Part shown: piece after piece, positions 1 to 64,000 of the stretch
How positions within the stretch are numbered: position 1 is the first letter of the stretch
Layout: every line of letters starts with the position of its first letter
Made by a program: the position numbers and the translations under genes
Notes under the pieces: generated by a model
Databases searched by the model: none
Seen by the model: only the letters and a program-made list of their open reading frames with translations
Told to the model about the DNA's origin: nothing
Assembly: GCA_024685175.1 (NCBI GenBank)
Contig: JAIKWD010000033.1
Location: 48,123 to 112,122, forward strand
Source of the DNA: Bacteroidales bacterium
GTDB lineage: Bacteria > Bacteroidota > Bacteroidia > Bacteroidales > WCHB1-69
Direction: 5' to 3'
Length of the DNA: 64,000 nucleotides

Positions 1-78
1 TCTGGGCATTGGCGGCAATCAAGCCGATGGCAAATAAAACTAACAGAAATATCTTTTTCATAACGCAAAAAATTACTC

Positions 79-531
79 TTAATAAACAAATTGTTGCAAA
101 TTAGCCTCCACATCAGCCTCAAAACGCGCCTTGGGAGACACTATAACATAATAACCGTTGGTATGCAACTTGAACACGTTATACTTGATTTCGTCTTGCG
201 GAAAATCAAAGTCAAATGGGTTGAGTGCACCTTCGCGCACAATTTTGCCCTCATTCACTGAGACACCTTTCTTGGCATACTGATCGATAAAACCCATTTC
301 GTTGGCGCCTTCCACACCTTTCGTGGAAAGTCTGGCAAAGTTGTTCATCTTGTAGTTCAATCTAAACAACACATCGAAATCGTTGTTATACATGTCGTCA
401 AGTTGTGACTGGGAAAACACCTCGTGCATCCTATCGTTCATAACGAACTCACTCTTAGACAATTTTGACACTTGGCTGAATCCCGTCATCACCAAACTAA
501 TGAGCAAACAAAACAATACGGTCTTTTTCAT
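79..531 (-). CDS. hypothetical exported protein (150 aa)
   Basis: ORF with Sec signal peptide (MKKTVLFCLLISLVMTGFS-Q) and its own -7 promoter box at 554-561. Confidence 0.8.
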   Translation of the reverse strand: MKKTVLFCLLISLVMTGFSQVSKLSKSEFVMNDRMHEVFSQSQLDDMYNNDFDVLFRLNYKMNNFARLSTKGVEGANEMGFIDQYAKKGVSVNEGKIVREGALNPFDFDFPQDEIKYNVFKLHTNGYYVIVSPKARFEADVEANLQQFVY

Positions 532-553
532 ATACTGATAATTTTAAAACTTG

Positions 554-561
554 CAAAAATA
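554..561 (-). promoter_or_regulatory. Bacteroidota -7 promoter box TATTTTTG
   Basis: CAAAAATA on + strand, 23 nt upstream of the ATG at 531. Confidence 0.6.
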
Positions 562-646
562 ATATTTTACAGGAAAAAATCAAAAAGAAATTTTCTCTTT
601 CAATGATTAAGTCGCAAATAAGATAGAATATGTTACAAAAAAAACA

Positions 647-2524
647 TTATTTTTCCAATTTGTTATTATCTATCAGCCAGCGCATTACAGCTACGACATC
701 ATCCTCGTCGAATTTTTGGGCCAACTGGGACAAGATATTTTTTTCGGAAAAACCTTGTTTTTTCAGTTCAACAATTTGTTTTGAGACCAGTGAGAAGGTA
801 TCTTCGGGTAATACTTGTTTTTGATTTTTGCGACAGACATCACATTGTCCGCAGGGCTCGCTTTTTGTCTCGCCAAAATAGGCCAACAGTTGTTGGCTGC
901 GACAACGATCCGTAGAGGTAGCATACATTTCCACCGCTTTTGTCCTCTCTTCCGCCTTCATCTTACGATTGGCGTATACGGCGGGTTCGAAATAGATATG
1001 ATTATCGGGAATTCTGTCCTTCAAGAAGACTATGAGCGGAATCTGGCTTTGAGGCTGATAGGAAAGGACCTGAGCTTTTCTCAAGGTATGCAACAATTCC
1101 ACCACCTCTTCTTCTTTCATGCCGGCGCGAGTCGCGAGGAGGTCTTCGTTAATGTTAACATATTGGGTAAATACGCCGCCGTACGATCGCAGAAGCAATT
1201 TGACAAACTCTTCCCATTCAGGATGTTTCTCTTCAAAATCGAGCAATGCATCCCCATTCATCAGAAAGTGTATTTGAGAATTCTCGCGCAAGTGTTCCGA
1301 CATCACAATCATGCCGGCCTTGGCCAAGAAATCCATCGCATTGAAAAGCTGTACGGGATCCATCTTCATCCTTCGGGCATGTTGTTCAAGATAGAAGGGT
1401 TGAATCATGTTTTTGCCCGTCCCCATCTCAATTCTATAAAACTGGCAAAGGTCGTCATATACCTCACGCACCTTTTCCAAGGGTGGAAAAGACAGGGTGA
1501 GATTGCGGTGAAGCTGCCGAATATCGTTGCCTTCATAGAGCAAGATGGCGACAGCGGGTTGTCCATCCCGTCCGCCGCGCCCAGCCTCTTGGAAGTACGC
1601 CTCCAGGGAGTCCGGCAAGTCCAGGTGAACGACAAAACGGACACACGGATTATCAATGCCCATACCAAAAGCATTCGTGGCCACGATGACACGAGTCTGG
1701 CCGATCATCCATCCATTCTGACGGGCGTCGCGCTCCTTGGGATCAAGTCCGGCGTGGTAGCACTCGGCCGTAATCCCGTTTTTTCGAAGAAATACGGCCA
1801 CCTCAGCGGTCTTGCGTCGGTTGCGCACATACACGATACCCGTACCTGGAAAGCGTTGCAGGATACGGAGCAACCGGCCGTACTTGTCCTCTTCCTTAAC
1901 CACAAAATAGGTAAGATTCTCCCTTTTGAAACTCTTTTGAAAGACATTCTCCTCCTTAAAGCCCAATCTCACCTGAATATCCTTGACCACTTCAGGGGTG
2001 GCGGTGGCCGTCAGGGCCAACACCGGCGCTTGGGGGAACACCTTGCGAATTTCGGCTATTTGCAGATATGGTGGACGGAAATCGTAGCCCCACTGCGAGA
2101 TACAGTGCGCCTCATCCACGGCAATCATCTTGACAGGCATCTTCTCCAAATTAACCCGAAACAGATCGGTCTGCAGCCTTTCCGGAGAGACATACAAGAA
2201 GCGATAATCCGGATCAAACATGGCATTATGTATCGCATCTTCGATCTCACTTCGGCGCATGCCTGAGTAAATAGCGGCCGCTTTGATGCCTCTTTCCTTG
2301 AGATGGGCCACCTGGTCCTTCATCAACGCAATAAGGGGGGAGACCACTATGCCAAGTCCCTGCAATGCCATGACGGGCACTTGGAAACAGATGGACTTTC
2401 CCCCTCCCGTGGGCAACAACGCAAGCGTATCTCGCCCATCCAATACCGAACGGATAATATCCTCCTGCATCGGACGAAAGTTGTCGTAGCCCCAGTATTG
2501 CTTTAGGATTTGGTGAATGTCCAT
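647..2524 (-). CDS. recQ: RecQ-family ATP-dependent DNA helicase (no HRDC domain)
   Basis: LPTGGGKS, VDEAHCISQWGYDFRP, QEAGRGGRDG, C-terminal Zn motif CRSQQLLAYFGE...CGQCDVC. Confidence 0.93.
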   Translation of the reverse strand: MDIHQILKQYWGYDNFRPMQEDIIRSVLDGRDTLALLPTGGGKSICFQVPVMALQGLGIVVSPLIALMKDQVAHLKERGIKAAAIYSGMRRSEIEDAIHNAMFDPDYRFLYVSPERLQTDLFRVNLEKMPVKMIAVDEAHCISQWGYDFRPPYLQIAEIRKVFPQAPVLALTATATPEVVKDIQVRLGFKEENVFQKSFKRENLTYFVVKEEDKYGRLLRILQRFPGTGIVYVRNRRKTAEVAVFLRKNGITAECYHAGLDPKERDARQNGWMIGQTRVIVATNAFGMGIDNPCVRFVVHLDLPDSLEAYFQEAGRGGRDGQPAVAILLYEGNDIRQLHRNLTLSFPPLEKVREVYDDLCQFYRIEMGTGKNMIQPFYLEQHARRMKMDPVQLFNAMDFLAKAGMIVMSEHLRENSQIHFLMNGDALLDFEEKHPEWEEFVKLLLRSYGGVFTQYVNINEDLLATRAGMKEEEVVELLHTLRKAQVLSYQPQSQIPLIVFLKDRIPDNHIYFEPAVYANRKMKAEERTKAVEMYATSTDRCRSQQLLAYFGETKSEPCGQCDVCRKNQKQVLPEDTFSLVSKQIVELKKQGFSEKNILSQLAQKFDEDDVVAVMRWLIDNNKLEK

Positions 2525-2537
2525 GGGAGAATTAAAA

Positions 2538-2587
2538 AATCAGGAATGAGGAATGAAAGAAGGGGTTCATTGGTTCATCGGTTCATT
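2538..2587. repeat. intergenic microrepeat tracts: heptamer (AAT[C/G]AGG) plus octamer GGTTCAT[T/C] x3
   Basis: aatcaggaatgaggaatgaaa...ggttcattggttcatcggttcatt. Confidence 0.75.
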
Positions 2588-3329
2588 GTACAGCGAACAG
2601 CTTGTAATTCGCGAGGTGCCATTTCTGGAGACGGTATTGCATAGCAGTGTGCAGAACGCCAAAGCCGTAACGAACACTTCGACCAAAATTAATGGACGAA
2701 GCCTCGGGAAAGTATTTCGTGGGGCAGGTGATTTCGGCGATTTCATAACCTGCGTAGAAGATTTGGGCCAACATTTGATTGTCGAAGACAAAATCGTCGG
2801 AGTTGGCCATGAAATTGATTTTTCTCAGCACCTCAGCGGAGAAGGCGCGATAGCCGGTATGATACTCGGACAACTTTTGGCCCATGATGATATTCTGCAC
2901 CAAAGTAAGACCTCTGTTGAAGAAATACTTGTAACGTGGCATTCCACCTTTGCGTGCTCCACGGCCCAAAATTCTTGAGCCGAGCACCACCGGATAGACA
3001 CCATTCACTATCACATATACCATGGATTCAATAAGTTTCGGAGTGTATTGATAATCAGGGTGCAGCATCACCACCACGTCGGCGCCCAAAGAGAGAGCCG
3101 TCTGGTAGCAGGTCTTCTGGTTGGCTCCGTAGCCTTTGTTACGATCATGGCTTACAATATGGCTGATTCCCAACGATTTCGCTACGGAAAGAGTACCATC
3201 GGACGAGTTGTCGTCCACCAAGATGACGTCATCTACAATATCGAGTGGGATCTCGTTATATGTTTGTCTCAGCGTCATGGCCGCATTATAGGCAGGCAAC
3301 ACCACACATATTCTCTTATCTTTTACCAT
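2583..3329 (-). CDS. glycosyltransferase family 2 (DPM1-like)
   Basis: VVLPAYNAA, LVDDNSSDGT, GYGANQK, HPDYQY, HTGYRAF motifs. Confidence 0.9.
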   Translation of the reverse strand: MVKDKRICVVLPAYNAAMTLRQTYNEIPLDIVDDVILVDDNSSDGTLSVAKSLGISHIVSHDRNKGYGANQKTCYQTALSLGADVVVMLHPDYQYTPKLIESMVYVIVNGVYPVVLGSRILGRGARKGGMPRYKYFFNRGLTLVQNIIMGQKLSEYHTGYRAFSAEVLRKINFMANSDDFVFDNQMLAQIFYAGYEIAEITCPTKYFPEASSINFGRSVRYGFGVLHTAMQYRLQKWHLANYKLFAVQ

Positions 3330-3351
3330 TCTTGCGCTATTTTTGAAAGCG

Positions 3352-3403
3352 CAAAAATACTAAAATATCGTGCTACTATACATTCCTTTTTTTAGTATTT
3401 TTG
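3352..3403. promoter_or_regulatory. divergent pair of -7 promoter boxes (3352-3359 minus; 3396-3403 plus)
   Basis: CAAAAATA and TATTTTTG between divergent genes. Confidence 0.65.
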
Positions 3404-3429
3404 CCGTTTTAAAGTCACAGCACGTGTCT

Positions 3430-5103
3430 ATGAATTGCAAACATATAACGGCTTTCCTAGCTCTCATGATCATCCTGGGGGCATGTGCCAAGGTTGTGGC
3501 ACCTACGGGTGGTCCTAAAGACACCACCCCACCCAAGGTATTGAAAGAAGTTCCTGTCAACGGCAGTGTCCGGTTGAAGGAGCCGGTCGTCAAGGTCACC
3601 TTCGACGAATATTTCACCCTGAACAACCCAACCGACAACGTGCTCATCTCCCCTCCCCTGCAAGAGCAACCTCATTTCAACGTCAACGGGAAGACAATGG
3701 TCATCAAGTTCAAGGAGGAGTTACGCCCCAATACCACTTATAACTTGGTGTTTTCCAATTGCATACAGGACTATCACGAGAGCAACAAACTCAGTTATTA
3801 CCATTATAGTTTCTCGACGGGAGATATCATCGACACCTTTATGTTGGCCGGAAAAGTCAATATGGCGGGCACTTTGGAGCCGGGCGAGGACTTGTTTGTC
3901 TTCCTTTACGACCAAGATGTGGACTCGTTGCCTATGACCACACGTCCCACCTACCTGACCAAGACGCAGAAAGACGGCTCCTTCGCCTTTCACAATGTCC
4001 AGCCGGGCGACTATAAAGTTTTTGCACTGAAGGATTTGAATGCCAACTTATTGTACGACCTACCTGACGAGTCTGTGGCTTTTGTCAGCGGCACTGTGGC
4101 CTCTTATCCTGAGCCCAAGCGGGACACCACCGCCAAACGGGATGCCACAACGACAACCGCCTTACCGAAACTTGACTTGTTCGCTTTCGTGGCACCTGCG
4201 GCCGAACCGACACTACTGCGATATGAGAATCCGGCTGTCGGCATCTACAAGTTCCCCTACAAGTCAGCCGTCGAGCAATTCACTGCTACGCCGCTTGAAC
4301 GAGACGTGCCGCATTTCCAGACGATCAACAAGTCGATGGATACCATCACCTGGTACTTGAAGGAAACATTGAATGACACCCTCGAGTACGCTTTTATAGC
4401 TGATGGGCACTCCGACACCGTGAGGATCAGCCCATTCAAGGCGAAAAAGGGACCAGCCCCTCGCGGCGGAGCCAGAAACACGAATGCGCCCTCGTTAGCA
4501 ATCTCCGTACTCAATCAAGGCCATCGCTTCAAGCCTATAACTTTGGCATTCAGTTATCCCGCGATGCCCACCGATTCCATCGACATACTCTTCATCTCCC
4601 ATCACAAGAGCGACACCGACACGGTAGTTTGCCGCACGGCCGTCCCCGACAGTTTGGTCACGAGATTGCCCTTGACAGTCCAATTGGAAGACAAAAAGAA
4701 TTACACGATGATCATCCCTGATTCCGTGTTCCAAGGATACAACGGCGGTTACAACGACTCCATCAAGTCCACCTTCACCCAGAAGACCCAAAAAGATTAT
4801 GGATCCTTGATTATGGAATACTCGATGGAAAAGGCCAAATGTCAATATATCATACAGTTATGGAATGGTGCCACGATGATACAGGAAGACATTCTGACCA
4901 AGACCGCCACTATATCCTATCTTGGCTTGGACCCGGGCGGTTACAGTATCCGGGCCATTGAAGACCGCAACAACAACGGGCGTTGGGATGCCGGCGATTA
5001 TCGGACCGGCCTGCAGCCCGAGCGTATCATCTCCTACCCTAGTGTCATCAACATACGGGCTTTTTGGGAGAACGAAGAGAGTTTTAACCTTACGGAAGAA
5101 TAG
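3430..5103 (+). CDS. lipoprotein with Ig-like (Big_5) domain, conserved in Bacteroidota
   Basis: lipobox LGAC followed by AKVVAPTGGPKDTTPP, FDEYF and EDRNNNGRWD; start moved to ATG 3430, downstream of the promoter box. Confidence 0.85.
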   Translation: MNCKHITAFLALMIILGACAKVVAPTGGPKDTTPPKVLKEVPVNGSVRLKEPVVKVTFDEYFTLNNPTDNVLISPPLQEQPHFNVNGKTMVIKFKEELRPNTTYNLVFSNCIQDYHESNKLSYYHYSFSTGDIIDTFMLAGKVNMAGTLEPGEDLFVFLYDQDVDSLPMTTRPTYLTKTQKDGSFAFHNVQPGDYKVFALKDLNANLLYDLPDESVAFVSGTVASYPEPKRDTTAKRDATTTTALPKLDLFAFVAPAAEPTLLRYENPAVGIYKFPYKSAVEQFTATPLERDVPHFQTINKSMDTITWYLKETLNDTLEYAFIADGHSDTVRISPFKAKKGPAPRGGARNTNAPSLAISVLNQGHRFKPITLAFSYPAMPTDSIDILFISHHKSDTDTVVCRTAVPDSLVTRLPLTVQLEDKKNYTMIIPDSVFQGYNGGYNDSIKSTFTQKTQKDYGSLIMEYSMEKAKCQYIIQLWNGATMIQEDILTKTATISYLGLDPGGYSIRAIEDRNNNGRWDAGDYRTGLQPERIISYPSVINIRAFWENEESFNLTEE

Positions 5104-5124
5104 ATTTCCAAGACCGCCTATACT

Positions 5125-8100
5125 ATGTATAACAACAAGACTATCAACAAGATGCTAGAGAAGGCAGCGATGATGGTCTTCGTGCTGTTCGCGTGGATCG
5201 GGAGTGGGTACGGGCAGATGCGCACGGACACGAATGTGTACGTCACACTTTGTCAAGGTGCTCCGTCTTACACTTTTCCGAGCGTCGATTTCTTCCAGGG
5301 GCGGACGTTCAACGCCAGCGGGCTATACACGGACACGTTACGTGGGGGTGCGGTCGGCGGCGCCGACAGTATTATGCGGTTATACTTGACCATCATCGAG
5401 AATCCTGAGGTCACCATACTCTCCGACCCTGCCGGCCCCAACTATTGCGCAGGCATTCCGGTGACGCTGACCGCCGCGAGCAATTTCAGCAATGACGTTT
5501 TGTTGCAGGAAGATTTTGATTGTTTGGCAGAGGTCTGCGACACCTGTGACGACCAATGCAACGCTTATTACGAAACATATAATGGATTGGGTTGTAATGG
5601 TTTAGCGCCAGGCGGTACGAATTATGAGTTATCGCAAAGCAATTACGCCACCATTCTTCCAAATTTTCCGACTAGAGTTAATGCATACCCTGCGGGCGAT
5701 GCAATCAAAATAGGCAAAATAGCAAAAATTGGAAGTATCACCTCCACCCCTTTGGATTTAAGTCAACCTTTCGGGGTGACCATTCGAGCAAAGGGTTGGG
5801 GAACGTATCCGGGTAAAATCATCGTCAGCGTGGATGGCGGGCACGAGCAGGCGTTTGTCACCACCAATGACGAATGGCCAGGCACCTATAGGGACACCAC
5901 GCTCTACTTTGCCGCCGCCACGGTTTCTTCAACCATTACCATCCGCACGGATACAATCATTATGGGGACGGGAGCCACGGATATCACGGGGTATCGGGCA
6001 CTCATCGACGAAATACGGATTTCGAGGATGTGTCATTACCAATGGAGCACACCAAACAACGATGCCACGTCCGCCATCACGTTCACGCCCACACAGGATT
6101 CAACGTACAGCGTAACCGTTACTGGTGACAACGGGTGCAGAGGATCGACCAGCCACCCTATCCACATCGTCCATTCAACGGGCACGGTGGACGAGGTGAC
6201 TACCGTAGGTAGTTACATCTGGCACGGGCGAGTGTACACATCACCCGGGGAGTATTATTATGCAAATGTGGGAGCCAACGGCTGCGAAAGTGTGGACACC
6301 TTGCGACTAACCTTAGAAGAGGTTGACTTGTGCAACAGTTGGCAAATCGTGACCAGCACCAACGACTTGCAGGTTGGCGACAGGATAATCATTGCGGCCT
6401 GCGACGATGACTTGGCTCTTGGGGAACAAAACGGCAATTTCAGGGACACAGTGCCAATCATCAAATCAGCAGACCATTCCACCATTGAATCCATCGGTAA
6501 TGCCACCATACTCACTGTGGTTCAGACAAGTCCAAACTACCTTCTGTTAGCTGAAAATGGCTATCTCTTTTACCCTGGATCCAACAACTACTTAAATGAA
6601 GGCGAAATCACATCGAACAGCTATTGGGATATCACTTTTAACGGAGGCACTGCTTATATAAGAAACATCAGTTATCCAAACTTCTCTATCCAATACAATT
6701 CAAGCGCTCCTCGTTTTTCTTGTTACTCAAGTGTTCAAAAGAAAATCTCCATCTACAAACTTGGAATTGCCCATAGTGATATTTCCATCACAAATTGTGG
6801 TCCCATCACATTTTCAGGACAAACCTATTCCTCAACCGGAGACTATGAAATTGTTCTGGACAATGCGTCTACTGACGGTTGCGACAGTATCGTCCACTTG
6901 CACTTGACCATTTTGCCGATACCTACCTTGAGTGTTTCTCCCGAAAAAGACACCGTTTGTTCCGGGGAGAGCATCACCCTGAATGCCACAAGTGATTGTA
7001 TGGCAGGAGAATTTGCCTATACGGAAGGGTTTGCTGCCCTTACAACAGGCAATAGCACAAGCACGAGTGATTCAAGAATCCCTGTTCCCCCTATTTTTTA
7101 TCAAACTTCTCAACTATTTGCAAATGGCAATGCCGCTTATCAAGCCGGAGGGGCAGTTAAACTAGCATCAAGAGACTCAATAGGGTATCTTACGACAGAA
7201 CCATTAGATCTCTCTACCGATTTCACCATCAAAATATGGGCAAAAAAATGGAATGCTGGTGAAGGTGAATTTTCAGTCACCGTGGACAACACCCTACTCT
7301 GGTCGAGGATGCCAGATTCAGAAACTAATTTCGTCGAACACACGCATAATTTTGCAGCAGCGACTACATCATCAATCATCACAATCGCTGCTGAAAACAA
7401 AAGAAGAGTCTTCATCGATTCAGTGGCCATTGTCGGCAGTTCGGAATGTGCGTATGTCTGGAGGAGAGGTGCGGACACCTTGTCGCAAGTAAACAGTGTC
7501 GTCGTCACACCGGAGTCGAGTGGTTGGTATCACGCCTCAGTCACGGACCAAAACGGTTGCTCAAGCGAAGACAGTGTGGAGATTATCGTGCCGAGGGGAA
7601 TCAGCGACACGGCTACGGCCTGCAATTGGTACGAGTGGCTCGGAGACACCTACACCGAGAGCGGAACGTACTACCACCCCTACACCGACGCCAACGGATG
7701 CAACCAGGTAGACACATTGCACCTGACCGTCAACCGGCCGTTCGCCGTTGACACCTTCGCCACCGCCTGCGGTTCGTTCACATGGCTCGGAACTGAGTAC
7801 ACTGCGACACCCGACGTTGCACCCACCTTCACCACTACTGCCGCCAACGGATGCGATAGCGTCGTGGCCCTGCACCTGACCGTCAACCGGCCGTTCGCCG
7901 TCGACACCTTCGCCACCGCCTGCGGCTCCTTCACCTGGCACGGGAACGAGTACACAGAGACACCCGACGTCGCACCCACCTTCACCACTACTGCCGCCAA
8001 CGGATGCGATTCCGTCGTGACCTTGCACCTGACCGTCAACCGGCCGTCCGCCGTCGACACCTTCGCCACCGCCTGCGGCTCGTTCATCTGGCACGGGACC

Positions 8101-9765
8101 GAATACACCGAGACACCTGCGGTTGACCCCACCTTCACGACGACTGCCGCCAACGGTTGTGATAGCGTCGTGACCCTGCACCTGACCGTCAACCGGCCGT
8201 TCGCCGTTGACACCTTCGCCACCGTCTGCGGATCTTTCATCTGGCACGGGAACGAGTACACCGAGACACCCACGGTTGACCCCACCTTCACGACGACTGC
8301 CGCCAACGAGTGTGACTCCGTCGTGACCCTGCACCTGACCGTATTCCCAAAGACACCTTCCTATGAGGAGACCACAACGTGTGGCAGCTACGAGTGGTTC
8401 GGCAACACCTACACCGAAAGCGGAACGTACTACCATCCCTACACCGACGCCAACGGATGCAGCCAGGCAGACACGCTGCGCCTGACCGTCAACCCGTTGC
8501 CGAACGTCACGATTTCCGGCAACCTCTATATCCACCAGTTCGAGAGCACCACCCTCACGGCCGGCGGGGCCGCATCGTATGTCTGGTCCGACAACGAGAC
8601 CAGCCCTACCGTCACCGTATCGCCCACCGTTAGCACCCTCTACTCGGTCACGGGCACCGACGAGAACGATTGCCGGAACAGCGCACAGGTGGTCGTGACG
8701 GTCGGCGACTGCATCCCCGCGCAAGGCGTGGACGAGCAGACCGCATGCGACTCGTTCACCTGGGTCGACGGCATCACCTATTACCAGAGCAACACTTCGG
8801 CCACACACATCATCCCCAACGGCGCGATCAACGGCTGCGACTCCGTCGTGACCCTGCACCTGACCGTCAACCGGCCGTTCGCCGTCGACACCTTCGCCAC
8901 CGCCTGCGGCTCCTTCACCTGGCACGGGACCGAATACACCGAGACACCCACGGTTGACCCCACCTTCACGACGACTGCCGCCAACGGATGCGATAGCGTC
9001 GTGACCCTGCACCTGACCGTAAACAAGCCGTTCGCCGTCGACACCTTCGCCACCGTCTGCGGCTCCTTCATCTGGCACGGGAACGAGTACACTGCAACGC
9101 CCGACGCTGCCCCGACCTTCACGACCACCGCCGCCAACGGATGCGATAGCGTCGTGACCCTGCACCTGACCGTATTCCCAAAGACACCTTCCTATGAGGA
9201 GACCACAACGTGTGACAGCTACGAGTGGTTCGGCAACACCTACACCGAAAGCGGAACGTACTACCATCCCTACACCGACGCCAACGGATGCAGCCAGGTA
9301 GACACGCTGCATCTGACCGTCTCGCCTAGCACAAATGAGCTACTGACCGTCACCGAATGTGATTCGTATTATTGGAACGGCCATACTTATTACAATTCAG
9401 GCATATACACATACACCCACTTTAACGAATACGGTTGCGAACAGAATGATACGTTACACCTTATCATCACGCCCTGCGAGGAAATACTCACCATGCCCAA
9501 TGCCTTCTCGCCCAATGGCGATGGCCTCAACGATTATTTCAGCCTGCCAAAGCCATATGTCGATCAAATAAACGGCAAAAGTTTCAGAATCGCCATATAC
9601 AACCGCTGGGGACAGATCGTTTTCTCGTCCTCCGACAAACATTTCAAGTGGTATGGTGACTATCATGGTGAAATCTATCACAACAACACGTATTCTTACT
9701 TTATTGAATATCTTGATTCCATGGGAGAGCAACATCAGCTTAAAGGTTCAATCGTTGTTTTATAG
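5125..9765 (+). CDS. large repeat-rich surface protein with T9SS type B (gliding-motility-associated) C-terminal domain
   Basis: signal peptide ...GYG-Q; C-terminal MPNAFSPNGDGLNDYF...IYNRWGQIVF...KGSIVVL; many CDSVVTLHLTV repeats. Confidence 0.88.
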   Translation: MYNNKTINKMLEKAAMMVFVLFAWIGSGYGQMRTDTNVYVTLCQGAPSYTFPSVDFFQGRTFNASGLYTDTLRGGAVGGADSIMRLYLTIIENPEVTILSDPAGPNYCAGIPVTLTAASNFSNDVLLQEDFDCLAEVCDTCDDQCNAYYETYNGLGCNGLAPGGTNYELSQSNYATILPNFPTRVNAYPAGDAIKIGKIAKIGSITSTPLDLSQPFGVTIRAKGWGTYPGKIIVSVDGGHEQAFVTTNDEWPGTYRDTTLYFAAATVSSTITIRTDTIIMGTGATDITGYRALIDEIRISRMCHYQWSTPNNDATSAITFTPTQDSTYSVTVTGDNGCRGSTSHPIHIVHSTGTVDEVTTVGSYIWHGRVYTSPGEYYYANVGANGCESVDTLRLTLEEVDLCNSWQIVTSTNDLQVGDRIIIAACDDDLALGEQNGNFRDTVPIIKSADHSTIESIGNATILTVVQTSPNYLLLAENGYLFYPGSNNYLNEGEITSNSYWDITFNGGTAYIRNISYPNFSIQYNSSAPRFSCYSSVQKKISIYKLGIAHSDISITNCGPITFSGQTYSSTGDYEIVLDNASTDGCDSIVHLHLTILPIPTLSVSPEKDTVCSGESITLNATSDCMAGEFAYTEGFAALTTGNSTSTSDSRIPVPPIFYQTSQLFANGNAAYQAGGAVKLASRDSIGYLTTEPLDLSTDFTIKIWAKKWNAGEGEFSVTVDNTLLWSRMPDSETNFVEHTHNFAAATTSSIITIAAENKRRVFIDSVAIVGSSECAYVWRRGADTLSQVNSVVVTPESSGWYHASVTDQNGCSSEDSVEIIVPRGISDTATACNWYEWLGDTYTESGTYYHPYTDANGCNQVDTLHLTVNRPFAVDTFATACGSFTWLGTEYTATPDVAPTFTTTAANGCDSVVALHLTVNRPFAVDTFATACGSFTWHGNEYTETPDVAPTFTTTAANGCDSVVTLHLTVNRPSAVDTFATACGSFIWHGTEYTETPAVDPTFTTTAANGCDSVVTLHLTVNRPFAVDTFATVCGSFIWHGNEYTETPTVDPTFTTTAANECDSVVTLHLTVFPKTPSYEETTTCGSYEWFGNTYTESGTYYHPYTDANGCSQADTLRLTVNPLPNVTISGNLYIHQFESTTLTAGGAASYVWSDNETSPTVTVSPTVSTLYSVTGTDENDCRNSAQVVVTVGDCIPAQGVDEQTACDSFTWVDGITYYQSNTSATHIIPNGAINGCDSVVTLHLTVNRPFAVDTFATACGSFTWHGTEYTETPTVDPTFTTTAANGCDSVVTLHLTVNKPFAVDTFATVCGSFIWHGNEYTATPDAAPTFTTTAANGCDSVVTLHLTVFPKTPSYEETTTCDSYEWFGNTYTESGTYYHPYTDANGCSQVDTLHLTVSPSTNELLTVTECDSYYWNGHTYYNSGIYTYTHFNEYGCEQNDTLHLIITPCEEILTMPNAFSPNGDGLNDYFSLPKPYVDQINGKSFRIAIYNRWGQIVFSSSDKHFKWYGDYHGEIYHNNTYSYFIEYLDSMGEQHQLKGSIVVL
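7732..8343 (+). repeat. four tandem 153-bp (51-aa) intragenic repeats
   Basis: units start at 7732, 7885, 8038 and 8191 (aaccggccgt..; NRPFAVDTFATACGSFTWHG...CDSVVTLHLTV). Confidence 0.92.
8841..9321 (+). repeat. near-identical copy (offset 831 bp) of block ~8010-8490
   Basis: 8038->8869, 8191->9022, 8344->9175, including the FPKTPSYEETTTC..YEWFGNTYTESGTYYHPYTDANGCSQ unit. Confidence 0.88.
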
Positions 9766-9793
9766 TCTACCCCACTTCTTAATAAAAAATCAC

Positions 9794-9801
9794 TATTTTT
9801 G
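9794..9801 (+). promoter_or_regulatory. -7 promoter box TATTTTTG
   Basis: upstream of the GT2 ATG at 9837. Confidence 0.6.
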
Positions 9802-9836
9802 CACCCCCAAGGGGGTAAAAGTTTTTATTAACAAAT

Positions 9837-10778
9837 ATGACAGACAAAAAACCTGTAGTAGCCGTACTCATTCCTTGTTACAACGAGGAGTACGCCATAG
9901 CCCAAGTGGTGATGGATTTCAAGGCCGTATTGCCTGAGGCTGACATATACGTGTACGACAACAACTCCACCGATCGTACCGCCGAACTTGCTTCGGCGGC
10001 CGGTGCCATCGTGCGTAAGGAACGCCAACAGGGCAAAGGCAACGTAGTGCGTCGAATGTTCCGCGAAATCCAAGCCGACTGCTATCTTATGGTAGACGGC
10101 GACGGAACCTACAACCCTGCCGATGCTCCCGCCTTGGTCAAAGCCGTATTGGAAGAGGATGTGGATATGGCCATCGGCGACCGCCTCTCCACGACCTATT
10201 TCCAAGAGAACAAACGCCCTTTCCACAATATGGGCAACAAGATAGTGCGCGGACTCATCAACTGGCTGTGGCATTCCAACGTACAAGACATCATGACCGG
10301 TTACCGTGGCTTCAGCAAACGATTCGTCAAACTGTTCCCCGTAATGAGCCCCAATTTCGAGATTGAGACGGAGATGACCATCCACGCCCTCGACAAACGA
10401 TTCGCCATCAAGGAGATACCATCGCACTATGCCGACCGGCAAGTGGGCGAGTCAAAGCTAAACACCTACAAAGACGGGTGGAAAATCATTAACACCATCT
10501 TTTCCCTTTTCAAGGAGTACCGCCCGATGATCTTCTTCGGAACGCTGGCCTTGGTTCTGATTGTCATCGCCATTCTGTTGATGATTCCTGTCTTCGTGGA
10601 ATACGTGAAAACCGGCCTTGTACCCCGCTTCCCCACCCTGTTCACCGCAGGATTCATCGCCATTGCGGGTCTGATGACCTTCTTCCTCGGGCTCTGTCTG
10701 GATGTCATCATCAAGAAAGACCGTAAAAACTATGAACTGAGAGTTATCCAATTTGAGCAAGATGAAAAAAACAATTAA
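9837..10778 (+). CDS. GT2 polyprenol-phosphate glycosyltransferase-like (GtrB/DPM type) with two C-terminal TM helices
   Basis: VLIPCYNEE, YDNNSTD, MVDGDGTY, DIMTGYRGF, hydrophobic C-terminus. Confidence 0.88.
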   Translation: MTDKKPVVAVLIPCYNEEYAIAQVVMDFKAVLPEADIYVYDNNSTDRTAELASAAGAIVRKERQQGKGNVVRRMFREIQADCYLMVDGDGTYNPADAPALVKAVLEEDVDMAIGDRLSTTYFQENKRPFHNMGNKIVRGLINWLWHSNVQDIMTGYRGFSKRFVKLFPVMSPNFEIETEMTIHALDKRFAIKEIPSHYADRQVGESKLNTYKDGWKIINTIFSLFKEYRPMIFFGTLALVLIVIAILLMIPVFVEYVKTGLVPRFPTLFTAGFIAIAGLMTFFLGLCLDVIIKKDRKNYELRVIQFEQDEKNN

Positions 10779-11985
10779 GTTCGTCTGGGTATTTTTCCTG
10801 CTGATTGCTATCTTCTTCACCTTTGCCGTGTTGTCGAGCTGGCTCCCAGATACTGGCATCAAGAAACATATTGACAAAGCAGCAATCTCCATGCAGAAAG
10901 CGGGTGATTATCCCAATGCCATTATCGATGATACGCCCTGTCGTCAAGACAATTACACCGACGCCTTGATTCTCAATCTGATATATGGTATAGACCGAAG
11001 CACACCTATTCGTTCCGCGATGAGCAACAACATGCAAGGGTCTTCTGTTACTGACTTGAGCGAAACAGGAACTTTGCTTTTGATTACTCAAAAAGATTTG
11101 AGCCTCTACACTTTTTCATACGCTCGCTATTGGCATGGCACTACTTTCCTTGGCAGATTTCTGCTCACCTTCCTAAGCTATTCTAATCTACAATGGCTTT
11201 TGTTCGCCACCAGTGTCCTCCTGTTTGTTATATTTATATGTCTTTACTATCCACGTGCAGGATTATGGAAAACCATCGCCTTAATGCTCAGCTGGGTACT
11301 TGTCAATGGGTTCGTCACACAGTTTTCCCTACAGTTCTTCCCTGTATGGGCCATCACGTTGATCGCCTCTATTTTGATCATACGTTTTAACGACAAATCG
11401 CAAGATTTAGGCATACTTATGTTCATTATCGGGGCTGTCACATGCTATTTCGACCTGCTTACCACACCTCTACTCTCGCTCGGCTGGCCTCTAGTGGTAT
11501 GGCTTTCCTTGCAAGATCCACGCGATGTGACTCTAAAACAAACATTATGGCAGTTGATACGCTGGAGCCTATTATGGGGATTGGGATTTGCCCTTTCCTT
11601 CGTTACTAAATGGATCCTTGGCACTTTGATAATAGGCACAAATGTAATAAAGGATGCGCTTAAAGAAGCTACTACAGTAGTGGCCTCCCAAGACCTCACA
11701 CATTGGGATGCCATTGCCGCCAATCTCAATATGTTATCGTGGAATATGGTACTCATCGCCCTGATTATCGTAGCCCTTTTCACCATCTGGCGCTTCCGTT
11801 ACAGAGGCGGCATGCAAGCCGTGTTGTTCCTCTGCATCGCGCTGATCCCCTTCGTCTGGTACTTTATCGTTTTCAGCCATAGCTACCTGCATTTCTGGTT
11901 CACATACCGTCTGCTGGCTGTGAGCATCGCGGCCATCCTGATGGCAATGTTGAGTTTCACCAAAGAACGAAAACTGATATCATAG
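10762..11985 (+). CDS. multi-pass membrane protein, possible GT-C-type glycosyltransferase
   Basis: about 10 hydrophobic segments, N-terminal loop with DNYTD and YARYWHG, late HSYLHFWFTYR; overlaps the GT2 stop. Confidence 0.7.
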   Translation: MKKTIKFVWVFFLLIAIFFTFAVLSSWLPDTGIKKHIDKAAISMQKAGDYPNAIIDDTPCRQDNYTDALILNLIYGIDRSTPIRSAMSNNMQGSSVTDLSETGTLLLITQKDLSLYTFSYARYWHGTTFLGRFLLTFLSYSNLQWLLFATSVLLFVIFICLYYPRAGLWKTIALMLSWVLVNGFVTQFSLQFFPVWAITLIASILIIRFNDKSQDLGILMFIIGAVTCYFDLLTTPLLSLGWPLVVWLSLQDPRDVTLKQTLWQLIRWSLLWGLGFALSFVTKWILGTLIIGTNVIKDALKEATTVVASQDLTHWDAIAANLNMLSWNMVLIALIIVALFTIWRFRYRGGMQAVLFLCIALIPFVWYFIVFSHSYLHFWFTYRLLAVSIAAILMAMLSFTKERKLIS

Positions 11986-12042
11986 TATTCCTCACTACAC
12001 AAAACATTATTTTTACAAACCACTAATTAAAAATCACATATT

Positions 12043-12627
12043 ATGAGAAAGTCCATTATCGCCCTTGTTATTTTCTCTATTTTTGCCTTAACGGGCTGTA
12101 AGGACCCTGATCCTTGTCAGGAACAAGAAACCTATGGTTGGCATTTGCCTAAGGTATTGAACGAATACTTGCCCTACGAAGTCGGCCAACAGATAACGTT
12201 CGTCAACGAGACTGGCGAGACGATGTCGTTCCAGGCGGAAGTAGTCAATTTGCTTCAATACGACACGGCCTATTACACCAGCACGTTCAATCCTTGTTAT
12301 CCCACAGGCATATTTCCCACTTATGGCGTAGGACTCATCCTCGTGCCGGAATCCGTCAACCCCAATGGCCTCAAGAAAGGGTTGTTTTTGAGTTTTGGCG
12401 GCATGGCCGGCGGAGATTTCGGGCAAAATGTAGGCATCTCCTTCAACATAGTATCGGACCTTACGAACCATCAAGAATCAGGCACCACCTACTACAACGG
12501 CAACATCCAACACTTCGGCGACACCGTTGAGATCCAAAACGAAAAAATCAACGCCACTATTGTGAAAGGTCACGGACTCATCCGCTTCCAAGACTCTAAC
12601 GTGGAAGGGGTTTGGACACGGCAATAA
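12043..12627 (+). CDS. hypothetical lipoprotein
   Basis: MRKSIIALVIFSIFALTG-C lipobox; AT-rich leader. Confidence 0.75.
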   Translation: MRKSIIALVIFSIFALTGCKDPDPCQEQETYGWHLPKVLNEYLPYEVGQQITFVNETGETMSFQAEVVNLLQYDTAYYTSTFNPCYPTGIFPTYGVGLILVPESVNPNGLKKGLFLSFGGMAGGDFGQNVGISFNIVSDLTNHQESGTTYYNGNIQHFGDTVEIQNEKINATIVKGHGLIRFQDSNVEGVWTRQ

Positions 12628-12630
12628 CAC

Positions 12631-13671
12631 TTATTTGTTCGCCTTCTCCTCATCGTTGTTGTACCACTCCAGATAGGCCTCGGTGTGGCACTTGCCTGAC
12701 TCCACAAGTTCGGTTTTCTTCGCATCGGAAAGCCCGAAATCGATGGATTTGACTCCCAGCGTATCGATATAGACGGTCCGCTGCCAGTCGTCACTGTGCA
12801 GATGCGCATTGTTTTGGAAGTCGATGAGCGTGCTGACCAACGCTTTTGTGTAGGTAAAAAGACTCTTGATTTCTTTGGGCTTGACATCCACATTGGGGTT
12901 GAGGTACATATCGATCTCTTCCTTGCCGTCGAGGCGGAAGCCAAGCGTCTCCTTGTTGTACACGTACACATTTTGGGTAATACTCCGTTTGCTCACCATC
13001 TTCTCATTGATCTTGTCGTAATAGTCGGTGCGCCGCGCGTTGTTGGCCTCTGCCACATAATTGAGGCGATCGAAGACCTTGACGTAATAGTTGTCCAACA
13101 AGCCCCCGTCCACATAGATATGGTCATCGCCGTTCACTCCCTTTATAGCGCCGAAGAACAGCGGGATAGACATCGATATGCGGGCGGCGTCGGCCACTTT
13201 TACAGTTGGTGTGGTCCGGGCATTGAAGACCTTGGAAAGGCCCGTAGACAAGTCGCTACCAATCAGTGAAATATCGCGGAAGGGCTTGCCCGATTCACGC
13301 ATCTTCTCGATTTCCTGGAACGTGGCTTCGCCATTGCCGGTCTTCTCTTTGATGTAGCCCGCCATCAGACTGCGGAAATAGTCGCCTTTATACCAACCGT
13401 ACTCCTTGAGTAGACGCTTGGTGTCGCGCACTACGCCCCAGGAGTCGTCCATAAAGTTCTTGAAGTTGATCTTCCAGAGAACTTCTTTCAACTCCTCGGC
13501 GGAAAAGCCGAGGCCGACCAAGACGGCGATCATCGCGCCGGCCGAAGTGCCCGCCACACGCTCTATGTCCTTTAGAATACCTTCCCGGTTGAGCACCTCC
13601 AAGGCACCCACATAGGCGATGCCTTTGACACCGCCACCTTCAAATACAAGATTCTTAAAATGATAAGCCAT
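12631..13671 (-). CDS. patatin-like phospholipase
   Basis: GGGVKG oxyanion loop, GTSAG nucleophile, SMSIP, DGG catalytic Asp. Confidence 0.92.
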   Translation of the reverse strand: MAYHFKNLVFEGGGVKGIAYVGALEVLNREGILKDIERVAGTSAGAMIAVLVGLGFSAEELKEVLWKINFKNFMDDSWGVVRDTKRLLKEYGWYKGDYFRSLMAGYIKEKTGNGEATFQEIEKMRESGKPFRDISLIGSDLSTGLSKVFNARTTPTVKVADAARISMSIPLFFGAIKGVNGDDHIYVDGGLLDNYYVKVFDRLNYVAEANNARRTDYYDKINEKMVSKRSITQNVYVYNKETLGFRLDGKEEIDMYLNPNVDVKPKEIKSLFTYTKALVSTLIDFQNNAHLHSDDWQRTVYIDTLGVKSIDFGLSDAKKTELVESGKCHTEAYLEWYNNDEEKANK

Positions 13672-13710
13672 ATTTATTATTAATTTGTGTTTTCAAAAAA
13701 AAGCAATCTG

Positions 13711-15195
13711 CTAACGGCTAACAGCCAACTGCTTCCGACTCACCGCCATCAAGCTGGCGAACACAAGCAATCCATTGACAATCAGCAACTCATAGCCAAA
13801 CCTATAGCCCCATAGCCATTCCACGGAATGGGAGGAGAGCACATAGCATAGCGATGGAATCAAAACGGCGATCACGGGGATAAGCCAACGACGGCCCTGC
13901 GGGATCTCGCGTTTGGTGAACATTCCAAAGATGAACATACCCAACAGCGGGCCATACGTATAAGAGGCAACCATAAAGATGATGCGAATCAAAGCGTCGT
14001 TGTGGTGCGCCGAAGCAATGATGATGACCACCAAGAAAAGCATAGAGATGAGCACGTGTACGATACGGCGCACGCGCATCTGCTTCCTGGCGTCGGGGTA
14101 ACGATTCTCAATACGCAAGATGTCGTAGCACACCGTGGTGGTCAAGGCCGTGAAGGTGCCGTCGGCAGATGAGAAACCCGCGGAGATGAGGCCGAACACG
14201 AAAACTAACGCGCCCGCTTTGCCTAAGTAGTTGAAGGCAATCTCGGGATAGATGCGGTCGGTGGGCATATTGGCAAGGTCAATGCCGTTCTTCTGCGCGA
14301 AGGCGAGCAACATACCCCCCAACGTCAGGAAAAGAATGTTGACGATGACCAAAATTACGGTAAAGGAGAACATATTGCGTTGGGAGTCGCGCAACGACTT
14401 GCAGGACAGGTTCTTCTGCATCATATCCTGATCGAGGCCCGTCATTGCAATCGTGATGAACATCCCTCCTATAATCTGTTTAAGGAAATAGCTGTTGTTA
14501 TGCCAGTCGGTGTTGAAGACCGTACGGCAGTCTGTGCCGCCTTTGCCGGCCGTGGCCATCTGCTGCCACAACTCGGAGAACGAGCCGCCCATACTCTTCA
14601 TAATCACCACGATAGTGATGACAAGGGCCAGCAGCAGGAAGGTGGTCTGCAGCATATCGGTCCACACCACCGTCTTGATGCCGCCCTTGAAGGTATAGAG
14701 CAGGATGATGATGATCATCACGATGGAGGTGAGCCATATCGGGATGTTCCAGCCATCGAAGACAAAGACTTGCAACACGAAGATCACCAGGTACATACGA
14801 AGCGCCGAGCCAAGCAGGCGCGACACGAAGAAGAGCACGGAGCCCGTTTTGTGCGCTTCCTTGCCGATGCGCTGGCCGAGGTACTCATAGACCGAGGTCA
14901 CGTTGAGTTTGTAATAGAGCGGCAAAAGCAGACATCCGATGACAATATAGCCCAGGATGTAGCCCAACACCACCCCGAAATAGGTGAATTGGGTGGTATA
15001 GACATCGCCGGGCACCGACATAAAGGTCACGCCTGACAGCGAACTGCCGATCATACCGTAAGCCACGACGAACCACGGCGACTTGCGATTGCCTGTGAAA
15101 TAGGTCTTGTTGTCCGCCTTGCGGGAGGTGATGCCCGTGATGACAAACAACAAGACTACGTAGAATACGAAAAACGAGAAAATGAAAACCTGCAT
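13711..15195 (-). CDS. sodium:solute symporter family protein
   Basis: YFTGNRKSPW, SLSGVTFMSVPG, GGIKTVVWTD, GLDQDMMQK; about 13 TM segments. Confidence 0.92.
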   Translation of the reverse strand: MQVFIFSFFVFYVVLLFVITGITSRKADNKTYFTGNRKSPWFVVAYGMIGSSLSGVTFMSVPGDVYTTQFTYFGVVLGYILGYIVIGCLLLPLYYKLNVTSVYEYLGQRIGKEAHKTGSVLFFVSRLLGSALRMYLVIFVLQVFVFDGWNIPIWLTSIVMIIIILLYTFKGGIKTVVWTDMLQTTFLLLALVITIVVIMKSMGGSFSELWQQMATAGKGGTDCRTVFNTDWHNNSYFLKQIIGGMFITIAMTGLDQDMMQKNLSCKSLRDSQRNMFSFTVILVIVNILFLTLGGMLLAFAQKNGIDLANMPTDRIYPEIAFNYLGKAGALVFVFGLISAGFSSADGTFTALTTTVCYDILRIENRYPDARKQMRVRRIVHVLISMLFLVVIIIASAHHNDALIRIIFMVASYTYGPLLGMFIFGMFTKREIPQGRRWLIPVIAVLIPSLCYVLSSHSVEWLWGYRFGYELLIVNGLLVFASLMAVSRKQLAVSR

Positions 15196-15197
15196 TC

Positions 15198-15270
15198 AAT
15201 TAGGAATTAGGAATTAGGAATGAGAAAATAGGAATGAAATGAAATGAACTATCTATAATCTATAATCTAT
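15198..15270. repeat. bipartite heptamer tract: (AATTAGG)x3 plus variants, and (ATCTATA)x3
   Basis: aattaggaattaggaattaggaatgagaaaataggaatgaaatgaaatg...atctataatctataatctat. Confidence 0.85.
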
Positions 15271-16571
15271 TTCTCATAACCAGGTTTTCCTAACAACTTG
15301 AACATATTGCGTTTATAGGCCTCGACGCCGGGTTGGTCGAACGGGTTGACCTTGAGCATATAGCCGCTGACGGCGCAGGTCATCTCGAAAAAGTAGATCA
15401 ACTCGCCGAGGTAGTACTCGTTAATTTCGGGGATGGTGACCTTTACATTGGGTACGCCGCCGTCTACGTGAGCCATACAGGTACCCTTTTGGGCGATATG
15501 GTTGATTTCGTCGATGGAGCGGTGTTGCAGATAGTTGAGGCCGTCGGTGTTCTTCTCGTCGGCAGGGATAGGCACGTTTTTGTGGGCGTGCTCCACGGTG
15601 AGCACTGTCTCGAAGAGTTGGCGTGTGCCTTCTTGAATATACTGGCCGAGCGAATGCAGGTCGGTGGAGAAGATGGCTCCGGCGGGGAATATGCCCTTTT
15701 GTTCCTTGCCTTCGCTCTCGCCGAAGAGTTGCTTGAACCATTCCACGAGGTAGAAGAACTTGGGCTCGAAGGAAGTCATCAGCTCAACTTTAAGTCCTTT
15801 GTTGTAAAGCATATAGCGAAGCAAGGCATATTGCATTGCGACGTTGTTTGCGAATTTGTCGTTCCGCATCAGTTGTTCGCGCATCTCCTTAGCGCCCTTG
15901 AGCAGGTCGCGGATGGAGAAGCCGGCCACGGCGATGGGCAGTAGGCCCACGGGGGTGAGCACGGAGTAACGACCGCCCACGTCATCGGGGATCACGAAGG
16001 TGGGATAGCCCTCCTGCGTGGCGAGGGTCTTGAGGGCGCCGCGCTGGCGGTCGGTGACGGCCACAATGCGCTTGCGTGCGGCTTCGACACCATATTTCTT
16101 CTCACAGTGCTGTTTGAGGATGCGGAAGGCGAGCGCCGGCTCCGTGGTCGTGCCCGACTTGGAGATGACGATGACCGAATAGTCCTTGGCATCCAAGACA
16201 TCAAGCAGATCGTGAAGGTAGTCTTCGCTCATACTGTTGCCGGCATAAAGCACCGTGGGGGCCTTTTCATTCACCATCGGGCGGAAGCAGTGTTGCAGGG
16301 CCTCGATGACGGCGCGGGCGCCAAGGTAGGAGCCACCAATGCCGACAACCACGACCACTTGCGACTGTCCGGCCAACTGAGCCGCGCAGTTCTCTATGTC
16401 CACAATCTCTTGCTCGGCGACCTCGGCAGGCAGGTCCACCCAGCCGAGAAAGTCGTTGCCACGACCGCTTTTCTTTATGGTTTCTTGATAGGCGGCCTCG
16501 GCCAATTGGGCGTGGGCATCCAATTCAGATTGGGGAATGGCAAACAGAGCATCTTCGTAAGAAAGTTTCAT
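15267..16571 (-). CDS. pgi: glucose-6-phosphate isomerase
   Basis: GIGGSYLG, SKSGTTTEP, VGGRYSVLT, QLFGESEGK, PFDQPGVEAYK. Confidence 0.97.
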   Translation of the reverse strand: MKLSYEDALFAIPQSELDAHAQLAEAAYQETIKKSGRGNDFLGWVDLPAEVAEQEIVDIENCAAQLAGQSQVVVVVGIGGSYLGARAVIEALQHCFRPMVNEKAPTVLYAGNSMSEDYLHDLLDVLDAKDYSVIVISKSGTTTEPALAFRILKQHCEKKYGVEAARKRIVAVTDRQRGALKTLATQEGYPTFVIPDDVGGRYSVLTPVGLLPIAVAGFSIRDLLKGAKEMREQLMRNDKFANNVAMQYALLRYMLYNKGLKVELMTSFEPKFFYLVEWFKQLFGESEGKEQKGIFPAGAIFSTDLHSLGQYIQEGTRQLFETVLTVEHAHKNVPIPADEKNTDGLNYLQHRSIDEINHIAQKGTCMAHVDGGVPNVKVTIPEINEYYLGELIYFFEMTCAVSGYMLKVNPFDQPGVEAYKRNMFKLLGKPGYEK

Positions 16572-16639
16572 AATGATAGAGTTTTAATCGTTAATATTTT
16601 AATAATCAATTTTTTATCTAAAATTCACGAACAAGGCTA

Positions 16640-16696
16640 CAAAGATAATCATTTCTATAAGACTGGGTATAGATAATGGAAAAAATAATATTTTTG
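16640..16696. promoter_or_regulatory. divergent -7 boxes (16640-16647 minus for pgi; 16689-16696 plus for the TonB receptor)
   Basis: CAAAGATA and TATTTTTG. Confidence 0.65.
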
Positions 16697-16704
16697 CCGC
16701 CCTT

Positions 16705-19104
16705 ATGAAGAATCCTATCCTCAGAGCGATTATAAGTTGTGGGCTACTGCTGTTGGCCGTCGTCACGGTCAATGCGCAGCGGGTCACGCTGTCGGGCACC
16801 GTCAAGGCGGCCGAGAGTGGAGAGACCTTGATGGGCGCCTACGTCATCCTGACCGACACGGGCAACGTGCAGAACAAGCAGGGCTGCATCACCAACCAGG
16901 CGGGTTTCTACTCCATCTCTGTGCCGGCAGGCGTGTATCGTGTGGCCGTCAACTATATGTCGTACAAGAGCATAGACGAAGTGATGGCTATGCACAAGAG
17001 TGCCACCCACAACTTCGACTTGGAGCCGGAGGCCATCGCCGGCGAGGAGGTCGTGGTGACAGGCGAGCGTAGCGACCGCAACATCGCTTCGGCGGAGGTA
17101 GGCCGTATGGAGATGAAGATCGAGGCCATCAAGTCGATGCCTGCCCTAATGGGCGAGGCCGACGTGGTGAAGTCGGTGCAACTGTTGCCGGGCGTGCAAG
17201 CCGGTGGCGAGGGCAACAGCGGCTACTACGTGCGCGGAGGCGGCACCGACCAGAATCTCATCCTGCTCGACGAAGCCACCGTCTACAACGCCGGCCATCT
17301 GTTTGGATTCTTCTCCATCTTCAACGCCGACGCCGTCAAGAACATCGAGATGATCAAGTCGGGAATGCCCGCCTACTACGGTGGACGGTCGGCCTCCATT
17401 CTCAATGTCTACCAAAAGGACGGCAACCTGAAACGTTACGAGGTGGACGGCGGCGTGGGACTCATATTCTCGCATCTTACCGTACAAGGACCGATCAAGA
17501 AAGACCGGGCATCCTTCATCATATCGGGGCGCCGCACCTACGCGGACGTGCTCATCCAGCCCTTCCTCAAGCCCAAATCACCTTTGAAGGGGATGAAATT
17601 CTACTTCTACGATTTGAACGCCAAGTTCAACGTCATCATCAACGACAAGCACCGCCTCTATTTTGGCGCCTACTACGGGACGGATGCCTACGGGTTCAAG
17701 TCGAACTCCCAGAAGACCGTGATGCAGTTCCTGTGGGGCAATGCCGCCGCCTCGGCGCGTTGGAACTACATCATCAACGACCGGATGTTCCTAAACACCT
17801 CCGCCACTTTTAGCTATTACGACTTCGGCACGCAGATGACAATGGACGTGTTCGAGTTCAAGCTCAACTCGGGGGTTCGCGACTACGCCTTGAAGAGCGA
17901 GCTCACGTGGCTGCCCACGCCCAAGCACAACATCCGTTTCGGTGTGCACGACATCTTGCACCACTGTCTGCCCGGGCAATACGTCGTGCAGGCGGGCGAA
18001 GGATTCAACTTCGCCTTGCCGGATGTGCAGCACTATTTCGCCAACGAATTGAGCATCTACGCCAACGACGAGTGGGACATCTCTCCACGCTGGCGGCTCA
18101 ATTATGGTCTGCGTTACACGCACTTCTGCCATATCGGGGCCTTCACACGATACATCTTGGATGACCGGGACAACATACTCGACTCCGTCGTCTACAAACC
18201 CGGCGAGTTAGTCAGCCAATACAACCGTGTGGAGCCGCGGTTGTCGGTGCGTTTCCTCATCGACTCGGCCACCTCCATCAAGGCGTCGGCCACGATGAAC
18301 CATCAGTTCCTGCACCAGATTCCGTTGTCAAGCATCTCCTTGCCCACAGATGTGTGGATGCCGAGCACCGACATCATCAAGCCGCAGATGGTGTTGCAGG
18401 CCACCTTGGGAGTGTTCCGCAACTTCTACGACAATATGTTCGAGACCTACATCGACCTCTATTACAAGAAGATGTACAACCTTGCCGAGTACCGTGACGG
18501 GTTGGATTTCGGATTTATGACCATCAATCCCGACCAATTGTACACCTTCGGGCAGGGGTGGTCCGCCGGCGCAGAGTTCTTCGTACGCAAGACCCGCGGT
18601 CGCGTCACAGGTTTCATCGGCTACACGCTGGGCTACACACGGCGGCAGTTCGACGCCCTGAACAACGGCGAGCCCTTCTGGGCCAAGTACGACCGTCGGC
18701 ACGACCTGGCCATCAGCGTTACCTACGAGATCCTGCGCAATAAGTTGAGCGCCTCCGCCGTGTGGATCTACCAAACGGGCAACACGATGACCATACCCAC
18801 AGGCTACTATTTCTACATGGGCTCCTACATTACTGAATACAGCAGCCGCAACGGCTATCGTATGCCCCCCTATCACCGCCTCGACCTGGCCGTGAACTGG
18901 ACCATCAAGAAGTCCAGACGCTTCGAGACAGGCCTCAACTTCTCGGTTTACAACGTCTATAACCGCAAAAACCCGTTCTTCATCTTCATGGAGACCAACG
19001 CGGATATGGGCAGCGAGATCACTGACTTTTCCATCCAGACACACGCCTATCAGATGAGTCTATTCCCCATCATTCCTTCCATCTTGTGGTGGTTCAAATT
19101 CTAA
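16705..19104 (+). CDS. TonB-dependent outer membrane receptor
   Basis: N-terminal carboxypeptidase-like domain, plug motifs LLPGVQ..VRGGGTDQNLILLD, YHRLDL, NVYNRKNP, terminal Phe. Confidence 0.92.
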   Translation: MKNPILRAIISCGLLLLAVVTVNAQRVTLSGTVKAAESGETLMGAYVILTDTGNVQNKQGCITNQAGFYSISVPAGVYRVAVNYMSYKSIDEVMAMHKSATHNFDLEPEAIAGEEVVVTGERSDRNIASAEVGRMEMKIEAIKSMPALMGEADVVKSVQLLPGVQAGGEGNSGYYVRGGGTDQNLILLDEATVYNAGHLFGFFSIFNADAVKNIEMIKSGMPAYYGGRSASILNVYQKDGNLKRYEVDGGVGLIFSHLTVQGPIKKDRASFIISGRRTYADVLIQPFLKPKSPLKGMKFYFYDLNAKFNVIINDKHRLYFGAYYGTDAYGFKSNSQKTVMQFLWGNAAASARWNYIINDRMFLNTSATFSYYDFGTQMTMDVFEFKLNSGVRDYALKSELTWLPTPKHNIRFGVHDILHHCLPGQYVVQAGEGFNFALPDVQHYFANELSIYANDEWDISPRWRLNYGLRYTHFCHIGAFTRYILDDRDNILDSVVYKPGELVSQYNRVEPRLSVRFLIDSATSIKASATMNHQFLHQIPLSSISLPTDVWMPSTDIIKPQMVLQATLGVFRNFYDNMFETYIDLYYKKMYNLAEYRDGLDFGFMTINPDQLYTFGQGWSAGAEFFVRKTRGRVTGFIGYTLGYTRRQFDALNNGEPFWAKYDRRHDLAISVTYEILRNKLSASAVWIYQTGNTMTIPTGYYFYMGSYITEYSSRNGYRMPPYHRLDLAVNWTIKKSRRFETGLNFSVYNVYNRKNPFFIFMETNADMGSEITDFSIQTHAYQMSLFPIIPSILWWFKF

Positions 19105-19115
19105 AGAAGACATCT

Positions 19116-20120
19116 ATGACCAAACTGACAATCAACAAGATACAAGAAAAAATCGGGCATTTGGCCTTGGGTATGTTGGTCATCCTGACTGCCGGTTTTC
19201 TGGTCGGCTGCCAGGAGGAGATCGACGTGGACCTGCCCGAGTACGAGAACAAGCTGGTGGTGGAGGGCACCATCGAAACGGGGCAACCTGCTATGGTCAT
19301 CCTCTCCAAGAGCGTGTCGTATTATGAGCACGTGGACTTGGACTATCTGTTGAACAAGGTCTTCATACGCGATGCGGAAGTGTCCATCACCACAGAAGAC
19401 GGCCAATCCGAGCGACTCACGTTCCAATATTGCGCCGATTCGCCCGTCTATTTCGCCTATTGCGGCAACCAGATCCGTGGCAAGGAGAACACCAGCTACA
19501 CGCTCACCATCAAATACAACGACCAGACCTATACCGCCACCACGACCATTCCGCGCACCTTCGACCTGGACTCTATCTGGTTCTCCCATATGGCCGAGTT
19601 CTTGAATGCCGACACTATGCGTACGATGCGCATTTTGATGCACGACGACCCTTCTGAAGCCAACTTCTACGCCTTCAAGCTCAAAGTCTCCTGCCCCAAG
19701 TTCAAAGACCGCCTCTGGAACAGCACCGTGCCCTTGGCGTTTGACGACAAGACCTTCAACGGGCTGACCTTCAACTACGAGTTGGAGCGTTACAACGTAG
19801 CCTCGATGTTTATGTTCGACCTCACGGAAGAGGAGCGCCAAGCGCAGTCGCGACTCACCTTCCGGCCCGGCGATACCGTTTATGTCAAGCACAGCCAGAT
19901 GGACTACCATTCGTACCAATTTATGATTACGGGAGGGTTGGAGGCCACTTTGGGCACCAATCCGTTCTTGAACCCGGCGCCGGTCATCTCCAACATCCAG
20001 GGTGAAAACGTATTAGGTTGCTGGTGCGGACTTGCCTCGAAGATAGACACGGTCGTATGGCCCGACACTGTCGGATACCTCAATGGCACCTACGGCACCA
20101 AACGTCTCGTCAGGAGATAG
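19116..20120 (+). CDS. DUF4249-like lipoprotein, partner of the TonB receptor
   Basis: LVG-C lipobox, CQEEIDVDL..KLVVEG, C-terminal SNIQG..LG; immediately follows the receptor. Confidence 0.8.
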   Translation: MTKLTINKIQEKIGHLALGMLVILTAGFLVGCQEEIDVDLPEYENKLVVEGTIETGQPAMVILSKSVSYYEHVDLDYLLNKVFIRDAEVSITTEDGQSERLTFQYCADSPVYFAYCGNQIRGKENTSYTLTIKYNDQTYTATTTIPRTFDLDSIWFSHMAEFLNADTMRTMRILMHDDPSEANFYAFKLKVSCPKFKDRLWNSTVPLAFDDKTFNGLTFNYELERYNVASMFMFDLTEEERQAQSRLTFRPGDTVYVKHSQMDYHSYQFMITGGLEATLGTNPFLNPAPVISNIQGENVLGCWCGLASKIDTVVWPDTVGYLNGTYGTKRLVRR

Positions 20121-20123
20121 CGA

Positions 20124-20315
20124 TTAATCGTATTCCAGTTCTTCGTCCCAAATATCGTAGTCGAAATCATCCCAATAGATGCTGTTCTCCCACGACTCGT
20201 CGTCCGACCTTTCAATCAGATGATAGTCGGAGGCGTTGAACAGCCAGTTATCCATTGTTCTGCAGGAAGAGAACAACAGTGGGATTACGACCAACAAAGG
20301 CAAAATCTTTTTCAT
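20124..20315 (-). CDS. small acidic lipoprotein (63 aa)
   Basis: MKKILPLLVVIPLLFSS-C lipobox; -7 box TATCTTTG at 20346-20353 on minus. Confidence 0.65.
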   Translation of the reverse strand: MKKILPLLVVIPLLFSSCRTMDNWLFNASDYHLIERSDDESWENSIYWDDFDYDIWDEELEYD

Positions 20316-20380
20316 TTTTGATGGATTTTCCGCTTTTTCGAGCCGCAAAGATATAAAAAAAGCGGATAGCATTTCTTAAC

Positions 20381-20447
20381 TAGGAATTAGGAATGAGAAC
20401 TAATCACTAATGACTAACGACTAACGACTAACGACTAATGACTGGCG
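20381..20447. repeat. heptamer tracts TAGGAAT and ACTAA[C/T]G x7
   Basis: taggaattaggaatgaga actaatc actaatg actaacg actaacg actaacg actaatg actggcg. Confidence 0.88.
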
Positions 20448-20499
20448 TCTGACTACTTGCATCTGACCTCTTATCACCATTTTTGTATAATATTTTTTA

Positions 20500-20507
20500 T
20501 ATCTTTG
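20500..20507 (+). promoter_or_regulatory. -7 promoter box TATCTTTG of the aryl-polyene-like operon
   Basis: 40 nt upstream of the ATG at 20547. Confidence 0.65.
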
Positions 20508-20546
20508 CACGTTTTTTTGTTAAAATGTAGCAAAAATCACGCTTTT

Positions 20547-22058
20547 ATGCAACTGATTGATATAGAAAGAATTTTATTTGAAAACAAGCCCTTGGAGGTT
20601 TCGGCGGATGTCAAGAAACGGATGTTGGACAGCTTTAATTTCCTAAAAGCGTTCTCCAAGGACAAAGTCATATACGGCATCACCACCGGATTCGGCCCGA
20701 TGGCCCAATATCGTGTCAACGACGAGGACATCAAGTCTTTGCAATACAACATCATCCGCAGTCACTCATGTGGAGCGGGCGAGCCGTTTCCCGAGTTGTA
20801 CGTCAAGGCGGCGATGTTGGCCCGTTATTTCACCTTTGCCAACGGCAAGTCGGGCATCGACCCTTATGCGTTGGACTTGTTGCAAACCTTCATCAACAAG
20901 GGTATTTACCCAGTTATCCCGCAACATGGCAGTGTAGGCGCATCCGGCGACCTGGTGCAACTGGCCCATATGGCCTTGGCCCTGATCGGCGAGGGTGACG
21001 TATTCTACCAAGGGCAACATCGCAAGTGCGCCGAGGTGCTGGAAGAGTTGGGCATCACGCCGCTCAAGCCCACCCTTCGCGAGGGTCTTGCCCTCAACAA
21101 CGGCACCGCCATGATGACCGGCGTGGGCATCGTCAACCTGCACTATGCCTACAAGCTGCTCGACTACGCGCTGGTCGCCTCCGTGATCCTCAACGAGATC
21201 GCCGCCTCCTACGACGACTTCATGGCCAAGGAGCTCAACGACCTCAAAAACCACGAGGGGCAGTCGGCCGTGGCCCGCAAGATGCTTGAAGTGGCCAAGG
21301 GTTCCCAATGTATGCGCAAACGCGACGTGGAGATGTTCCATCACCACGAGGAGAAAGTCTTCACCCACAAGGTGCAGCCCTACTACTCGCTGCGCTGCGT
21401 GCCGCAGATACTCGGCCCCATCTACGAGGCCTACAAGTTCACCGAGAAGATTCTCATCGAAGAGTTCAACGCCGTGGACGACAACCCAGTTGTGGATATG
21501 GACACCCAGACCGTCTATCACGGCGGCAACTTCCACGGCGACTATGTGTCGTTCGAGATGGACAAGCTCAAGATCGCTACCGCGAAACTCTCCGTCTTGA
21601 TGGAGCGTCAACTCAACTACCTGTGTCACGACCGCATCAACGGCATCCTGCCACCGTTCTTGAACCTCGGCACGCTCGGTCTCACCTATGGCATCCAGGC
21701 AATGCAGTTCACGGCCTGCTCCACCACCGCCGAGAACCAGGCTCTGTCCACCTCGATGTATGTGCACAGCATCCCGAACAACAACGACAACCAAGACGTG
21801 GTCAGTATGGGCACCAACTCCGCCATCCTGTGCAAACGTGTTATCGACAACAGCTATCAGGTGATGGCCATCCATTACATCGCCTTGGCGCAAGCCATCG
21901 ACTGTCTCAAGATCGCTGACAAACTCGCGCCTTTCACTCAACAGATCTACAACGAGATTCGCCAAATCGTGCCTGTCTACATCGAAGATTCCCCGAAGGA
22001 TGCCGACATCGAGAATGTAATCCATTATTTAAGAGACAAAAACATCAATCTTTTCTAA
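20547..22058 (+). CDS. aromatic amino acid ammonia-lyase (HAL/PAL/TAL family)
   Basis: IYGITTGFG, MIO-forming GSVGASGDL, EGLALNNGT, YSLRCVPQ, GGNFHG, NQDVVSMG. Confidence 0.93.
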   Translation: MQLIDIERILFENKPLEVSADVKKRMLDSFNFLKAFSKDKVIYGITTGFGPMAQYRVNDEDIKSLQYNIIRSHSCGAGEPFPELYVKAAMLARYFTFANGKSGIDPYALDLLQTFINKGIYPVIPQHGSVGASGDLVQLAHMALALIGEGDVFYQGQHRKCAEVLEELGITPLKPTLREGLALNNGTAMMTGVGIVNLHYAYKLLDYALVASVILNEIAASYDDFMAKELNDLKNHEGQSAVARKMLEVAKGSQCMRKRDVEMFHHHEEKVFTHKVQPYYSLRCVPQILGPIYEAYKFTEKILIEEFNAVDDNPVVDMDTQTVYHGGNFHGDYVSFEMDKLKIATAKLSVLMERQLNYLCHDRINGILPPFLNLGTLGLTYGIQAMQFTACSTTAENQALSTSMYVHSIPNNNDNQDVVSMGTNSAILCKRVIDNSYQVMAIHYIALAQAIDCLKIADKLAPFTQQIYNEIRQIVPVYIEDSPKDADIENVIHYLRDKNINLF

Positions 22059-22059
22059 G

Positions 22060-22788
22060 ATGAAATATGCATTAGTAACCGGCGGTTCGAGGGGCATAGG
22101 CCGCGCCATCTGCGTCAAGTTGGCGGAGATGGGATACACCGTGCTCATCAATTACCAGTCCAACATTGCAGCCGCCCAGGAGACCCAGCAACTGATCGCC
22201 GACAAGGGCGGTGCTTCAGAGCTTCTTCCCTTCGACGTGTCTCAACCCGAAGCCATCGAGAAGGCGCTGGACACGTGGACCGAGGCCCATCCCGACGACT
22301 ACATCGACGTGTTGGTAAACAACGCCGGCATCCGCCGCGACACGCTGATGATCTTTATGCAGAACGAAGACTGGGACGGCGTGGTGGACACCACCCTCAA
22401 CGGATTCTTCTACACGACCCGTCGTCTGCTGAAGGGTATGTTGGGCCATCGTCACGGCCGCATCGTCAATATGGTCTCCCTCTCGGGCATCAAAGGACTG
22501 CCCGGACAGGTCAACTACTCCGCCGCCAAGGCCGCCGTCATCGGCGCCACCAAAGCCCTGGCGCAGGAGGTGGCTTCCCGCAAGATCACGGTCAATGCCG
22601 TGGCCCCGGGCTTCATCGCCACCGACATGACCAAGGAACTCAACGAAGCCGAACTCAAGAAGATGATCCCCACTGGACGCTTCGGCCTACCCGAAGAGGT
22701 GGCCGACCTCGTGGGCTTCCTCGCCTCCGACCAGGCCTCATACATCACCGGCGAAGTGATTTCGATAAACGGAGGCCTTTATACTTGA
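22060..22788 (+). CDS. fabG: 3-oxoacyl-ACP reductase
   Basis: TGGSRGIG, NNAG, YSAAK, VAPGFIATDM. Confidence 0.9.
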   Translation: MKYALVTGGSRGIGRAICVKLAEMGYTVLINYQSNIAAAQETQQLIADKGGASELLPFDVSQPEAIEKALDTWTEAHPDDYIDVLVNNAGIRRDTLMIFMQNEDWDGVVDTTLNGFFYTTRRLLKGMLGHRHGRIVNMVSLSGIKGLPGQVNYSAAKAAVIGATKALAQEVASRKITVNAVAPGFIATDMTKELNEAELKKMIPTGRFGLPEEVADLVGFLASDQASYITGEVISINGGLYT

Positions 22789-22868
22789 TAGATGATAGAT
22801 TAGAGATGATTGATGATTATAGATGATTGTAAATTAAAATAATTCCTCATTCCTATATTCCTAATTAA
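22787..22868. repeat. bipartite tract (ATAGAT[G/T])n ... (ATTCCT[C/A])n
   Basis: gatagatgatagattagagatgattgatgattatagatgattg...aattcctcattcctatattcctaattaa-ATG. Confidence 0.8.
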
Positions 22869-24089
22869 ATGAAGCGTGTTGTAATCACCGGTATGGGCAT
22901 TTACTCCTGCTTGGGCAAGAACCTAGAAGAGGTCACCAAGTCCTTGTATGCAGGCAAGTCCGGCATCGGTATCGACCCAATGAGATTGGAATACGGTTAT
23001 CGTTCGCCGCTGACCGGCATCGTGGAGCGTCCCGCCCTGAAAGGGCTGTTGGACCGTCGCTCGCGCGTGTGTCTGGCCGAGGAGGGCGAATACGCCTATA
23101 TGGCCACTGCCGAAGCCATACGCAATGCAGGCATCGACCTAGACTATCTGGAGAAGAACGAGGTCGGCATATTCTATGGCAACGACTCGTCCGCCAAGGC
23201 GGTCATTGAGGCCCACACCACGGCGATGCAGTACAAGGACACGCAGATGATGGGGTCCGGTGCCATTTTCCAGTCAATGAACTCGACGGTCACGATGAAC
23301 CTCTCGACCATTTTCAAGTTGCGGGGCGTGAATATGACTATCAGTGCAGCTTGTGCCAGCGGCTCGCACGCCATCGGACTGGGTCTGATGTTCATCCGCA
23401 ACGGCCTGCAGGATATGGTCATCTGCGGTGGCGCCCAGGAGACCAGTTATCTCTCGATGGGTAGTTTCGACGGCATCGGGGCCTTCTCGGTGCGCGTGGA
23501 CGACCCAACCAAGGCGTCGCGTCCGTTCGACCGCGACCGCGACGGCTTAGTGCCCGGCGGCGGAGCGGCCACCGTCATCCTCGAAGAGTACGAGCACGCC
23601 GTCAAGAGAGGCGCCCCCATCCTCGCAGAGGTGGCCGGCTACGGCTTCTCCTCCAACGGCGCCAACATATCCCAACCCAGCGACCACGGCTCCGCCATCG
23701 CGATGGAACGCGCCCTGGCCGACGCTGGCGTACAGGCCAAAGACATCGACTACATCAACGCCCACGCCACCTCCACCCTCCAAGGCGACGCCTTCGAGGC
23801 AATGGCCCTCGACCATCTCTTCACCCCCTACCACACCCCCATCAGCTCCACCAAGTCGATGACCGGTCACGAGTGCTGGATGGCCGGCGCCAGCGAGATC
23901 GTCTACTCCAACCTGATGATGCAGAACTCCTTCATCGCCCCCAACCTCAACTTCGAAAACCCCGACGAATACTCCAAAAACCTGAATATCGTAAACAAAA
24001 CCCAAGAAAAGAACATCGACATCTACCTCTCCAATTCCTTCGGGTTCGGCGGCACCAACAGTGCCTTGGTAATCAAAAAAATAAAATAA
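22869..24089 (+). CDS. beta-ketoacyl-ACP synthase (FabB/F-like, aryl-polyene cluster type)
   Basis: RVVITGMG, catalytic ACASG, AHATST, GHECW, NSFGFGGTN. Confidence 0.92.
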   Translation: MKRVVITGMGIYSCLGKNLEEVTKSLYAGKSGIGIDPMRLEYGYRSPLTGIVERPALKGLLDRRSRVCLAEEGEYAYMATAEAIRNAGIDLDYLEKNEVGIFYGNDSSAKAVIEAHTTAMQYKDTQMMGSGAIFQSMNSTVTMNLSTIFKLRGVNMTISAACASGSHAIGLGLMFIRNGLQDMVICGGAQETSYLSMGSFDGIGAFSVRVDDPTKASRPFDRDRDGLVPGGGAATVILEEYEHAVKRGAPILAEVAGYGFSSNGANISQPSDHGSAIAMERALADAGVQAKDIDYINAHATSTLQGDAFEAMALDHLFTPYHTPISSTKSMTGHECWMAGASEIVYSNLMMQNSFIAPNLNFENPDEYSKNLNIVNKTQEKNIDIYLSNSFGFGGTNSALVIKKIK

Positions 24090-24106
24090 ATCGTAACAAT
24101 ATCAAT

Positions 24107-24349
24107 ATGCAAAGAGAAGAAGTAATCAAAATCGTCAACAATTTCCTCGTTGAAGAAATCGAAATTGAAGAAGATTTGTTGAAAGAAGATGCCCTGCTCA
24201 AGGAAGGTCTCCACATCGACAGTCTCGACTTTGTCGACATCGTGGTCATCGTAGAGAAGAACTTCGGCTTCAAGATCAAGCCCGAAGAGATGAAAGACGT
24301 GAAGACGCTAGGACAGTTTTACGACTACATCGCAGAGAAAGTAAAATAG
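24107..24349 (+). CDS. acyl carrier protein (80 aa)
   Basis: acidic; LHIDSLDFVDI phosphopantetheine site; start re-called at ATG 24107. Confidence 0.92.
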   Translation: MQREEVIKIVNNFLVEEIEIEEDLLKEDALLKEGLHIDSLDFVDIVVIVEKNFGFKIKPEEMKDVKTLGQFYDYIAEKVK

Positions 24350-24354
24350 TCGTT

Positions 24355-25263
24355 ATGGCCGAGGTCAAACAATGGCGAGGTAAGACCAGCGGCGGCAAGT
24401 TCGGACAGAAGTTCCTGCTCACCACCCTGAAATATGTGCGGGTGACGGCATTCTACCCGTGGCTGTTGCTCATCATACCCTTTTGCCTGTTGTTCGCCCG
24501 CAAGCCCAACCGCGCACTCTACCGATATTTCCACGACATCCGTGGTTACAACAGGTGGAAGGCCTTCCGGTCTACCGCCCGCAACGCCCATACCTTCGGC
24601 AAAGTGGTCATCGACAAGTTCGCCATCTGGGCCGGGCGCAGCGACCAGTTCACCATCGACCTGCACGGGGGCGAGGTCATCGAGGAGGCCGTGTCCTCTA
24701 ACAAAGGCATCATCATCGCCGGCTCGCACATCGGCAACTTCGAGTTGCTCGGCGCCTGCCTGAAACAGGACAAGAAGCCCATCAACGCCATCGTCTTCGG
24801 CGGTGAGAGCAGAATGCTCCAACAAAGCCGCTCCGATGTCTTCGGCCAAAAGAACATCAAACTCATCCCCGTCGCCGACGACATGTCGCACCTCTTCGCC
24901 ATCAAGAACGCCCTTGACACCGGTGAGATTGTCACCATCTTGTGCGACCGTATCTTCGGCAGCCCTAAAAAGCAGACTATCAAATTCATAGGCCACGATG
25001 CCGACTTCCCCGCCGGACCATTCCGCCTTGCCGCACTAATGGACATCCCCGTCTTTTCCGCCTTCGTGATGAAAGAGAAAGGCCGACACTACGCCTGCGA
25101 CATCGTGCCTATACATAGCACAGGCGAGAGCGAGAAGGATCGTATGACCAGTCTGGTCGTCAACTACGCGAAATCCATCGAAGACAAGTTGAAACAATAT
25201 CCCGAACAATGGTTCAACTTGTACGATTTCTGGAATCTGGAAACTTCAAAAGAAAATCAATAA
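24355..25263 (+). CDS. LpxL/LPLAT-family acyltransferase
   Basis: SHIGNFE, ILCDR, FPAGPFRLA, YPEQWFNLYDFW. Confidence 0.88.
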   Translation: MAEVKQWRGKTSGGKFGQKFLLTTLKYVRVTAFYPWLLLIIPFCLLFARKPNRALYRYFHDIRGYNRWKAFRSTARNAHTFGKVVIDKFAIWAGRSDQFTIDLHGGEVIEEAVSSNKGIIIAGSHIGNFELLGACLKQDKKPINAIVFGGESRMLQQSRSDVFGQKNIKLIPVADDMSHLFAIKNALDTGEIVTILCDRIFGSPKKQTIKFIGHDADFPAGPFRLAALMDIPVFSAFVMKEKGRHYACDIVPIHSTGESEKDRMTSLVVNYAKSIEDKLKQYPEQWFNLYDFWNLETSKENQ

Positions 25264-25276
25264 AAATCCGAATACA

Positions 25277-26362
25277 ATGAAATTAGAATCCCCCCAAAAG
25301 GAAATGTACGCCAAAGAGCGTTTCTCAGCCCTACAGGCCCAACGCCTCGCCCAGGAAATCGTCTTCGGCCCCATCGTGTTCCAAGTTTCCCGCCTGATGG
25401 TCAAGTTCGGCATCTTCCAGATGTTGGACGACCACAAGGAAGGCCTCACAATGGAAGAGGTAGCCGACAAGGCCGGCCTGTCCCTCTACGGAGCTAAGGT
25501 CCTGCTGGAGTCATCCCTCACCATCGGCACCATCCTGATGCGCGACGACAAGTTCTTCCTCGCCAAGGCGGGTTGGTTCCTGCTCAACGACCAGATGGCC
25601 CGGGTCAATATGGATTTCAACCACGACGTTAACTACTTGGGGTGGTTCAATTTGGAGGAGGCGATCCTCAACGGCAAGCCCGAAGGACTGAAGGTGTTCG
25701 GTTCCTGGCCGACCGTATACGAAGGTCTCTCACAACTGCCCCCGCAGGTGCAGAAGAGTTGGTTCGGTTTCGACCATTTCTACTCCGACAACTCGTTCCA
25801 AGAGGCGTTGGAGATTGTCTTCAAGGAACATCCGAAGACTTTGTTGGACGTAGGCGGCAACACGGGGCGCTGGGCCACGCAATGCGTGAAGCACGACGCC
25901 GATGTGAATGTGACCATTATGGACCTGCCCCAACAACTGGAGATGATGCGCGAGCAGACCAAGGGATTGGAAGGTGCCGACCGCATCCACGGCCACGGCT
26001 GCAACCTTTTGGACCGCACCGTACCCTTCCCGAAGGGCTTCGATGCCATCTGGATGAGCCAATTCCTGGACTGCTTCTCCGAAGAGGAAGTCACCAGCAT
26101 CCTCAGCCGCGCCGCCAAGTCGATGGACAAAAACAGCAAGTTGTACATTATGGAGACCTTCTGGGACAGACAGCGTTTCGAGACCGCATCCTACTGCCTG
26201 GCGCAGATCAGCTTGTACTTCACGGCCATCGCCAACGGCAACAGCAAGATGTACTACTCAGGGGATATGGCCAGCTGCGTAGAGGCCGCCGGACTCAAAA
26301 TCGACGTTATGCACGACGGACTCGGCCTTGGACACACCATAATGCAATGTAGCTTGAAATAA
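25277..26362 (+). CDS. SAM-dependent methyltransferase
   Basis: LLDVGGNTG, MDLP, WMSQFLDCF. Confidence 0.9.
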   Translation: MKLESPQKEMYAKERFSALQAQRLAQEIVFGPIVFQVSRLMVKFGIFQMLDDHKEGLTMEEVADKAGLSLYGAKVLLESSLTIGTILMRDDKFFLAKAGWFLLNDQMARVNMDFNHDVNYLGWFNLEEAILNGKPEGLKVFGSWPTVYEGLSQLPPQVQKSWFGFDHFYSDNSFQEALEIVFKEHPKTLLDVGGNTGRWATQCVKHDADVNVTIMDLPQQLEMMREQTKGLEGADRIHGHGCNLLDRTVPFPKGFDAIWMSQFLDCFSEEEVTSILSRAAKSMDKNSKLYIMETFWDRQRFETASYCLAQISLYFTAIANGNSKMYYSGDMASCVEAAGLKIDVMHDGLGLGHTIMQCSLK

Positions 26363-26367
26363 AGACG

Positions 26368-26796
26368 ATGGAACCCACACCCGCCCTGCCCTTCATCCCG
26401 CAACGCCCGCCTTTCTTACTGGTGGACAATATCTTGCAATGCAACGAGACAATTGTCGTCACGGACTTCCGCATCCCCGAAGGACACATCCTGGTAGAAG
26501 ACGGTCATCTTGGCGAAGCCGGACTTATGGAGAACATCGCCCAGACCTGCGCTAGCCGCATCGGGTGGCTCAACCAGAACAGACCCGTGCGCATCGGTGT
26601 CATCGGCTCTATCAACAACTTCGAGCCCATCGAATTGCCCAAGGTCGGCGAGACGCTGCGCACCACGGTGGCCCTGCAGGCCGAAGTGTTCGACGCCATC
26701 ATCGTGCACGCCGAAATCCAATGCCAAGCCAAAACTATCGCCCAATGCGATATGAAAGTGTTTGTATTGGACGCCACCGCCCAAAATCCCGAATAG
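26368..26796 (+). CDS. hotdog-fold 3-hydroxyacyl-ACP dehydratase-like protein
   Basis: IPQRPPFLLVD, GLMENIAQTCA. Confidence 0.82.
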   Translation: MEPTPALPFIPQRPPFLLVDNILQCNETIVVTDFRIPEGHILVEDGHLGEAGLMENIAQTCASRIGWLNQNRPVRIGVIGSINNFEPIELPKVGETLRTTVALQAEVFDAIIVHAEIQCQAKTIAQCDMKVFVLDATAQNPE

Positions 26797-26798
26797 TT

Positions 26799-27227
26799 AT
26801 GAGTCAAAAAATCCTAAAAGTAGAAAAAACGGTAGACATCCGCTTCAGCGAGGTGGACTCGATGGGCATCGTATGGCACGGCAACTACGCCCTCTATTTC
26901 GAGGATGCCCGCGAATTGTTTGGCAAGACATTCCACCTCGAATATCTTCGCATGTACGAGAATGGTTTTTACGCGCCGCTCGTCGAGATAAAATTCAACT
27001 TCAAAAAGGTGGTCAAGTACACCGATAAAATCATCGTAAGCTGTGCTTTTCGCGACACAGATGCCGCCAAAATCATCTTCGACTACGAAATCCGCAACGC
27101 CGAGACCGACGATGTCATGGTGACAGGACATTCCGTCCAGGTATTTCTTGATCGGGAATACAATCTAGCTTGGCAAGTGCCTGATTTTATGATAGAATGG
27201 AAGAAGAAGAATGGACTCATTTTATAA
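26799..27227 (+). CDS. acyl-CoA thioesterase (4HBT/YbgC family)
   Basis: IRFSEVDSMGIVWHGNYALYFEDAR; start re-called at ATG 26799. Confidence 0.88.
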   Translation: MSQKILKVEKTVDIRFSEVDSMGIVWHGNYALYFEDARELFGKTFHLEYLRMYENGFYAPLVEIKFNFKKVVKYTDKIIVSCAFRDTDAAKIIFDYEIRNAETDDVMVTGHSVQVFLDREYNLAWQVPDFMIEWKKKNGLIL

Positions 27228-27260
27228 CTTCCATGGCCGCACATAGTTTACTTTTTTTCG

Positions 27261-27268
27261 TATCTTTG
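27261..27268 (+). promoter_or_regulatory. -7 promoter box TATCTTTG
   Basis: marks a new transcription unit after the thioesterase. Confidence 0.65.
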
Positions 27269-27307
27269 CACGCTTTTTTAACAAGGACATTTTAACTTAA
27301 AAACACA

Positions 27308-28267
27308 ATGAAAAAGATTTTAGTTATTGGTGCTTGTGGACAAATCGGGTCCGAACTCACACCTGCTTTACGTAAACGATACGGCACCGACAACGTCGTC
27401 GCCGCTGACATGATTTATCCCTTGAAGGGCGACTTGGCCGATGCCGGTCCTTCCTGCAAGATCGACGCCACCAAAGCGCAAGACATTGCGGACGCCGTCA
27501 AGAAATATAACATCGACGCCATCTATAACTTGGCAGCCATCCTTTCCGCCAAGGCGGAGGCCAATCCTATGTTGGGTTGGAACGTGGGTGTAGGCGCCCT
27601 CATCAACTGTCTCGAAGTGGCCCGCGAGATGGGCTGTGCCGTGTTCACGCCGAGTTCCATCGGCGCCTTCGGCCCGGACACCCCGCACGATATGACACCC
27701 CAGGACACCATCCAACGCCCCAAGACGATCTACGGCGTGACCAAGGTCACGGGCGAGTTGCTCAGCGACTACTATTTCAAGCGTTTCGGCGTGGACACCC
27801 GCTCGGTGCGCTTCCCCGGCCTCATCTCCAACGTGACACTCCCTGGCGGCGGCACCACCGACTACGCCGTGGAGATCTACTACGCAGCCGTCAAGGGCGA
27901 AAAGTTCGTATGTCCCATCGCCAAGGGCACCTTTATGGATATGATGTATATGCCTGACGCCCTCAAGGCCGCTATGGACCTGATGGAAGCAGACCCGACC
28001 AAACTCGTGCACCGCAACAGCTTCAACATCACGGCGATGAGCTTCGAGCCGGAGATGATCTACAACGAGATCAAGAAGCACGTGCCCGACTTCCAGATGG
28101 AGTACCAATACGACGAGTTGCGCCAAACCATCGCCGACTCCTGGCCCAACCAGATGGACGACCACTGCGCCCGCGAGGAATGGGGCTTCAAACCCGTGTA
28201 CGACTTGGCCTCTATGACCGAGGATATGCTTAAGGTGCTGGGAGAGAGATACAGGAGTGAGAGATAA
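27308..28267 (+). CDS. extended-SDR L-threonine 3-dehydrogenase-like protein
   Basis: GACGQIG, PSSIGAFG, YGVTK, PGGGTTDYAV, MMYMPDA. Confidence 0.85.
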   Translation: MKKILVIGACGQIGSELTPALRKRYGTDNVVAADMIYPLKGDLADAGPSCKIDATKAQDIADAVKKYNIDAIYNLAAILSAKAEANPMLGWNVGVGALINCLEVAREMGCAVFTPSSIGAFGPDTPHDMTPQDTIQRPKTIYGVTKVTGELLSDYYFKRFGVDTRSVRFPGLISNVTLPGGGTTDYAVEIYYAAVKGEKFVCPIAKGTFMDMMYMPDALKAAMDLMEADPTKLVHRNSFNITAMSFEPEMIYNEIKKHVPDFQMEYQYDELRQTIADSWPNQMDDHCAREEWGFKPVYDLASMTEDMLKVLGERYRSER

Positions 28268-28330
28268 TAGACTTGAGATTATTGATAATTGATAAAGCGT
28301 TCGGTATTAGAATATTAAAATAAACCCAAT

Positions 28331-29491
28331 ATGATTTACTTAGACAATTCAGCGACATCATTTCCAAAACCTGTCGAGGTTTATGACTTTATGGACAACT
28401 TCTACCGCACTCACGGCGTGAGTCCGGGTCGTGCCGGCTATGATGCAGGCATCGAGACGGGCGAGTTGCTCACCGACACCCGCCGTATGCTGTCCAGCCT
28501 CTTCAACGGAGGTGCCAAGGTCGACGAGCGCCGACTGACCTTCAGTTACAACGCCACCGACTCCTTGAACATCCTGATTCAGGGCCTTGCCCAAAAGGGC
28601 AGTCACGTCATTACCACGATGTTGGAGCACAACTCCGTGCTTCGTCCGTTGTACTGCTTGGAGCAGGCCGGCATAATCGAGGTTACCTACCTGCCTTTCG
28701 ACGAGGCGGGCTATGTGCATCCCGACGACTTCAAGAAGGCCATCAAGTCCAACACCAAAATGGTGGTCTGCACGCAGTGTTCCAACGTGATTGGCACGGT
28801 GCAACCCATCAAGGAGATCGGCAAGGTCTGCAAAGAGAACGGTCTCATCTTCGTGGTGGACGGCAGCCAAGGCGCCGGAGCCGTGGAGATGAACATGTTG
28901 GATTATGGTGTTGACGCATACGCCTTCACGGGCCACAAGTGCCTGATGGGACCCACCGGCATTGGTGGTTCCTACGTGGCCGACGGCGTGGAAGTGCGCC
29001 AAACCCGCTTCGGCGGCACGGGCGTGCGTTCCGCCGTGCGTACACACCTCGACGAGTATCCCTACCGTCTGGAAGCCGGCACGATGAATATGCTCGGCAT
29101 CAGCGGTCTATACAGAGGCGTCAAGTGGATTATGGAGAAAGGCATCCAGAACATCCACGACCAGGAGATGAGGTTGTGGAAGAAACTCCGCGACGGTCTC
29201 CGCGAGATCGAAGGTGTCACCGTATATTGCGCCACCAGCGTAGAGAACCAGAACCCTGTGCTCTCCATCAACGTCAAGGGCTTCGAGGCAATGGATGTGG
29301 GCACAATGTTGGATGTTGACTACGACATCGCTTGCCGTACCGGTCTGCAGTGCGCCCCGCTGGTACACGAAGGTATCGGCACGTTGAAAGTGGACGGCAC
29401 CGTGCGTCTCAGCATCGGCGCCTTCAACACCGAGGCCGAAATCGACACCTGCATCAACGCAGTCAAGGAAATCGCAGCCCTGAAAAACTAA
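28331..29491 (+). CDS. class V aminotransferase, cysteine desulfurase family
   Basis: YLDNSATSFPKP, EHNSV, FTGHK (PLP Lys), EAGT, RTGLQCAP. Confidence 0.88.
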   Translation: MIYLDNSATSFPKPVEVYDFMDNFYRTHGVSPGRAGYDAGIETGELLTDTRRMLSSLFNGGAKVDERRLTFSYNATDSLNILIQGLAQKGSHVITTMLEHNSVLRPLYCLEQAGIIEVTYLPFDEAGYVHPDDFKKAIKSNTKMVVCTQCSNVIGTVQPIKEIGKVCKENGLIFVVDGSQGAGAVEMNMLDYGVDAYAFTGHKCLMGPTGIGGSYVADGVEVRQTRFGGTGVRSAVRTHLDEYPYRLEAGTMNMLGISGLYRGVKWIMEKGIQNIHDQEMRLWKKLRDGLREIEGVTVYCATSVENQNPVLSINVKGFEAMDVGTMLDVDYDIACRTGLQCAPLVHEGIGTLKVDGTVRLSIGAFNTEAEIDTCINAVKEIAALKN

Positions 29492-29497
29492 GCTCCC

Positions 29498-30442
29498 TTG
29501 AACTCCCCCAACAGAAAATGGGTCGGGCACATCGCAGCCTTGGCGGTGTATGTCATCTTCGGCATCAACCCCAACTGCACCAAGGCCGTGGTCCCGCAAT
29601 ACATATCCCCTGAAATGTTCACCGCCGTGCGAATGCTATTTGGCACGGCGGCTTTTTGGTTATTGGACCTCATCGTTTTTGTACGTGGGCATCGCGCGGG
29701 CATATCGCGCCCGCGGGTAAGCTGGCGCGATATGGGCGTCTTCGCCTTCGGCGGTTTTATGCTCGCCGGCACGCTTATCGCCTTTTCGGAAGCATTCCGC
29801 TACACGTCGCCCAGCTATGTGTCGCTCATCTCCGCCACCAGCCCCCTGATCGTGATGTTGATGGCCGCCGTATTCCTCAAGGAGCCCATCTCCGTCCGCA
29901 AGTCGCTGGGCGTCTTCATCGGCATCGGAGGGGCCTTGATGATCGTCCTGTTTTCGTGGCGTATCGACGCGAATGCGCAGCCCCTGGGACTGTTCCTATG
30001 CTTTGTCAACATCTTGTTCTACGCAGGCTATCTCGTGCTCACGCGGGGCATCTCGCAGCGTTACGGTCCTATCACGATGATGAAGTGGATATTCCTATAC
30101 GGCAGTCTCATCTGCGTGCCCGCGGGCTTGCCTTTCCTCTCGGCGGAAAGTTGTCTCCTACTCCTCGGCCACGCGCCGACCAGCGCTTATCTCAACCTCT
30201 TCACGGTGCTCATCTTCGCCACGGTGGTCTCCTATTTCCTGCTGCCCGTGAGTCTGAGGTATATCCGTCCCACCACGGTGAGTATGTACAGCAACCTGCA
30301 ACCCCTGGTCACCGCCTGCGTGGCCATCGCCTTCGGACAAGACATCTTCACCTGGAACAAGCCCGTCGCCTTCGTGCTCATCGCTATAGGCGTGTACCTG
30401 GTGACGACAAGCAGAGCAAAGGGGGATGAGAGATGTTCTTAA
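29498..30442 (+). CDS. DMT/EamA family transporter
   Basis: 10 TM segments, two EamA halves (FLKEPIS; YSNLQP); TTG start uncertain. Confidence 0.85.
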   Translation: MNSPNRKWVGHIAALAVYVIFGINPNCTKAVVPQYISPEMFTAVRMLFGTAAFWLLDLIVFVRGHRAGISRPRVSWRDMGVFAFGGFMLAGTLIAFSEAFRYTSPSYVSLISATSPLIVMLMAAVFLKEPISVRKSLGVFIGIGGALMIVLFSWRIDANAQPLGLFLCFVNILFYAGYLVLTRGISQRYGPITMMKWIFLYGSLICVPAGLPFLSAESCLLLLGHAPTSAYLNLFTVLIFATVVSYFLLPVSLRYIRPTTVSMYSNLQPLVTACVAIAFGQDIFTWNKPVAFVLIAIGVYLVTTSRAKGDERCS

Positions 30443-30445
30443 AAC

Positions 30446-30487
30446 GTTTATCGTAAATCGATTATCGATTATCGTTCATCGATTATC
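30446..30487. repeat. degenerate heptamer tract ATTATCG x6
   Basis: tttatcg taaatcg attatcg attatcg ttcatcg attatca. Confidence 0.8.
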
Positions 30488-30524
30488 AAAAAAAGGAAGA
30501 GACCTCACGGTCTCTTCCTTTTTT
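30488..30524. terminator. bidirectional rho-independent terminator
   Basis: AAAAAAAGGAAGAGACC-tcac-GGTCTCTTCCTTTTTT perfect hairpin between the convergent EamA gene and tRNA. Confidence 0.88.
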
Positions 30525-30527
30525 CCG

Positions 30528-30602
30528 TGGGTCGTATTGGATTTGAACCAATGACCTCTGCCGTGTGAAAGCAGCGCTCTAAACCAACTGAGCTAACGAC
30601 CC
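30528..30602 (-). tRNA. tRNA-Val (CAC)
   Basis: GGGTCGT-TAGCTCAGTTGGTTTAGAGC-GCTGCT-TTCACAC-GGCAG-AGGTC-ATTGGTTCAAATCCAAT-ACGACCC-A; CCA not encoded; -7 box at 30616-30623. Confidence 0.95.
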
Positions 30603-30659
30603 TTAATTGAGGCTGCAAAAATACACTTTTTTCATTATCCCCCGTTCAAAAAAAGTCAA

Positions 30660-30688
30660 AAAAAAACGGCCGCTGTACACGGCCGTTT
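30660..30688 (-). terminator. rho-independent terminator of the 32405-30708 gene
   Basis: minus strand AAACGGCCG-tgtacag-CGGCCGTTTTTTT. Confidence 0.8.
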
Positions 30689-30707
30689 GGATTCCATTGG
30701 TTATGAA

Positions 30708-32405
30708 TTATTTCTTGATAAACTTGGTGGTGACGTTGACCTTGCCGTCGGAGAGACGGAGGAAGTACATTCCGGAGGTCAGGTCATTCACGTCGAGGGT
30801 AACGGCATTACTCGTCACATTCTCAGCGGCAACAACCTCACCATTGACGTTGAAGACGAAGATGTGGTTCATCTGGAACTTGTCATTGGTCACGTTAATG
30901 CGGACATAATCCTCGGCGGGATTCGGGGTGACGGTCACATCGGCGGCGGAGACATAGTTCTCGATGCCGGTGGTGAAGTCGTTCATGCTCCGGGGCACGA
31001 GGTAGTAGCGGAAGCCCCAAGCGGCATCTTGGCTGCCGATTCTAGAAGATGCGTAGCTGAAGCCCGTGATGTTCACCTCGCCGGTCGGGATATCGGCACC
31101 CACGACATTGGCGTCGCGGAAATAGGTTTGGACGGCAGGAGAGGTGACGCCATTCTGCGTAATCTCGTAAGCTTGCGGGGTAGTGAAAGTACCAGTTGCG
31201 GCAAACGTGACGTTATGCAACTTGATGAGTTCGGATTGATGCTGGATCATAAAGTCGGGATCGTCCAGCTGGGCAAGCGTGATGTTCAAGGGGGTGATAA
31301 TGTTGAACGGCGAAACGAAAGTCCCTGGTTGAGTGGGCTGAAATTCGAGAAGTCCGTAATAGTTGGTAAGCTTACCATAGAGGTCCTTGATGTTGTCGCC
31401 GACGTCCAAAGCGCCGATCACGTTGCCCGGGTCATAGATGAGGATGGCGCCCGTGGCGTCTTGGATGATTTTTTGGTTGTTATAAGCGGCTGTGGCGGTC
31501 ACGGTAACCTCACCGGTAAGTTTGTATTCCACCATGCTGGTATCGTAAACAAGGTCCACGCAAGAGAGTTTGCTTCTCAACTCAGCGATGTTTGCCACCT
31601 GGAATTCAGGGCTCACGCCATAGGTGAAGGCGAACGTGTCAGCCACGATGACATTGCCGGCGGTATCGGCCACATTGTTGACGACAAGCGTGTAGTCAAG
31701 GCCTTCCGTCATGGCAGGAGACAGGGTCAGGGTGACCTCACTACCATTGAGGGCGGCGGCGGTAACGTTGATATTGTTGTCAAGCGAATAGTTGGCGGCT
31801 GTCTGAGCGGAGGTGGCGTCCAACAGTTCGTTGAAGGTCACCGCCAATATGTTGGCGTTAGGATTCACGGCAGTCACGAACGGAGCAATGGTGTCGGGGC
31901 CAGCGGCCTGGGAGATGACGACAACATTGTCAATGAAGAAACGAGCGTTGCCTGCCTGCACAGCTTCAAACTTGATGGTGGTGGTTGAAGTGCCGCCGTT
32001 AAGTTCGAGACTATAGTGCTCAAAGACGCCGTTTTCACTGTTCGGCATATTGGTCACCGTATATTGCACATCGTTGACGAACACGTTGAGACTGGACTGG
32101 TCGTTTTTCCAACGCATAGCATCGAAGTTGAGAATGAACTGGCCACCATTGTCGGAGAGGTCGAGGACGGGAGTCTTCAGCCAACCTTTTACGGAAGAAG
32201 TACCCAATTTGACTTTGCCATTTGCCGGATATGCTTTTTCATAAGTCCAGCCAGGCATGGAAGTAACTGAGTCCATACCGCCTGTAGCATATGCGTAACC
32301 AGTACTGTCCGTAATAGCGGAAAAGTCCTCGCTAAGGATCACGGTTTGTGCGGAGAGTCCCATAACAGCGCACAAAACCAAGCTTAAGAAGAAAAATTTT
32401 TTCAT
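30708..32405 (-). CDS. T9SS type A CTD protein with jelly-roll-like, Ig-like (Big_5) and OB-fold-like domains
   Basis: signal ...LSA-Q; DTIAPFVTAV..VTFNELLD; IQDATGAILIYD; C-terminal TPNPAEDY...SGMYFLRL...TTKFIKK. Confidence 0.85.
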   Translation of the reverse strand: MKKFFFLSLVLCAVMGLSAQTVILSEDFSAITDSTGYAYATGGMDSVTSMPGWTYEKAYPANGKVKLGTSSVKGWLKTPVLDLSDNGGQFILNFDAMRWKNDQSSLNVFVNDVQYTVTNMPNSENGVFEHYSLELNGGTSTTTIKFEAVQAGNARFFIDNVVVISQAAGPDTIAPFVTAVNPNANILAVTFNELLDATSAQTAANYSLDNNINVTAAALNGSEVTLTLSPAMTEGLDYTLVVNNVADTAGNVIVADTFAFTYGVSPEFQVANIAELRSKLSCVDLVYDTSMVEYKLTGEVTVTATAAYNNQKIIQDATGAILIYDPGNVIGALDVGDNIKDLYGKLTNYYGLLEFQPTQPGTFVSPFNIITPLNITLAQLDDPDFMIQHQSELIKLHNVTFAATGTFTTPQAYEITQNGVTSPAVQTYFRDANVVGADIPTGEVNITGFSYASSRIGSQDAAWGFRYYLVPRSMNDFTTGIENYVSAADVTVTPNPAEDYVRINVTNDKFQMNHIFVFNVNGEVVAAENVTSNAVTLDVNDLTSGMYFLRLSDGKVNVTTKFIKK

Positions 32406-32555
32406 TGTTGTGTGGATTTATAATTAACTTATGATTGTTAACAAATGAGGTTGCGAAAATACAAAAAATTCAATTAGTTTATCCTTAAAATTATTTAATG
32501 AAAAGAATGCAATATTCATTATTTTTGCACGTTTTAAAAGTCTAAAATTGTCTGT

Positions 32556-33485
32556 ATGAGAAAATACTTATACTTAGTGCTATCATGCATAATTTTCTTG
32601 TTTTCTTCATGTAAAGAGCCCGACCTTAGGGCAGCATATTTGCAAATCGACTTGGAAGACGTCAACAACTGCGTGGACGTGACCGATTTCAACGAGACAC
32701 ATGCCTTGAATTACGATGCCGAGCAGCTGGCTTCTTTGCAGCAGCATAATTTCACGCACGTTAACCTGTACGTGAACGGCCGCAACTTGGGTTGTTGGCA
32801 ACTCCCCTGCAAAGTACCCATCCTTGGCACCTCATCTACCGACTCAACGGACGTAGTTATTTTACCCTGTTTCCGCAAGACGGGTATGGCCAATACAGTA
32901 CAAGGATATCCCTTCTTCAATGTCTTGCAGAAAAGACTTCCTTTGCGTCCCGGCGAGACCTACGACCTCAGCCAGAACCCCTTGGTGTATGTATATAGTC
33001 CAATCGCCCACTTCCCGTACCTTGAGACATTCAACAACAGTTCCTCATTTACGCCCAACGACAGTTCTTCCAGTTCTCTAAGCTTCCAACCGACAATAAT
33101 TGACGGACGAAGTGTGGGAGCTATTACGCTGAACGATGGTAACGGGCAACATTTCATTGTTGAATCCACGCCTGTCACTCTGCCCACTCGCAACTATTTT
33201 GTTTATCTTGAGGTGACATACAAGACTGAAGCCAACATTGAAATAGGATTGAAAATCTCGACAGGCGCCCATGCCAACACGGTTCATCCTGTCGGCGGCA
33301 TATATTCTTCCGATGGCGAATGGAAGACCATATATTTTGACCTGGCCTCCATCATCACTTCGTACAACTATACGGGAGCCGCCGTCACCAACGCCATCCT
33401 CGATTTGGAAGGCAGTGGCGAAAAAGGCAAAGAAACGCACTTCTACATCGACAACATCAAAATAATCTACGAACCGAGCGTATAG
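32556..33485 (+). CDS. hypothetical lipoprotein
   Basis: FSS-C lipobox; C-terminal FYIDNIKII; -7 box at 32520-32527. Confidence 0.8.
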   Translation: MRKYLYLVLSCIIFLFSSCKEPDLRAAYLQIDLEDVNNCVDVTDFNETHALNYDAEQLASLQQHNFTHVNLYVNGRNLGCWQLPCKVPILGTSSTDSTDVVILPCFRKTGMANTVQGYPFFNVLQKRLPLRPGETYDLSQNPLVYVYSPIAHFPYLETFNNSSSFTPNDSSSSSLSFQPTIIDGRSVGAITLNDGNGQHFIVESTPVTLPTRNYFVYLEVTYKTEANIEIGLKISTGAHANTVHPVGGIYSSDGEWKTIYFDLASIITSYNYTGAAVTNAILDLEGSGEKGKETHFYIDNIKIIYEPSV

Positions 33486-33491
33486 TACCTC

Positions 33492-34913
33492 ATGAACAAA
33501 AAAAGACTCACTGCACTATACATACTCTTCGATGCCCTAGCTTCCATCATCACATGGATATGCTTTTATTTTTACAGAAAGCACGTGGGCGAATCCCTCG
33601 GCTTTTCCGATGTGTTGAGCAATATATCTCATGATCCTAAATTCTTTTGGGGTTTGATTTTAGCCCCAGCTTATTGGATCTTCCTCCACGCCTTTGTGGG
33701 ATATTACAACAAAATTTACCGCAAGTCTCGTCTTTCTGAGTTAGGCACCACTTTTGCCGTAACTCTCGTAGGTGTGCTGCTCTTCTTTTTCTTCTTCATC
33801 CTCGATGATATCGTAACTGCTCCGAAAGACTACGTAAGGTACATGTTGTTCTTGTTTTTCTGGCAATTCATCTTAACCTACATACCTCGAGTCTGCATCA
33901 CCACTCATGTCAGTCGACAAATCCACAACGGCAAGATTGGCTTCAACACAATCATCGTCGGTTGCGACGAGGAGGCTGCACAAGTATACGCCACTCTGTT
34001 AAACATGACGCCAAGTCCAGGTAATTTCCTCATCGGCTATGTTAAAGTCGAATCCGAGGAGCCCGATTCTTTAGAAGGTCAGCTTCCCTGCTTGGGCGAC
34101 ATTGGACGACTGGAGGACATCATCCGAGAGCACCATATTGAAGAGCTCATCATTGCTCTCCATAACGGCCAGCGCAAGTACTTGGACAAAATCGTGCTGC
34201 TCGCCCGCGACAATCGTAAGTTGACACTCAGCATGACTCCCAAGATGCAGGATTTGCTGATGGGAAAGGTCAAGACTTCCTCTGTGTTATACGAGCCGTT
34301 GATTTCCATCACCCCAGAGTATCTGCCTTCATGGCAGCGTTTCGTCAAGCGAGGTTTGGACATTCTGTTTTCTGCCATCGCGCTCATCCTGCTTTCACCT
34401 CTTTATCTATTTTTGGCTATTGGCGTCAAGCTTTCTTCGCCCGGCCCCGTATTTTATAAGCAAGAACGTATAGGATACCACGGCAAACCATTCAACATTA
34501 TCAAGTTCCGTTCCATGCGCACGGACGCCGAGCTGACCGGCCCTGCCCTTTCATCCAAAGACGACCCCCGTATCACGCCCTTCGGCAAGTTCATGCGCCA
34601 ATATCGTCTCGACGAAACCCCGCAGTTTTTCAATGTACTCATCGGCGACATGTCCCTTGTCGGCCCTCGTCCCGAGCGGCAGTACTACATCGACCAGATC
34701 GTAGAGCGCGCCCCCTACTACCCACTCCTGCAAGGCATCCGTCCTGGCATCACATCATGGGGCCAAGTACGCTTTGGGTACGCCGAGAATGTGGACGAGA
34801 TGCTCGAGCGTCTAAAATGGGACATGCTCTATATAGAGAACATGTCCCTCCAGATGGACATCAAGATCCTTATTTATACCATTCTTATCGTACTCAAAAA
34901 AGACGGCAAATAA
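33492..34913 (+). CDS. polyprenyl-phosphate glycosylphosphotransferase (WcaJ/WbaP-like sugar transferase)
   Basis: KRGLDI, KFRSM, DDPRIT, RLDETPQFFNVL.GDMSLVGPRPE, PGITSWGQV. Confidence 0.93.
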   Translation: MNKKRLTALYILFDALASIITWICFYFYRKHVGESLGFSDVLSNISHDPKFFWGLILAPAYWIFLHAFVGYYNKIYRKSRLSELGTTFAVTLVGVLLFFFFFILDDIVTAPKDYVRYMLFLFFWQFILTYIPRVCITTHVSRQIHNGKIGFNTIIVGCDEEAAQVYATLLNMTPSPGNFLIGYVKVESEEPDSLEGQLPCLGDIGRLEDIIREHHIEELIIALHNGQRKYLDKIVLLARDNRKLTLSMTPKMQDLLMGKVKTSSVLYEPLISITPEYLPSWQRFVKRGLDILFSAIALILLSPLYLFLAIGVKLSSPGPVFYKQERIGYHGKPFNIIKFRSMRTDAELTGPALSSKDDPRITPFGKFMRQYRLDETPQFFNVLIGDMSLVGPRPERQYYIDQIVERAPYYPLLQGIRPGITSWGQVRFGYAENVDEMLERLKWDMLYIENMSLQMDIKILIYTILIVLKKDGK

Positions 34914-34993
34914 AAACGACTTCTTACCAAGGAATTGTAGTGTGTAAAAATTACACAAAAAAAATGTATATTTGCGCCACTTAACACACTGCT

Positions 34994-36109
34994 ATGACGA
35001 TCAAGGAAGTTACCACCCCTAAAGACTTGAAAGCGTTTGTGCGCTTTCCTAAGGAACTATACGCCGATTGTCCCTATTTCGTTCCCCCATTGGAAAAGGG
35101 GGAAATTGAGACGATGACCCAACACCCCGCCCTTTCCTTTTGCGATGCCAAGTATTGGCTCGCCTATCGCGACGGCCGCATCGTAGGCCGCATCGGCGGC
35201 GTGGTGAACCACAAATGCAATGAACTCAAGGGCCAGAAACGCGTGCGCTTCGGATGGTTCGACGTAATCGACGACCTGGAGGTGGCTCGCGCCCTTATCG
35301 ACACCGTCGAGCAATGGGGACGCGAGAAGGGGATGACCGAAATCAGCGGCCCCTCCCGCTTTTCCAATATGGAAAAACAGGCCTTGCTGGTGGATGGGTT
35401 TGATAACACCCCCTCCATTGGCTCCGACTACAACTATCCCTACTACCCTACCCTTTTGGAACAACTGGGGTTCGTCAAAGAGGTGGACTACATCCAATAC
35501 AAAGTGCCCGTAGGGAACAAGGTCCCCGAAAAGATCAAACGTCTTTCCGAACTGCTCTCCAAAAAATACAACATACACCTTCGTCATTTCAGCAAGAAGA
35601 AAGAGCTCAAGGAATCGGGCAAGGAGTTCTTCCACGTCTTGAACGAAAGTTACATCCATATCTACAACTTCATTCCGCTGACGGAAGAGGAAATCGACTG
35701 GGCGGTGGACCACAACTTCCAGGTGGCCAACGTGGAGTTGTCCTCGATGTTGGAAAACGGGGAGGGCCATTTGGTCGGTTTTGCCTTCAGTCTACCCTCG
35801 TTGAGCGAGGCCTACAAAAAAGCCAAAGGCAGTCTCTTCCCGTTCGGTTGGATCCACATTTTACGAGCCTTGAAGAAGAACAAGAGTGTGGACATGTACC
35901 TCACCGGGGTGTTGCCGCAGTACTACCACAGCGGCATTCACGTCATCTATCACCAGCAGTTGCACGAGGCGTTCATCAAGCACGGCTTCGAGTACGCCTA
36001 CACGTCCCAGCAATTGGAAAACAACACGGCGGCGCGCATCTGGCCCAAATACGGTGGCGAAATCATCGCTCGGAAGCGTTGCTACAAGAAATCATTGACC
36101 CATGAATAA
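34994..36109 (+). CDS. YghO-like GNAT N-acyltransferase (bacterial ceramide synthase family-like)
   Basis: FVRFPKELY...VPPL, VGRIGG, RFGWFDVIDD, YNYPYY, GSLFPFGW; -7 box at 34967-34974. Confidence 0.78.
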   Translation: MTIKEVTTPKDLKAFVRFPKELYADCPYFVPPLEKGEIETMTQHPALSFCDAKYWLAYRDGRIVGRIGGVVNHKCNELKGQKRVRFGWFDVIDDLEVARALIDTVEQWGREKGMTEISGPSRFSNMEKQALLVDGFDNTPSIGSDYNYPYYPTLLEQLGFVKEVDYIQYKVPVGNKVPEKIKRLSELLSKKYNIHLRHFSKKKELKESGKEFFHVLNESYIHIYNFIPLTEEEIDWAVDHNFQVANVELSSMLENGEGHLVGFAFSLPSLSEAYKKAKGSLFPFGWIHILRALKKNKSVDMYLTGVLPQYYHSGIHVIYHQQLHEAFIKHGFEYAYTSQQLENNTAARIWPKYGGEIIARKRCYKKSLTHE

Positions 36110-36905
36110 ACAAATCAGCCAAGACAAGTTCCTGCGCTACGCCCTCGTAACAGGCGCGAGCCGTGGGCTGGGCAAGGCCATCGCCCTCGAACTGGCCGCG
36201 CGCGGTATCCCCACCATCCTCACGGGCACCAACGAGCACGTCAAGGAGGTGTGCGAGGAGATCCGCACGTACTACGGCACACCCAGCATCTGCTTCAAAC
36301 TCGACCTCACCGACGTGGGGAACCTCAAGACCGTGGCCGACACCATCAACGCCCAATACCAGGTCTACCTTCTCGTCAACAACGCCGGCGTGGGCGGCAC
36401 CAAAGACTTCGTCAACGCCTCGGACAGATATCTGGCGCATATCGTCGACCTCAACGTGCGAGGCACAGTACTCTTCACCCACCAACTGCTGCCCAACCTG
36501 CTTCGCCAAAAGAGGAGCCACATCCTGAACATCGGCAGTATGGCGGCCCTCTCACCCATTGGCTACAAGACCGTCTACCCCGCCAGCAAGAGCTTCGTGT
36601 TCGCCTTCTCGCTGGCCCTGCGCGAAGAGTTGAAACACACGCCCGTAACCGTGAGCGTGGCCTCGCCCGGCGCAATGGCCACCAACCCCGAGGTGTGCAC
36701 CCGCATCCGCAAACAAGGGTTCCTCGGGCAACTGACCCTTAAGCCGATCGACACCATCGCCCGAAAATGCGTCCGCCAGACACTTAGAGGCAAACGTCAT
36801 ATCATCGTTAATCCGCTCAGCTACTTCGCCTCCTCCATTTTCCCCAACTGTATCAAGACACCTATCCTTACAAATATTGTAAAAAAGGAAATCAAGTACA
36901 AGTGA
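36102..36905 (+). CDS. classical SDR oxidoreductase
   Basis: TGASRGLG, NNAG, YPASK; overlaps the GNAT stop. Confidence 0.88.
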   Translation: MNKQISQDKFLRYALVTGASRGLGKAIALELAARGIPTILTGTNEHVKEVCEEIRTYYGTPSICFKLDLTDVGNLKTVADTINAQYQVYLLVNNAGVGGTKDFVNASDRYLAHIVDLNVRGTVLFTHQLLPNLLRQKRSHILNIGSMAALSPIGYKTVYPASKSFVFAFSLALREELKHTPVTVSVASPGAMATNPEVCTRIRKQGFLGQLTLKPIDTIARKCVRQTLRGKRHIIVNPLSYFASSIFPNCIKTPILTNIVKKEIKYK

Positions 36906-36970
36906 ATATCGTTTTTCTTATTATTTTTGCCTCGATTATTTTCAAATAACCAAATTAAAAAACCAACATT

Positions 36971-37687
36971 ATGATCGAGAACAAAGAAATCAGGGCATCC
37001 GCCCTTCGGGAACTCAAAGGTTTTTGGACGATGCCCGTGCTCGCCACGCTAGTTTACACCATCATCAGTTCCGCGTGCAGTTTTTCCATCACAACACTCA
37101 ATCCAAGCCCTTTCCAGAATAGTTCCGCCATATTGGGGTCCTTTCCGCCGACATTGGTGATTATACTGTCCCTCATTTCTCTGGCCTTGAGCATATTCGT
37201 GCAAATCCCATTGTCTTACGGTTTCGAGTTGTCCTTCCTTCATTTCGTACGGGAAGACAAAGAAGACACCGTGGAAAGAATATTCGATGGGTTCAAAACC
37301 TATGGCAGAGCCCTGGCGGTGGAGCTGTTGGGTCTTCTCTTAGTTATGGTCTTCACGTTATTACTCATCATCCCGGGCATCATCAAGGCATTGGCATATT
37401 CGATGGCGGTCTTTGTGTCCAAGGACCATCCTGAGATGAGTGCGTATGAATGCCTAATGCACAGCGAGGCAATGATGTATGGCCACAAGATGCAACTGTT
37501 CCTGCTATGCTTGAGTTTCATCGGCTGGATCATACTCAGTATCTTCACGCTGGGCATCGGACTCCTATGGCTGATTCCTTATGTGCTGGTCTCGTTAGTC
37601 AAGTTCTACGAGCAGCTGAAGGATGAAATCGAGCCCTCCGACGTACCTGAAACGGAAGCCGTAACCATTCCTGGAGTGACGGAATAG
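36971..37687 (+). CDS. DUF975 family membrane protein
   Basis: LLLIIPGIIKALAYS, SEAMMYGHK..LFLL.LSFIGW..L..FTLGIG.LWL.PY; -7 box at 36922-36929. Confidence 0.88.
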   Translation: MIENKEIRASALRELKGFWTMPVLATLVYTIISSACSFSITTLNPSPFQNSSAILGSFPPTLVIILSLISLALSIFVQIPLSYGFELSFLHFVREDKEDTVERIFDGFKTYGRALAVELLGLLLVMVFTLLLIIPGIIKALAYSMAVFVSKDHPEMSAYECLMHSEAMMYGHKMQLFLLCLSFIGWIILSIFTLGIGLLWLIPYVLVSLVKFYEQLKDEIEPSDVPETEAVTIPGVTE

Positions 37688-37696
37688 CATAAATAT

Positions 37697-37725
37697 AATC
37701 TGCGTGAATCTGCGTAATCCGCGAG
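37697..37725. repeat. short degenerate tandem AATCTGCGT x3
   Basis: aatctgcgtgaatctgcgtaatccgcgag between convergent genes. Confidence 0.65.
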
Positions 37726-37726
37726 C

Positions 37727-38170
37727 CTAAAAAACCTCCACGATTTTCTCCAGCCAGACGCGATCGGTCTCATCGAAATGGCCGAGCAACTCGCTGTCGA
37801 TGTCGAGCACGGCGTGTACATGGCCATCCCGAACAATAGGGACTACAATCTCGCTTTGCGAGGCGCTGCTGCAGGCGATGTGGCCCTTGAACTGGTGCAC
37901 GTCGGGCACTACAAGAGTCCGTTGCTCCTGCCACGCCGTGCCGCACACGCCTTTGCCGTACCGGATGCGCGTGCAGGCCAACGGGCCTTGGAACGGGCCG
38001 AGGACCAATTCTTCGCCAATCACCCGATAGAAGCCCGTCCACCAGAAGTGGAACGTGTCCTGGATGGCGGCGCAGATGTTGGCCATCAAGGCGATTTCAT
38101 CGGTCTCGCCCTCCGCCAGGGCTTGCACCTGCCGACACAGAAGGTCGTATTTCTGTTCTTTTTCGTTCAT
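37727..38170 (-). CDS. msrC: GAF-domain free methionine-(R)-sulfoxide reductase
   Basis: WTGFY, LGPFQGPLAC, GKGVCG, GHIAC, SEIVVP, VLDIDS. Confidence 0.88.
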   Translation of the reverse strand: MNEKEQKYDLLCRQVQALAEGETDEIALMANICAAIQDTFHFWWTGFYRVIGEELVLGPFQGPLACTRIRYGKGVCGTAWQEQRTLVVPDVHQFKGHIACSSASQSEIVVPIVRDGHVHAVLDIDSELLGHFDETDRVWLEKIVEVF

Positions 38171-38174
38171 AAAA

Positions 38175-39581
38175 CTATTGTTTGATGATTTTATGGCAAA
38201 CGGTGCCGACCTTCACCATATAGACGCCGGCGGGATAGGCACGCATATCGAGTTGCATTGGATCGTTGTCGGCAATGCCGCCCCACACCATCTGTCCGAA
38301 AGCGTTGTAGAGTGCAATGTCCGTACCCGGCGTTGTCGCACCCACATACAGAGTGTTGGTGCAAGGATTGGGATAGACGGAAATCGGGTTGGTGGCATAG
38401 TCATCCACGGCAGAGGGGGACCAGCCGTTCATCACGCACACGCCCGACAGGTCGAAGCCGCCAGTCCAATAGGGCGTCGGGTACGGGTCGTTGATGATGC
38501 GGCCGTTCTTGTCGGCGGTGCCGTACTGCGGATCGAGGGAGCCCACCACGTCCACGATACGGATATGGGTGATGTTGTCGATGTCGAGGTTGCTATAGCC
38601 GGCCAATTCTTCCAAGTCGAAAGGCGTGCCATAGCCCACGATGTACTTGCCGGCGAGATTATGCACTCCGCGAGGGTCCAAGGCACCGCCATTGCCGATT
38701 TGTTGGTCTATCTGGGTGTTCGACACGGACGGGAAACGATAGTAGTGCACGCCGTCGGAACTCACCTCCACGAAAGCCAGTTCGAGGAAGGTATGGTTCA
38801 AGGCGTTCTCGAAGACGGCGAAGTCGTAACCCTGGCCGTTCATAATGGGTACGTCGAACGTAAGCACGGCGGTACCAGCATCGCCTAGACTCACCACTCC
38901 ATTGGTCGTCGAAGTGCTGCTCGGGCCGATGGCATCGCTGGCATTGCCGTAATAGGCCGTATCACCGGGGCTGGCTATGTTTTGGTAACCTCTGTTGATG
39001 ACACAAGTGGTAGCCCACCCGAGGATGGCAGGGTCGTCAAAGTAGATGGCCTCGCAGCCTGCCGAACCCACCTCGCCATCAAATTGTTGGGTGGACACAG
39101 GCAGTGCCACCGGAGCCACCGGAGTGGTCCACGTATAGTTGTAGTCTTCATCCGCTATGCCGCAACTCTCGTCACCGAACTTGATAACGTCGCCATTGTG
39201 CACATATTGCGAGTTGTAGCCCCATTGCGCACTGTGACCGTTGATGTTGTACATCCACCATTGGCCGATAAGGGTAAGGTTGATGTCGCCGTCGTGGAAG
39301 TCGATCGCGTCCACCACACCGCCGGAGCCGGAGAAAGAGAAGCGGTCGTCGTAGATCTCGACGGTACGCATCAGGTCGGCCACCAAGGCGCTGTCGCCGT
39401 CGAAGCGCACGCCCCAGGCATAACAAGTGTTGGGCTGCGCCCAGTTGACGGCAAGCACGGCCCTGTTGGGGCCCTGGCCCACCCAGTAGGTCACATCGTT
39501 GATGGAGATGGTGGCATCGTCTTGGGCTGATGCGCCCAGACATACGAAAGTGATAGCAAGCAAATAGTAGAGTTTTTTCAT
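38175..39581 (-). CDS. T9SS type A CTD cell-surface protein
   Basis: start re-called at ATG 39581 (MKKLYYLLA..ASA-Q); VSLGDAG..FDVPIMNG..DFAVFEN..ELAFVEVSSDG; C-terminal YPNP..AGVYMVK..HKIIKQ; -7 box at 39605-39612. Confidence 0.85.
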   Translation of the reverse strand: MKKLYYLLAITFVCLGASAQDDATISINDVTYWVGQGPNRAVLAVNWAQPNTCYAWGVRFDGDSALVADLMRTVEIYDDRFSFSGSGGVVDAIDFHDGDINLTLIGQWWMYNINGHSAQWGYNSQYVHNGDVIKFGDESCGIADEDYNYTWTTPVAPVALPVSTQQFDGEVGSAGCEAIYFDDPAILGWATTCVINRGYQNIASPGDTAYYGNASDAIGPSSTSTTNGVVSLGDAGTAVLTFDVPIMNGQGYDFAVFENALNHTFLELAFVEVSSDGVHYYRFPSVSNTQIDQQIGNGGALDPRGVHNLAGKYIVGYGTPFDLEELAGYSNLDIDNITHIRIVDVVGSLDPQYGTADKNGRIINDPYPTPYWTGGFDLSGVCVMNGWSPSAVDDYATNPISVYPNPCTNTLYVGATTPGTDIALYNAFGQMVWGGIADNDPMQLDMRAYPAGVYMVKVGTVCHKIIKQ

Positions 39582-39683
39582 ATCGAAAGTAATTAAAACG
39601 GGTGCAAAGATACGAAAATAGTGGCAACTGTCGGTCGTTAGTAGTCGACTGCCAAAAGTTAGCGACAAACAATAAAAAATATT

Positions 39684-39717
39684 TTGGTTCATTGGTTCAT
39701 TGGATTATTGGTTCATC
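39684..39717. repeat. degenerate octamer tract TTGGTTCA x4
   Basis: ttggttca ttggttca ttggatta ttggttca tc; same unit as 2564-2587. Confidence 0.8.
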
Positions 39718-39775
39718 AGTTTTTTGTATCTTTGGCGGCTTATAATACACTTTTCTTAACGAATTAAATATCAGT

Positions 39776-41791
39776 ATGGAAGAAAAAGATAAAGAGGCCA
39801 TTGAGCAGCCTGAGGAAATCAAATTGCCCGAAAACGCGTATCGCGAACTGAAAGAGGGTGAAGAATACAAGCCCATCCTACTGGGTCAAAAGAAATATCC
39901 TGAGCTCAATGCTTGGACAATCACATGGGGTATTATCATGGCCATCATCTTTTCGGCGGCCACAGCATATTCAGGTCTGCGGTTCGGACAGGTTTTCGAG
40001 GCGGCCATCCCAATTGCCATCATCGCCGTGGGTGTATCCACCTTGGCCAAGCGCAAGAGTCCGCTATCCGAGAATGTGCTCATCCAATCCATCGGCGCCA
40101 GCTCTGGTGTGATTGTGGCGGGTGCCATCTTCACGTTGCCAGCCATATATATCATCAAGGAGACTAACCCAGCCATCGGCGCAGAGATACAAGTCAACTT
40201 CTTCCAGATATTCTTATCTTCCTTATTGGGCGGTTTCTTAGGCATCCTATTCCTAATCCCGTTCCGCAAGTATTTTGTGTCGGACATGCATGGAAAGTAT
40301 CCCTTCCCTGAAGCCACCGCCACCACGGAGATCATCGTTTCGGGCGCCAAGGGCGGCAACCAGGCCAAGCTTCTGCTCGTCAGCGGCCTCATCGGCGGTC
40401 TGTACGACTTCCTAATGACGACTTTCCACTTCTGGGCCGACACCATCTCCACACGCATGTGCGGTTGGGGTGAGCAGTTAGCCATGAATCATAAGTTTGT
40501 GTTCAAGATGAGTGCCGAGTCCATCTTGTTGGGCACGGGTTATCTTATCGGCCTTAAATATGCTGCCGTCATTTGTGCCGGTTCAGCCCTTTCTTGGTGG
40601 GTCATCGTACCTCTCCTGGGCCAATATGGTGCCATGGATGTAGATGGTGTATTGACCTCAATGAGCACGCTTGACCCTGATTTCATCTTTTCCAACTATG
40701 CCCGTTACATCGGCATCGGTGGTATCGCCATGGCTGGTCTAATCGGTGTCATCAAGTCGGCCGGCGTCATCAAGAAATCCCTCGGCGTGGCCTTCAAGGC
40801 CGGCAAGCAGAATGGGGAGGAGAATGCTGTGTTGCGCACGCAACGTGATATCTCCATGAAGATCATCCTTTTCGGCTTCCTCGCAGTGCTCGTGATGATG
40901 TTCCTGTTCTTCCTCTTCGGCGGAATGCAGATGAACCTCAAGCAGGTTCTGGTGGGCTTGGTTGTCGTCTTCGTATTCGCATTCCTCTTCACCACGGTGG
41001 CGGCTACGGCCATTGCCACAGTGGGAACCAACCCTGTATCGGGTATGACTATGATGACCTTGATATTGTCCTCCATCGTCTTGGCCGCTGTTGGTCTCAA
41101 GGGAGGCGCAGGCATTCTTACGGCCTTGGTGGTCGGCGGCATTGTCTGTTCTGCATTGGCCATGGCCGGCGGCTTCATCACCGACTTGAAAATAGGTTAC
41201 TGGATCGGCACATCGCCGTTCAAGCAAGAGGCCTTCAAGTTCGTAGGGACGCTGGTATCCGCCCTCACCGTAGGCGCTGTCATCATGCTGTTGTCCAAGA
41301 CTTACGGTTACACAGGCGAAGATGCCTTGGTGGCCCCGCAAGCCAACGCCATGGCCGCCATCATCCAACCCTTGATGTTCAACGGTTCTACCCCGTGGAT
41401 TCTCTACATCGTCGGTGCCGTATTAGCCATCTTGCTTGATGTCATTGGTGTACCTGCCCTTGCATTTTCCTTGGGTATGTTCATCCCGTTACAGCTTAAC
41501 CTGCCGTTGTTGGTCGGTGGTTTACTCGCCTGGTTTATCAAATCACGCAGCAAGGATGAAGAGCTCAACAAACTCCGTGGTGAAAAGGGCACCCTACTCG
41601 CTTCCGGTTTGCTGGCCGGCGGTGCCATCATGGGTGTGATCAGCGCCATTCTTAAATACTGTGGCGTGGAGCCCACCTTTATGGCCAACTACATCGGTTC
41701 GCCCGTCTTCAACATACTCGCCATCGTGATGTTCCTCGGACTCTGCACCTACCTCGTGCTCCACTCCCTCAACGTCAAAAAAGTCGAATAA
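39776..41791 (+). CDS. OPT family oligopeptide transporter
   Basis: EAAIPIAI, GAIFTLPA, YPFPEATA, NPVSGMT, DLKIGYW, APQANAMA; -7 box at 39727-39734. Confidence 0.93.
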   Translation: MEEKDKEAIEQPEEIKLPENAYRELKEGEEYKPILLGQKKYPELNAWTITWGIIMAIIFSAATAYSGLRFGQVFEAAIPIAIIAVGVSTLAKRKSPLSENVLIQSIGASSGVIVAGAIFTLPAIYIIKETNPAIGAEIQVNFFQIFLSSLLGGFLGILFLIPFRKYFVSDMHGKYPFPEATATTEIIVSGAKGGNQAKLLLVSGLIGGLYDFLMTTFHFWADTISTRMCGWGEQLAMNHKFVFKMSAESILLGTGYLIGLKYAAVICAGSALSWWVIVPLLGQYGAMDVDGVLTSMSTLDPDFIFSNYARYIGIGGIAMAGLIGVIKSAGVIKKSLGVAFKAGKQNGEENAVLRTQRDISMKIILFGFLAVLVMMFLFFLFGGMQMNLKQVLVGLVVVFVFAFLFTTVAATAIATVGTNPVSGMTMMTLILSSIVLAAVGLKGGAGILTALVVGGIVCSALAMAGGFITDLKIGYWIGTSPFKQEAFKFVGTLVSALTVGAVIMLLSKTYGYTGEDALVAPQANAMAAIIQPLMFNGSTPWILYIVGAVLAILLDVIGVPALAFSLGMFIPLQLNLPLLVGGLLAWFIKSRSKDEELNKLRGEKGTLLASGLLAGGAIMGVISAILKYCGVEPTFMANYIGSPVFNILAIVMFLGLCTYLVLHSLNVKKVE

Positions 41792-41823
41792 ATTATCATT
41801 CATTAACCTAAATACTTAAGAAT

Positions 41824-42441
41824 ATGCATATTGCCGTTGCCGGTAACATTGGATCCGGAAAAACAACCCTAACGGGGATGCTTGCCAAGCACTATGGCTG
41901 GGAAGCCCTTTACGAGAGCGTGGACAACAATCCCTATCTTGCAAGTTTCTACCAAGATATGCAGCGCTGGTCGTTCAACATCCAGATATATTTCCTCAAC
42001 AGCCGATTCCGTCAGGTGCTAGACATCCGCAAGCGCAAGAAAGACGTCATCCAAGACCGCACCATCTACGAAGATGCCTACATCTTCGCCCCGAACCTGC
42101 ACGAGATGGATTTGATGGCCACTCGCGACTTTGAGAACTACACACAGCTTTTTGAGCTAATGACGCAATTCCTTCAAGCTCCCGATTTGCTTATTTATTT
42201 AAAAGCCGACGTTGCGACCCTAGTAACTCAGATCCACAAACGCGGCCGTGCCTACGAAGACTCCATTCGTCTCTCTTATCTCGAAAACCTCAACGAGAAA
42301 TACGAGAAATGGATCTCTAACTACAAAGAGGGCAAATTGCTCATCGTAGACGTTAACACCATCAAGTTTGCCGAGAAGCCTGAGGATTTCGGAGAAATCA
42401 TCAACAAGATTGACGCCGAGTTGTTCGGCTTGTTCAAATAA
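41824..42441 (+). CDS. deoxynucleoside kinase
   Basis: GNIGSGKTT, QDRTIYED, RGR.YE. Confidence 0.93.
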   Translation: MHIAVAGNIGSGKTTLTGMLAKHYGWEALYESVDNNPYLASFYQDMQRWSFNIQIYFLNSRFRQVLDIRKRKKDVIQDRTIYEDAYIFAPNLHEMDLMATRDFENYTQLFELMTQFLQAPDLLIYLKADVATLVTQIHKRGRAYEDSIRLSYLENLNEKYEKWISNYKEGKLLIVDVNTIKFAEKPEDFGEIINKIDAELFGLFK

Positions 42442-43166
42442 TGAAGTTCATCGGCATCATACCAGCCAGATACGCCTCCACCCGTTTCCCGGGCAAGCCT
42501 TTGGCATTGATTCACGGCAAACAGATGATACAGGTGGTGTATGAGCACGTGAGCCAGTCGGCCCTCGACGATGTGGCAGTGGCCACCGACGACGAGCGGA
42601 TCGCCACCTGCGTGCAACAGTTCGGCGGAAAGGTCGTGATGACGAAGCCCACGCACCCGTCCGGCACGGACCGTTGCGGAGAAGCCGCCCTTCTGCTGCA
42701 GTTGCACGACGACGATGTCATCGTCAACATCCAAGGCGACGAACCCGGCATCAGCGCCAAGGAGATCAACCTGCTCACAAAGCAATTCGACAACCCAGAT
42801 GTCAACATCGCCACTTTGGTGAAACCCTTCGACAATACCGCCGACGCCCAAAACCCCAACAAAGTCAAGGCGGTCCTTGACAGCAACCACAAAGCATTGT
42901 ATTTCAGCCGATTACCTATTCCTTTTGTGCGCGAGCCGAAGGAAGCCAGTCCGACCTACTACCAACATCTTGGCATCTACGCATACCGAAACAAAACGTT
43001 GAAAGCGCTCATCCAACTGACGCCCTCCTCTCTTGAGAAGAGCGAAAAGTTAGAGCAGCTGCGTTGGCTGGAAAACGGGTACGACATCTACACAGCCGTA
43101 TGCGACTACAACGGCCTTGGCATTGACACGCCCGAAGACTTGGAAAGATATAATTCAATGAAATAA
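42441..43166 (+). CDS. kdsB: 3-deoxy-manno-octulosonate cytidylyltransferase
   Basis: IPARYASTRFPGKPL, SGTDR, NIQGDEP, HLGIYAY, EKLEQLRWLENG. Confidence 0.95.
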   Translation: MKFIGIIPARYASTRFPGKPLALIHGKQMIQVVYEHVSQSALDDVAVATDDERIATCVQQFGGKVVMTKPTHPSGTDRCGEAALLLQLHDDDVIVNIQGDEPGISAKEINLLTKQFDNPDVNIATLVKPFDNTADAQNPNKVKAVLDSNHKALYFSRLPIPFVREPKEASPTYYQHLGIYAYRNKTLKALIQLTPSSLEKSEKLEQLRWLENGYDIYTAVCDYNGLGIDTPEDLERYNSMK

Positions 43167-43185
43167 TCCTATTACGCATCATAAC

Positions 43186-44493
43186 ATGATCAGTTTCATC
43201 ATAAAAGCCCTTCAGCATAGCGATTCCGTGTTCATTGACGACTTGGGCACATTCTGCAAGCAATACCAATCCGCCCGATTTGAAGGCGATAATTTGCTTC
43301 CGCCACAATATGCCGTCATTTTGGACACTCGTGAAGGCCAACTCGAAGAGACCAGCTTCATCGATCTCATTTGCAGAGAAAAACAATGTCGTATCACGGA
43401 AGCCGCCGCCGAATTAACCAGTTGGGTGGCAGAGTTGAAAAATGCTCTAGCCAACAATTCGAGCATTAGTTTTGACAATTTTGGCACTTTCACCCTAGAC
43501 AGCAAAGGCAACATACAGTTTGTATGCGACCGCATTGACGAGCTCAATCGCGAATTCGAGGGGATGGAAGTTGTTAGAATTAGGAATGAGGAGCCTGAAA
43601 CATCATTCCTTGAGAAGCCGCGAAGCGGCGAGACAGATCTTGTTCCGGACAAGGACGAAGTACGCCATCCGGAACCCACCGAGGAACCTGAAAAGGTCGA
43701 GGAGTCCTTAATAACCTCTGAACCTGCACCTGCCGAGGAACCTGCACCTGCCGAGGAACCGGTGACGGCCGAGGAAACCGAAGAGGAGCGTTTGGACCGT
43801 GAAATGCGCGAACGCATGCGGGAGGCAGAGTTAGTGGAGAACAAGGAGCTCATCGACGAACCTGTTACGAGAGAGGAGCCCGAGTCATCATTCCTTGAGA
43901 AGCCGCAAAGCGACGAGACAGATTTTGTCCCGAACGAGGACGAAGTCCGCCATCCGGAGCCAATCGAAACCTCCGACGACCAACCCAAACCCAAGCGTAA
44001 AAGACGTCTATGGTGGTTATGGTTATTGTTGTGTCTCATTGCCCTCGGCGTGCTGGCGTACCTCTTCCGCAACAATTTGGCCAATGCTTATCAGGCTGTC
44101 AAGGACAAGTTTGCCCGCCAAGAGGCTGTAACGCCCGAAGAATCGGAGCCCGTCGAAGAGACAGTCGTCTACGAAGAGCCGACTGAGGACACCACGGCCG
44201 TGGCCGAAGAGCCTCAGCCTTACACGCCAGAGGTCGTAAAGACCACCGCCGACGGCAAATACTCTTACATCAAGTTCGAGTCTGGCCACTATTACGCCAT
44301 CGCAGGCAGTCTGCCTAACGAACAGAATGCAGAACTTCACATCCGCCAGCGGGGACTCGACAAATACAGTCCTACCTTATTAAAGCAGGACGGGGTCTCC
44401 AATTTGCGTGTCTGCATTGGTGTTTTTGACACTGAAGAGGAAGCTGAGACGTATGCCAAAAGCATCAATCCTAAATATTGGGTATTGAAATAG
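43186..44493 (+). CDS. HU-like (CCDC81-type) N-terminal domains, acidic linker, TM helix and SPOR-like domain
   Basis: VFIDDLGTF / ISFDNFGTF, KRKRRLWWLW TM segment, YYAIAGSL..RVCIGVF..EEAE. Confidence 0.78.
   Translation: MISFIIKALQHSDSVFIDDLGTFCKQYQSARFEGDNLLPPQYAVILDTREGQLEETSFIDLICREKQCRITEAAAELTSWVAELKNALANNSSISFDNFGTFTLDSKGNIQFVCDRIDELNREFEGMEVVRIRNEEPETSFLEKPRSGETDLVPDKDEVRHPEPTEEPEKVEESLITSEPAPAEEPAPAEEPVTAEETEEERLDREMRERMREAELVENKELIDEPVTREEPESSFLEKPQSDETDFVPNEDEVRHPEPIETSDDQPKPKRKRRLWWLWLLLCLIALGVLAYLFRNNLANAYQAVKDKFARQEAVTPEESEPVEETVVYEEPTEDTTAVAEEPQPYTPEVVKTTADGKYSYIKFESGHYYAIAGSLPNEQNAELHIRQRGLDKYSPTLLKQDGVSNLRVCIGVFDTEEEAETYAKSINPKYWVLK
43591..43961 (+). repeat. intragenic ~86-bp direct repeat (43591/43876) plus an 18-bp tandem at ~43720-43760
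   Basis: EPETSFLEKPRSGETDLVPDKDEVRHPEP vs EPESSFLEKPQSDETDFVPNEDEVRHPEP; gaacctgcacctgccgag x2. Confidence 0.85.
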
Positions 44494-44523
44494 CTCATTA
44501 ATACACATTATCACATCACCATC

Positions 44524-45240
44524 GTGAAAAAACACATACCAAACACATTAACATGCCTCAACCTGGTTTGCGGATGTCTTTCAATCATGGGAGCAATGAA
44601 AGGCAACTTGGAGGCTGCCGCTCTTTGGATCATCGCCTCTGCAGTGTTCGATTTCTGCGATGGCCTGGCTGCCCGTATGCTGAAAGTGAGCTCAGCCATT
44701 GGCAAAGAGTTAGATTCCTTGTCTGACGTAGTCTCCTTTGGTGTGGCCCCCGGAATGATTGTCTATGCTTGGTTGGTGCGCTGCACGGAAGGCATCTCGC
44801 CTTTACACCTCAACGCGCTCTATGAGTTCCTTCCATTTGTTGCGTTGCTAGTGCCGGCATTGTCAGCCGTGCGCCTCGCCCGATTCAATATTGATGAAAA
44901 CCAAGCCACCTCTTTTCTTGGACTTCCCACCCCGGCAAACGCCATGTTCCTTGGATTCATTCCGTTGGCAGCAGAGAACATCATCTTTCTCAACAATTTC
45001 TGGGTAGTATGGATACTCACCATTCTTTTCTCTCTATTACTTGTTTCACGTATTTGGATGCTTTCTCTCAAGTTCAAAGACTTTAAATGGAATGGCATGA
45101 ATATAGCTCGATACGCCTTGATTGCCACAGGTCTCATTCTGTTGCCCATTTTCAAATGGGGCGCTTTTCCGCTTATCATCATGGCATATATTCTAATCTC
45201 ATTAATATATCACGCTTTAATAAAACTTCAGATTATATGA
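44524..45240 (+). CDS. pssA: CDP-diacylglycerol--serine O-phosphatidyltransferase
   Basis: IPNTLTCLNL, DFCDGLAAR..GKELDSLSD.VSFGVAP, RLARFN, FLGLPTP; GTG start. Confidence 0.9.
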   Translation: MKKHIPNTLTCLNLVCGCLSIMGAMKGNLEAAALWIIASAVFDFCDGLAARMLKVSSAIGKELDSLSDVVSFGVAPGMIVYAWLVRCTEGISPLHLNALYEFLPFVALLVPALSAVRLARFNIDENQATSFLGLPTPANAMFLGFIPLAAENIIFLNNFWVVWILTILFSLLLVSRIWMLSLKFKDFKWNGMNIARYALIATGLILLPIFKWGAFPLIIMAYILISLIYHALIKLQII

Positions 45241-45824
45241 AATATACCAGCATTGCCTTATTCTGCGGTTCCGCCACTGGAAACAGACCCGAGTATGCAC
45301 AACAAGCACGCGAGTTTGGGTTGCGTATGGCCGAGATGGGCCTAACATTATACTATGGGGGTGGCAGCATAGGACTAATGAAAATCGCCGCAGAGGCCGT
45401 TATGGAAAAGGGAGGCAAAGCCATTGGCGTAGCCCCTGACTTTTTCGCCAAAGGGCGTGTGCTGGCGGACAATATCACACAGATGATTTACGTAAAATCC
45501 ATGAGCGAACGCAAACAATTGCTGGAAAAAGAGGCCGATGCCTTTGTCGCTCTGCCTGGCGGCTTCGGCACCATGGACGAATTGTTCGAGGTACTCACCG
45601 ACAGCCAACTCGGCATGCACGCCAAGCCTATCATCCTTTACAACTACAATGGCTTTTACGACCCACTCATAGCGCAACTACACCTTTTTGCCGAAGAGGG
45701 TTTTCTGCGTCCATTCCACAAAGAGTTACTGTTGACTGCCACTAACTTGGACGAGTTGTTCGACTGCATTGAAAGCTACGAAAACGGGAACGACCAAGAG
45801 TGGCTCAAGAAGATCAAGCAATAA
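45237..45824 (+). CDS. LOG family protein (TIGR00730-like)
   Basis: FCGS, YGGGSIGLM, ERK, LPGGFGTMDE; ATGA overlap with pssA. Confidence 0.9.
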   Translation: MKYTSIALFCGSATGNRPEYAQQAREFGLRMAEMGLTLYYGGGSIGLMKIAAEAVMEKGGKAIGVAPDFFAKGRVLADNITQMIYVKSMSERKQLLEKEADAFVALPGGFGTMDELFEVLTDSQLGMHAKPIILYNYNGFYDPLIAQLHLFAEEGFLRPFHKELLLTATNLDELFDCIESYENGNDQEWLKKIKQ

Positions 45825-45843
45825 AACCATAAAACCAAACTAT

Positions 45844-46998
45844 ATGCAGTTCAAAGACGTACTTGTTTCCGACAAATTGAAAGAGCAGCTGCTGAACCAG
45901 GTGCGCGAGCACCGCATCAGTCATGCCCAGTTCTTCCTGGCACAGCCAGGAAGCCATGCTTTTGCCCTGGCGGTGGCTCTGGCGCAATATCTATGCTGCG
46001 AACATCCCTCCGACACCGACTCGTGCGGCACCTGCCCATCCTGCCAACAGTTTGCTAAATTATCACACCCTGACCTACATCTCTATTTCCCGAACTGCAC
46101 TACCAAAAACGTAAAAAAAGATCCCGACTCCACTCAACTTGCCCAACAGTTCAAGGACTTTGTCATCCGCAACAACTATCACATCGATATGCAAGAATGG
46201 CTCTATGAACTGGAAGGGGAGAACAAGCAACCCTCCATCAACATTCGCGACTGCTCCAATATAATCAATCAGAATAGTATGCGCTCGTTCATGGGCGGCT
46301 ATAAAACTTACATTCTGTGGAACGTGGACCGCTTGCACCATACGGCGGCACCCAAATTGCTCAAGACCTTGGAGGAGCCGGAAAGCAATTCCTTATTTAT
46401 CCTCATCTCCGAACGTCCCGACCAGATTTTGAGTACCATTTTATCTAGGACTCAACTGGTTAAAATCCCTCGCCTTACAGATGAAGAGCTGCAACAAGCT
46501 TTAATGCAAGCGCTTCCAGACATAGACGAAAGCACAGCCCACGATATAGCCATCATTTCCGAAGGCAACTACAATAAAGCCATGCAAATCCATCACGACA
46601 GCGCCGAGCAACGAGAGATGCTTGACACATTCGAGGTCATGATGACAAGTCTCATGGCGTACGCCAAACAACGTCCTATCACTGAAGTCAACTACCCACA
46701 TGTCCAAGAGCTTTTCGGAGACATTGTGAAACAGGGACGTGAGCAACAAAAATCATTTGTGGCACTTGCCCTGCGTATGATGCGTAACCTACTGATGACG
46801 AATACCGGCAACGCATCTTTAGCCAAAGTCACTGAACGTGAAGCGGGAATCCTTGCGGAGATGTCAAATCTCAACTTGATGCATATCACCAAAATGGCTG
46901 ATGAGCTCAACAAAGCGCTCTATCATATCAGCCGTAATGGAAATACGGCAATCATTTTAACAGACTTGTACTTTAAGTTGGCTGCTTGTATCAAATAA
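45844..46998 (+). CDS. holB: DNA polymerase III delta' subunit
   Basis: HAQFF, CGTCPSC..HPDLH, KLLKTLEEP, TILSRTQ. Confidence 0.85.
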   Translation: MQFKDVLVSDKLKEQLLNQVREHRISHAQFFLAQPGSHAFALAVALAQYLCCEHPSDTDSCGTCPSCQQFAKLSHPDLHLYFPNCTTKNVKKDPDSTQLAQQFKDFVIRNNYHIDMQEWLYELEGENKQPSINIRDCSNIINQNSMRSFMGGYKTYILWNVDRLHHTAAPKLLKTLEEPESNSLFILISERPDQILSTILSRTQLVKIPRLTDEELQQALMQALPDIDESTAHDIAIISEGNYNKAMQIHHDSAEQREMLDTFEVMMTSLMAYAKQRPITEVNYPHVQELFGDIVKQGREQQKSFVALALRMMRNLLMTNTGNASLAKVTEREAGILAEMSNLNLMHITKMADELNKALYHISRNGNTAIILTDLYFKLAACIK

Positions 46999-47005
46999 CG
47001 GCCCG

Positions 47006-48499
47006 TTATTTCCTTTGAATCAGGGCTCTCAGGTAATTACGATTCATCAAGACTAATACTCCTAGGTACACAACCAAAATAATGGTGTTAACCACTATGC
47101 GCACCCACATACCGGTGACGTGCAATCCTTTGTTAATCAGCACACTCAAAAAATATACGCCAACGGCCAACAGGATATAGAAGCACACCTTCTTCACGTT
47201 GTAGTCCACGTGGTAATATTTCTGGCCAAGGAGATAGGAGACCACCATCATTACAAAATAACAAACGAAGGTCGTCCACGCAGCACCCATATAGTCGAAG
47301 CGCGGGATAAGCAACATATTGAGGCCCACGGTGATAACCGCACCCAAAAGGGCGATGTAGGCTCCGTATTTGGTCTGGCCCGTCAACTTGTACCAAATGG
47401 ACAAGTTGTAGAAAATACCAAGAAACAGATTGGCCAGCAACAAGATAGGCACCACAGGCAAGCCCACGCGATAGGCGGGTCCCACAAAATACTGCACAAT
47501 GTCGATATAGAGCATGATGCCCACAAAAATGATGGAACAGACAAACACGAAGGCAGTCATCACCTCAGCATAAGTATCCTTGGCATCCTTATCTTTGGAT
47601 TTGCTAAAAAAGAAAGGCTCCGCAGCGTATTTGAATGCCTGCACGAAGATAGTCATCATGATAGAGATCTTGTAGCAGGCGCTGTAAATGCCCACGGAGG
47701 CTTGCGGGTCTGGCTGTGTGGAGAAATACTTGAGCAGCACACGGTCCATCGTCTCGTTCACGATGCCAGCCAAACCAAGAATGAGCAACGGAAAGGCATA
47801 GCGGAACATCTTCTTCCACAAAGTCCAGTCGAAGACGTATTTCTGCTTGAAAATGCTCGGGAAGAGCATCAGCAATGTAACTACGGATGCTATCAGATTA
47901 GCGATGAAGATGTACCCAACTCCAATTTCGGGGTTGTATATCGTACGAATAAAGGATGAGTCCGGATTCTTCGTCAACAGATACGGGCAAAGCAACAAGA
48001 AGAAGAGGTTGAAGAGCACGTTAACCACGATGTTGGTGATCTTCACAGCCGCAAAACGAAACGCCTGGTTCAGATGACGCAGACGAGCGAAGAAGATGGA
48101 GGTAAGGGCGTCCACGCCGATGATAACGGAGAACCATACCACATACTCCGGATGGTCCGGGTATTTCAGCCATCCCGCTATATTGCCTTTAAAACAGTAG
48201 CAGAGCACGATGAAAAGCGTGGAGGTCACCAGCAACGAGGTCACAATGGTGGTGTATACCTTGTTCTTGATTTCTTCGTCACGGGAAAAGTTGAAGAAGG
48301 CTGTCTCCATACCATAGGTCAGGATAACGACAAAGAGACTGGTCCACGCGTACAGTTCGCCCACCACGCCGTACTGAGAGGCGTTGGCGAAGATGTATGT
48401 ATGAAGCGGCACCAATAGATAGTTGAGCAAACGACTCAAGATATTCGTGGCACCATAGACTACGGTTTGTCCGGCTAACTGCTTGATTGAACTAGACAT
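47006..48499 (-). CDS. MOP-superfamily polysaccharide/lipid flippase
   Basis: LAGQTVVYG, LTYGMETAFF, GIVNETMDR, GIYSACYKI, YAAEPFFF; about 14 TM segments. Confidence 0.9.
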   Translation of the reverse strand: MSSSIKQLAGQTVVYGATNILSRLLNYLLVPLHTYIFANASQYGVVGELYAWTSLFVVILTYGMETAFFNFSRDEEIKNKVYTTIVTSLLVTSTLFIVLCYCFKGNIAGWLKYPDHPEYVVWFSVIIGVDALTSIFFARLRHLNQAFRFAAVKITNIVVNVLFNLFFLLLCPYLLTKNPDSSFIRTIYNPEIGVGYIFIANLIASVVTLLMLFPSIFKQKYVFDWTLWKKMFRYAFPLLILGLAGIVNETMDRVLLKYFSTQPDPQASVGIYSACYKISIMMTIFVQAFKYAAEPFFFSKSKDKDAKDTYAEVMTAFVFVCSIIFVGIMLYIDIVQYFVGPAYRVGLPVVPILLLANLFLGIFYNLSIWYKLTGQTKYGAYIALLGAVITVGLNMLLIPRFDYMGAAWTTFVCYFVMMVVSYLLGQKYYHVDYNVKKVCFYILLAVGVYFLSVLINKGLHVTGMWVRIVVNTIILVVYLGVLVLMNRNYLRALIQRK

Positions 48500-48533
48500 T
48501 GGAAGAATTAGGGATTAGAAATGAAAAACACAA

Positions 48534-49295
48534 TCAATGATATCCTTTACGTGAACCAAAATCATAGGCAAGGTAAGCACAAAGGTAGAATTTTTTCGTC
48601 GGGTTATTCGCCATTTGTTGGATGAACGGGAATACCATATCAATGCTCAGGCCAACTTCAAGAGCTTGCACTTTATAGTCATCCCTGGCAAACTCAAAGT
48701 TAAAGCCCGTCTTGGCATAGAATCCTGGTCTAAAGATAGTTTGGAGGATACCCGTATAGAATGGGGCGCCACCGATCACGTTGTTGAGGTTATGCTTGGC
48801 AGGATCGAAGCGTACGATTTCTGAAAAACCAGTATTATAATTGAGCACTTCCACATAGTTGGGGATGCCCATACCGATGGCTGGGCCGGCGGAAAGAGAA
48901 TACTTGACCTGTACGCCACCCCAATAGGGCTTGGTATGCAAGGTGCGTTGATAGCCATATCCCCCACGCAAGAAAAAAAGGGTGTAGAGTTGACCATAAC
49001 GGCAAGGACGCACCCCTTCATACAAGACGTTTACGGAGCGTACCGACTTGGGGTGTTTGTTGTAAAGGAACTCTACCTCCCAAAAATGTTTGTTGTAAAG
49101 GTCGGGGGTGCGACCATGTTGGAAGCCGACCCCAAAGCCATTCGTTGTAAGAAAAATCTCGCCGTTCCCTTCTTTGAGTGTCACATCGTGATAAAACTCG
49201 CCGACTTCCTGTGCATGTGCGCCCAGGAAGAGGCCGGCCAAGAGCATCATCATCGCCAGCCCACGCGAACCGCTACGAGCCGATCGAAATGACAT
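48534..49295 (-). CDS. hypothetical outer membrane beta-barrel-like protein
   Basis: signal ..AHA-Q; alternating aromatic strands (TTNGFGVGF, RGGYGYQR, AYLAYDFG). Confidence 0.72.
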   Translation of the reverse strand: MSFRSARSGSRGLAMMMLLAGLFLGAHAQEVGEFYHDVTLKEGNGEIFLTTNGFGVGFQHGRTPDLYNKHFWEVEFLYNKHPKSVRSVNVLYEGVRPCRYGQLYTLFFLRGGYGYQRTLHTKPYWGGVQVKYSLSAGPAIGMGIPNYVEVLNYNTGFSEIVRFDPAKHNLNNVIGGAPFYTGILQTIFRPGFYAKTGFNFEFARDDYKVQALEVGLSIDMVFPFIQQMANNPTKKFYLCAYLAYDFGSRKGYH

Positions 49296-49298
49296 CGG

Positions 49299-49433
49299 CT
49301 ACTCAACTGGGGTCTCGGGCGCTTGATAGTAAGTATAATGGCCGTATGCGGCACATTTGTGCTGCGTGTCACAAGCAGAGAACACGGCTATAGCACAAAA
49401 AAACATGGCTATCAATACAATAATCTTTTTCAT
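49299..49433 (-). CDS. small lipoprotein (44 aa), not in the ORF track
   Basis: MKKIIVLIAMFFCAIAVFSA-CDTQHKCAAYGHYTYYQAPETPVE*; -7 box at 49458-49465; stop lies 3 nt before the next ATG. Confidence 0.75.
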   Translation of the reverse strand: MKKIIVLIAMFFCAIAVFSACDTQHKCAAYGHYTYYQAPETPVE

Positions 49434-49513
49434 TTTCGTTATATTTTTTTAAGCGTGCAAAGATAATTATTTTTCAAAGAGGATAATAATCAGACTATCA
49501 TTTTATCAAAAAG

Positions 49514-50974
49514 TTGAACCTCAAAAGATTATATATCACACTTTTATGTTGTCTTTTCGTTTGCGACCTTTTCGCCCAACGGAAATCCTCCACCATTGAT
49601 TCCATCTCATCTCTGTCTGATTATCCCGCTCAGGCCGAACGTATCATCCGCAACTTGGAAAACCATGGTTATCCTTTCGCCTCCGTGGCTCTCAAGACTG
49701 CCGATGTTGAAAACGGCGACATGACACCTATTATTGTCATCGATTCAAACATTTTTGTCACTTTTGACAGCATTGTGCTAAAAGGAGACGTAAAATTGTC
49801 AAAAAGATTTCTGCGCCCCTATCTTGGTTTGCGCAAGGGGATGCCCTACAACGAGCAGTTGATGCAAGCGGTGGACGCCAAGTTGGCAGAGCTGCCCTTC
49901 GCCACGGTCTTGCAGCCCTCCGGCGTTTCGTTTGTGAAAGACAAGGCCTACCTGTACGTCTATCTCGGCCAGCGACGCACCAACCAGTTTGACGGCTACG
50001 TGGGGCTCGTGCCCGTGGACGAGCGCAACGGCAAAGTGGCTGTGAGCGGCGACCTGTCGCTGGCCCTGCAGAACATTTTCCGCATTGGCGAGAGTATCGG
50101 GCTACACTGGTACAGCAGCGAACGCAAGTCGCAGCACCTCGACGTGGCCGTGCGGTTTCCGTACCTCTTCGGCACGCGCTTCGGCGCCGAAGGAACCTTC
50201 CTGCTCGACAAGAAAGACACCTCTTACCTCAACCTCAACTTCCGTGTCGGCATCCCCTACTCTTTCCTTAACAACAGCTATATAGAACCTTATTTCGACT
50301 ATACCAGCTCATCAATTCTCAATCCTGCATTGCTTCAGTTTGATAGCGACTCGGGATACATCGACTTCCACAAGACCGCTTATGGGCTCAAAGTGCACTA
50401 TCGCAAGCTCGACTACGTCTTCAATCCCCGACGTGGCGTTGACCTGTACGGAGATCTCTCTGCCGGTCGCCGTCGCATCCTTGCCAATCAACATGTCAAT
50501 CCAGAACAATACACTGATTTGCAAATGGTTAAAACAACCTACAGCGTCATGGGTTCTGTACAAGGCTACCTTCCCATCGGGCGAAGGTTTGTCATCACTC
50601 CTCGTATCCAAGCCGGCTCACTATTGGCCGGGCCTCACTATTTCAACGAGTTGTTCAAGATTGGCGGCCCCGACCGCATCCGCGGTTTTAATCCCAACGA
50701 CCTCTACGCTTCCACCTACCTGTTATATTCTGCCGAGGTTCGCTTCCTATTCGGTAAAAATTCTTTTGCCAACATCTTCTTTGACGGCGGCGTTTATGAG
50801 CAACAGATGGAGAAAATGTATCTGTTTGATACCCCTTTCGGCTTTGGTGCAGGTATTCATCTGGCGGTCAGATCCGGCATCTTCTACCTCGAGTATGCCC
50901 TCGGTCGCCAACAAAACAATCCTTTATCATTAAAAACCGGTAAGATACACTTCGGAATAAAGGTGGAGTTCTAA
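49514..50974 (+). CDS. Omp85 (BamA/TamA-like) outer membrane protein with POTRA-like N-terminus
   Basis: ENHGYPFA, IGG..RIRGF, FFDGG, GFGAG..YALG, C-terminal Phe; TTG start. Confidence 0.8.
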   Translation: MNLKRLYITLLCCLFVCDLFAQRKSSTIDSISSLSDYPAQAERIIRNLENHGYPFASVALKTADVENGDMTPIIVIDSNIFVTFDSIVLKGDVKLSKRFLRPYLGLRKGMPYNEQLMQAVDAKLAELPFATVLQPSGVSFVKDKAYLYVYLGQRRTNQFDGYVGLVPVDERNGKVAVSGDLSLALQNIFRIGESIGLHWYSSERKSQHLDVAVRFPYLFGTRFGAEGTFLLDKKDTSYLNLNFRVGIPYSFLNNSYIEPYFDYTSSSILNPALLQFDSDSGYIDFHKTAYGLKVHYRKLDYVFNPRRGVDLYGDLSAGRRRILANQHVNPEQYTDLQMVKTTYSVMGSVQGYLPIGRRFVITPRIQAGSLLAGPHYFNELFKIGGPDRIRGFNPNDLYASTYLLYSAEVRFLFGKNSFANIFFDGGVYEQQMEKMYLFDTPFGFGAGIHLAVRSGIFYLEYALGRQQNNPLSLKTGKIHFGIKVEF

Positions 50975-51018
50975 TCATTTTTCGTACTTTTGCAGCGATA
51001 AAGTAAAATAGACTTTCT

Positions 51019-52383
51019 ATGAATATTGTTAAACCTTCCATTCCCAAAGGAACCCGAGACTTCACGCCCACCGAGATGATGCGGCGCAACTACATATTCG
51101 ACACCATTCGTTCTGTGTTTTACAAGCATGCCTACTTACCCATAGAGACCCCATCCATGGAGAACCTCTCCACCCTGATGGGCAAATACGGGGAGGAAGG
51201 CGACCGCCTGCTCTTCAAAATCTTAAACTCCGGCGACTTCACCAAAGGGGTTGACTTCAACGACAATGATATGTCCGTCAACAAGCTGGCCACCAAATTG
51301 TGTGAAAAGGGCTTGCGTTACGACTTGACCGTGCCTTTCGCCCGCTTCGTGGTGCAGCACCAGAATGAGATCACCTTCCCGTTCAAGCGCTACCAGATGC
51401 AGCCGGTATGGCGCGCCGACCGTCCTCAGAAGGGCCGTTACCGCGAGTTCTACCAGTGCGACGCCGATATCATCGGCAGCACCTCATTGCTCAATGAGGC
51501 CGAGTTGGTGGAAATCACGGACGAGATCTTCCGCAAGTTCGGCATCGCCGTGGTGATGAAAATCAACAACCGCAAGATCCTCTCCGGCATCGCCGAAGTT
51601 GTGGGAGCCTCCGACAAGGTCACCGACCTGTGTGTCTGCATGGACAAACTCGACAAGATCGGCCAGGAGGCCGTTTGCGCCGAGATGCTCGAGCGTGGCA
51701 TCTGCGACGAAGCCATCGGCAAGCTCCAGCCCATCTTCAACTTCGGAGAATTGAGCAATGCCGACAAGATTGGCAAACTCAAGGATTTGTTGGCCGGAAG
51801 CGAGATCGGCATGCAAGGCGTGGAAGAGCTCGTCACCGTCCTCGACTATGTTAAGGACATGGGTCTGGCCACAGAGTTGGAAATCGACATCACATTGGCC
51901 CGCGGGTTGAACTACTACACTGGCGCCATCTTCGAGGTCAAGGCCAAGGATGCCGCCATGGGCAGCATTTCCGGTGGCGGCCGCTACGACAATCTCACTG
52001 GCATCTTCGGTTTGAAGAACATGTCGGGCGTAGGCATCTCCTATGGCGCTGAGCGCATCTACGACGTGCTCAACGAACTCAACCTGTTCCCCGCCGAGAT
52101 CCTGAACCCCGTCAAGGTCTTCTTCGTCAATTTCGGTGGTGAAGATGAAAAGTACGCCTTAAATGCCTTGCGCACCATCCGTAATGCGGGCATCTCCGGC
52201 GAAATCTATCCCGACCATGCCAAGATCGGCAAGCAGATGTCCTACGCCAACGCCAAAGCCATCCCCTTCGTTGTGATGGCTGGCGAAAACGAACGCAAAA
52301 ATAACACCTTCACCGTCAAAGACATGAACTCGGGGACTCAAACCGAACTCAGTCTTGACGAATTGATGGGAAAGATAAGATAA
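51019..52383 (+). CDS. hisS: histidine--tRNA ligase
   Basis: [52 protein letters not shown]; -7 box at 50985-50992. Confidence 0.97.
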
Positions 52384-52404
52384 CCCCTTTTTCAACCGAC
52401 CACA

Positions 52405-53595
52405 ATGGCCAACGATACTAAAAAAGGCGACATAAAGGAGAGATTCCTCCGCATTCTCAAGATTGCCTGGCGAAAAGTCAAGGAATACACCCGAATCAAA
52501 GAGGATACGGACTACGAAGCCACCGTTGACTCCATCTCCGGGAGCGTGGAGTTCAAGGGATTCAACGTATGGATCCTATTCTTCGCCATCATCGTGGCTT
52601 CTGTCGGACTCAATGTCAATTCCACAGCCGTCATCATCGGCGCCATGTTGATTTCTCCGTTGATGGGGCCTATCAATGGTATCGGTTTGGCTATCGGCAT
52701 CTCCGATGAAAAGCTGCTCCAAAAGTCACTCAAGAATCTGGCCATTATGGTAGGCATCAGTTTGGTGGCCTCCACACTGTATTTCCTGTTGTCGCCCATC
52801 AACGACGCACGTTCGGAGTTGTTGGCGCGTACGCAGCCCACCATCTTTGACGTGTTCATCGGCTTTTTCGGAGGGTTGGCAGGTATTGTGGCCACCTCTC
52901 GCAAGTCGCAGTCCGTCACCGTCATCTCAGGCGTGGCCATTGCCACAGCCCTCATGCCGCCATTGTGCACCGCAGGTTTCGGCATCGCAACAGGTCAGAT
53001 ATGGTACTTTCTCGGCGCTTTCTACCTCTTCTTCATCAACTCCTTCTTCATCGCGCTGGCCACCTTTATCACCGTTCGGCTGCTCGGATTCCCGCAAGTC
53101 CGATATGTCGATGAAGCCCAATCCCGAAAGGTGAAACGTATAACCACCATCTTCACCATTATCGTATTGGTACCCAGCATATTCCTAGCCGCGGATGTAA
53201 TCAAGGAGGCCGCCTTCAACACCCAGACCATCAAGTTCGTCAACGACATCCAAGAAAGCGAGATGTTCAAAGATACTCAACTGCTCAAGGCCGACCGCGA
53301 GTACCACCACCGAAGCCAAAATGTCACCCTCACGCTCATAGGCAAGCCGCTGGACCAAACACAAGTATTCCAACTCCAAGAACTTCTCAACAAAGAATAC
53401 GGCCAAAAAACCGCCAACCTCATCGTCAAGCAGTCCTCCGGAGCCAGCATTGATGTAAAACAACAAAACGAAGTCATTGAAAACCTCATAGACAAAAAGG
53501 ACGAGACCATCCGTCAACAGGATTCCATCATCCATGAGTTACAACGTCAATTGCAAGAGGTGAAAAGCAAAGAAGGAACTGAAAAAAATAACTGA
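52405..53595 (+). CDS. DUF389 (TIGR00341) membrane protein
   Basis: NSTAVIIGAMLISPLMGPI, ELLART.P, GVAIATALMPPLC. Confidence 0.9.
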   Translation: MANDTKKGDIKERFLRILKIAWRKVKEYTRIKEDTDYEATVDSISGSVEFKGFNVWILFFAIIVASVGLNVNSTAVIIGAMLISPLMGPINGIGLAIGISDEKLLQKSLKNLAIMVGISLVASTLYFLLSPINDARSELLARTQPTIFDVFIGFFGGLAGIVATSRKSQSVTVISGVAIATALMPPLCTAGFGIATGQIWYFLGAFYLFFINSFFIALATFITVRLLGFPQVRYVDEAQSRKVKRITTIFTIIVLVPSIFLAADVIKEAAFNTQTIKFVNDIQESEMFKDTQLLKADREYHHRSQNVTLTLIGKPLDQTQVFQLQELLNKEYGQKTANLIVKQSSGASIDVKQQNEVIENLIDKKDETIRQQDSIIHELQRQLQEVKSKEGTEKNN

Positions 53596-53603
53596 AATTT
53601 ATA

Positions 53604-54074
53604 ATGATTAAGTCTCGAATTCTGGTTTTATTGCTGATTTTAGCAGGTTATCTTTCCTGTACGGCGCAGACGAATGTAGAAATACATTTTCGTGATGCTG
53701 GCAGCCAGACATTCACTGTTGATAATACTGGGAAACTCTATTTTGACAATGGCTATCTCATTGTCGATGAGGGTCATGCAGTTCCTGTTTCCTTTGCCAT
53801 CCCCGACATCCAGAAAATCTTATTCTCCTCACCCACAGACATTAACGACATCTCCGCACAGGGGTGCCGCATCTACCCTAACCCCGCTTCATCATTCATC
53901 AAGATAGAAAACGAAACCGGGATCGAATCATTCTACCAACTCTTTGCCTTAGACGGCCGCCTGTTAATGTCTGGAAAATGTTCCAACAACGAATCTATAA
54001 CCATCAGCGATTTACCGCAAGGCTTATACTTGCTTAGAATAAACAGTCAAACCTTCAAAATCAGCAAATTATGA
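53604..54074 (+). CDS. small T9SS type A CTD protein (156 aa)
   Basis: signal ..CTA-Q; ~55-aa beta-rich N-domain; IYPNPASS..DGRLL..LPQGLYLLRINSQTFKISKL. Confidence 0.85.
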   Translation: MIKSRILVLLLILAGYLSCTAQTNVEIHFRDAGSQTFTVDNTGKLYFDNGYLIVDEGHAVPVSFAIPDIQKILFSSPTDINDISAQGCRIYPNPASSFIKIENETGIESFYQLFALDGRLLMSGKCSNNESITISDLPQGLYLLRINSQTFKISKL

Positions 54075-56257
54075 AAAAGATGATGCTTTTCTTGATGGTT
54101 TTGGCTTTCACGCTTCCCATCAAGGCCCAAGAGATTTTACATTTATACAACAATGGTTCTGTGATTTTCGAGAAATCCACCGAAGACATTGACAGCATTT
54201 ATTTTCGTAGCACTAACTCCTTGTTCTCTTTTGACAACGACTTGATGACCTTTTCCACCTCAACCATCGACAGTATCACTTTCAGTCAAGACAGCCTCAT
54301 TGAGCCTAACGAGGAGATTCGCATCATCTGGGATGGCGATAATGTCACCATCATCAACCCCATGGCCAATCAGGGTGTTTCCATATCCAACAATGGCGGA
54401 AAGGTAACCGTAACCTCGACAGCCAATGTCCAAGATCTTGTCTATCATCTCTCCGGAAGTACTTCCAACGGCTATTTGTATTTTACCCCGAACAAAAGAT
54501 TCACCCTATCCTTGGATGGCGTGTCCATCACCAACCCTTCTGGTCCGGCTATCGATATTTTAGTCGACAAGGCGGTCTCCATCACGACGAAGAGCGGCAC
54601 ACAGAACTACCTGAACGACGGCAGCAACAATTCCAAGAAAGCCACTTTGCAGAGTAAAGGACAGATCATTTTCCACGGCACCGGCACCTTGACACTTAAC
54701 GGTAACGTCCGCAACGCCATCCATAGCGATGACTTTGTCGTGATGAACAGTGGCAATGTAGCGGTTGCTTCAGCCGTAGCCGATGGCATCCACTGCGACT
54801 ATTTCATCATGAACGGTGGGCATCTCACCGTAACCTCCTCGGGAGATGGTATAGACGGTGATTCTGGTTACATCACTATCAACGATGGCACACTATCGGT
54901 CAACACTTCGGGAGCCAATGGCAAAGGTCTCAAGTGCGACAGCACCTTGATGATCAATGGTGGTGACGTCGAAGTTGTCCATAGCGGCAACCAAAGCAAA
55001 GGGATTAAGAGCGCCCAAGCCATTTTCATCCATGGGGGCACGCTGGGGGTCACCTCATCCGGGACCACCGTGTTGGAGAGCACCGACACGGGCAACGACC
55101 CTTCCTACTGTTCTGCCATCTCGTGCAATGGTGTAGTACACATTACTGGCGGTGACATCACCATCAACCTCCCGACCAGCAATGCTGGAGGACGTGGCAT
55201 CAGCGCCGACGACACCGTTAGCGTAACGGGCGGCACGCTTCACATTGAGACTCATGGCAATGGAGCCGTTTACACTGTCAGCGGCAACACTAAGGATTCA
55301 TACACCTCAGCTTGTATCAAGAGCGACGTCTGCGTGAAACTTACGGGCGGCGACATCTCATGCACCAGTACGGGAACTGGAGGCAAGGGCATCAACAGCA
55401 AGGGCAGCGTTATCATCGGCGATGTCGGTGCATCTGACTCCGACGTCGTTGTCAACATAACCACTTCCGGCGCACACATCACCGTGTCATCAGGAGGCGG
55501 CTGGTGGGGCGGAGGCGAAGGCGAATATGCCAATCCTAAAGGCATCAAAGCCGATGGCGAGCTAACCATCAATGGGGGAACCGTCACCGTCAACTGCACA
55601 CAAACCACCGATGGCGGTGAATGTCTCTCCAGCGCAGGTCATATCAACATCCATGGAGGGCAGGTCAGCACCATTTCCGCATACGACGACGCCATCCAGA
55701 GCAGCACACGCATCAACATTACGGGGGGCACCATCTACGCCGGCTCCAATCATAACGATGGCATTGACTGCAACGGGCGAATATATATCAGCGGTGGTTT
55801 CATCATAGCCTCGGCCACCACCACACCCGAAGAATCCTTTGACACCAACGACTCTATTTTTTCCATAACAGGCGGCACGATGATCGGCACCGCGCCTAAC
55901 GGAATGTTCACGAATCCAACAGCCAGCGCTTGTACCCAACACTCTCTCAAATACACGGGCAGCAGCAACAATGCCGTGCAGATCATCCGCAACAGCGACA
56001 ACACTGTGATCCTCACCTTCAAAATCCCATCCCTCAGTGGCGGCGGTGGCGGTCCCGGCGGTTGGGGCGGCAGCAGCAATGCCGCTTTATTCTTCAGCAG
56101 CCCTGAACTCATTCAAGGTTCCTATACCCTCAAATACGGCGGCACCATCAACGGCGGCACCGACTTTCACAACTATTATACAGGAGCCACATACTCCGGA
56201 GGCAGCAATAAATCTTTCACGGTTGGTTCTGGCTATTCCATAACAACAGTACAATAA
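54071..56257 (+). CDS. secreted beta-helix carbohydrate-binding protein (DUF4353/Cthe_2159-like), no CTD
   Basis: signal ..IKA-Q; LDGVSITN..GPAI, GTGTLTL, repeated I.GG.......DGI / KGIK coils. Confidence 0.82.
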   Translation: MKKMMLFLMVLAFTLPIKAQEILHLYNNGSVIFEKSTEDIDSIYFRSTNSLFSFDNDLMTFSTSTIDSITFSQDSLIEPNEEIRIIWDGDNVTIINPMANQGVSISNNGGKVTVTSTANVQDLVYHLSGSTSNGYLYFTPNKRFTLSLDGVSITNPSGPAIDILVDKAVSITTKSGTQNYLNDGSNNSKKATLQSKGQIIFHGTGTLTLNGNVRNAIHSDDFVVMNSGNVAVASAVADGIHCDYFIMNGGHLTVTSSGDGIDGDSGYITINDGTLSVNTSGANGKGLKCDSTLMINGGDVEVVHSGNQSKGIKSAQAIFIHGGTLGVTSSGTTVLESTDTGNDPSYCSAISCNGVVHITGGDITINLPTSNAGGRGISADDTVSVTGGTLHIETHGNGAVYTVSGNTKDSYTSACIKSDVCVKLTGGDISCTSTGTGGKGINSKGSVIIGDVGASDSDVVVNITTSGAHITVSSGGGWWGGGEGEYANPKGIKADGELTINGGTVTVNCTQTTDGGECLSSAGHINIHGGQVSTISAYDDAIQSSTRINITGGTIYAGSNHNDGIDCNGRIYISGGFIIASATTTPEESFDTNDSIFSITGGTMIGTAPNGMFTNPTASACTQHSLKYTGSSNNAVQIIRNSDNTVILTFKIPSLSGGGGGPGGWGGSSNAALFFSSPELIQGSYTLKYGGTINGGTDFHNYYTGATYSGGSNKSFTVGSGYSITTVQ

Positions 56258-56284
56258 CGAGAAACTACAATAATCCATCTTGAC

Positions 56285-58600
56285 ATGTTCAACGGCACAT
56301 TAAAAAACCAAAAAGTGAATAAGCAAAAGACGAAAGACACGTCCGAGCGTCCAAAGTGGATCAGGATTTTCTGGATCTGCTATGCTTCCTTTTTCGGATT
56401 CATCCTTCTGTTGTTCATCCTCATATCACTAGGTTGGATCGGCTACATGCCTTCTTTCACCGAGCTGGAAAACCCATCTGCCAATTTGGCCACCGAAGTC
56501 ATCTCTGCCGACGGTGAACTTCTAGGCACCTATTACTTGGAAAACCGCTCCAACTGTAAATACAGCGACTTATCCCAACCCTTGAAAGACGCGTTGATTG
56601 CGACGGAAGACTCGCGTTTCTACAATCATTCCGGCGTTGACATGCGTGCATTGTTCCGGGTGGCCGGGGGCGTGCTCACCTTCCACCATAAAGGCGGTGG
56701 TAGTACGATCACCCAACAGCTGGCCAAGAACCTGTTCCCCAGAGATCGTAAAATGAACAAAATCAAGCTGGTGTTTTTCAAGTTCAAGGAATGGGTAGTG
56801 GCCACCAAACTGGAGCGGAAGTATTCCAAAGACGAAATCCTGGCCATGTACTTCAACACCGTTGATTTCGGCAATCAGGCCATGGGTATCAAGTCAGCGG
56901 CTCGAACTTATTTTGACAAGAGCCCTTCGGAAATCAACACGGAAGAGGCAGCCTTGCTGGTCGGAATGCTGAAGGCGCCCACCAAGTATAGTCCACGTCG
57001 CCACTATCAAGCCTCTATAGATCGACGCAACGTGGTCTTGGGACAGATGAAGAAGTATGGTTATCTCACCCCTAATCAATTTGACTCCATCAAGGCGCTG
57101 CCAATAGACATGACCAACTTCCGTTCGCAGGCCCATTATGCCGGCAAAGCGACCTATTTCAGAGAATATCTACGCATGTTGATGAAAGAATGGTGTGAGA
57201 ACAATCCCCAAAAAGACGGGTCACACTACGATCTTTATTGTGATGGCCTGAAGATTTACACGACCATTGACTCTCGCATGCAACAACATGCCGAGGATGC
57301 TGTCAAAGAACATGTTTGCGATTACCTCCAACCTCTATTCTTCGAGCATTTCAAAGGCGTTAAAAACGCACCTTTCGTCAATTTGTCCGAAGAACAGACC
57401 CTGCGAATCCTATGGAGTGCCGCCAAACGGTCTGAACGCTACGACATAATGAAGGATGCCGGCAAGAGCGATGAACAAATCAAGGCCGCCTTTAACAAGA
57501 AGGTGCCGATGAGCGTTTTTTCATACCACGGAGTAATAGACACAGTCATGACTCCCTTTGACTCTATTCGTTATTACAAGTCATTCCTACAATGCGGACT
57601 CATGTGCATGGAAGCGCACACAGGTCATGTAAAGGCATACGTGGGAGGTACAAACTACGAATATTTCCAATTCGACCATGTCAAATTATCAAAGCGTCAG
57701 GTGGGATCCACTTTTAAACCCTACGTATACACCATTGCCATGCAGAGTGGTGAATTCGACCCATGCACGCTGGTTCCCAACGTACCCGTAACCATAGAAA
57801 GTGGTGGTGGCCCATGGACGCCCCACAACTCCGGTGGTCACCGAGAAGGCGAAATGATCCCCTTGCGCGAAGCCTTGGCATACTCACTCAACCAAGTATC
57901 CGCCTACCTCATGAAGAGATATGGCCCTGACGCCGTCATCGACCTCGTACGCAATATGGGTATGACCTCAGATATTCCCGCTGTTCCTGCCATCTGCCTC
58001 GGCGCTTGTGAGTTGACGTTGTACGAACAAGTGGGTGCAATTAACTGTTTCCCCAATCAAGGTGTTTATGTGGAACCCATTTTCATCACTCGCATCTGTG
58101 ATAAAGATGGCAATGTCATCTATAACAGACTACCAAAGACGAACGATGCCATTGACCAAGTCACGGCTTTCAAGACCGTACGCTTGATGCAAGGTGTGGT
58201 TGACTTTGGCACCGGTGGTCGTTTACGTGGACAATATAAAATTGATTTCCCTGTCGCTGGCAAAACCGGCACCACCGACAACCAATCCGATGGTTGGTTT
58301 GTGGGTTATACTCCATTGCTGACTTGCGGTGTATGGGTGGGCTGCGAAGACCGCTCCGCACATTTCCGTAGTACAGCCCTTGGACAAGGTGCCCGCACGG
58401 CCATGCCCGTCTTCGGCCTCTTCATGAAAAAAGTATACTCAGATCCTCAACTACCCTACTACGGTATAACTACAGCAGCCAACAAGTCTGCCAAGAGCGG
58501 CTACTACTTTACAATCCCGACAGGATATAGCGGTGACGAATCGGGATGCAACGAGGCCACAGCCAAAGTGGACATTGACGAGAAACTTAATTTTGATTAA
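56285..58600 (+). CDS. mrcA: class A penicillin-binding protein (PBP1A)
   Basis: TEDSRF, GGSTITQQLAKN, GSTFKP, YSLN, GKTGTT. Confidence 0.93.
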   Translation: MFNGTLKNQKVNKQKTKDTSERPKWIRIFWICYASFFGFILLLFILISLGWIGYMPSFTELENPSANLATEVISADGELLGTYYLENRSNCKYSDLSQPLKDALIATEDSRFYNHSGVDMRALFRVAGGVLTFHHKGGGSTITQQLAKNLFPRDRKMNKIKLVFFKFKEWVVATKLERKYSKDEILAMYFNTVDFGNQAMGIKSAARTYFDKSPSEINTEEAALLVGMLKAPTKYSPRRHYQASIDRRNVVLGQMKKYGYLTPNQFDSIKALPIDMTNFRSQAHYAGKATYFREYLRMLMKEWCENNPQKDGSHYDLYCDGLKIYTTIDSRMQQHAEDAVKEHVCDYLQPLFFEHFKGVKNAPFVNLSEEQTLRILWSAAKRSERYDIMKDAGKSDEQIKAAFNKKVPMSVFSYHGVIDTVMTPFDSIRYYKSFLQCGLMCMEAHTGHVKAYVGGTNYEYFQFDHVKLSKRQVGSTFKPYVYTIAMQSGEFDPCTLVPNVPVTIESGGGPWTPHNSGGHREGEMIPLREALAYSLNQVSAYLMKRYGPDAVIDLVRNMGMTSDIPAVPAICLGACELTLYEQVGAINCFPNQGVYVEPIFITRICDKDGNVIYNRLPKTNDAIDQVTAFKTVRLMQGVVDFGTGGRLRGQYKIDFPVAGKTGTTDNQSDGWFVGYTPLLTCGVWVGCEDRSAHFRSTALGQGARTAMPVFGLFMKKVYSDPQLPYYGITTAANKSAKSGYYFTIPTGYSGDESGCNEATAKVDIDEKLNFD

Positions 58601-58615
58601 CATATATTTGTTTCT

Positions 58616-60712
58616 ATGAAACGTCTTGCCCTTATCTTAGCTGCTTTACTGTTCCTTCTTATGTCGGGACAGGCACAGCAACATCTCACACTTGACCTAT
58701 GTCAAGGAGAGGTTTTCTATTGGCCAGGCCACAACAACGGACAACCTTATAATACGGGAGGTACTTTCATTGATGGCAATGACACGTTAACCATCCACAT
58801 GCACCAACCCTATCACAAGCATATCGAAGGAGTCGTTTGCCAATACGGTACTTACACCGACCATGGGTTCTTTTTTGACGAATCGCAAACTTCAACCATT
58901 GGTATTATCGAGGACTCCCTTGTCTTAAACACCGTTTATTATTGTGACAGCGTTATTCATCTTACCCTTACCGTGCGGCCATTACCTAATGTCCACGCCT
59001 CATCCGACACGGTCATCTTCGGCAATTCCGCCACATTGAACCTACAAGTTAATGGTACAGCGCAGTATTATGTTTGGGAGCTCAATAATGGTATCACTCA
59101 GGCCAACTGCAACAACACCACTCAACGTGTTACTGTCAACCATTCCACCGAATATATTGTAACCGGCTATGTAGAAGGTAATGACCTAGTTAATAACGGC
59201 CATTTCACTTTAGGGAACACGGGATTCACCAGCAGCTACATAGGTCACAACACACCCGGCTCACAAGCTTTATGGGATGAGGGCACCTATGCTGTAGGCA
59301 CCGATGCCAGCAACTGGCACGAAAACTTCCGAGGAGCTCATGACCACACCACCGGCAATGGCAACTATATGATTATTAACGGAGCAACAGGTAGCAATAC
59401 AGTGGTTTGGTCTCAATCTATTGATATAGAACCCTATACTTATTACGTTTTCAACACATGGGTAACCACAGTATGCGCTGAACCATGGGCTCAGCTGCAG
59501 TTCAGTATCAATGGCGGAGTTATCGGAAACATCTTTAGCGCCCCTAACAACTACAGTGCTAATAACCAATGGCTCAATTTCTACAATCTTTGGTATAACA
59601 ACTCTCCAGCACGTACCGCCACAATATCCATTGTAAACCAAAACATCACTGCAAGTGGCAACGATTTCGGATTGGACGATATTTCCTTCTGCAAGCTCAC
59701 TGGATGTGGCGTGACAGACACCATACAGATTCTTTTCAACACCAATCTTGACACCACAATCTGTCGAAACAGCCTACCATTGGTGTGGAATGGCTGCACT
59801 TTTACTGCGGAGAACTACGAGACGCCTCAGTTTACCAGAATTCATCGGGAGGAAATGTTGGATAGCGCTATTACCATGCGCGTACACCTATTCCCAACCG
59901 TTCAAACCCCAGTTCTTGAAAACATTCACGAGGATGAACTACCTCACACCTATAACAATTTCGTATTCTACGAAGCCGTAACCGACTCTATCCTTGTTTT
60001 GACGGATCAAAACGGATGCGATAGCCTTATATCGTACACTTTGGAAATCCGCCACAATACATACGAGAACGATGCTGCTACCATCTGCGAGAATTATGCT
60101 CCATACCTGTGGCATGGCATGCGATTATACCATACAGGAACCTACACCGATACCATTTTCAACAACATCGTTGGCGACACTATTTACACCCTTAACCTTA
60201 CCGTCATCGACACCATGTTGAATATTACCAACCTCACCGACAATTTCTGCGATGAAATGTCAGCCATCCTTTCCGTCACTTCCGCCTTTGAAAACTTCGT
60301 CTGGAGCAATGGCGAGACCTCATCCCAAATTACGGTGTTGAATCCTGGAACCTACTCGGTTACCGCCACCTCCGATCACTGCGAAATAACCCGTTCCTAC
60401 AACATACCTCCCTGCCAACTTAATATTCTCCTACCTAACGCCATCACGCCGAGCAACGCCGACGGACACAATGATTATTTTTACATAGACGAATCACAGC
60501 AACGGCTGATCCAGGATTTTGAAATCTACATTTACAATCGTTGGGGCAACTTGGTGTTTTATTCCAAAGAGAAAGATTTTCGTTGGAACAATTTAGAGGA
60601 GAATGTTACTCTAGACGAAATGTATCGGCAGAGTGTATATTCCTACCTGATCAAGTGCACCGACTTAAGAGGTACGCACCACGCATATAAAGGAAGTATA
60701 GTCGTTTTATAG
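58616..60712 (+). CDS. T9SS type B CTD surface protein with a CBM-like domain
   Basis: signal ..GQA-Q; DHTTGNGNYMIING..GNDFGLDDISF; CDS repeats; LPNAITP..DGHNDYF..IYNRWG..KGSIVVL. Confidence 0.85.
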   Translation: MKRLALILAALLFLLMSGQAQQHLTLDLCQGEVFYWPGHNNGQPYNTGGTFIDGNDTLTIHMHQPYHKHIEGVVCQYGTYTDHGFFFDESQTSTIGIIEDSLVLNTVYYCDSVIHLTLTVRPLPNVHASSDTVIFGNSATLNLQVNGTAQYYVWELNNGITQANCNNTTQRVTVNHSTEYIVTGYVEGNDLVNNGHFTLGNTGFTSSYIGHNTPGSQALWDEGTYAVGTDASNWHENFRGAHDHTTGNGNYMIINGATGSNTVVWSQSIDIEPYTYYVFNTWVTTVCAEPWAQLQFSINGGVIGNIFSAPNNYSANNQWLNFYNLWYNNSPARTATISIVNQNITASGNDFGLDDISFCKLTGCGVTDTIQILFNTNLDTTICRNSLPLVWNGCTFTAENYETPQFTRIHREEMLDSAITMRVHLFPTVQTPVLENIHEDELPHTYNNFVFYEAVTDSILVLTDQNGCDSLISYTLEIRHNTYENDAATICENYAPYLWHGMRLYHTGTYTDTIFNNIVGDTIYTLNLTVIDTMLNITNLTDNFCDEMSAILSVTSAFENFVWSNGETSSQITVLNPGTYSVTATSDHCEITRSYNIPPCQLNILLPNAITPSNADGHNDYFYIDESQQRLIQDFEIYIYNRWGNLVFYSKEKDFRWNNLEENVTLDEMYRQSVYSYLIKCTDLRGTHHAYKGSIVVL

Positions 60713-60717
60713 AGATA

Positions 60718-63570
60718 TCACTTCCGGCAAATTTGTCTATAGTCACAATATAGACAATGACTGGAGTCACTCGTCTGCTCAAAGGACAATTCTTCGGTCA
60801 AAATGTCTTTTATGATCATCTTCAAAGATTCCTCGAATTGACCAATCACCTCATCTGTGATTGTCTGATAAATATTGCTTGCCATCAATTGACCCTTTTT
60901 TAATTGTACAGGATGCCAATACGCCGGATAATCCCTATTCTTGTTTGACTCTTTCAAAGAGACAATTCCACAACGTATAGCAGGCTTTTTTTGGGAAAAC
61001 TCAGGCAGACGTGCTTTTTGTAACAACAAACAGTAGAAAAGCAGTTGCACAAATTGCTTGTACTTTACATCCGACAACGTTCCCCCAATCATTTCAGGAT
61101 CAACGTGGAGGCCATCGTCCTTTACGCCTCCCGTTTTATAGTCAATCACCTCCAGAAAACCACCAAGTATTTGGTCTTCATGCAATTGCAGCCGGTCAAT
61201 AGTACCGGTAAGAGCCACATCTGTATCACCCACCGTCAACTGGCCCTGCAATTTAAGCTCATTGTACAAGATACGCACCGTCCCTTCTTCCAACTCTTTT
61301 TTTGCCTTCTGCAAATAGTTGGCTACAAAATTATTCACAATTCTAGAGGCAAGATATATACGACCTCGCTCTAAATCTGACTGTCGGATTTTAAGATCCG
61401 GATCCGCCAACATCATCTGGGCGACACGTTCATCTAGACCTTTTAGATAATCCGATATAATCCCTTGAGAATCAGCAGGATTATCTTTTACCCTATTAAA
61501 GACCTCCTCCAGCAGGGCATGCACCCACGATCCGATCGTGTTACTCTCTATTCTATCCTTGAAAGTGTTGCGCGGAAGGATGCCACAGGCATACCTGAAG
61601 TAGAATTGCAATGGGCAGTTCACATAAGTAGTTATGGCTGTCGCTGAATACTTCATCGTCTTAAGGCGTTGCATCACCTCCTCGGTCTTGGGCATGGTCA
61701 ACAATTCAGGCACCCCAGCCTTGAAAGAGATTCCGACTGTGGGATGAGATATGTGAATATTATCCAGCTGTCTTTCTTTTTGAATAAATTCCAGTTGCGT
61801 GATAAAACGACTCTTTTCGCTTAGCGAAGTGCTTGTGTCGTTATCATAAATCAGCACTATATCTTCAGCGCGTTGCAACAAACGGAAAAAGTGGTAAGCA
61901 TAAACTTGATCCTTATACAAATAATTAGGCAACGAGTTATTGTCATACCTGATTTCGAAGGGAAGCAAAGAATTGCTGCTTATGCCGGCAGGCAACGTGC
62001 CCTCATTCACAGAAAGCATGATAACATGCTTGAAATCAAGCGTTCTGGTTTCCAAAAGCCCCATCACTTGAAGTCCGTGCAACGGGTCTCCCTTGACAGG
62101 AAGTGTCACGTTGTTAAATTGTTGCCCGAGAGCATATTTAATTGTAGGCATAGACAAGGCTACTCCGGATGACTTCAGCTGCTCAAGTACGCTTTCTGTC
62201 TTTTTCAGAATGTCGGAAAGCATACCTAACATGGCATAGTCTTGAGAGTCGCTATCGGCATGTGAAGCCAGTCCCTCCACATAGTGAATCACCCCATCTA
62301 ATATATTACCGGGATTGCTATCAAATGCCGGAAACAAATCATGTGGTAAATCTTCACTAAGATATAGGGCTCGTTGATTGTCTTCCAATGCATCTGCCAA
62401 ATCCTCCATCTCGGCAGGATCATCCAAAGCATATTTGTTCACCAAGGGGTTACGAACTACCGAAACCACATCGCGATGATGAAAACGCAATTGTCCGTCT
62501 CGGGCAAGACGCAGGGCATTCTGATACATCTCCAACAAGGACAACATCATCGTGTAGGCAGGTGTCTCCGTGAAGGGATATCCCATTGTAACATTCACAT
62601 CATCAGCACCATACGCAGATAAAAAGGGCACAAGCAGATGTTCGTCGGCCAATACTACCGCAGTGTCGTTCAGATCACCCTGCTCCGCTTTTATCTTTTC
62701 CAGTTGATCAATACAATAATAAATCTGGTTCATCACTTTAGAGACGCCTACTACCTGAATGTTTTTTTCTCTTTCAGTGTAATCGTGTTGCCGATATTGG
62801 AGGCTCTCTATCGGTATATCCAACTCTGTGCATAACTTCTGCAGGAAGAATGCAGTAGTAAATCTTTCATCCTGATTAAAATCGCAATAGAAATCATCAA
62901 TATCAAAAAAGAATTGAGCATTGAAATGCGTCTTGATATGTTTGACGATCGCTATCTCAGAAGGAGTAAACACATGAAACCCAGCAAAAACATAATGTTT
63001 GTAAGGCATCTTCGTCACATAGTCCGCAATATGATCGGCGCAGTCGCGGTATTTGAGTCCGCTATATGCTTTTCTTTGTTGCAGAAGATATTGTTGGAAG
63101 GCACCATACAATTCAGCAAGTCGAGAATAAAAGTGCATTTTCTCTTGCAGGGCCGATTGCTCGTCAGCGTGGGCCATGGCTATGACAAACTCCTTGTCGA
63201 AAGCCAACGTCCTAAACACATATTCTCCATCCTGCATTTGCATGTCAATCTCGTCAATATCGGAGAGATAAGCGGGAGCCCATGTCAACATCTGATCAAA
63301 GGTGTCGGCGACTGGCGGGGTCATCTGACGAGACGTTTCATACAGCTCGGCCACAAGCTCCAGTTTATCAACAGTTTGCAATGGCGAAAGTTGACTAACA
63401 AAACTTTCTATGGAATAGATTGCAGGCATGAAGGCCGGCAATTTCAAGTGAGTGGCCAGGTGGTTGATCAACATACGACGAGCACGCTCATTGGGTAGTA
63501 CAATTACCGTCTCCTGCAATGGGACACCGGATTCCACTATACTTTGAGAGAGCTTGGCAAGAAAAGACAT
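60718..63570 (-). CDS. AddB-like PD-(D/E)XK nuclease family protein
   Basis: VLPNERA, GLQVMGLLETR.LDF, YSAT..YVNCP, GTIDRL..IDYKTG, HCLYCDYRQIC Fe-S staple. Confidence 0.88.
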   Translation of the reverse strand: MSFLAKLSQSIVESGVPLQETVIVLPNERARRMLINHLATHLKLPAFMPAIYSIESFVSQLSPLQTVDKLELVAELYETSRQMTPPVADTFDQMLTWAPAYLSDIDEIDMQMQDGEYVFRTLAFDKEFVIAMAHADEQSALQEKMHFYSRLAELYGAFQQYLLQQRKAYSGLKYRDCADHIADYVTKMPYKHYVFAGFHVFTPSEIAIVKHIKTHFNAQFFFDIDDFYCDFNQDERFTTAFFLQKLCTELDIPIESLQYRQHDYTEREKNIQVVGVSKVMNQIYYCIDQLEKIKAEQGDLNDTAVVLADEHLLVPFLSAYGADDVNVTMGYPFTETPAYTMMLSLLEMYQNALRLARDGQLRFHHRDVVSVVRNPLVNKYALDDPAEMEDLADALEDNQRALYLSEDLPHDLFPAFDSNPGNILDGVIHYVEGLASHADSDSQDYAMLGMLSDILKKTESVLEQLKSSGVALSMPTIKYALGQQFNNVTLPVKGDPLHGLQVMGLLETRTLDFKHVIMLSVNEGTLPAGISSNSLLPFEIRYDNNSLPNYLYKDQVYAYHFFRLLQRAEDIVLIYDNDTSTSLSEKSRFITQLEFIQKERQLDNIHISHPTVGISFKAGVPELLTMPKTEEVMQRLKTMKYSATAITTYVNCPLQFYFRYACGILPRNTFKDRIESNTIGSWVHALLEEVFNRVKDNPADSQGIISDYLKGLDERVAQMMLADPDLKIRQSDLERGRIYLASRIVNNFVANYLQKAKKELEEGTVRILYNELKLQGQLTVGDTDVALTGTIDRLQLHEDQILGGFLEVIDYKTGGVKDDGLHVDPEMIGGTLSDVKYKQFVQLLFYCLLLQKARLPEFSQKKPAIRCGIVSLKESNKNRDYPAYWHPVQLKKGQLMASNIYQTITDEVIGQFEESLKMIIKDILTEELSFEQTSDSSHCLYCDYRQICRK

Positions 63571-63611
63571 GGTTAGGGCTTTATAATGAGACGACTATGG
63601 TCGCCGACGGA

Positions 63612-64000
63612 TCAGTCGAGTTTGAGAACGGCAAGGAAGGCCGACTGCGGGACTTCAACGTTGCCGATCTGACGCATACGCTTCTTTCCCCTCTTCTGCT
63701 TTTCAAGGAGTTTACGTTTACGGGTAATATCACCGCCGTAGCATTTGGCTGTTACATCTTTACGCACAGCCTTGACCGTTTCGCGAGCAATAATTTTGGA
63801 GCCAATAGCTGCTTGGATGGCAATCTCAAACTGTTGACGCGGAATCAACTCCTTTAGTTTTTCGCAGATTCGGCGACCGAAGGCATACGCATTATCGGCA
63901 TGAATGAGGGTGGAGAGTGCGTCGACAGAGTCGCCGTTAAGAAGGATGTCAAGCTTGACCAAATTGGCAGGCTTGAAACCCGTGATATGGTAATCGAAAG
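63612..64000 (-). CDS. lepA: elongation factor 4 (C-terminal part; gene starts beyond the window)
   Basis: [45 protein letters not shown]. Confidence 0.96.

Follow-up and report, generated by a model that had tools for sequence, protein, structure and literature searches.

Two overlapping genes in the window, i.e. the whole stretch of 64,000 nucleotides that was analysed, are best read as the two parts of a split type IX secretion system (T9SS) substrate, a reading that we hold with moderate confidence and under which the two proteins would bind each other and be exported. The first gene (53604..54074, + strand) encodes a small protein of 156 aa, hereafter referred to as the carrier, which consists of a putative signal peptide, an N-terminal domain of ~55 aa (N-dom), and a type A T9SS C-terminal sorting domain (CTD). 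The second gene (54071..56257, + strand) encodes a protein of 728 aa, hereafter the cargo, in which a signal peptide and an N-dom precede a Cthe_2159 beta-helix followed by a C-terminal cap, and which has no CTD. The two genes share the sequence ATGA, in which the carrier stop codon TGA occupies 54072-54074 and the cargo ATG occupies 54071-54073; this overlap, described in an earlier note on this DNA, was confirmed when the ORFs were re-read on the + strand. A type B protein is encoded by a separate gene near the pair (58616-60712). The genome to which the window belongs is designated G000.

The putative signal peptide of the carrier (residues 1-21, 53604..53666, + strand) contains an n-region, an h-region, and an A|Q site, which were read by eye from the sequence (MIKSRILVLL...) and are conserved. 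Cleavage is predicted between A21 and Q22; in 47 orthologues, Q22 is invariant and A21 is nearly invariant. A reading of the carrier as a lipoprotein via Cys19 was rejected because Cys19 varies, whereas A21 and Q22 are kept. The signal peptide is followed by the N-dom (residues 22-76, 53667..53831, + strand), a predicted six-stranded beta domain that falls in no described family, and by the type A CTD (residues 86-156, 53859..54071, + strand), which was assigned by PF18962, TIGR04183, and a fold match. Residues 90-155 match both Por_Secre_tail PF18962 (E 2e-11, 44.5 bits; cut-off 27) and TIGR04183 (E 3.4e-12, 46.2 bits; cut-off 23), and no further family was found on the carrier with the Pfam and NCBIfam profiles. 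In the AF2 model (mean pLDDT 86), six strands are located at residues 23-74 (23-29, 34-39, 44-48, 51-55, 62-65, and 69-74; pLDDT 85-94) and are followed by a beta-sandwich at 81-155. The sandwich (model residues 86-156) resembles the CTDs of NucA (8glk_D; VIA Z 10.8, rmsd 1.5, 69 aligned) and FspA (8glj_D; VIA Z 10.3), both of which are translocon-bound structures, as well as that of mirolase (8qb1; Z 9.6). By profile and by the modelled Ig-like beta-sandwich fold, the carrier is a bona fide type A T9SS CTD protein, for which T9SS-dependent secretion and CTD cleavage are predicted. The earlier note had described the small gene as a signal peptide, a beta segment of ~55 aa, and a type A CTD with no catalytic domain, and both the AF2 model and the detection of PF18962 and TIGR04183 as the sole families bear this out. 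Among the 56 CTD matches over the cut-off in G000, only 3 are complete open frames of ≤200 aa.

The cargo begins with a Sec-type signal peptide (residues 1-19, 54071..54127, + strand), read from the sequence (MKKMMLFLMV...), which has no Cys and no lipobox and is probably cleaved between A19 and Q20; Q20 is invariant in the orthologue alignment. Its N-dom (residues 20-74, 54128..54292, + strand) has six predicted strands (22-27, 30-36, 40-46, 49-54, 57-62, and 68-72; pLDDT 73-83 in the AF2 model) and two IDSIxF-type units. The right-handed beta-helix body (residues 83-657, 54317..56041, + strand) belongs to the Cthe_2159 family: the cargo matches PF14262 in 4 stretches (E 9.3e-57, 192.7 bits; cut-off 25.8), and the body of its model (pLDDT 89.3) resembles 4PHB (Foldseek E 2.5e-7, TMt 0.79, rmsd 2.2, 26% identity) and 4PEU (TMt 0.75). 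By profile and predicted fold, the cargo is thus a Cthe_2159 (PF14262) polysaccharide-lyase-like beta-helix with putative polysaccharide (cellulosic or pectic) binding. A poly-Gly linker leads into a C-terminal beta segment (residues 669-728, 56075..56254, + strand), which is not a CTD. This segment was considered as a hidden CTD and rejected, since no CTD family (type A, B, or C) was detected in the C-terminal 100 aa at a threshold as loose as E ≤ 10 (nor in the full-length protein at E ≤ 0.1) and a profile of the cargo C-termini (47 sequences) matched the CTD profile with an hhalign probability of 0.7%. PF18962 was found in 0 of the best 120 cargo relatives, and the segment aligns with the region just before the CTD-like tail of the paralogues described below. 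The 728-aa partner is therefore, as previously proposed, a protein with a Sec-type signal that lacks both a lipobox and a CTD.

The N-doms of the carrier and cargo are homologous as judged from profile-profile scores. An hhalign comparison of 47 carriers with 47 cargos gave a probability of 92.5% and an E of 4.9e-7 over 58 collinear columns, and six strands are present in the AF2 models of both; the likeness that had been noticed between N-terminal strand units of the two proteins spans the whole N-doms. In addition, the carrier N-dom profile matches the cargo N-dom of another genome, G020 (E 7.3e-4), and the cargo N-dom profile matches the carrier of locus L083 (E 1.8e-4). A single-pair BLASTP of carrier versus cargo gave a weak match (E 0.009) that lies partly over the signal peptides and was not counted as evidence. 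In G000, neither N-dom profile matches the partner protein or any ORF beyond its own, and the module is therefore single-copy in that genome. The carrier N-dom has no Pfam match at E ≤ 10 and no NCBIfam family, and the N-dom has no relative among PDB sequences and no named ESM Atlas cluster. When the single carrier N-dom served as query in a word-indexed search, its own cluster only was retrieved, and fold searches with the carrier model were dominated by its CTD and barely probed the N-dom fold.

The carrier is located directly upstream of the cargo in each of 10 orthologous loci, where the ATGA is always present, and in 48 of 49 related loci from genome contigs, in which cargo identity ranges from 35 to 63%. 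The 48 pairs comprise 38 with a 4-nt overlap and 10 with gaps of 3-5 nt; in the remaining locus (L082), no ORF was detected upstream, and the match does not start until residue 64 of the cargo. The carrier N-dom was found in 10 of 24 genus mates, i.e. 9 with an intact cargo orthologue and G017, in which both genes have decayed (an in-frame TAG in the carrier and an internal deletion in the cargo), but not in the other 14, and presence and absence across the genus are identical for the carrier and cargo. This exact co-presence and co-absence, together with the joint decay in G017, argues against an explanation in which the two proteins are co-expressed and unbound. In that explanation, the N-dom would be a common N-terminal module serving a separate purpose, for instance as a folding domain or pro-domain, as a tag for glycosylation or sorting, or in ligand binding, and the carrier would be an independent minor surface protein that originated when the 5' end of the adjacent gene was partly duplicated. 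This explanation also fits poorly with an adjacency that persists where cargo identity is as low as 35% and with passengers of many families, and with the near absence of CTDs from N-dom proteins, even though 56 proteins in G000 have one. Its support comes from the weak complex prediction and the N-dom proteins without an adjacent carrier (both described below), and from the fact that linkage accounts for the mirror-tree signal: the distance-matrix correlation with the carrier was rho 0.65 for the cargo N-dom, 0.62 for cargo residues 83-200, and 0.08 for cargo residues 401-640. Specific carrier/cargo co-evolution was thus not discriminated by the mirror-tree comparison, as the correlation weakens the farther along the operon the compared segment lies, a pattern that resembles linked inheritance or mosaicism rather than specific co-evolution. 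Overall, we consider it quite unlikely that the pair is merely co-expressed.

Paralogues of the Cthe_2159 family in the same genus (~28% identity) have neither an N-dom nor a carrier and end in a CTD-like tail. These tails match a CTD profile built from G000 (hhalign 96.9%, E 1.8e-10); one of four is over the TIGR04183 cut-off, and three of four match DUF6383 at 1e-4 to 8e-4, below the cut-off of that family. The paralogues carry a CTD-like tail of their own, and the Cthe_2159 passenger family therefore exists in both fused and split forms. A fused carrier-cargo form was not present among the best 120 matches of either longer-protein search.

The earlier note had proposed that a survey with an N-dom profile might reveal CTD-less proteins with varied passengers beside small CTD genes, and the outcome of such a survey was positive. 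The cargo N-dom was found right behind the signal peptide (residues ~19-80) in 151 representatives at E ≤ 1e-3 and is present in 45 of 401 genomes sampled from the order. Among the 93 representatives of ≥200 aa, 53 are Cthe_2159 proteins, and the other passengers include Fib_succ_major, Lcl_C, Flg_new_2, FGE-sulfatase, Laminin_G_3, GDPD, CotH, PI-PLC-X, astacin, and others; GH43 also occurs among the passengers headed by a cargo-type N-dom. PF18962 was detected in 1 of 46 of these representatives and is absent from the 25 families listed, out of 26, for the other 47; it was likewise found in 0 of 55 N-dom proteins outside G000 (44 other genomes of the order). It is present, however, in 43 of 52 scanned upstream neighbours of N-dom proteins, and these CTD-bearing neighbours are mostly 150-190 aa in length and also have a carrier-type N-dom. 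For passengers other than Cthe_2159, the upstream partner has PF18962 in 26 of 34 cases, 23 of which involve a partner no longer than 200 aa. Conversely, the best 120 of 240 matches to the carrier N-dom profile are all 135-180 aa long, and 119 of the 120 have PF18962, while in all 5 of 5 carrier-like genes outside the Cthe_2159 context the next gene encodes a CTD-less signal-peptide protein with an IDSIxF-type unit. Among the assessable N-dom proteins, no carrier was found within the 6-kb stretch examined in 7 of 33 cases with other passengers and in 1 of 20 of the Cthe_2159 type. These counts suggest, at the level of sequence, that the Cthe_2159 pair belongs to a larger family of such pairs, whose passengers are highly varied.

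This diversity also bears on a possible regulatory role of the small CTD protein, by which the carrier would signal via its CTD to the T9SS regulatory system in the manner of PorA while the beta-helix protein stays periplasmic. The carrier is indeed a minimal CTD protein like PorA, which is reported to act through its CTD on PorY (PMC12152298). Each carrier, however, has its own partner among diverse passengers, and a genome can have several pairs (6 N-dom matches were found in the single genome G278), which makes them a poor fit to a global regulator. Furthermore, judging from the family names, a carbohydrate-binding beta-helix, FISUMP adhesins, and GH43 would be expected outside the cell, and a search of PDB sequences with the N-dom profile gave no match to PorA (6KJK), only two matches at chance level at E ≤ 10. 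We regard a regulatory function as very improbable.

In the split-substrate reading, both the carrier and cargo would enter the periplasm by Sec, their signal peptides being cut before the invariant Gln, and translational coupling would yield equal amounts of the two proteins. The carrier and cargo would then pair via their homologous ~55-aa N-terminal beta domains, the type A CTD of the carrier would engage PorV and the SprA translocon, and the folded complex would cross the outer membrane. Alternatively or additionally, PorU may remove the CTD and attach the stub to the surface, where the stub would hold the cargo by its N-terminus. We infer heterodimer formation, co-export, and surface tethering of the cargo from the arrangement described above. 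If the carrier lends its CTD through N-dom pairing, the N-dom of the cargo would therefore be a portable tag in place of a CTD in cis. A folded passenger fused to a CTD is reported to be carried by the T9SS, with SS-mCherry-CTD as the model substrate and SS-mCherry without the CTD as the control (PMC10994853). On the other hand, all T9SS substrates verified so far are reported to have their CTD in cis (PMC8545088, PMC11285876), which counts against a CTD in trans.

The surface stub, formed by CTD removal and lipid attachment, could also act without any co-export, i.e. the carrier could be an ordinary T9SS substrate that serves as an anchor only and captures an N-dom protein exported otherwise (by vesicles, lysis, or another exporter). 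After PorU processing, the carrier would be reduced to approximately the N-dom alone, which fits a docking stub, and in genome G174 a type I dockerin, not a CTD, forms the end of the N-dom partner, which points to anchoring rather than to translocation; CTD piggy-backing therefore cannot explain the case of G174. Extracellular CTD-less enzymes have also been ascribed to vesicles in Cytophagales (PMC6247017). Nevertheless, beyond a plain Sec signal the cargo shows neither a lipobox nor any other recognisable export feature, the tight translational coupling (ATGA in most of the 48 pairs) favours periplasmic assembly before export, and the fused-format paralogues indicate that this passenger family normally uses the T9SS itself. 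Anchoring alone appears unlikely to us.

The T9SS core is complete in G000, in which SprA scores 2462.6 bits, PorU 1189.3, and PorV 457.1, all over the cut-off. SprA is present in 383 of the 401 sampled genomes, including all 45 with an N-dom, but this co-occurrence is uninformative because chance alone predicts an N-dom in only ~2 of the 18 genomes that lack SprA. Prediction of the carrier/cargo complex gave an ipSAE of 0.44 (runs 0.46, 0.44, and 0.38) versus 0.00 for the best of 3 controls. The mark set for this score was passed by 58 of 80 solved complexes as against 2 of 110 mismatched pairs; with an ipSAE ≤ 0.60, however, it was passed by only 7 of the 80 and by both of the mismatches that passed at all. 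As the alignments were custom-made, these counts apply only roughly. The runs agree in at least 74% of contacts with a partner pLDDT of at least 74. These predictions lend weak support to physical binding of the carrier and cargo; they gave no interface for the proposed N-dom to N-dom contact. The adaptor role first suggested for the small protein is thus partly supported, by the co-occurrence of the shared domain with small CTD genes and weakly by complex modelling.

Extending this reading, we tentatively propose, as a possibility somewhat short of even, a general and modular CTD-in-trans branch of the T9SS in Bacteroidales. In such a branch, dozens of passengers with no relation to one another (among them beta-helix binders, FISUMP adhesins, CotH, GH43, and sulfatase-maturase-like enzymes) would bear a ~55-aa N-terminal docking tag, a cognate mini-protein with a CTD would take the folded cargo through SprA and then hold its N-terminus at the surface, and a dockerin would replace the adaptor CTD in some lineages. 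In a literature search (supplementary files aside), no published description of a T9SS CTD supplied in trans was found, nor was anything found linking Cthe_2159 proteins to the T9SS. To our knowledge, current T9SS models and all genome-wide T9SS substrate predictions take a CTD in cis for granted. If a partner can lend its CTD, T9SS substrates in rumen and gut Bacteroidales would be more numerous than current counts show (~1 in 9 sampled genomes of the order carries N-dom proteins), and the translocon would have to pass non-covalent complexes. The proposed route would also account for the arrival of fibre-binding and fibre-degrading proteins at the cell surface in uncultured rumen Bacteroidales, and a 55-aa tag with a mini-adaptor would constitute a compact surface-display tool.

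Compared with canonical type A T9SS cargo, which uses the PorV shuttle, the SprA/Sov translocon, and the PorU sortase, the carrier shares the type A CTD, and SprA, PorU, and PorV are encoded in the genome. The passenger and CTD are, however, on two polypeptides, of which the CTD-bearing one has no passenger beyond its 55-aa domain and the CTD-less passenger bears an N-terminal domain homologous to the stub. The smallest verified type A cargo is reported to be PorA (PGN_0123) of Porphyromonas gingivalis (PMC12152298), which consists of a beta-rich N-terminal part and a CTD with no enzymatic passenger. PorA is larger (246 aa, with a ten-strand N-terminal part, versus 156 aa and six strands in the carrier), is a PorY ligand, and has no CTD-less neighbour sharing its N-terminal part. 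In pairs of the SprB-SprF type, a cargo with a type B CTD (TIGR04131) has a cognate PorP/SprF-like partner that is an outer-membrane beta-barrel. These pairs are similar to ours in having adjacent, often overlapping, cognate genes with a dedicated partner for a T9SS-related surface protein, but here the CTD is of type A (TIGR04183) and is on the small soluble two-domain partner, and its neighbour is a beta-helix protein and not a barrel, so that assignment as a type B CTD/PorP-SprF cognate pair was rejected. In Tat hitchhiker export, a folded complex leaves on the signal of one subunit, the partner being signal-less. The piggy-back concept is the same, whereas the membrane, machine, and signal differ, and the shared step in our case would be outer-membrane passage via the T9SS; a Tat hitchhiker pair was rejected because both proteins have Sec-type signals and no RR motif. 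The pair also resembles the cohesin-dockerin system that tethers plant-cell-wall enzymes, in which a small module docks many passengers to an anchoring partner, and the G174 partner even ends in a type I dockerin; the N-dom differs in being N-terminal, in having no family assignment, and in that its counterpart is a T9SS CTD stub and not a scaffoldin.

The carrier and cargo lie on the forward strand as an earlier note had described them: the carrier ORF (53604-54074, 156 aa) and the cargo ORF (54071-56257, 728 aa) share four bases, ATGA, the carrier ends in a T9SS C-terminal sorting domain (CTD), and the cargo possesses a signal peptide and no CTD. Carrier residues 90-155 matched PF18962 (2e-11) and TIGR04183 (3.4e-12), and no family besides the type A T9SS sorting domain was found in the carrier by Pfam/NCBIfam profile search. 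The AlphaFold2 model of the carrier, based on 47 orthologues (mean pLDDT 86), begins with a signal helix, continues with six short strands (23-74, pLDDT 85-94), and, beyond a short linker, ends in a beta-sandwich (81-155); this sandwich resembles the translocon-solved CTDs of NucA (8glk_D; Z 10.8, rmsd 1.5, 69 residues aligned) and FspA (8glj_D; Z 10.3) and the CTD of mirolase (Z 9.6). By sequence and predicted fold, the carrier belongs with the type A CTD substrates.

The cargo is a Cthe_2159 beta-helix protein (PF14262, 9.3e-57) with a Sec-type signal without Cys. Its model (pLDDT 89.3, pTM 0.84; body versus 4PHB, TMt 0.79) shows a six-strand segment (22-72, pLDDT 73-83) and then a linker between the signal and the helix. 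CTD families matched neither the whole cargo nor, at E ≤ 10, its last 100 residues, and 47 cargo C-termini used as a profile matched the CTD profile of the source genome with a probability of 0.7%. Judged from its sequence, the cargo is a Cthe_2159 family member but lacks the CTD that defines canonical T9SS cargo. In all orthologues, an invariant Gln (Q22 in the carrier and Q20 in the cargo) directly follows the inferred signal-peptide cleavage site, which fits the N-terminal pyroglutamate often carried by signal peptidase I substrates in Bacteroidota.

The source genome (2.1 Mb, 98% complete) encodes SprA, PorU, and PorV of the T9SS core and contains 56 TIGR04183 matches over the cut-off. A gene for a DUF389/TIGR00341-family membrane protein (52405-53595, forward strand) ends 8 nt ahead of the carrier start and thus may be co-transcribed with the pair in this genome; the orthologous loci do not retain this neighbour. 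Two genes downstream of the pair, a 698-aa protein with a type B T9SS sorting domain (58616-60712, forward strand; CHU_C PF13585, 6.9e-15; TIGR04131, 30.9 bits, slightly below the cut-off of 35) is a predicted T9SS substrate separate from the pair.

Among 40 relatives, the carrier is located upstream of every full-length cargo orthologue, its stop overlapping the cargo start by ATGA at all 10 loci; cargo identity is 54-62% within the genus and 36% in another family. A wider scan with one genome per species yielded 49 loci, from uncultured Bacteroidales sampled from ruminants or the hindgut and from one termite symbiont; since some genomes are in both sets, the two counts overlap. In 48 of the 49, a small CTD gene lies immediately upstream of the cargo, with a 4-nt overlap (38 loci) or a gap of 3-5 nt (10 loci); at the remaining locus, where the match starts at cargo residue 64, an upstream ORF was not found. 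The N-terminal beta domain of the carrier (hereafter N-dom, residues 22-76) was identified in 10 of 24 genus mates, precisely the nine whose cargo is intact and G017, and went undetected in the remaining 14. In G017 (contig C82, locus L016), both genes have decayed, the carrier through an in-frame TAG and the cargo through an internal deletion that leaves 270 aa. In its distance pattern, the 3' half of the cargo departs from the carrier and from the 5' half (rho 0.06-0.18 for residues 401-640), and the C-termini are of several types (..TTVQ/..TSVN, ..GGGGW, ..FTAQ, and ..TSTTAH in the alignment of residues ~401-728), which together suggest that the passenger, the part beyond the N-dom, has evolved as a mosaic.

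The similarity of the N-terminal units of the two proteins, pointed out in the earlier note, was borne out by hhalign, in which the carrier and cargo N-doms (cargo residues 20-74) matched at 83% with 11 pairs and at 92.5% with 47 pairs (E 4.9e-7, 58 collinear columns). Profile-to-sequence cross matches are weak (carrier profile to the G020 cargo N-dom, 7.3e-4; cargo profile to the L083 carrier, 1.8e-4), and in the source genome neither profile matches the other protein of the pair. For neither N-dom was there a Pfam or NCBIfam family, a PDB sequence relative, or a named Atlas cluster.

The carrier N-dom profile detected five additional small genes encoding an N-dom and a CTD in other families of the order. 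Directly behind each, overlapping it or at most 20 nt away, lies the gene for a signal-peptide protein that lacks a CTD and combines IDSIxF-type units with another passenger: CotH (508 aa), an unassigned protein of 592 aa, Fib_succ_major (two cases), and an unassigned protein of 236 aa. Four of these five partners are matched by the cargo profile at E < 0.01, and behind the 592-aa partner lies a SASA-esterase protein, also with one IDSIxF-type unit. An exhaustive search of 1.84 billion representatives with the cargo N-dom profile gave 151 proteins with the domain (E ≤ 1e-3), nearly all of them having it at residues ~19-80. Of these, 93 are at least 200 aa long, comprising 53 Cthe_2159 proteins and others with Fib_succ_major, Lcl_C, Flg_new_2, FGE-sulfatase, Laminin_G_3, GDPD, CotH, PI-PLC-X, astacin, NAGPA, and other passengers. 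PF18962 is present in one of the first 46 of them; for the other 47, it is not one of the 25 families listed out of 26. The best 120 of 240 matches to the carrier N-dom profile are all 135-180 aa long, and 119 contain PF18962. With the cargo profile, the best 120 of 266 matches comprise 118 PF14262 proteins, the other two being short fragments.

A sample of 401 genomes spanning the order contains 45 with the N-dom (31 of 236 genera). None of the 55 N-dom proteins outside the source genome carries PF18962, whereas 43 of 52 upstream same-strand ORFs do, and the anticipated arrangement of CTD-less N-dom proteins with varied cargo behind small CTD genes was thus recovered. A custom CTD profile picks the same 43 ORFs, of which 41 are matched by the carrier N-dom profile. 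An upstream CTD partner is present for 17 of 21 Cthe_2159-type proteins and for 26 of 34 with other passengers, 23 of the latter partners being ≤200 aa; as a yardstick, the source genome contains only three complete CTD open frames of this size. FISUMP proteins with this N-dom also come after carriers in other genomes. The eight exceptions with other passengers are one at a contig edge and seven without a CTD partner in the 6-kb stretch analysed; those of the Cthe_2159 type are a contig edge (L099), a locus with none (L126), a frameshifted carrier (L098), and a dockerin partner (L094). The L098 carrier (genome G390, 4555-5170, reverse strand), which precedes the gene for an intact N-dom Cthe_2159 protein of 996 aa, is split into an N-dom piece and a CTD piece in two reading frames, reflecting either a frameshift or an assembly error. 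The L094 partner (genome G174, 623-1396, forward strand) precedes an N-dom Cthe_2159 protein. Its signal peptide and carrier-type N-dom (E 1.7e-14) are followed by a middle part of ~110 aa, and where a CTD would be expected it ends in a type I dockerin (PF00404, 5.8e-10); it fits an anchoring-module adaptor better than a pure export signal. That the carrier merely holds the cargo on the surface, the cargo exiting by another route, seems to us rather unlikely.

The strongest local argument that the carrier gene substitutes for an absent cis signal is the contrast with Cthe_2159 paralogues (~28% identity) that the genus mates also possess. In these, the helix begins right at the start, without an N-dom or an upstream carrier, and a 65-aa C-terminal tail matches the source-genome CTD profile (96.9%, E 1.8e-10); of four tails, one exceeds the TIGR04183 cut-off and three match DUF6383 slightly below its cut-off. 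This passenger family is thus predicted to occur in the ordinary fused format as well as in the split one. Outside the window, the source genome contains two more CTD-only genes of 161 aa (contig C25, ~2115-5439; contig C11, ~102460-106437), each separated by 80-90 nt from a downstream gene for a large signal-peptide protein (915 and 1137 aa); one of the two large proteins ends in a Fib_succ_major-like 'FGYSVRCL' motif. Their N-terminal parts differ from the N-dom, and by BLASTP the small proteins align to residues 80-142 of the larger C11 protein (E 0.02-0.07); these look like a second class of small-CTD and tail-less pairs.

Complex prediction with the mature cargo and carrier and paired 47-row alignments of our own gave an ipSAE of 0.44 (runs 0.46, 0.44, and 0.38), compared with 0.00 for the best of three controls; the runs share at least 74% of contacts, with partner pLDDT of at least 74. 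The calibration, in which 58 of the 80 solved complexes and 2 of the 110 mismatches attained the mark, is approximate here because of these alignments, and scores ≤0.60 include only 7 of the 80 solved complexes and both mismatches that passed. The prediction weakly supports carrier-cargo binding, as the earlier note had proposed, but the score comes without an interface placing the contact in the N-doms. Distance-matrix correlations decay along the operon and therefore do not pick out these domains. Absence of any binding between the two proteins is, in our estimation, unlikely.

Taken together, the sequence comparisons point to a two-part T9SS substrate, in which the passenger N-dom would be the tag and the small protein the CTD source. 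In the simplest mechanism, the two homologous N-doms would pair in the periplasm, the folded complex would pass SprA on the carrier's CTD, and PorU processing would leave a surface N-dom stub tethering the cargo by its N-terminus. The T9SS is known to transport folded passengers that bear a fused CTD, mCherry among them (PMC10994853). The comparative evidence for the pair is strong, and the mechanism is a proposal. The T9SS is not known to translocate complexes held together non-covalently.

Full-text literature searches turned up no description of a T9SS CTD supplied in trans. Among the nearest analogies to the pair are type B T9SS cargo, which is paired with PorP/SprF partners, Tat hitchhiking, and cohesin-dockerin tethering. 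A PorA-like regulatory role of the small CTD protein is highly improbable in our judgement; as a protein described as a minimal CTD protein (PMC12152298), PorA is a near analogy to the carrier.
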